The translations under genes and the position numbers were made by a program. DNA of 20,000 bases, taken from an uncultured virus (IMG/VR IMGVR_UViG_2684623068_000003) (lineage: Duplodnaviria > Heunggongvirae > Uroviricota > Caudoviricetes). The notes below the pieces were generated by a model. That model searched no databases and was not told where the DNA came from. It saw nothing but the letters and a program-made list of their open reading frames with translations. Shown here piece by piece: positions 1 through 20,000 of the stretch. Each line of letters opens with the position of its first letter. The stretch's first letter is position 1. Where the stretch lies: the IMG/VR virus record IMGVR_UViG_2684623068_000003, one strand, 5' to 3'.

Positions 1-76
1 TCCTCAACCTTTCAAGGCCATGTGTCAGATCAAGTCGCGACTGATACAGGTAATGTGTCCACCACGCTAAATTTGA

Positions 77-820
77 TTAACTCTCAAGAGTATCAAGGCC
101 TTCTACGTAATTTTTTTTCAAATCTTCTATAAGCTTGGGTAGTTTTCTGATTATGCTTTCATCCCTATAAAAATCGGTATGTTCAGCCTGTGTCAGAAAA
201 TCTATAATATCAGTTCGAGTGTGAATCCCTTTATTTTCATCATAGCAGTCCACAAAGGCTTTAATCCCATAAAAAAGGTCTACTCGTCGTTCCTGTAAGG
301 TTTTATTCTTGCTCAACAATAGTTCATTTTCTTTCTGTAGCTCTAAATTTTCTTGCTCTAAGTTATTGGCTTTCTTGGTTTTATCCGCTATAGATGCTCT
401 TAATTTTTGGTACTCATTTTCCACCTCAAGGTCAGCCATCCCATCTTCGCGCCTGATTTTTGCAAACCACTTCGAGGTGAATTTGGAAACATTATAAGTT
501 ACAAATGGGGCACCTAGAGAGACTATTAATCCTGTAACAAGAGGCAATCCAAAATGTGCAGACCATGGTGATAAAAAGAAATCGCCAATGAAGGGAAGAC
601 AGAAACTCTGACCAGTGAAAATCATAGACAGGGTGTAATAAATATCCTCTTTGGTCTTGATTAAAATAATTATTTCTTGCCAATTTAGGACAAAAAATGA
701 AACTAAGACGTAGAAGTATATTTTATTAAATAATTTAGTTCTTAATTCGCCATGTAATGTTCCCAATACACTTGGCTTATCAAGCTTATCCTCACTGTTA
801 TTTGCACTTTCCACACTCAT
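77..820 (-). CDS. Hypothetical AT-rich membrane protein (two predicted TM helices followed by a coiled coil); prophage cargo
   Basis: 247-aa ORF; AAGGG RBS-like motif just upstream of ATG; hydrophobic segments IYFYVLVSFFVLNWQEIIILI and FGLPLVTGLIVSLGAPFVTY; heptad-like LEQENLELQKENELLLSKNKTLQE. Confidence 0.8.
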   Translation of the reverse strand: MSVESANNSEDKLDKPSVLGTLHGELRTKLFNKIYFYVLVSFFVLNWQEIIILIKTKEDIYYTLSMIFTGQSFCLPFIGDFFLSPWSAHFGLPLVTGLIVSLGAPFVTYNVSKFTSKWFAKIRREDGMADLEVENEYQKLRASIADKTKKANNLEQENLELQKENELLLSKNKTLQERRVDLFYGIKAFVDCYDENKGIHTRTDIIDFLTQAEHTDFYRDESIIRKLPKLIEDLKKNYVEGLDTLES

Positions 821-857
821 AGCCCTTTATATACTCAGTTTATATTAATCCATTAAC

Positions 858-890
858 GAATAGCACCGCTGCAAACAACCGGTGCTATTC
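858..890. repeat. Perfect 11-bp inverted repeat (GAATAGCACCG-N11-CGGTGCTATTC), possible terminator after higA
   Basis: Arms at 858-868 and 880-890; lies 17 bp past the higA stop; no clear U-tract on the minus strand. Confidence 0.55.
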
Positions 891-906
891 AACATAATTT
901 AATTTT

Positions 907-1326
907 TTATAAAAACAATTCTGGTTTCACACCAAAACGAGCCGACAGTGCCTTAATGTGAGTAATGGTCAAAGAGCGCTGGCCAGACAGAATCTGGCTA
1001 ACCAGTGATTTAGAGCCGATCTCCTCTTTGAGATCAGAGTAAGACAGCTTGTGCTGGTCAATCAGGGTACGCAGCAGTGCAACGCCGACCGGCATTTCAG
1101 CGTTAGCTTTGTTGAATTCAGCGAAACGAGGGCTATTATCTTCATAGTCGGCAATCTTACTCACCAAAAAGTCAATAAGCGGGTTCTCGTCGTCGTTCTC
1201 GATCAAGTAGTCCACCAGCTCCAACGCTTCGCGGTAATCGCTCTCGGACGAACTGCCCCCTAGGAAGGGGACAGCAGCTATGAGTTGTTTGGTTGCTTCA
1301 ATGGCTTTTGCGGTGTCGGTAATCAT
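907..1326 (-). CDS. higA: HigA antitoxin (HTH, YgjM-like)
   Basis: 139 aa; AAVPFLGG...YREALELVDYL...NPLIDFL...LRTLIDQHKLSYSDLKEEIGSKSLVSQILSGQRSLT matches the recalled E. coli HigA pattern; ATGA overlap with the upstream toxin gene. Confidence 0.92.
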   Translation of the reverse strand: MITDTAKAIEATKQLIAAVPFLGGSSSESDYREALELVDYLIENDDENPLIDFLVSKIADYEDNSPRFAEFNKANAEMPVGVALLRTLIDQHKLSYSDLKEEIGSKSLVSQILSGQRSLTITHIKALSARFGVKPELFL

Positions 1327-1634
1327 TCTTTGTTCTCCCTGTAATAGCGGGTCAACTTGTCGTAATCAGCGTGGGTTGCGATGTGCTTCACATAGAAGCG
1401 CTTATTCATGAAATTGATATAGACAATAACCCTCAAGTTGTTGCCTCCTACATTTAAAACCCACCACTTGTTCCGGTACTTGAAATTATCCATGCTCGGT
1501 ATCAGAGTTGGCATCTCAGTTGGAGAAGAGAAATCCGTCTCGCGCACTAAGCGGTACAGTGCCCGAATGGCTAACGAATCGTTGGGATATCGCTTTGCCG
1601 CTTCCTCAAAAGGCTCTTTTGAAATTACGTGCAT
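1323..1634 (-). CDS. higB: HigB mRNA interferase toxin (YgjN-like)
   Basis: 103 aa; MHVISK...PSMDNFKY...VLNVGGNNLRV...YVKHIATHADYD matches the HigB pattern; toxin-first gene order. Confidence 0.92.
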   Translation of the reverse strand: MHVISKEPFEEAAKRYPNDSLAIRALYRLVRETDFSSPTEMPTLIPSMDNFKYRNKWWVLNVGGNNLRVIVYINFMNKRFYVKHIATHADYDKLTRYYRENKE

Positions 1635-1650
1635 TTTGCGGCCATTCTAT

Positions 1651-1710
1651 CCGTTTACATTATATGAACATGATAGTGCCACCCTTTACCGTTTGCAATA
1701 TGTAAACGGT
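1651..1710 (-). promoter_or_regulatory. higBA promoter with palindromic operator
   Basis: Minus strand TTGCAA (1693-1698), 17 bp, TATCAT (1670-1675); palindrome ACCGTTTGCA-ATA-TGTAAACGGT (1688-1710) covers the -35; extra half-site CCGTTTACA at 1651-1659. Confidence 0.75.
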
Positions 1711-1775
1711 GACTTTTCATTTCATAACCTCGGAAAAATCCCTACTTAACCTGAACCGAGTGGACCTTGAGGGCA

Positions 1776-1820
1776 TGATCTGCTCCCTGTTGATTCACAC
1801 TGAATGCTGTTAGCAATGTC
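1776..1820 (+). mobile_element. Degenerate IS3-family (IS407-group-like) terminal repeat remnant
   Basis: TGATCTGCTCCCTGTTGATTCACAC...TGTTAGCAATGTC resembles the recalled IS end TGACCTGCTCCCCGTTGATTA.TACACC..GATGTTAGTAATGTC; no transposase follows. Not verified against ISfinder. Confidence 0.45.
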
Positions 1821-1896
1821 CGCTCCTCGCTCAAAGCGGACTGCTAGTGTTAACTTTACTTTGAGCAAACTTTTGGATACTGGTGACTAAAACTTA

Positions 1897-2808
1897 TCAC
1901 CCGCTAAGAAATGCGGTGACGACATCCTCAACGATATGCTTATCCGATGCACTAAACCCTAATAGCGGGCGTGCATCATACTTCACCTCACGGCTAAAGC
2001 GGTTCGGCTTATCGCTTAAGCCCTCTTGATGTATCCGCGCCATACGCTGAACACGCCCGACAAACTCGACCACGGCGGCATCGCTTGAGCCTTGCGCTTT
2101 CATAAAGCGATTGGTGCGCAGCTTCGCAAACATCTGGCGCTTTACGCGGCCTCGTTTGCCGCTGGTTGGTTGTGGCTTTCGGCTGGCGTAGGGTGTGCCG
2201 TCGGGCGCTTTCTGTTGCTTAATGTGCTGTTGCTGACTGGTGCGCAAGCGCTTCGCCACTTTCACCGCAATTTTGCGGCGCTGCACCGGCGTTAGGTTGC
2301 CAATCAGCCCCGCGAGCCTGTCCTCAAACTGTTTGAGCTCACTCATATCCCACTGACTCACTAGCTCGCCGTTGATATAGAGCTCCATGGGGCGCTCAAC
2401 CGGCTGCGGGATTTGTGGCTCGTTAAGGTGCTTCACATGAAGCGCCCTATCCACCTGTTTGACGATAACGCGCTCGGTGAGGCGCAGACTAAAACTGACA
2501 TCGATACTTTCGTGATTATTCAGGTCAGCAAAGTAAGTGAAGCCGTTCCGTTTGCCCTCATCAGTGGTCATGATATCCGGCTGGTTTTCGCGGAGCCATG
2601 CGTTAATCGGCACAATGAGCAAATCCAGATCGCCAGAATAATCGGTTATGGTCACATTGAGCGTGTACAGATTTTCATGCGATAGCGTCGCGGCTAGCGT
2701 GGTCGCAATCGTCCCGTTATCTACAAACAGGCGCAGCATATCGGGATTTTTACGCAGCACCGGCGCGGCTTTCTCAAGCGCTTCGCGCAGACTTTTGGGC
2801 TTTAACAT
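1897..2808 (-). CDS. R/S: In-frame fusion of tail completion proteins gpR (2808-2347) and gpS (own ATG at 2346, to 1897)
   Basis: First 154 aa are gpR-like (MLKPKSLREAL...RENQPDIMTT...LRLTERVIV...PMELYINGELVSQWD); last 149 aa are gpS-like (MSELKQFEDRLAGL...QQKAPDGTPYASRK...RQMFAKLR...YDARPLLGFS). Confidence 0.9.
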   Translation of the reverse strand: MLKPKSLREALEKAAPVLRKNPDMLRLFVDNGTIATTLAATLSHENLYTLNVTITDYSGDLDLLIVPINAWLRENQPDIMTTDEGKRNGFTYFADLNNHESIDVSFSLRLTERVIVKQVDRALHVKHLNEPQIPQPVERPMELYINGELVSQWDMSELKQFEDRLAGLIGNLTPVQRRKIAVKVAKRLRTSQQQHIKQQKAPDGTPYASRKPQPTSGKRGRVKRQMFAKLRTNRFMKAQGSSDAAVVEFVGRVQRMARIHQEGLSDKPNRFSREVKYDARPLLGFSASDKHIVEDVVTAFLSG

Positions 2809-3061
2809 CGTGTGACTCCTGGCACTGTTTCACGGTTTCCACCTGTAGCGCACAGCTCACCAGTGCGCGCTCTAATTGGCGGTTGTCTTCACTCAGATCG
2901 CCGTTAGTTTTCGGTAGGCTTGCCGGTATCGGGCAGCTCGTCACCTTCGGACAACCAACGTAGATAAGCGTCGGGGGTATCAAAGGCGGGACGGGTGTGC
3001 AACCTTGCAATGTCATCAGGCAAAGCAGACTGATACCAATCGCGCAGCGCTTTATTTTCAT
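2774..3061 (-). CDS. lysC: LysC, o-spanin lipoprotein (Rz1-like)
   Basis: 95 aa; signal peptide with lipobox LQGC; Pro-rich; CPKVTSC...TNGDLSEDNRQLERALVSCALQVETVKQCQE; overlaps lysB and R as in P2. Confidence 0.88.
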   Translation of the reverse strand: MKIKRCAIGISLLCLMTLQGCTPVPPLIPPTLIYVGCPKVTSCPIPASLPKTNGDLSEDNRQLERALVSCALQVETVKQCQESHDVKAQKSARSA

Positions 3062-3329
3062 TGAGTAGCCTCGTTATTTTTTGGTCTTTGCCGGTGGCGA
3101 GCTGCTGCGCGTGGCTAAGTTTCTGACGTAATACCACCTGAGCGCGTTCGCTGCGGTTAGCGTTATCGCGCACTACGTTGAGCTGATTGTTTAAGGTGGC
3201 AAGGTCATTTTTTTGCATACCGATGGTTTGCGTGGCGGCGCTGAGGGTTTGCCCCAGCTCGCGATTTTCACGCTTTAACCACCACAGGCCGACCATGGCC
3301 ACTATCAGCAAGATAATCAGCGTTTTCAT
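2904..3329 (-). CDS. lysB: LysB, i-spanin (Rz-like)
   Basis: Start MKTLIILLIVAMVGLWWL at ATG 3329 (ATGA overlap with the K stop) gives 141 aa; N-terminal TM, coiled coil, ITRLLNENKALRDWYQSALPDDIARLHTRP motif. Confidence 0.9.
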   Translation of the reverse strand: MKTLIILLIVAMVGLWWLKRENRELGQTLSAATQTIGMQKNDLATLNNQLNVVRDNANRSERAQVVLRQKLSHAQQLATGKDQKITRLLNENKALRDWYQSALPDDIARLHTRPAFDTPDAYLRWLSEGDELPDTGKPTEN

Positions 3330-3826
3330 TGAGCGAGCTCGCCCCCAGCTGCGCGATAGACCTCGACCAGTTTGTCGAGTTGGTGCTCTCGCTGGCCGTA
3401 ACCGGCACCCGGCAGGGATGCCCAAATGTTTCGGCACTTGCTAATCGCTTGCTCAATATCACCGCGCTCGATATCCGCAAGGCTTCGCTGCTCGGTCAGT
3501 AATTGCACCGCGAGGCGGTCTTGTGATGACGGGCTAAAGTCAGGCAGTGAAAGCAATGCTTTATAGTGCGGCCAGTAGCGATAAAGCTGCTGATAACGCC
3601 CCGAGGCGGTCGAGCGCTCACCGCGTCGGTTGAAGGTTTTCGCGGGACGACCGTGCGCAAACGGGTGATCGCTGTAGTCGGTGAAAATCTCCGGCTTGCC
3701 ATCAATACCCGTCACCACCACGTCATAGCCCTGATTTCGGGTGAGTGGATGGGTCGCCGTTCCCTCAGAAAACGCCAGCATATCGAGAAACGCGGCGACG
3801 TTTGGATGGACTTTAATCACGGCCAT
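3326..3826 (-). CDS. K: Endolysin gpK (lambda R-type transglycosylase fold)
   Basis: 166 aa; AAFLDMLAFSEGT, STASGRYQQL, LPDFSPSSQD and IWASLPGAGYGQREH motifs. Confidence 0.95.
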   Translation of the reverse strand: MAVIKVHPNVAAFLDMLAFSEGTATHPLTRNQGYDVVVTGIDGKPEIFTDYSDHPFAHGRPAKTFNRRGERSTASGRYQQLYRYWPHYKALLSLPDFSPSSQDRLAVQLLTEQRSLADIERGDIEQAISKCRNIWASLPGAGYGQREHQLDKLVEVYRAAGGELAQ

Positions 3827-4122
3827 TATTTATCCCCTTTGTCGGTTTTGTTTTCTTTGCTTAGGCGGCGCTGGATAAAGATTTCCACCACCTGATAACC
3901 GGCGATCCCCAGCATGGCCGCGATACCATAGATAGCCACTGGATTAATCTCGGGAAACTGCACCAGCACAACGCCTGATACCATGGAAACAAAGCCGCCG
4001 AGCAACATGCGGCCAATGAAAAGCCGAGGCGTGATGGGCTCCCCACCGGCGAGCACCTTACCCACGACAATCAGCGCGCCGGTAAGGAACAGCGTCACTA
4101 CGGTCTTATCGGATTCGATCAT
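3826..4122 (-). CDS. Y: Holin gpY
   Basis: 98 aa; three hydrophobic segments, GKVLAGGEPITPRLFIGRMLLGGFVSMV motif, basic C-terminal tail; directly upstream of K. Confidence 0.93.
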   Translation of the reverse strand: MIESDKTVVTLFLTGALIVVGKVLAGGEPITPRLFIGRMLLGGFVSMVSGVVLVQFPEINPVAIYGIAAMLGIAGYQVVEIFIQRRLSKENKTDKGDK

Positions 4123-4125
4123 GAA

Positions 4126-4329
4126 TTAATCCCATAAATTGACAGTCTTCGACGTGGTCGAGGACTCAACGACCGGCAACTCGACAGCGGTGCCATGCGG
4201 TAACACCGCGCCCAGTTCAGCCAGTCCCGGATTGACTGCGAGCACCGCCTCGACCACGCCCTCGGTGCGCCCGTAACGGCGATAACACAGGGCGTCGAGA
4301 GTGTCCCCCTGTGAGGCGATAACGCGCAT
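4126..4329 (-). CDS. X: Tail protein gpX (LysM-like)
   Basis: 67 aa; QGDTLDALCYRRYGRTEGVVEAVLAVNPGLAELGAVLPHGTAVELP...VNLWD. Confidence 0.95.
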   Translation of the reverse strand: MRVIASQGDTLDALCYRRYGRTEGVVEAVLAVNPGLAELGAVLPHGTAVELPVVESSTTSKTVNLWD

Positions 4330-4835
4330 TAGATTTGCCCTATGATGGATTTAGGCCGCCCTTCTAAGCGACTCACCGCCCAGCGTGCATCGCGCCACAG
4401 CGTGTCAGCGGTGCTCTCAACGGTGTCGGCTTTCCGGTCGCCTTTGGCGCTGGCGTCATAGCCGCGATAACGCTCGTAGACGCTGGCACTGGCAAAGGCC
4501 GACACGGCGCGCAGGTAGTGAAAACATTTTTCACTTTCACCATCGATTTTCTCGGCGGGAACCTCCGCTAAACAGGCGTAGCCTGCGGCGATATTGCGCT
4601 CACGAAAGAGATGTAACTCAGCGTTGGTTTCGGCAATCCCCATGCGGATCGCTTCACGCAATCGCTCAGGCGTTACCACATACTCAAGGCGCATGAGCTC
4701 ACGGATACGCACCGGGTCGATATCCGGCCAGAAATAGGTGTTTTTAATCACCGGCTCACGCGATTCAGGCGCAGGAATGACTATCCCTGATGCGTCGGTA
4801 TTCTCATCCGAGGCAGGAATGATGATTGTCGTCAT
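4329..4835 (-). CDS. L: Head completion/stabilisation protein gpL
   Basis: Start MTTIIIP at ATG 4835 with AAGGA upstream; IKNTYFWPDIDP, YERYRGYDASAKGDRKAD and LWRDARWAVSRL motifs. Confidence 0.93.
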   Translation of the reverse strand: MTTIIIPASDENTDASGIVIPAPESREPVIKNTYFWPDIDPVRIRELMRLEYVVTPERLREAIRMGIAETNAELHLFRERNIAAGYACLAEVPAEKIDGESEKCFHYLRAVSAFASASVYERYRGYDASAKGDRKADTVESTADTLWRDARWAVSRLEGRPKSIIGQI

Positions 4836-4928
4836 GACAAATCCTTGTAATGGGTGGGCGGTGGACGCAGAAGCCAATCAGAGCAAGCCTGTTTTCTCTG
4901 CGTGCCGCCCGGCGCGGGGCGCGTTCTG

Positions 4929-5708
4929 TTAGCGGCGAGCGGTGGCGCTCGTCGGTTTGCGCGTGCGAGTGGCTGATTTAGCCGGTGTTTTCGCACGCTT
5001 CGCTGTTTTGGGTTTGGCGCGTTCTTTCGGTTTTGGCGCGGGAGCCGGTTCGGGGTCACTGGCGGCCTTAATGGCTCGCTCCAGTCGCTCGATATCCTTT
5101 TTCACACCGGCCAATCGGTCGAGCTGCATGGCGCGTTTAAGGTGCTCTAGCGCTTGGAGCGCCGCGCCCTCATCACGCAGTACCAGCCCGGTGATTTTGT
5201 GCAGTTTGGCGCGCACTTTATCCGGCATATCGGCGCTTTCGGTCAGCGCCATGGTGTCGAGTAGCAACGACACGGCCACTGGCTCACCGGCAGTACGTAA
5301 ACGCTCGGCGGCGATAGCCACATCCTCAGCCAAAAAATAACCGGTGGGTCGGTTGAGATGTGACGGCATAGCGAGGCCGTATTTCAGGGCGTAGCGGGCA
5401 ATCTCCAGCGCGCCGGCAATATCATTGGCGTCGAGCTTCCACACCATGACGGTCATTAAAACCGCATCTTGAGCGCCTCGGCCTTCGGCCAAAACGCCCG
5501 CAACCCATGGCGCGTACTCCGGCAACATGCCGCGCTTAATCTCGGCTTTACGCTCGAATGAGTGCACGCCTTTTAACGTGCGCATATCACCGGCTAAACG
5601 CATGAGCACCAGCTCGTATCCGCTGGCGTGGCGCAACGCGCTGTTTTCGCGCTGCGCCGCCTCTTGTGCCGATACCCGCATCATGTGACGTTGTGCAGGG
5701 CTCGCCAT
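4929..5708 (-). CDS. M: Terminase endonuclease (small) subunit gpM
   Basis: 259 aa; MASPAQRHMMRVSA, GAQDAVLMTVMVWKLDA, DMPDKVRAKLHKITG, GVKKDIERLER. Confidence 0.95.
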   Translation of the reverse strand: MASPAQRHMMRVSAQEAAQRENSALRHASGYELVLMRLAGDMRTLKGVHSFERKAEIKRGMLPEYAPWVAGVLAEGRGAQDAVLMTVMVWKLDANDIAGALEIARYALKYGLAMPSHLNRPTGYFLAEDVAIAAERLRTAGEPVAVSLLLDTMALTESADMPDKVRAKLHKITGLVLRDEGAALQALEHLKRAMQLDRLAGVKKDIERLERAIKAASDPEPAPAPKPKERAKPKTAKRAKTPAKSATRTRKPTSATARR

Positions 5709-5710
5709 GA

Positions 5711-6805
5711 TTATTCCTCGGTCGGCTTATCATCAACCGGCGCGGATGCCTGTTCCGGCGCTGCGGGCGCTTTAAAGGTGCCAACCTTGATATTTTCAAT
5801 CAGGCACGCGCAGCCGTAATCCTCGACTACAAAATCGACTTTCAGCGACTCATAGTTTTCGACGCGGTCACGCTTGGCGTTCTCCTCGATATGGCGGCGG
5901 TGCGAGCTGTCCATGATGTAAATAGACAGGTTATCGAGGCGCGTCACCATCATGGCATCGGCGGGGAAGTACGGCACACGTACCGCCGGTAAGTTACCGA
6001 TGCGTTTCTGGCTGACAATCACGTCGGCGGCCATGGCTTCGGTGTTCGGCTGCTCTTGGTTCACCAGCGGGAAATACTTGTCCGCTAACAGCTGACGACC
6101 ACAGATAACCACAAGGTCAGGGTCTTCTTGGTGCCATGGGTCGATCATGCTGTTGGTCGCATCCATCACCACGGCGTCAAGGTTGGCATAATCGCCGTTT
6201 TTACCTACGCGAATGACGTCAGACACGGTGCCATCTTCGGCGGTATAGCTGTCCATGACGCGCTGCGGAGCTTCATTGCGTAACTTCTGCAACCAACCGA
6301 CGGCTAAGTCCTGCAACATTGGATTTTTACTACGGTCAGACTTCGGTGCACGGGCAATGCCGTTAAAACCGGCCATGATGTAATCGAGCGCCTGACGCTT
6401 GGCAATCGCATCGCGTAAACGGATCTGGAAGTCCTGATAACGCGCCCACAGGTCGAGGGTGTTGTAACGGATGTGAAAGTCAAAATTGACCTGTTCACAT
6501 TTGTATTTACGCGACGTTAGCGCGGCAAAATCGGCGGTTTCACGCTCGCCGCCGTTGTCAGTGTCGGCGGTGCTGGCGATAGAGCCGGTGACGCCGAGGC
6601 CGATTTTCTCGCCCTCTTGCTCATCCACCGGCACCATGTTGATGCGGGTCAGAAAATCCGAGGTCTCTTGCACGGTGGTGATAAGGGTCTGCGTAACCGA
6701 CGGCTCAACGCTGAATTTTTTATCGATATCGGCAACATCAACATTATTCAGCTTGGCGACTTGGGTCAGGAACGCATTAAATTTAAAACGGGTATTCTGG
6801 CGCAT
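5711..6805 (-). CDS. N: Major capsid protein gpN
   Basis: Start MRQNTRFKFNAFL at ATG 6805; KFSVEPSVTQTL, DLAVGWLQKLRNEAP, QKRIGNLPAVRVPYFP, DRVENYES. Confidence 0.97.
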   Translation of the reverse strand: MRQNTRFKFNAFLTQVAKLNNVDVADIDKKFSVEPSVTQTLITTVQETSDFLTRINMVPVDEQEGEKIGLGVTGSIASTADTDNGGERETADFAALTSRKYKCEQVNFDFHIRYNTLDLWARYQDFQIRLRDAIAKRQALDYIMAGFNGIARAPKSDRSKNPMLQDLAVGWLQKLRNEAPQRVMDSYTAEDGTVSDVIRVGKNGDYANLDAVVMDATNSMIDPWHQEDPDLVVICGRQLLADKYFPLVNQEQPNTEAMAADVIVSQKRIGNLPAVRVPYFPADAMMVTRLDNLSIYIMDSSHRRHIEENAKRDRVENYESLKVDFVVEDYGCACLIENIKVGTFKAPAAPEQASAPVDDKPTEE

Positions 6806-6870
6806 AGTTTCTCTCAATCAAATAAGGGGCAGAAGGCGCAGCAATCCCGCGCCGGTTAACAGTCAAACGG

Positions 6871-7716
6871 TTAACAGTTGGTGAGGTGGATTTCTTCGCC
6901 GTTGCCACCATTGGCCGCTGGACGGCGTGACTGTCCAAAGTGCTCGGTGTTACCGAGCTGACCTTTCAGCGCTGATAATGCCTGTACGCTGTTTTCTGCG
7001 GTTTCCTGCGCGGTTTTCAGGTCATTTTCTAACGTGGTTAAACGCTGCTCGACGTCGTCCTGATAGCTTTGCACCTGCTCAGAAACGACCGAGACCGCCT
7101 CATGCACATCGTTAAAACGTGCGTCATCGTTGGCTTGCTTGCGGCTAAAAATGCGGGTGACTTTGTCAGTCAGTGTGGTGAGAAGCGTGTCGGGAACGTC
7201 CTGAAATTCCAGCGTGACCAGTGTCGCCACAGAAAACAGATCGTCCGGCTGTTCTTTTTTACCGGCGAACGGGTTCACTTTGGCCTTAGCGCTGAATTCC
7301 AGCATCTCAGTCCCGAGGCTGGCGGGGTCATCGGTGACCGCAAGGCCAACCAGATAGGCTTTGCCCGTATTGGCAAAGTTCGGGCGAATTTCCATGGAGG
7401 TGTAAATCTTTTGCCCCGCTTTCACCATGGAGACCAAATCCTCGAGCGGAGCCATCTTGGCATAGAGTGCCAGCTTGCCGTTTAGGATAGAGTCATCCTC
7501 AATGGCTTCGGCCTTAAGCTCGACTACGTCACCAAGGCGCTTAAAATCGCCTGTTGGTAACACGCCTTTGATGTGTTCGAGATTGATGCGACAGCCACGC
7601 ACTCGGGGGTCAAAGCTGTCGGCCATTTGCTGAATGTCAGTTGCTTCGATACTACGGCCATCGCAGGTGTCACCCTCGACGCCGATGCGAAACCAGTTAG
7701 ATACTTTCTTTGCCAT
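6871..7716 (-). CDS. O: Capsid scaffolding protein/protease gpO
   Basis: 281 aa; WFRIGVEGDTCDGR, RINLEH, KIYTSMEI, YLVGLAVTDDPASLGTE; ends LTNC. Confidence 0.96.
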   Translation of the reverse strand: MAKKVSNWFRIGVEGDTCDGRSIEATDIQQMADSFDPRVRGCRINLEHIKGVLPTGDFKRLGDVVELKAEAIEDDSILNGKLALYAKMAPLEDLVSMVKAGQKIYTSMEIRPNFANTGKAYLVGLAVTDDPASLGTEMLEFSAKAKVNPFAGKKEQPDDLFSVATLVTLEFQDVPDTLLTTLTDKVTRIFSRKQANDDARFNDVHEAVSVVSEQVQSYQDDVEQRLTTLENDLKTAQETAENSVQALSALKGQLGNTEHFGQSRRPAANGGNGEEIHLTNC

Positions 7717-7883
7717 TGTTCAGGTGTCCTGAGTGGTGTTTAGGTTCGGGGCTAGTTTCCCCACCCAGCACTGACACCGCCATCAATCCCCGTCTGACAA
7801 TCGCCTACACAACAGCCCTGTAAGGCGCGCCCTGTCTGCCTTGCGTAGCCTTGCCCTCGTTATCTATGCGAGAGGCAATATCG
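7717..7883. promoter_or_regulatory. Divergent late promoter region (pO/pP) with candidate Ogr-family activator site
   Basis: Intergenic region between divergent O and P; imperfect dyad CGTCTGACAATCGCCTACACAAC (~7791-7813) resembles TGT-N12/13-ACA sites. Assigned mainly by position. Confidence 0.5.
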
Positions 7884-9656
7884 ATGATTACCACGGACAC
7901 ATCACTCCTTCATGACCCGAGGCGACAGGCGGCCTTGCTCTACTGGCAAGGTTTTTCACCCCGTCAGATCGCCGAAACGCTCGGTCAGAAAATCCCGACC
8001 GTCAACAGTTGGAAACGCCGCGATAAATGGGACGACATTCACCCGATTTCCCGCGTGGAAACCAGTATCGAATCCCGCTTAATTCAACTGATAGCTAAGC
8101 CTAAAAAGGATGGGGGCGACTACAAAGAGATTGACCTGCTAGGCCGCCAGATTGAGCGCCTAGCGCGCGTGAATCGCTATAGCCAAACCGGCAACGAGGC
8201 CGACTTAAATCCGAACGTGCGCAACCGCAATAAGGGCGAGCGTAAAGCACCGAAAAAGAACTATTTCAGCGACGAGGCCATCGAGAAACTCAAGTCGATT
8301 TTTTTCGAACAATCTTTCGGCTACCAGCTCGGCTGGCATGAGGCCGGGCTTAAATACCGTATTCGCGACATTCTCAAATCGCGCCAGATTGGCGCTACGT
8401 TTTACTTTTCGCGTGAGTCGCTACTGCGTGCGCTCGATACCGGCCACAACCAGATTTTTCTCTCGGCCAGTAAGACTCAGGCTTATGTGTTCCGTGAATA
8501 CATCATCCAGTTTGCGCGCATGGTGGATGTGGAGCTCACCGGCGATCCGATTGTGCTCGGCAATAACGGCGCAAAGCTGATTTTTCTTGGCACCAACTCC
8601 AACACAGCGCAGAGCCATAATGGCGACCTATTGGTCGATGAGATTTTCTGGATCCCCAATTTCCAGAAACTGCGAAAAGTGGCGTCAGGTATGGCCTCGC
8701 AAAAACATCTGCGTACCACCTATTTCTCGACGCCGTCCACACTGGCACATGGCGCGTATCCGTTCTGGTCGGGTGAACTATTTAACAAAGGGCGCAGCAG
8801 CGCCGACGACCGTGTCGATATTGATATCAGCCACGGCGCACTGGCGAAAGGCGCGCTGTGTGCCGACGGACAATGGCGGCAGATTGTCACCATCGAGGAT
8901 GCGCTCGCCGGTGGCTGCGACCTATTCGATCTCGATACGTTAAAACGGGAAAACAGCGCCGAGGATTTCCGCAACCTGTTTATGTGTGAGTTTGTCGACG
9001 ATAAGGCCTCGGTGTTCCCTTTCGAGGAGCTGCAAGCCTGTATGGTCGATTCGAGGCTGGAGTGGGAAGACTTTATCCAGATTGACCAACACCCTCGACC
9101 GTTTGGTTATCGTCCTGTGTGGATTGGTTATGACCCGTCGAACACCGGCGACAGCGCGGGCTGTGTGGTGATGGCACCTCCCGCCGTTCCGGGCGGTAAG
9201 TTCCGTATTCTGGAGCGCTACCAGTGGAAAGGCATGGACTTTGCCACACAGGCCGAATCCATCAAGGCACTAACTGAAAAATACGTCGTGGAATATATCG
9301 GCATTGACGCCACCGGCATCGGGCAAGGCGTTTACCAACTGGTGCGCAACTTCTTCCCAGCGGTGCGAGAAATTCGCTATAGCGCCGAGGTGAAAACCAA
9401 CATGGTGCTAAAAGCAAAAGACCTCATCACTACTGGGCGATTGGAGTACGACATCGCCTACACCGATATCACGCTCTCGTTTATGGCCATACGTAAAACC
9501 ATGACGGCCAGCGGGCGCGGCATGACCTACGTCGCCAGCCGTAGCGAGGAAGTCAGCCACGCTGATATCGCATGGGCGGCCATGCACGCCATGATTAACG
9601 AACCGCTCACCGCCGGTAACGGCAACGTCACCCCTTCAATTTTGGAATTTAACTAA
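7884..9656 (+). CDS. P: Terminase ATPase (large) subunit gpP
   Basis: Start MITTDTSLLHDPRRQAALLYWQG at ATG 7884 with GAGG RBS; ILKSRQIGATFYF Walker A-like, LLVDEIFW Walker B, IGYDPS and HADIAWA nuclease-domain motifs. Confidence 0.97.
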   Translation: MITTDTSLLHDPRRQAALLYWQGFSPRQIAETLGQKIPTVNSWKRRDKWDDIHPISRVETSIESRLIQLIAKPKKDGGDYKEIDLLGRQIERLARVNRYSQTGNEADLNPNVRNRNKGERKAPKKNYFSDEAIEKLKSIFFEQSFGYQLGWHEAGLKYRIRDILKSRQIGATFYFSRESLLRALDTGHNQIFLSASKTQAYVFREYIIQFARMVDVELTGDPIVLGNNGAKLIFLGTNSNTAQSHNGDLLVDEIFWIPNFQKLRKVASGMASQKHLRTTYFSTPSTLAHGAYPFWSGELFNKGRSSADDRVDIDISHGALAKGALCADGQWRQIVTIEDALAGGCDLFDLDTLKRENSAEDFRNLFMCEFVDDKASVFPFEELQACMVDSRLEWEDFIQIDQHPRPFGYRPVWIGYDPSNTGDSAGCVVMAPPAVPGGKFRILERYQWKGMDFATQAESIKALTEKYVVEYIGIDATGIGQGVYQLVRNFFPAVREIRYSAEVKTNMVLKAKDLITTGRLEYDIAYTDITLSFMAIRKTMTASGRGMTYVASRSEEVSHADIAWAAMHAMINEPLTAGNGNVTPSILEFN

Positions 9657-10678
9657 TGAGCAAACGTAAAGGCCACCGCGCCAAAAAAATGACCGCGCAG
9701 TCTGACGCCTCAGTGCAGGCGTTTACCTTCGGTGAGCCTTCGGCGGTGTTAGACCGTCGCGACATTCTCGATTACGCCGAGTGCATCAATAACGGCAAAT
9801 GGATCGAGCCGCCGGTGAGATTTGCGGGACTGGCGAAAAGCCTGCGCGCCGCCGTCCACCACAGCTCGCCAATTTATGTAAAGCGCAACATTCTCGCCAG
9901 CACCTTTATCCCGCACCCGTTACTGAGTCAGCAGGAGTTTAGCCGCTACGTGCTCGACTATCTGGTCTTCGGAAATGCTTTTTTAGAAAAGCGTTTTAAT
10001 CAGCTTGGTGAGGTCATGCGACTGGAGTGCTCACCGGCGAAATATACCCGCCGAGGTGTTGAGGAGGATGTTTATTGGTTCGTGCAGTCATTCAAAGAGC
10101 CGCACCGCTTCGCGCCGCGTTCGGTGTTCCATTTGATTGAGCCAGATATTAATCAGGAGCTGTACGGCTTGCCGGAATATATGAGCTCGCTCAACTCGGC
10201 GTGGCTGAATGAATCCGCTACCCTATTCCGCCGCAAGTATTACCAGAACGGCGCGCACGCTGGCTACATCATGTACGTGACCGACGCCGCACAGAGTAAT
10301 ACCGACGTTGAGGCACTGCGTGAGGCGATGCGCAGCTCGAAAGGACTGGGTAATTTTAAAAACCTGTTTTTCTACGCGCCGAACGGTAAACCGGATGGGA
10401 TCAAGATTGTGCCGCTCAGCGAGGTAGCGACCAAGGATGATTTCTTTAACATCAAGAACGCGACCCGCGATGACTTGCTCAGCGCTCACCGCGTGCCACC
10501 CCAGATGATGGGCGTCGTACCCAATAACACCGGCGGCTTTGGTGACGTCGTCAAAGCGGCTCAGGTTTTTGTACGCAACGAGCTAACGCCCTTACAGGAG
10601 CGCATCAAAGAGGTGAATGACTTTCTCGGTCAGGAAGTGGTTCGCTTTAAGCCTTACGAGCTACCGAAAAACAAGTAA
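9656..10678 (+). CDS. Q: Portal protein gpQ
   Basis: 340 aa; AFTFGEP, AAVHHSSPIYVKRN, DINQELYGLPEY, ATLFRRKYYQNGAHAG, AHRVPPQMMG. Confidence 0.97.
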   Translation: MSKRKGHRAKKMTAQSDASVQAFTFGEPSAVLDRRDILDYAECINNGKWIEPPVRFAGLAKSLRAAVHHSSPIYVKRNILASTFIPHPLLSQQEFSRYVLDYLVFGNAFLEKRFNQLGEVMRLECSPAKYTRRGVEEDVYWFVQSFKEPHRFAPRSVFHLIEPDINQELYGLPEYMSSLNSAWLNESATLFRRKYYQNGAHAGYIMYVTDAAQSNTDVEALREAMRSSKGLGNFKNLFFYAPNGKPDGIKIVPLSEVATKDDFFNIKNATRDDLLSAHRVPPQMMGVVPNNTGGFGDVVKAAQVFVRNELTPLQERIKEVNDFLGQEVVRFKPYELPKNK

Positions 10679-10696
10679 CGAACAGACAACCACAAC

Positions 10697-10719
10697 AGCC
10701 GCCGCCGGGCGGCTTTTTT
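10697..10719 (+). terminator. Rho-independent terminator of the PQ operon
   Basis: AGCCGCC-GCCG-GGCGGCT stem-loop followed by TTTTT, 19 bp after the Q stop. Confidence 0.85.
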
Positions 10720-10731
10720 GTATCCCTCACC

Positions 10732-10761
10732 AGCGCCCACAGGAGCGCCCACAGGAGCGCC
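10732..10761 (+). repeat. 12-bp tandem repeat (AGCGCCCACAGG x2.5)
   Basis: AGCGCCCACAGG AGCGCCCACAGG AGCGCC read directly from the sequence. Confidence 0.85.
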
Positions 10762-10871
10762 AGCACCGCGAGGACGCAGAAAGACGCATCAACATCCAAA
10801 CCGACACCCCAAACAGCACCACGACGCCCTCAGACGATCATAGATAACTGTATTAACACCCTCAGCGCGCA

Positions 10872-10890
10872 ATGCTATCCCCGCCTCGCC
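10872..10890 (-). other. cos site (19-nt cohesive end)
   Basis: Minus strand GGCGAGGCGGGGATAGCAT matches the recalled P2 cos GGCGAGGCGGGGAAAGCAC at 17/19; expected position downstream of Q. Confidence 0.9.
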
Positions 10891-11134
10891 TGCCCGCTTT
10901 AGGGGGTGGTTTTTATGCACTTGCATGAGCCCGCCCAAGCTGCGCCAGCGCTGGCGCAAAGCGATAAAAAAAAAGTTAAAGTTGCATGCATTTAAATGCA
11001 AGCTCATGCAATGCATACTAACTTTCTATAGACATATTTAAATTAATTTATTTCAGAAACCTATACATTAATTTATCGTAATATGTACATTTATATATTT
11101 TTGCTTTTCAAATCTACTAAAAACCCATGTTTTA

Positions 11135-12868
11135 TTATGGGAATATTGGAATTACAGAAAAATTCACAATACGCGTAGTTGTATTAATCCCCTGATATAC
11201 AGTGGTTTGTGTAATCTGGTTGGATACCTCATCATATTTCATTGTATCAGTGAGACATGCTAAAGCCACCTCTGGATTTTTTTTGTACAAAATTGCATAT
11301 CTTTTATTCATCCATGCCAGCACACAACGATGTAACGCATTTGTTCCTTCTTCAATATTTTTTGGATGTAGTTTTAACCCAAGCACATTCAGAATAAAAC
11401 TTAAAAACCTTGCCCCCTTATAATTTGGAAACCTTTCCATTTCAATTACTTCCTCATATAATAGCCGACGTAATTTATGTTTTATAATTTCACTAGGTTT
11501 ACCATGTATACTAGAAGTTTGGAAAAAACCGTCTAAGACAGTATTATGCTGAATTGACCAACAGTCCCAGATAGGACTTTTTACAGCTGATGCATAATAT
11601 ATTACATCTAGCATATTCTTTGCTACAGCATCATATATTGAGTGATATCTATATCTCCCCACCCCCTTTACCTTATTTCTCAAGACAAAATTAGAAGGTT
11701 TTTTAACATTACTTATCTCACACGAAACTTCATTTAAAAAATTGACACAAACATCCAATCGTCGAACTGGTTCAGAATCCCAACTACCAAGCATGCCATT
11801 TACTTTATAAATCCCACTACTTTCATCAGTAATATAACCCAAAGCTCTATTTATCATTGTAGGGCTCTGACAAATAACGCCTTGCAAATAAGATTTAATT
11901 GTAAGAAGAAAAGCGTTGCAGAAAACATCAAATTGTTTAACAGACCAATGCTTTCGAATTTCGCTGTCAATATCGAAAACTATAGATAAATTTTCAACAA
12001 GAACATAATTTTTGAACAAAGCAGTACTTAAAGGTTTTACATATCCTATAAATCCAGAATCATAATAATTAGACTCATGATACAAAAATGAGTCTGTATT
12101 TAATATTGCTTCTGTGAAAAAATTTTTTGCAAAAATATCAACATTAATTCGATATTTTTTGCAATTATCCATTTCAGTAAAGAGTAGTATGGAAAGTGGA
12201 AGTGCCGACTCAGCCACAGCTTTGCAAAAACGCTTATCAGATATAAGCACAAGGATTTCATTTGCAACTAACTCAACTAAAGGCGTTTTCTTTACACTTT
12301 CCCCTCCATCTTTCTCAGAACCATTTGTTGCATACTTAACAAGGTTTGGGATAGACCTTGTAATCTCATCGGCTATAACAATCAAATCATTTTTATACCC
12401 ACGAACAATATAGCCATACAATACATTCCCATACTTTTTAGCCGTCCAGCGTGAAAAAACAGATGGCCTAATAAAAGCAAAAAAAACCCATACAAGGAAT
12501 ATGAGAAAAAACACGCCAGCTAAAAGCGCTTGCCAACCAGCTTGACTAATTAAGCTACCTTTCAAAACTGGCCAGCCTTGCGCTCGCCATAGGTCAGTTA
12601 ATAATGATAATACTCCGACTAGCGTAACCGTGTAGAAAGTAATTTTTTCAAGAGCTAGAGGTGCAGTTTTAATTCGAAATCGATATCGAGTATCTGCTAT
12701 TGTCCATGCTAGTATCATTAATGCCAAGCCAGCAAGAAACTCTGAAAAACCGAAGATTTTTGGACCATTCTGGTTGAGGTTGACAAAGCATAAAAGCTCA
12801 GTGCAATTTTTAGTCATGATAATAAGCTTATTATAAGAAATGTATACCATAGTATCTAATTTTAACAT
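11135..12868 (-). CDS. Hypothetical AT-rich membrane protein (about three N-terminal TM helices plus ~440-aa soluble region) in the A-cos cargo hotspot
   Basis: Uninterrupted 577-aa ORF (alternative starts at 12850 and 12817); hydrophobic segments IFGFSEFLAGLALMILAWTIA, ITFYTVTLVGVLSLLTDLW and WQALLAGVFFLIFLVWVFFAFI; abrupt AT-rich composition. Confidence 0.85.
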   Translation of the reverse strand: MLKLDTMVYISYNKLIIMTKNCTELLCFVNLNQNGPKIFGFSEFLAGLALMILAWTIADTRYRFRIKTAPLALEKITFYTVTLVGVLSLLTDLWRAQGWPVLKGSLISQAGWQALLAGVFFLIFLVWVFFAFIRPSVFSRWTAKKYGNVLYGYIVRGYKNDLIVIADEITRSIPNLVKYATNGSEKDGGESVKKTPLVELVANEILVLISDKRFCKAVAESALPLSILLFTEMDNCKKYRINVDIFAKNFFTEAILNTDSFLYHESNYYDSGFIGYVKPLSTALFKNYVLVENLSIVFDIDSEIRKHWSVKQFDVFCNAFLLTIKSYLQGVICQSPTMINRALGYITDESSGIYKVNGMLGSWDSEPVRRLDVCVNFLNEVSCEISNVKKPSNFVLRNKVKGVGRYRYHSIYDAVAKNMLDVIYYASAVKSPIWDCWSIQHNTVLDGFFQTSSIHGKPSEIIKHKLRRLLYEEVIEMERFPNYKGARFLSFILNVLGLKLHPKNIEEGTNALHRCVLAWMNKRYAILYKKNPEVALACLTDTMKYDEVSNQITQTTVYQGINTTTRIVNFSVIPIFP

Positions 12869-13019
12869 TTTTGGCTAATCCATTAACCAACTAAAACACT
12901 GTTCTTCACCCATATAAAAATCACCACTTGCAGTTTTAATTGTACTTACAGTGCTCACTGCATCTCGTCTTTAGTGATTTTTAATGTCTGCAAATTAGAA
13001 CATTATGAACTTCATATTA

Positions 13020-15290
13020 TTATGGATACCATTCATCTAAGCTCGGATATGAGAATACTATTCCATCATAAACTAGTGATGCCCCCCGAGCTAACGCTTC
13101 AAGCTCCCAGCGCTGCGCAGTAATACCTTCTTTAGCTAAAGATCGGCTTATTTTCCACGTTCGCTCCCGTTCGCAGTGGGTCAGTCGCGCCGACGGCGCT
13201 AAATCACGCGGTTTATTCGGTTCTGCACTACGTTGATGCCGATTCACTCTTCCCAACTGTGCCTTTGCTGAGTCTCTAATCACCTTGGCAGCGTCGGGGT
13301 CGTTCCAGCTAACATCGCCGCTTTCTATAAGTTTCATCACCGCTGAGGCGTATTCAGACGGTGTAACCGGTGGTGTTATATCAACACTATGATGCCCTTC
13401 CCCACAGTTATTGACAGGACTCCGAGGCGCGCCAGAGGCGCTTTTTAAAGTCAAAGGATCAAGGTCAACGGCCTTGCTGACGATGCGCCATTGAGTCTCG
13501 CGAGTTTTGTGGATGTGGCTTTCACCAAGATGCGGCGCAAAGATGCCGACAACCTTCGGGACTTCTTCGTCGTATTCGTTGAGCTCGTCGGCTATCTCGC
13601 GAGCGACACGAACGGTCTGTAAATCTCTTGCTACATTTGCACCGCCCTGCGCCTCGATATAGGCCGCAAAGTCACCACCGTCGGCAGCTGCTCGCACAGC
13701 CTCGACGCTTTCATCAAAACTATCGGCGATACTGATACCCCGTAGGCTTTGGCGGCGACACTCACGGTATGCGCCCATTGTAGGAATACCAATCGGGTGA
13801 AATTGTGGAATACGCCAGATAGACGCCCATGCTGTAACGGCGGCGGCGGTCTGAGATAAGGGCTTGCCGGTGTCATGGTCTATTTCGCCGTCAAGCGCAT
13901 AACCATCGATATTTTTAGAAACGTATTTAGCGATGTAGGCTACCGCGCCGCCTTTGTTCAGGTGCTTACACTCAAAGCGCTGCTTACGAGCTCCGCGTTC
14001 GTCACCGTCTTCTTTTAACGCGTAACGTTGCATAATCTCGACAATAGCCGCGCGTTGTTTGCGGTCGCAAAACAGCACCATATGCCAGTGAGGTGTCCCG
14101 TCGTGGTGAGGCTCAACCACACGAATCCCATAGACGTTTAGATCGCGGTCTTTGAATGCGGTGCGCATCTTGCTCCAGATTCTGACTAGATAACGCTGGC
14201 CATCTTTCGGGGAAAAGGCTTCTCCATCCCACTTGTGGTTAAGCTGGCATTGTTTGTCACGCTTGTTTTTTACCTTGCGGGTCGGGTGATATTTCGAGGG
14301 CGTGGTGATGGTGACAAACATACCGATGTGATTTTTTTCAACGGCATATTTTCCGATACCGTAAATAGTGCTCATCAGCTCCATGCGGCGAATCTCAGGG
14401 TTAGAGATACTCGCCATGACTTTATCGATCAGGTCGATTCGTTCGCCGGTTTCGACGTTCTCAAGGTCGCACCCTTTGAGGTATTCCATATTAGCCGCAC
14501 GACGGGCGCGAACATCACTGATCGCTTGCTTACTGGCATAAGATGAGCGTTTGAAATTGACTTCACCGGCGGCGATAAGCAGTGCCTCACGCCACTGGGT
14601 GCGCTGCGCTTTGAGCTTACGTATCCACCATTCATCATTGATGAGGCGCAGGATGCTGCGGAATGCGCCACGCATATCTAGCTTTCCCTTACGGAAACGT
14701 TGCCAGTGCATTGGTGTGATATTAAAAGCGCGTGCTGCGCCAGCTACATGAGCATAGAGATCGACTTGAGCCTCATCGGTAAAAAGCGCCTCTTGATCAT
14801 GACATTCGAGAAATGCGTCGCTCAGCTCCTCATAAGCTGAATACAACTGAGCCGCAATGCGACCGGCTAGCCGCTTTAACTCTTTATCGTGCATATCAGG
14901 CAAGCCGCGATAAATCTCTAGCTCACTCAAAAATCGCAGTGAGGCTTTGACGTCCATATCGAATTTAGTGTTAACAAACTCGAGTCTCGGGTGGATACGC
15001 GGCAAATAAATTTTGTATAGAAAGCGGTGCGCGGCCAGTATCCCTTGTGTGTTTAACAGGTAGTTATGGCGCTTAATGAAAATCTTGCTGAGGAAATACG
15101 GCATTGAGTCAATTTTGCGTAAGGCGTCTTGCCCCTGAAGGTATTCTTCACGGGTAAGAGGTCTCTCTTTGCCAATAGCTTCGCGTGGTGCATTCCAGCT
15201 ATACGCGCCCACAAACGGCGCTCGAGGTTCAGCGTTAAAGGCTGGCGGTGGCGTGGGGGCAATTCGCCCCCTATTGGTGAACGAGCTCAA
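13020..15290 (-). CDS. A: Rolling-circle replication initiator gpA (HUH endonuclease)
   Basis: 756 aa, TTG start; SNPEIRRMELM, FVTITTPSKYH, RVVEPHHDGTPHWHM (HUH), AYIAKYVSKNIDG (two catalytic Tyr), AWASIWRIPQF. Confidence 0.96.
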   Translation of the reverse strand: MSSFTNRGRIAPTPPPAFNAEPRAPFVGAYSWNAPREAIGKERPLTREEYLQGQDALRKIDSMPYFLSKIFIKRHNYLLNTQGILAAHRFLYKIYLPRIHPRLEFVNTKFDMDVKASLRFLSELEIYRGLPDMHDKELKRLAGRIAAQLYSAYEELSDAFLECHDQEALFTDEAQVDLYAHVAGAARAFNITPMHWQRFRKGKLDMRGAFRSILRLINDEWWIRKLKAQRTQWREALLIAAGEVNFKRSSYASKQAISDVRARRAANMEYLKGCDLENVETGERIDLIDKVMASISNPEIRRMELMSTIYGIGKYAVEKNHIGMFVTITTPSKYHPTRKVKNKRDKQCQLNHKWDGEAFSPKDGQRYLVRIWSKMRTAFKDRDLNVYGIRVVEPHHDGTPHWHMVLFCDRKQRAAIVEIMQRYALKEDGDERGARKQRFECKHLNKGGAVAYIAKYVSKNIDGYALDGEIDHDTGKPLSQTAAAVTAWASIWRIPQFHPIGIPTMGAYRECRRQSLRGISIADSFDESVEAVRAAADGGDFAAYIEAQGGANVARDLQTVRVAREIADELNEYDEEVPKVVGIFAPHLGESHIHKTRETQWRIVSKAVDLDPLTLKSASGAPRSPVNNCGEGHHSVDITPPVTPSEYASAVMKLIESGDVSWNDPDAAKVIRDSAKAQLGRVNRHQRSAEPNKPRDLAPSARLTHCERERTWKISRSLAKEGITAQRWELEALARGASLVYDGIVFSYPSLDEWYP
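13411..13430 (-). other. Replication origin (gpA nick site) within gene A
   Basis: Minus strand GCGCCTCGGAGTCCTGTCAA, identical to the recalled P2 ori, in the 3' part of A. Confidence 0.92.
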
Positions 15291-15291
15291 T

Positions 15292-15573
15292 TTACTGAGC
15301 CTTTAGGTGATGTTTGGAAAACGCTTCCTGACAAAGCTTTCCAATACTGCCAATCTCAGCCGCAAGCCCTGCGATGCTGGTCACGGTCGAGTTACGGACG
15401 TGGAGATTAATAAGCTCTGTAACCAGTTGGTTTATGCTTGAGTAGTACCGGATAGGGTCGAGCCATTCCTCCCCCGCTTTAGCACCTTTTTGTGCAACCT
15501 TTTTTTTATTAAGAATGTATTGAAAGGAGTCGGATGTAATAACAAATTCGTTGCCAATAGGGATACGGATCAT
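15292..15573 (-). CDS. P2 Orf83-like protein (DUF5405-like)
   Basis: ATG 15573 with GAGG RBS; IRIPIGNEFVITSDSFQYILNKKK...GEEWLD..YY motif; immediately upstream of A. Confidence 0.75.
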   Translation of the reverse strand: MIRIPIGNEFVITSDSFQYILNKKKVAQKGAKAGEEWLDPIRYYSSINQLVTELINLHVRNSTVTSIAGLAAEIGSIGKLCQEAFSKHHLKAQ

Positions 15574-15592
15574 GATTAACCTCAATAGTGAT

Positions 15593-15883
15593 TTAGTTGT
15601 CGAGCTGAAATAACGCTTGTTGGCTTAGTTCATTAAAGTGATGGCTTTCGCGCATAAGCTCGGATGGTGTGGTGATTGTTTTTAAATAAATGCCACGTTT
15701 AACACACAGATTTGTAATGTCTGCGATTAGAGCTAATTTATTGGAATATACGGCGCGGACAGGGTAATTATTTACCTTAGTTTCTTTATCTATTCTGATA
15801 TCAGCAAGAATAAATGAGCTAGCGTCACACTTAGCGACGGCAAACCAATTATTAATAAATACCCAGCTAAATGTTTTAGCCAT
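15593..15883 (-). CDS. P2 Orf81-position early protein
   Basis: 96-aa ORF translationally coupled to the upstream gene (TAATG overlap); syntenic position. Confidence 0.65.
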   Translation of the reverse strand: MAKTFSWVFINNWFAVAKCDASSFILADIRIDKETKVNNYPVRAVYSNKLALIADITNLCVKRGIYLKTITTPSELMRESHHFNELSQQALFQLDN

Positions 15884-16131
15884 TAGTAAAAACCTCGATG
15901 ACTTAAACCTTCGTTATGCAGCTTGATAGATTCCTGCGTCATAAGCTCGACCAGCTCAGCTTTCGATAGCCCTTCTTTTTGAGCGTGTACGAGAATCTCA
16001 TCGAGTCGAGCGGAAAGCATAACAGCGGCGGCAGCCTTACCCTCATTACGAGCATTATTTAATAGTAGTTCTTGCACTTCCGCTTCGGCTTTTCGGTGCA
16101 TCTCTTGGCCGACTGTTTTATACATATGCAT
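15883..16131 (-). CDS. P2 Orf80-like protein (DUF2732-like)
   Basis: 82 aa; LLNNARNEGK...SARLDEILVH...LSKAELVELMTQES pattern; GAGG RBS; follows B. Confidence 0.72.
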   Translation of the reverse strand: MHMYKTVGQEMHRKAEAEVQELLLNNARNEGKAAAAVMLSARLDEILVHAQKEGLSKAELVELMTQESIKLHNEGLSHRGFY

Positions 16132-16199
16132 AATTAACCTCAGATAATAGAAAGCCCGACGTAATAAAACGCCTATTAAATAATTTCGTATTTATTTAA

Positions 16200-16700
16200 T
16201 TAGTGGAGATATTGCTCGGGTCTTACCGCTGTTAATACTGTTGGGGCGTATCTGAATAAACTAAATAATTCACGTAATGCACGAAATAACTTTTCACGCC
16301 ATAGGCATGTTTCATTATCCATATACCAATATGGTTGGCTAAACTCGATATCAGTAAGGCCAGCATGACGGAAAAGCGTTCTGCGCTGACTGACTGTTAG
16401 GCGACGGATAAATCCAGATTTGCTAATGCCATGTTTACGATATTCAGCAAATGCGCGGCTTAGTTCTGCAATAACACAGACCACACGCTCGCGATCGGCG
16501 TCGTTCATCTCCTCTAGCTTAACCACTGCATAATGCTGTTTTAAAAACGCATGAAAACAGATTGTCGCCCGTTCGCGCTCAGTCATACGGTTGTAAAAGC
16601 CACAAGTCTCGCTCCAGCGTGGAGCCGCTAGATGTTTGCTGATTATATCGCGCAAACCAGCTGGCAATTCTTTTACTGAATCAAGAGTTACAACGGTCAT
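16200..16700 (-). CDS. B: Replication protein gpB (DnaB helicase loader)
   Basis: 166 aa; KHLAAPRW, ERERATICFHA, LTVSQRRTLFRHAGLT, LFRALRELFSLF..APTVLTAVRPEQYLH. Confidence 0.93.
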   Translation of the reverse strand: MTVVTLDSVKELPAGLRDIISKHLAAPRWSETCGFYNRMTERERATICFHAFLKQHYAVVKLEEMNDADRERVVCVIAELSRAFAEYRKHGISKSGFIRRLTVSQRRTLFRHAGLTDIEFSQPYWYMDNETCLWREKLFRALRELFSLFRYAPTVLTAVRPEQYLH

Positions 16701-16863
16701 GGTGCCCCCATGGAATAAAGCGGTTAATGCTTTTGGTCTTGCCTAAACTTCTACCCCGGATAATGATCCCCTTACGGCCTTTGCCGTGGGTGATGTGTGT
16801 ATCCAGTGAGCGAGCTGTCTGATGGTCCCAGAGCAATGGAGCTATTGAGATTGGTTGCTTCAT
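16681..16863 (-). CDS. P2 Orf78-position small early protein
   Basis: 60 aa; strong GGAGGGG RBS; lies between cox and B. Confidence 0.65.
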   Translation of the reverse strand: MKQPISIAPLLWDHQTARSLDTHITHGKGRKGIIIRGRSLGKTKSINRFIPWGHHDRCNS

Positions 16864-16881
16864 GATCCCCTCCTTTGGAAG

Positions 16882-17157
16882 TTATTTTGATGGTTCACCA
16901 AGCCCTAACCATTGCAACCACCCTTCTCTAATCTCTTTAGGGCGGCTTTCATAGGCCAATTTCATTCCCGCATTCCACGCTGGTAGATAGACCCACTTTT
17001 CTGGACGGGCTGATGGAGATTGAGGATCTTTCATATCAACATATGGCAGTTTCCCTTTTTCGATCATCTTCGTAACCGCCGTAGGAGTTTTTCCAATAAC
17101 TTTTGCAAACTCATGCGCGGGCAAAGCGTCTGAAACACTTACCACCTGTTTACTCAT
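16882..17157 (-). CDS. cox: Cox (excisionase / Pc repressor)
   Basis: 91 aa; DALPAHEFAKVIGKT...MIEKGKLP...WVYLPAWN.GMKLAYESRPKEIREGWLQWLGLGEP closely matches recalled P2 Cox. Confidence 0.95.
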   Translation of the reverse strand: MSKQVVSVSDALPAHEFAKVIGKTPTAVTKMIEKGKLPYVDMKDPQSPSARPEKWVYLPAWNAGMKLAYESRPKEIREGWLQWLGLGEPSK

Positions 17158-17247
17158 CTGATAATCTCCCCAATGGTTTTCATAAGTAGACGATAAGCAC
17201 CTATTGGCGACTACAATCGACCGTTAACGCCAGTAGGTATTGTCTGT

Positions 17248-17286
17248 ATACGTACAATTATTAGTGGGATACGTACAACATGTCAA
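17248..17286 (-). promoter_or_regulatory. Early promoter Pe with two direct-repeat C operators
   Basis: Minus strand TTGACA (17281-17286), 17 bp, TAATAAT (17257-17263); exact direct repeat ATACGTACAA at 17248-17257 and 17269-17278 flanks the -10; same layout as P2 Pe/O1/O2. Confidence 0.85.
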
Positions 17287-17579
17287 TGACTATAGGTCAA
17301 AAGATGAGAGTCATGAGGGAAAGTGAGCAGCTAAATCGTAGGCAAACTGCTGAATTAATAGGAGTTCCTTACGGTAGTCTGAATCATTATGAAAGTGGAA
17401 GGATGATTCCCTCTACAGACATATCAATGAAGCTGCTTCAACACCCTAAATTTCAAAAATATACGCTTTGGTTTATGACCGATGAGACTGCACCTGAATC
17501 CGGACAGATTGCTCCGGCACTCGCACACTGTGGGCAAGACGAAACAACCTCGCAGCACTCAGACCAAAAGATTGGCTAA
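17280..17579 (+). CDS. C: Immunity repressor C
   Basis: 99 aa; HTH (LIGVPYGSLNHYESGR) and conserved C-terminus KYTLWFMT...APESGQIAPALAH.GQDETTS; divergent from cox. Confidence 0.95.
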   Translation: MSMTIGQKMRVMRESEQLNRRQTAELIGVPYGSLNHYESGRMIPSTDISMKLLQHPKFQKYTLWFMTDETAPESGQIAPALAHCGQDETTSQHSDQKIG

Positions 17580-17678
17580 CTATTTACGGTGCGTATCTGT
17601 GTAGTAGATGCCCTGTAACAACTTGTTATGCATATACACATAAAGAGTTAGTTATAAGACCTATTGGAGGGATTTCTT

Positions 17679-18662
17679 ATGTCAATTAAGAAACTCGAAG
17701 ATGGTCGCTATGAAGTGGACATTAGACCGAGTGGGCGCAACGGAAAGCGTATCCGTCGGAAGTTTGACAAAAGACATGAGGCATTAGCCTTTGAGCGTTA
17801 TACGAATGCCAATCACCACACTAAAGAGTGGTTATCAAAGCCAGCAGATAAACGCCCACTGTCTGATTTGATTGATATTTGGTGGCGATACCATGGCAAG
17901 CACCGTGGCCATGGTACATCTGCGCTAATGAAATTAGAGAGAATCGCAAGAATGATGGGTAATCCCGCAACATTTCAGATAGATAGAGCGCGCATAACAG
18001 CCTATAGGTCTGAGCGGTTAGCTGAGGGAGTAAAAGCATCTACCATCAATCGGGAAATGACGGCGATTAGCGGCATGTTTACCGATCTTATCGAGTCAGA
18101 CCTCTATGCTGGCGAACACCCAGTTAGAGGAGCTGGAAAGCTCAAAGAGGAAAACACAGAAATGAGTTACCTCAATAGTGATGAGATCGCCACCTTGCTT
18201 TCGATATTAACTGGTGACAACCGTAAAATTGCCATTCTTTGTCTTAGCACTGGCGCTAGATGGGGGGAGGCAACGAAGTTGAAACGAGAACATGTCGTGC
18301 ATAATGTGGTGACGTTCGTACAGACCAAAAATGGGAAGCGACGTAGCGTTCCTATTTCCTCAGAGGTTGCGGCAGAAATTTTGCAACAAAAAAGCGGCTT
18401 ATTATTCCCAAAGGCTTCTTATTGTGGCTTTCGAAGCGCAGTAAATAACGCCAAGCCAGACTTACCAAATGGACAGTCAACCCACGCATTGAGGCATACA
18501 TTTGCCACACATTTTATGATGAATGGTGGAAATATAATTACCCTGCAAAAGATTTTGGGTCACTCTAAAATCGAACAAACTATGAACTATGCTCACTTTG
18601 CCCCCGACTTTTTACAGGATGCAATTTCATATAATCCATTACAGGGGAAAGCAGATGTTTAA
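17679..18662 (+). CDS. int: P2-type tyrosine integrase
   Basis: Start MSIKKLEDGRYEVDIRPSGRNGKRIRRKF at ATG 17679 after GGAGG; catalytic motifs LSTGARWGEA, K (TKNG), HALRHTFA, LGH, TMNYAH. Confidence 0.97.
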   Translation: MSIKKLEDGRYEVDIRPSGRNGKRIRRKFDKRHEALAFERYTNANHHTKEWLSKPADKRPLSDLIDIWWRYHGKHRGHGTSALMKLERIARMMGNPATFQIDRARITAYRSERLAEGVKASTINREMTAISGMFTDLIESDLYAGEHPVRGAGKLKEENTEMSYLNSDEIATLLSILTGDNRKIAILCLSTGARWGEATKLKREHVVHNVVTFVQTKNGKRRSVPISSEVAAEILQQKSGLLFPKASYCGFRSAVNNAKPDLPNGQSTHALRHTFATHFMMNGGNIITLQKILGHSKIEQTMNYAHFAPDFLQDAISYNPLQGKADV

Positions 18663-18737
18663 TGTCCACATCGCGTCCACACTCAAGGTGAGTATAGGCG
18701 CGTTTAGTCGACTATAGAGCAATGTAACCTGTTGTTT
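18663..18737. other. att arm region: two Int arm-type sites and an IHF-like site
   Basis: TGTCCACA (18663-18670) and CGTCCACA (18674-18681) are reverse complements of the P2 arm consensus TGTGGACA; minus strand AAACAACAGGTTA (18725-18737) has one mismatch to WATCAANNNNTTR. Confidence 0.78.
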
Positions 18738-18768
18738 CTATTATCTACCCTACTATTTCCGGCCTAGT

Positions 18769-18798
18769 TCAAGGCCTCATTCGAGGCCTTGATTTTTT
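18769..18798 (+). terminator. Intrinsic terminator hairpin, probable att core region
   Basis: TCAAGGCCTC-ATTC-GAGGCCTTGA followed by TTTTTT; lies between the arm/IHF sites and the yfcJ stop codon. Confidence 0.75.
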
Positions 18799-18803
18799 AT
18801 CAC

Positions 18804-20000
18804 CTAAGACTCAACGGTCTGCGACGCAGCTGGTCGCAAGAAAAGCAGAATAACGATAATACCCAGCGCAGAGCATGCTGCGCCAACGGCAAATACCGAT
18901 GAATAGCCCAGCGTGGTTGCCAAAATACCCGTTAATGGCCCAGCGATAGCGTAGGAAACATCCTGAAAAGCAGCATACCCGCCCATCGCAGTGCCTCGTA
19001 CATGAACCGGTACTCTTTTTACGACTTCAACACCCAAGGCGGGGAACATTAATGAGCACCCGGCTCCCGTTAAAGCAGCACCGATAAGAGCTAAAATGGA
19101 GGTGCTTGCTAAATAAATTAGAACCAGCCCGATGGTTTCAACAACCAGCGATGCAATAGCGACCTTCATTCCACCCATTCGGTCTGGCAACTGGCCAAAC
19201 AATACTCGCATTAGTACAAAAGAGAGCCCGAAGCTGGTGAGTGCCAATCCCGCATGTGCCCAACCGTGAGAACTAAATAATAGCGAAATGAACGTGCCAA
19301 TAACGGCAAAACCGACGCCTTGCAGCGCCAGAGCTACACCTGGTTGCCAAATTTTACCCAGCATCCGCCACATAGGGATGCGCTGCCCAGCATGAGGTGC
19401 AACGGGCTTTACTTTGAAATTAATCAAAATAGCGACAAGCGGTAAAATCAGAGTAGAAATGCCTAATGCAGCAAATCCCCAATATTGATTCAGCAGCAAA
19501 CCAAGTGGCGCACCTGCCGCAAGAGCACCATAAATGGCCATGCCCGTCCATGACATGACTTTACCTGAGCGGGATGGTCCTAATAGACCTAAACCCCAGG
19601 TCAAATTTCCTGTTAAAAGCTGGCTTTCGCCGAAACCTAATACCAATCGTCCAACCAAAAGAATGACAAATTTAGTCATGGCATCAACCGGCAACAACGC
19701 AGCCAATAGATAAGCGACGCCCGCCAACGAGCAAGCCAACATGCCTTGGAGCGTGGAGCGCTTAGCGCCCTGTTGATCGGCTAACCGTCCCGCATAGCCG
19801 CGAGTAAGTACCGTTGCAAGAAACTGCATTCCCACAGCGATCCCCACCATGGTATTACTCATGCCTAATTGGTTATGCACATATAAGGGAATAACCGGTA
19901 AAGGTAATCCTACCGTGAGATAAGTAAGAAAAACGGCTGACGTCAAAGGAAACAGCGCATGATTTGCTTTGGGGGTACTAATAAAATGAGATTGAGACAT
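18804..20000 (-). CDS. yfcJ: MFS transporter, YfcJ/YhhS family (host gene)
   Basis: 398 aa with about 12 hydrophobic segments; [75 protein letters not shown] match recalled E. coli YfcJ. Confidence 0.92.

Follow-up and report, generated by a model that had tools for sequence, protein, structure and literature searches.

A mobile single-gene cargo of the P2 gpA-cos-gpQ hotspot, encoding a predicted membrane-anchored solenoid protein with a probable anti-phage role

The region between gpA and gpQ of P2-like phages is a defence hotspot, in which P2 itself carries old and tin, as described in Rousset 2022 (PMC9122126). Other kinds of cargo are found there as well: according to the same paper, partition systems occupy about one quarter of the elements and a cytolethal distending toxin about 2%, and only three of eight further P2 hotspot candidates were protective. 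Another report (Moura de Sousa 2026, PMC13586616) puts the P2 elements with known defences at 49%, and describes six of eight randomly picked P4 hotspot loci of unknown function as protective. What, then, is the role of a gene that stands alone in this locus and belongs to no recognised family? We addressed this question in a stretch of 20,000 nucleotides (hereafter the window) from an uncultured Caudoviricetes virus (IMG/VR record IMGVR_UViG_2684623068_000003). The original prediction, made from the letters of the DNA alone, had proposed a new single-gene defence system at this site.

A mobile single-gene cargo in the P2 hotspot

The locus is delimited by the following features of a P2-like phage:

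7851-9656, large terminase (gpP-like), upstream of the portal, profile match
9656..10678, + strand, portal (gpQ-like), profile match
10879..10890, - strand, cos-like core, a 12-nt match inside a stretch conserved with provirus G001
10930..13291, no strand, variable cargo block, replaced by an unrelated 3,048 bp in provirus G001
13020..15290, - strand, P2-type replication initiator gene A (Phage_GPA, Pfam E 1.8e-104)

The gene A product shares 62% identity with gpA of Peduovirus P2 (98% of its length aligned), and the 12-nt match is to the core motif of P2 cos. The cargo thus lies between gene A and the portal gene and adjoins cos, at the position originally predicted. The AT-rich block that had been placed at 11,020-13,020 was recovered too, with a GC content of 0.27-0.41 over about 10,850-13,100 against 0.50-0.57 in the flanks (300-nt windows). 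Its limits are slightly wider when taken from G001, a provirus in which both flanks are 96-97% identical to those of the window and the cargo between the same breakpoints differs; drawn in this way, the block takes in ~90 codons at the 3' end of gene A. G001 carries three unrelated genes there, and the cargo of the window measures 2,362 bp. This comparison shows that the content of the locus varies among close phages, and the pair offers a direct view of one hotspot trading whole defence candidates.

Within the block no second credible ORF was found, the others being shadow ORFs or coding for peptides of at most 55 aa, and its small ORFs have no recognisable family and no conserved counterpart. 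A 27-aa ORF at 12875-12958 also falls within the block. The gene is a horizontally mobile, single-gene cargo of the P2 gpA-cos-gpQ hotspot, as had been suggested, and the locus matches the description given in Rousset 2022. Its own features are:

11135..12868, - strand, longest ORF, 577 aa including 17 non-conserved N-terminal codons, stop codon at 11135-11137
11138..12817, - strand, likely CDS of 560 aa, from the start M18 common to the homologues (alignment A1, 40 homologues)
12830..12858, - strand, sigma-70-like -35/-10 pair, a consensus match only (10/12 positions)
11124..11141, - strand, terminator-like hairpin followed by a T-run, overlapping the stop codon

The intact reading frame of 560-577 aa is therefore present. 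Since M18 (ATG at 12817) is the start shared across the alignment, we set the length of the CDS at 560 aa. A protein family search at E<=1e-3 matched 786 clusters, almost every one of full length, and the gene is thus genuine rather than a chance ORF. The sigma-70-like pair falls within the 17 codons that open the long ORF, and 12 nt separate it from the M18 start downstream; the scan for such pairs returned 11 sites against 8.5 expected in shuffles, and that for terminator-like hairpins returned 8 against 2.3.

Architecture, conservation and relatives of the protein

AlphaFold models, fold searches and alignments divide the protein into these parts:

12470..12754, - strand, membrane module, residues 39-133, three helices and an amphipathic RYRFR stretch
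11249..12469, - strand, predicted cytoplasmic alpha-solenoid (HEAT/ARM-like), residues 134-540, from AlphaFold models and fold searches
11663..11968, - strand, most variable patch of the solenoid, residues 301-402, from comparison with the two nearest relatives
11138..11248, - strand, small C-terminal three-stranded beta element, residues 541-577, from AlphaFold models

The three N-terminal hydrophobic helices and the large soluble domain of the original prediction both reappear in the model, the helices at residues 42-68, 73-97 and 109-133 and the soluble part as a solenoid of ~440 residues. Kyte-Doolittle 19-residue means of the helices are 1.75, 1.54 and 2.94, so that TM2 is just moderately hydrophobic. 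In the model a small N-terminal strand pairs with the TM2-TM3 loop, on the side predicted to be periplasmic; with the C-terminal beta element set aside, the model is otherwise all-alpha and has no Rossmann-like sheet. A conserved Cys pair occupies positions 22 and 27, and the predicted periplasmic exposure amounts to ~35 residues. The loop charges (+4/-2 after TM1, +6/0 after TM3) would place the solenoid in the cytoplasm, a topology that we put forward as a conjecture.

Conservation is highest in the membrane module, with a mean column identity of 0.83 against 0.61-0.71 in the soluble parts. R65 is invariant there, and E43, D59, D92 and Q113 are conserved. In the solenoid E168 and S260 are invariant and E265, N249 and C215 nearly so (alignment A2). 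The two nearest relatives are 74-75% identical to the protein overall; TM1 is 100% identical in them, and residues 301-402 only 59%, which makes this patch a candidate recognition surface.

That the ~440-aa remainder bears no recognised motif and resembles no nameable family was borne out by the searches. Pfam returned no family at E<=0.1, hence none for SieB (PF14163), HEAT or Arm, and NCBIfam gave no match. PADLOC-DB 2.0.0, including its PDC candidates, Tmn and the Rst systems, yielded 0 families at E<=1, and regular expressions for Walker A, HExxH, GxSxG, CxxC and HEPN Rx4-6H found nothing in the remainder. No confident match to a non-defence family came from Pfam, NCBIfam or the fold searches. 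The protein did match PHROG 25374, to which no function is assigned (E 2e-65, residues 155-555 against profile positions 2-383 of 406), as well as 635 representatives at 50% identity, of ~560 aa, all named "hypothetical", alike in architecture and none with a Pfam domain. Longer members with N-terminal extensions exist (e.g. P0160, 808 aa), the extensions being likewise devoid of Pfam domains. There were no fused forms among the family matches; the 91 shorter matches, considered as possible split forms, look like fragments or contig-end cuts.

Structure comparison gave a helical-repeat model with no solved fold above background. Foldseek found nothing at E<=1e-3, either for the full-length model against PDB and BFVD or for the domain model. 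With VIA the best Z was 8.9 for the full-length model (wide search) and 10.3 for the domain model (7mq8_LM, rmsd 6.2, 277 aligned), the latter lying under the helical-repeat background of ~13, as did TSC2-N (9.5), PP2A-A (8.6) and TOG (8.6). The domain-model matches were generic HEAT/ARM/TOG proteins and designed repeats only, and a designed repeat protein was also the best match of a 97-member profile to PDB sequences (E 0.013). In the ESM Atlas the whole protein and the soluble part fell into unnamed clusters only. The nearest Pfam-bearing cluster, 12% of whose members have DUF2254, scored 0.88 and 0.79, and this lead was dropped since both values are under the 0.9 bar. The protein is outside every named family, and its solenoid fold is generic.

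Neither megablast of the block against complete E. coli genomes nor tblastn against 50,697 deposited phage genomes gave a match, and a metagenome scan for close relatives retrieved three loci only, at 42% identity. Among sequencing runs no RNA run turned up, and three DNA runs of one study contained at most 0.31 of the sampled words. A search of the published literature by architecture wording, rather than by sequence, found no description of the family.

We compared the protein with known systems. The cargo is like other occupants of the gpA-gpQ (old/tin) hotspot in that it fills the same slot, is AT-rich, is swapped between near-identical phages and consists of one short system equipped with promoter-like and terminator-like signals of its own, but in sequence it is unrelated to Old, to Tin and to the hotspot systems that PADLOC models. 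Tmn is presented in PMC13001434 as a validated membrane defence protein, whose cytoplasmic ARM/HEAT-like alpha-solenoid arm tunes phage specificity, with the effect exerted at the membrane. It is likewise encoded by a single gene and membrane-anchored; however, it contains a P-loop NTPase along with two TM helices, whereas the present protein has three N-terminal helices and, in a check for a Tmn/KAP-YobI NTPase, showed no Walker A, no NTPase match and none of the Rossmann-like sheet. Hydrolase+3TM, 2TM-1TM-TIR and RT-nitrilase+TM are membrane proteins of P2/P4 hotspots thought to act as abortive-infection effectors (Rousset 2022, PMC9122126). Each of these systems comprises several genes, the sensor or signal generator being a separate enzyme, unlike our gene, which has no conserved partner. 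A Hydrolase+3TM system would have a HAD-like hydrolase gene adjoining the 3-TM gene; here the block has no second gene, the 61 loci have no conserved neighbour, and PADLOC gave no match. Entry #27 of Table S5B of that paper, a single gene noted as '3 TM' with no Pfam and 131 occurrences in E. coli P2 hotspots, fills the same slot and answers to the same bare description of one long protein that has three TM helices and lacks an annotated domain, but in the printed part of its sequence no similarity can be seen by eye. As for PHROG 25374, the present protein is a member, but the profile omits the membrane module and carries no function.

Genomic context of the homologues

The family extends from Enterobacterales to Acidobacteriota and Bdellovibrio, and of 301 genomes of one genus just 2 have it. 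Among 61 loci, no flanking ORF family recurs at more than 4. In 37 of 48 loci the gene has a lower GC content than the far flanks, the mean difference being 6.5 points (Wilcoxon p=3e-6). Homologues occur in defence islands as well as on mobile elements. On viral contigs the gene occupies cargo slots of phage types unrelated to one another: it precedes the holin of a lambdoid phage, lies inside the head module of a Mu-like phage beside an OLD-family nuclease, or is found next to integrases or at a P2-like gpD end. At three loci (L021, L025, L055) an ICE carries it, with hipA on one side and the coupling-protein genes on the other, and at two (L045, L053) it is Tn7-like cargo.

Defence-type neighbours occur within three genes at 16 of 59 loci. 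They include PglZ with BrxL (BREX), a CBASS cyclase and phospholipase with a type IIG RM, IetA/IetS and ZorA, and further Dsr1-like, SoFic, ApeA/HEPN, Abi_C, Abi_alpha, HEPN_AbiU2, SIR2, DUF4238 and PDC-S31/S47/S60 genes. Another 16 loci have TA or mobile-element neighbours only (integrases, Tn7-like, ICE, IS). Taken together, such neighbours are present at 32/59 homologue loci against 3/25 control loci (Fisher p=0.0003), and defence-type neighbours alone at 16/59 against 1/25 (p=0.017), the classes being the unblinded curation of the analysis author and the control consisting of one genus at arbitrarily fixed coordinates. Raw PADLOC neighbour matches at E<=1e-10 do not differ (18/59 against 6/25, p=0.61), and the enrichment appears only after curation. 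The original defence reading is supported in part: the homologue contexts favour conflict with phages or mobile elements, but the raw PADLOC rate is no higher than in the control. The remaining 27 of 59 loci lack neighbours of the defence or mobile-element kind within three genes, and some contexts are housekeeping-like (beside dnaG-rpoD at L027, beside tatC at L047).

Candidate functions

Alongside the observed location, mobility, architecture and conservation pattern of the gene, its context indicates that it probably has a defence role, against which speaks the want of a recognisable effector or enzymatic domain. As the best explanation we propose, at somewhat under an even chance, that the cargo encodes a single-polypeptide inner-membrane protein of anti-phage (inter-mobile-element) conflict, combining a cytoplasmic sensor with a membrane effector and leading to an abortive outcome; the split into sensor and effector and the abortive outcome are conjecture. 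The N-terminus would be periplasmic, followed by the three conserved membrane helices, with their acidic or polar E43, D59, D92 and Q113 and the invariant, interfacial R65, and by the 440-residue HEAT/ARM-like solenoid in the cytoplasm. The patch at 301-402 would recognise a phage-made protein or a phage-induced state, the signal would pass from the solenoid to the membrane module, the module would perturb the membrane by ion leak or depolarisation, and infection would abort before progeny release. Between the abortive infection and the entry exclusion that had been suggested originally, the topology as predicted and the place of the variable patch make us lean towards sensing in the cytoplasm.

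A broader reading, which we consider doubtful, is that of a phylum-spanning class of immune receptors made of one polypeptide, without NTPase, nuclease or signalling enzyme. In it, a fast-evolving solenoid of HEAT-like type in the cytoplasm would bind a phage protein directly and gate the extremely conserved three-helix module (buried E43, D92 and Q113; interfacial R65), this module would be a novel membrane-perturbing effector, and the whole would travel as a one-gene cassette among ICEs, Tn7-like elements and phages of the P2-like, lambdoid and Mu-like types. Should the gene restrict phages, a defence family missed by PADLOC 2.0.0, Pfam and NCBIfam would be added, in the form of a one-gene 1.7-kb cassette distributed from Enterobacterales to Acidobacteriota and Bdellovibrio. 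Its conserved membrane module, which has no relative known so far, would offer a new effector for study, and the protein a simple model of a repeat-protein sensor coupled to the membrane without an NTPase. Should it restrict none, it would serve as a reminder that hotspot position alone cannot establish function.

The main alternative, to which we assign an appreciable but minor probability, is a non-defence 'moron', i.e. a membrane protein that alters the physiology or the envelope of the lysogen without restricting other phages, or that aids its carrier element (maintenance, lysis timing, counter-defence). The partition systems and the toxin of the hotspot, and the three of eight protective candidates (PMC9122126), agree with such a role, as do the 27 loci without telling neighbours, the raw PADLOC rates equal to the control and the protein's lack of a defence-typical domain. 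However, mobile elements of at least four unrelated kinds carry the gene as cargo, and in chromosomes from several phyla it adjoins BREX, CBASS, IetAS, Dsr1 and AbiU2; with elements and neighbours so varied a function tied to the life cycle of one phage is hard to reconcile. Its extreme patchiness and fast-evolving patch are also typical of conflict genes.

Superinfection exclusion, in which the membrane module would keep incoming phages from translocating their DNA and leave the cell alive, seems unlikely to us. Sie, Imm and HK97 gp15 are inner-membrane proteins of this kind, and the present protein shares with SieB (PF14163), T4 Imm and HK97 gp15 that they are prophage-encoded, predicted or known at the inner membrane, and protect lysogens in their case. 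The highly conserved membrane module could touch a conserved host membrane component, and the pairing of the N-terminal strand with the TM2-TM3 loop, together with the Cys pair, provides a possible periplasmic face. But exclusion proteins of the Sie/Imm/HK97 gp15 kind are much smaller, whereas ours is far larger, has a cytoplasmic solenoid and matches neither SieB nor other exclusion families in Pfam; only ~35 residues are predicted to be periplasmic, and its bulk and its most variable patch would face the cytoplasm, where the tail and ejection proteins of an incoming phage are harder to reach.

Least probable in our estimate is a protein directed against mobile elements other than phages, through anti-conjugation or the exclusion of entering plasmids or ICEs, or dependent on a host partner, and silent in a simple plaque assay: its ICE and Tn7-like locations, and an alpha-solenoid without enzymatic domain that would suit a scaffold needing a partner, fit this idea, but any partner would have to be a core host protein because no neighbour recurs beyond 4 of 61 loci, and the ICE loci number only 3 of 61, phage cargo slots being at least as frequent.

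Cargo exchange between gene A and cos

The window covers the early and packaging regions of a P2-like prophage, in which the gene A product is 62% identical to Peduovirus P2 gpA, with 98% of the length covered. Between gene A and the portal gene the GC content drops from 0.50-0.57 to 0.27-0.41, and this AT-rich stretch contains a single credible gene, referred to here as the cargo gene; the original observation of an intact ORF in an AT-rich block between A and cos was borne out.

Features of the locus
7851-9656, + strand, large terminase, running towards the cos-like core
9656-10678, + strand, portal, running towards the cos-like core
10879-10890, cos-like core, matched to what we take to be the P2 cos motif
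11135-12868, - strand, cargo ORF
13020-15290, - strand, replication gene A (Phage_GPA, Pfam E 1.8e-104)

The start common to 40 aligned homologues is M18 (ATG at 12817), giving a protein of 560 aa. The sole sigma-70-like promoter match upstream of M18 on the minus strand (12858-12830) falls within the 17 codons by which the long ORF extends beyond M18, and a terminator-like hairpin with a T-run overlaps the stop codon, both being consensus matches only. If this promoter were used the leader would be very short; no Shine-Dalgarno sequence was seen for the cargo gene. A search for RNA data matching the locus returned none. In the gap separating gene A from the cargo gene is a 27-codon ORF (12875-12958, - strand), for which no conserved counterpart was found in the other loci. 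Where the cargo block begins, just beyond the conserved cos flank, positions 10985-11030 are AT-rich and contain nested short TGCA-type palindromes, which the repeat search did not report at its thresholds.

The nearest record, G001, is a provirus of 33,127 bp (CheckV 100%) with 96-97% identity to positions 9000-10930 and 13292-15274. Sensitive realignment placed the breakpoints at 10929/10930 and 13291/13292, enclosing 2,362 bp in the window versus 3,048 bp of unrelated AT-rich sequence in G001. Since near-identical flanks surround unrelated content, the site corresponds to the gpA-gpQ locus, described as swap-prone by Rousset et al. 2022 (PMC9122126) and quantified by Moura de Sousa et al. 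2026 (PMC13586616). This agrees with the variable P2 hotspot named originally.

The cargo of G001 consists of three co-directional ORFs, for which PADLOC gave no match. The last gene has a weak metallo-beta-lactamase-fold match (E 5e-4, below the Pfam cutoff). This operon is another unannotated hotspot cargo.

Cargo operon of G001 (coordinates within G001:22600-26200, locus L064)
2113-2829, - strand, ORF of 238 aa
1448-2116, - strand, ORF of 222 aa
363-1451, - strand, ORF of 362 aa

The last ~90 codons of gene A (13020-13291) lie within the block that differs from G001, and the A-like ORF of G001 stops ~25 codons past the breakpoint. The recombination breakpoint is therefore within the 3' end of A, and the A C-termini differ between the two phages.

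A membrane protein with a predicted solenoid domain

The family is missing from Pfam, NCBIfam and PADLOC 2.0.0: searches of the cargo protein returned nothing at E<=0.1 in Pfam or at E<=1 in PADLOC-DB 2.0.0 and NCBIfam, and its sole profile match was PHROG 25374, of unannotated function (2e-65, residues 155-555). Regex scans for Walker A, HExxH, GxSxG, CxxC and HEPN motifs were empty, in keeping with the earlier reading, which recognised no Walker, PD-(D/E)xK, HNH, TIR, SIR2, RT or TOPRIM motif in the soluble region. In Table S5B of Rousset et al. (PMC9122126) there are other single-gene "3 TM, no Pfam" entries, such as #27 with 131 occurrences; in a comparison by eye, no similarity to the cargo protein was noticed.

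Of the 8,000 candidates scored in a word-indexed search, 786 clusters matched at E<=1e-3. The 120 clusters listed were all 523-619 aa long, none with a Pfam domain and nearly all "hypothetical"; among these matches the closest was 75% identical, and the closest with a named source, from Hafnia paralvei, 74%. Exhaustive search of 50%-identity representatives gave 635 matches at E<=1e-3, 504 at E<=1e-10 and 300 at E<=1e-30. Proteins of 1,011-2,885 aa, searched for longer forms, did not match the family, and the 91 shorter matches, mostly singletons on short contigs, look like fragments.

Conservation was evaluated on 97 divergent members (28-74% identity to the query). R65, E168 and S260 do not vary, and at least 90% conservation was found for F39, F41, A49, Y62, F64, G85, L89, W94, W127, P135, N142, S172, A202, C215, N249, E265, G275, L493 and W519. 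Polar residues within the helices are also retained: E43 in 77 members (D or Q in a further 11), D59 in 87, D92 in 80 (E in a further 13) and Q113 in 82. Conservation is highest in the membrane module, with a mean column identity of 0.83 versus 0.61-0.71 for the soluble parts. Because it is so conserved, it is unlikely to be a mere anchor. Residues 301-402 are the least conserved family-wide; against two relatives 74-75% identical overall, this region is only 59% identical and TM1 100%.

The full AlphaFold2 model, built with 40 homologues (pLDDT 79.4, pTM 0.75), has near its N-terminus a short strand (27-30) that pairs with one in the loop between TM2 and TM3 (100-103). It continues with helices at 42-68, 73-97 and 109-133, an all-alpha domain and a small C-terminal three-stranded sheet. 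The soluble part alone (33 sequences) gave pLDDT 83.7 and pTM 0.84. Hydropathy is strong for TM1 (1.75) and TM3 (2.94) and moderate for TM2 (1.54). Loop charges are +4/-2 past TM1, +1/0 between TM2 and TM3 and +6/0 past TM3, so that by the positive-inside rule the N-terminus would be outside and the C-terminus inside, with the solenoid on the cytoplasmic side. The variable patch at 301-402 would then be cytoplasmic and may resemble an expected recognition surface.

The checks initially proposed yielded a model, and neither a PADLOC family nor a Foldseek match at E<=1e-3 (PDB and BFVD). Structure searches returned generic alpha-solenoids only. The best VIA Z was 8.9 for the full model and 10.3 for the domain model (SSU processome HEAT protein, rmsd 6.2, 277 aligned), followed for the latter by TSC2-N (9.5), TELO2-TTI (9.0), PP2A-A (8.6) and TOG (8.6), all below the tool's own helical-repeat background of ~13. 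The 97-member profile found nothing among PDB sequences (best E 0.013, a designed repeat), and the ESM Atlas returned unnamed clusters only. With solenoids as the only structural matches, all below background, the modelled soluble domain is best described as an irregular HEAT/ARM-like scaffold without enzymatic fold, and at most as a candidate member of that superfamily.

A mobile single-gene cargo and its neighbours

When each species was represented by a single genome, 62 of 76 pattern matches encoded a relative, in 61 loci and all at ~38-50% identity. Carriers belong to the Gamma-, Beta- and Alphaproteobacteria, Bdellovibrionota, Acidobacteriota, Nitrospirota, Desulfobacterota, Planctomycetota and others; some MAG labels, including an archaeon and a Bifidobacteriaceae, may result from misbinning. 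When all ORFs within 6 kb were compared with one another, the homologue itself was recovered in 59 loci and no flanking family in more than 4, so the gene forms a single-gene unit. In one carrier genus, 2 of 301 sampled genomes had the gene, the carrier included. Without 13 loci whose matches or flanks were short, 37 of 48 loci had a lower GC in the gene than in the flanks >3 kb away (mean 6.5 points; Wilcoxon p=3e-6).

In IMG/VR, 10 of 15 pattern matches encoded a relative; Pfam was run on 88 of 92 neighbouring ORFs, the others being four duplicates of a sister contig.

Viral placements of the homologue
L065, lambdoid phage: between a DUF1367 gene and the holin
L066 (2303-7710), Mu-like phage: accessory insert between the Mu F and Mu protease I head genes
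L067, L070, L072, provirus ends: adjoining integrases
L068, another P2-like element: beyond gpU/gpD
L073: near Mrr and a pPIWI-associated nuclease
L074: after a large serine recombinase

The L066 insert, with an OLD-family ATPase-TOPRIM nuclease, a GNAT gene and the homologue, looks like a defence-type cargo site within the morphogenesis module. From these placements, the same one-gene cassette occupies accessory slots of several unrelated mobile elements, and the cargo gene is a mobile single-gene cargo.

Up to 3 ORFs on each side, called by a greedy longest-ORF heuristic, were scanned in 59 of the 61 loci with Pfam and PADLOC at E<=1e-10. L004 had no neighbours, and L061 (48-residue match) was excluded except for one ORF scanned with Pfam; the Pfam scan covered all but 5 of the 305 neighbour references, and the PADLOC scan slightly fewer. 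In 16 loci, defence-type neighbours were found. A further 16 had toxin-antitoxin (TA) or mobile-element genes only (HipA, Phd, integrases, IS elements, Tn7-like TniQ/TniB/TnsB, ICE genes).

Defence-type neighbours by locus
L002: PDC-S31
L005: SIR2
L008: ApeA/HEPN and IetS
L009: Abi_C
L010: DUF4238, a family that Rousset 2022 (PMC9122126) validated in the P2 hotspot
L014: PglZ and BrxL; SMC-like ATPase with PIN protein
L016: type IIG RM; CBASS phospholipase and cyclase
L019: NucC-like nuclease
L020: PDC-S60
L022: IetA and IetS; UvrD-like helicase
L028: Abi_alpha / PDC-S47
L031: ZorA
L032: CBASS-type exonuclease; Mrr
L034: Dsr1-like
L042: HEPN_AbiU2
L043: SoFic

The control set comprised 25 loci, with 149 ORFs, taken at arbitrary but fixed positions from 14 genomes of a single genus.

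Loci with neighbours of each class (homologue loci; control; Fisher p)
Raw PADLOC, E<=1e-10: 18/59; 6/25; 0.61
PADLOC curated as system-specific: 13/59; 1/25; 0.055
Defence-type: 16/59; 1/25; 0.017
Defence, TA or mobile-element: 32/59; 3/25; 0.0003
Same, one ambiguous control locus counted: 32/59; 4/25; 0.0015

The check originally proposed, whether homologues lie beside defence genes, gives an enrichment for the curated neighbours and not for the raw PADLOC rates, which do not differ because single HMMs also match housekeeping paralogues, often at E<=1e-10 and even E<=1e-30. In the control set these were UvrD/Rep, adenosine deaminase, IscS, ThiF and a sigma-54 activator; in the homologue set they were DnaG and RpoD. 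Raw-match neighbour counts overstate defence context unless a control is run. Since curation was our own and unblinded, and the control came from a single genus, the enrichment gives moderate, not strong, support for a defence context.

In L031 (8274-11674) and L070 (2136-5571) the homologue is preceded by the same three genes: one for a RuvC-like protein, one for an MvaT-type xenogeneic silencer and one for a protein of ~250 aa that has no annotation. In L009, L016, L049 and L057, genes for HU-like DNA-binding proteins are close to it; it seems that nucleoid-associated proteins move together with homologue islands.

Possible function

The protein combines a conserved membrane module, a charge bias on the cytoplasmic side, a solenoid domain model and a variable patch. 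Genomic context and published hotspot behaviour suggest that it probably acts in conflict with phages or other mobile elements. Known systems occur in 49% of P2 elements (PMC13586616), 3 of 8 extra P2 candidates were active (PMC9122126), as were 6 of 8 randomly chosen unknown P4 loci (PMC13586616). The membrane helices and the context agree with the membrane-anchored defence protein first proposed, and the cargo gene is a plausible candidate for a new single-gene family of this kind, clean and cheap to test. A non-defence accessory role is a serious rival, which we consider rather unlikely.

As to mechanism, we tentatively conjecture that the solenoid could sense a phage product in the cytoplasm and the membrane module could execute an abortive response. 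Entry exclusion ranks lower than this abortive sensing, because only ~35 residues are predicted to be exposed to the periplasm and the variable surface is predicted to be cytoplasmic. The closest working analogue found is Tmn (PMC13001434), likewise membrane-anchored and a defence protein. Tmn is driven by a P-loop NTPase, unlike the cargo protein, which has none, and a mutation in the alpha-solenoid arm of Tmn alters phage specificity.
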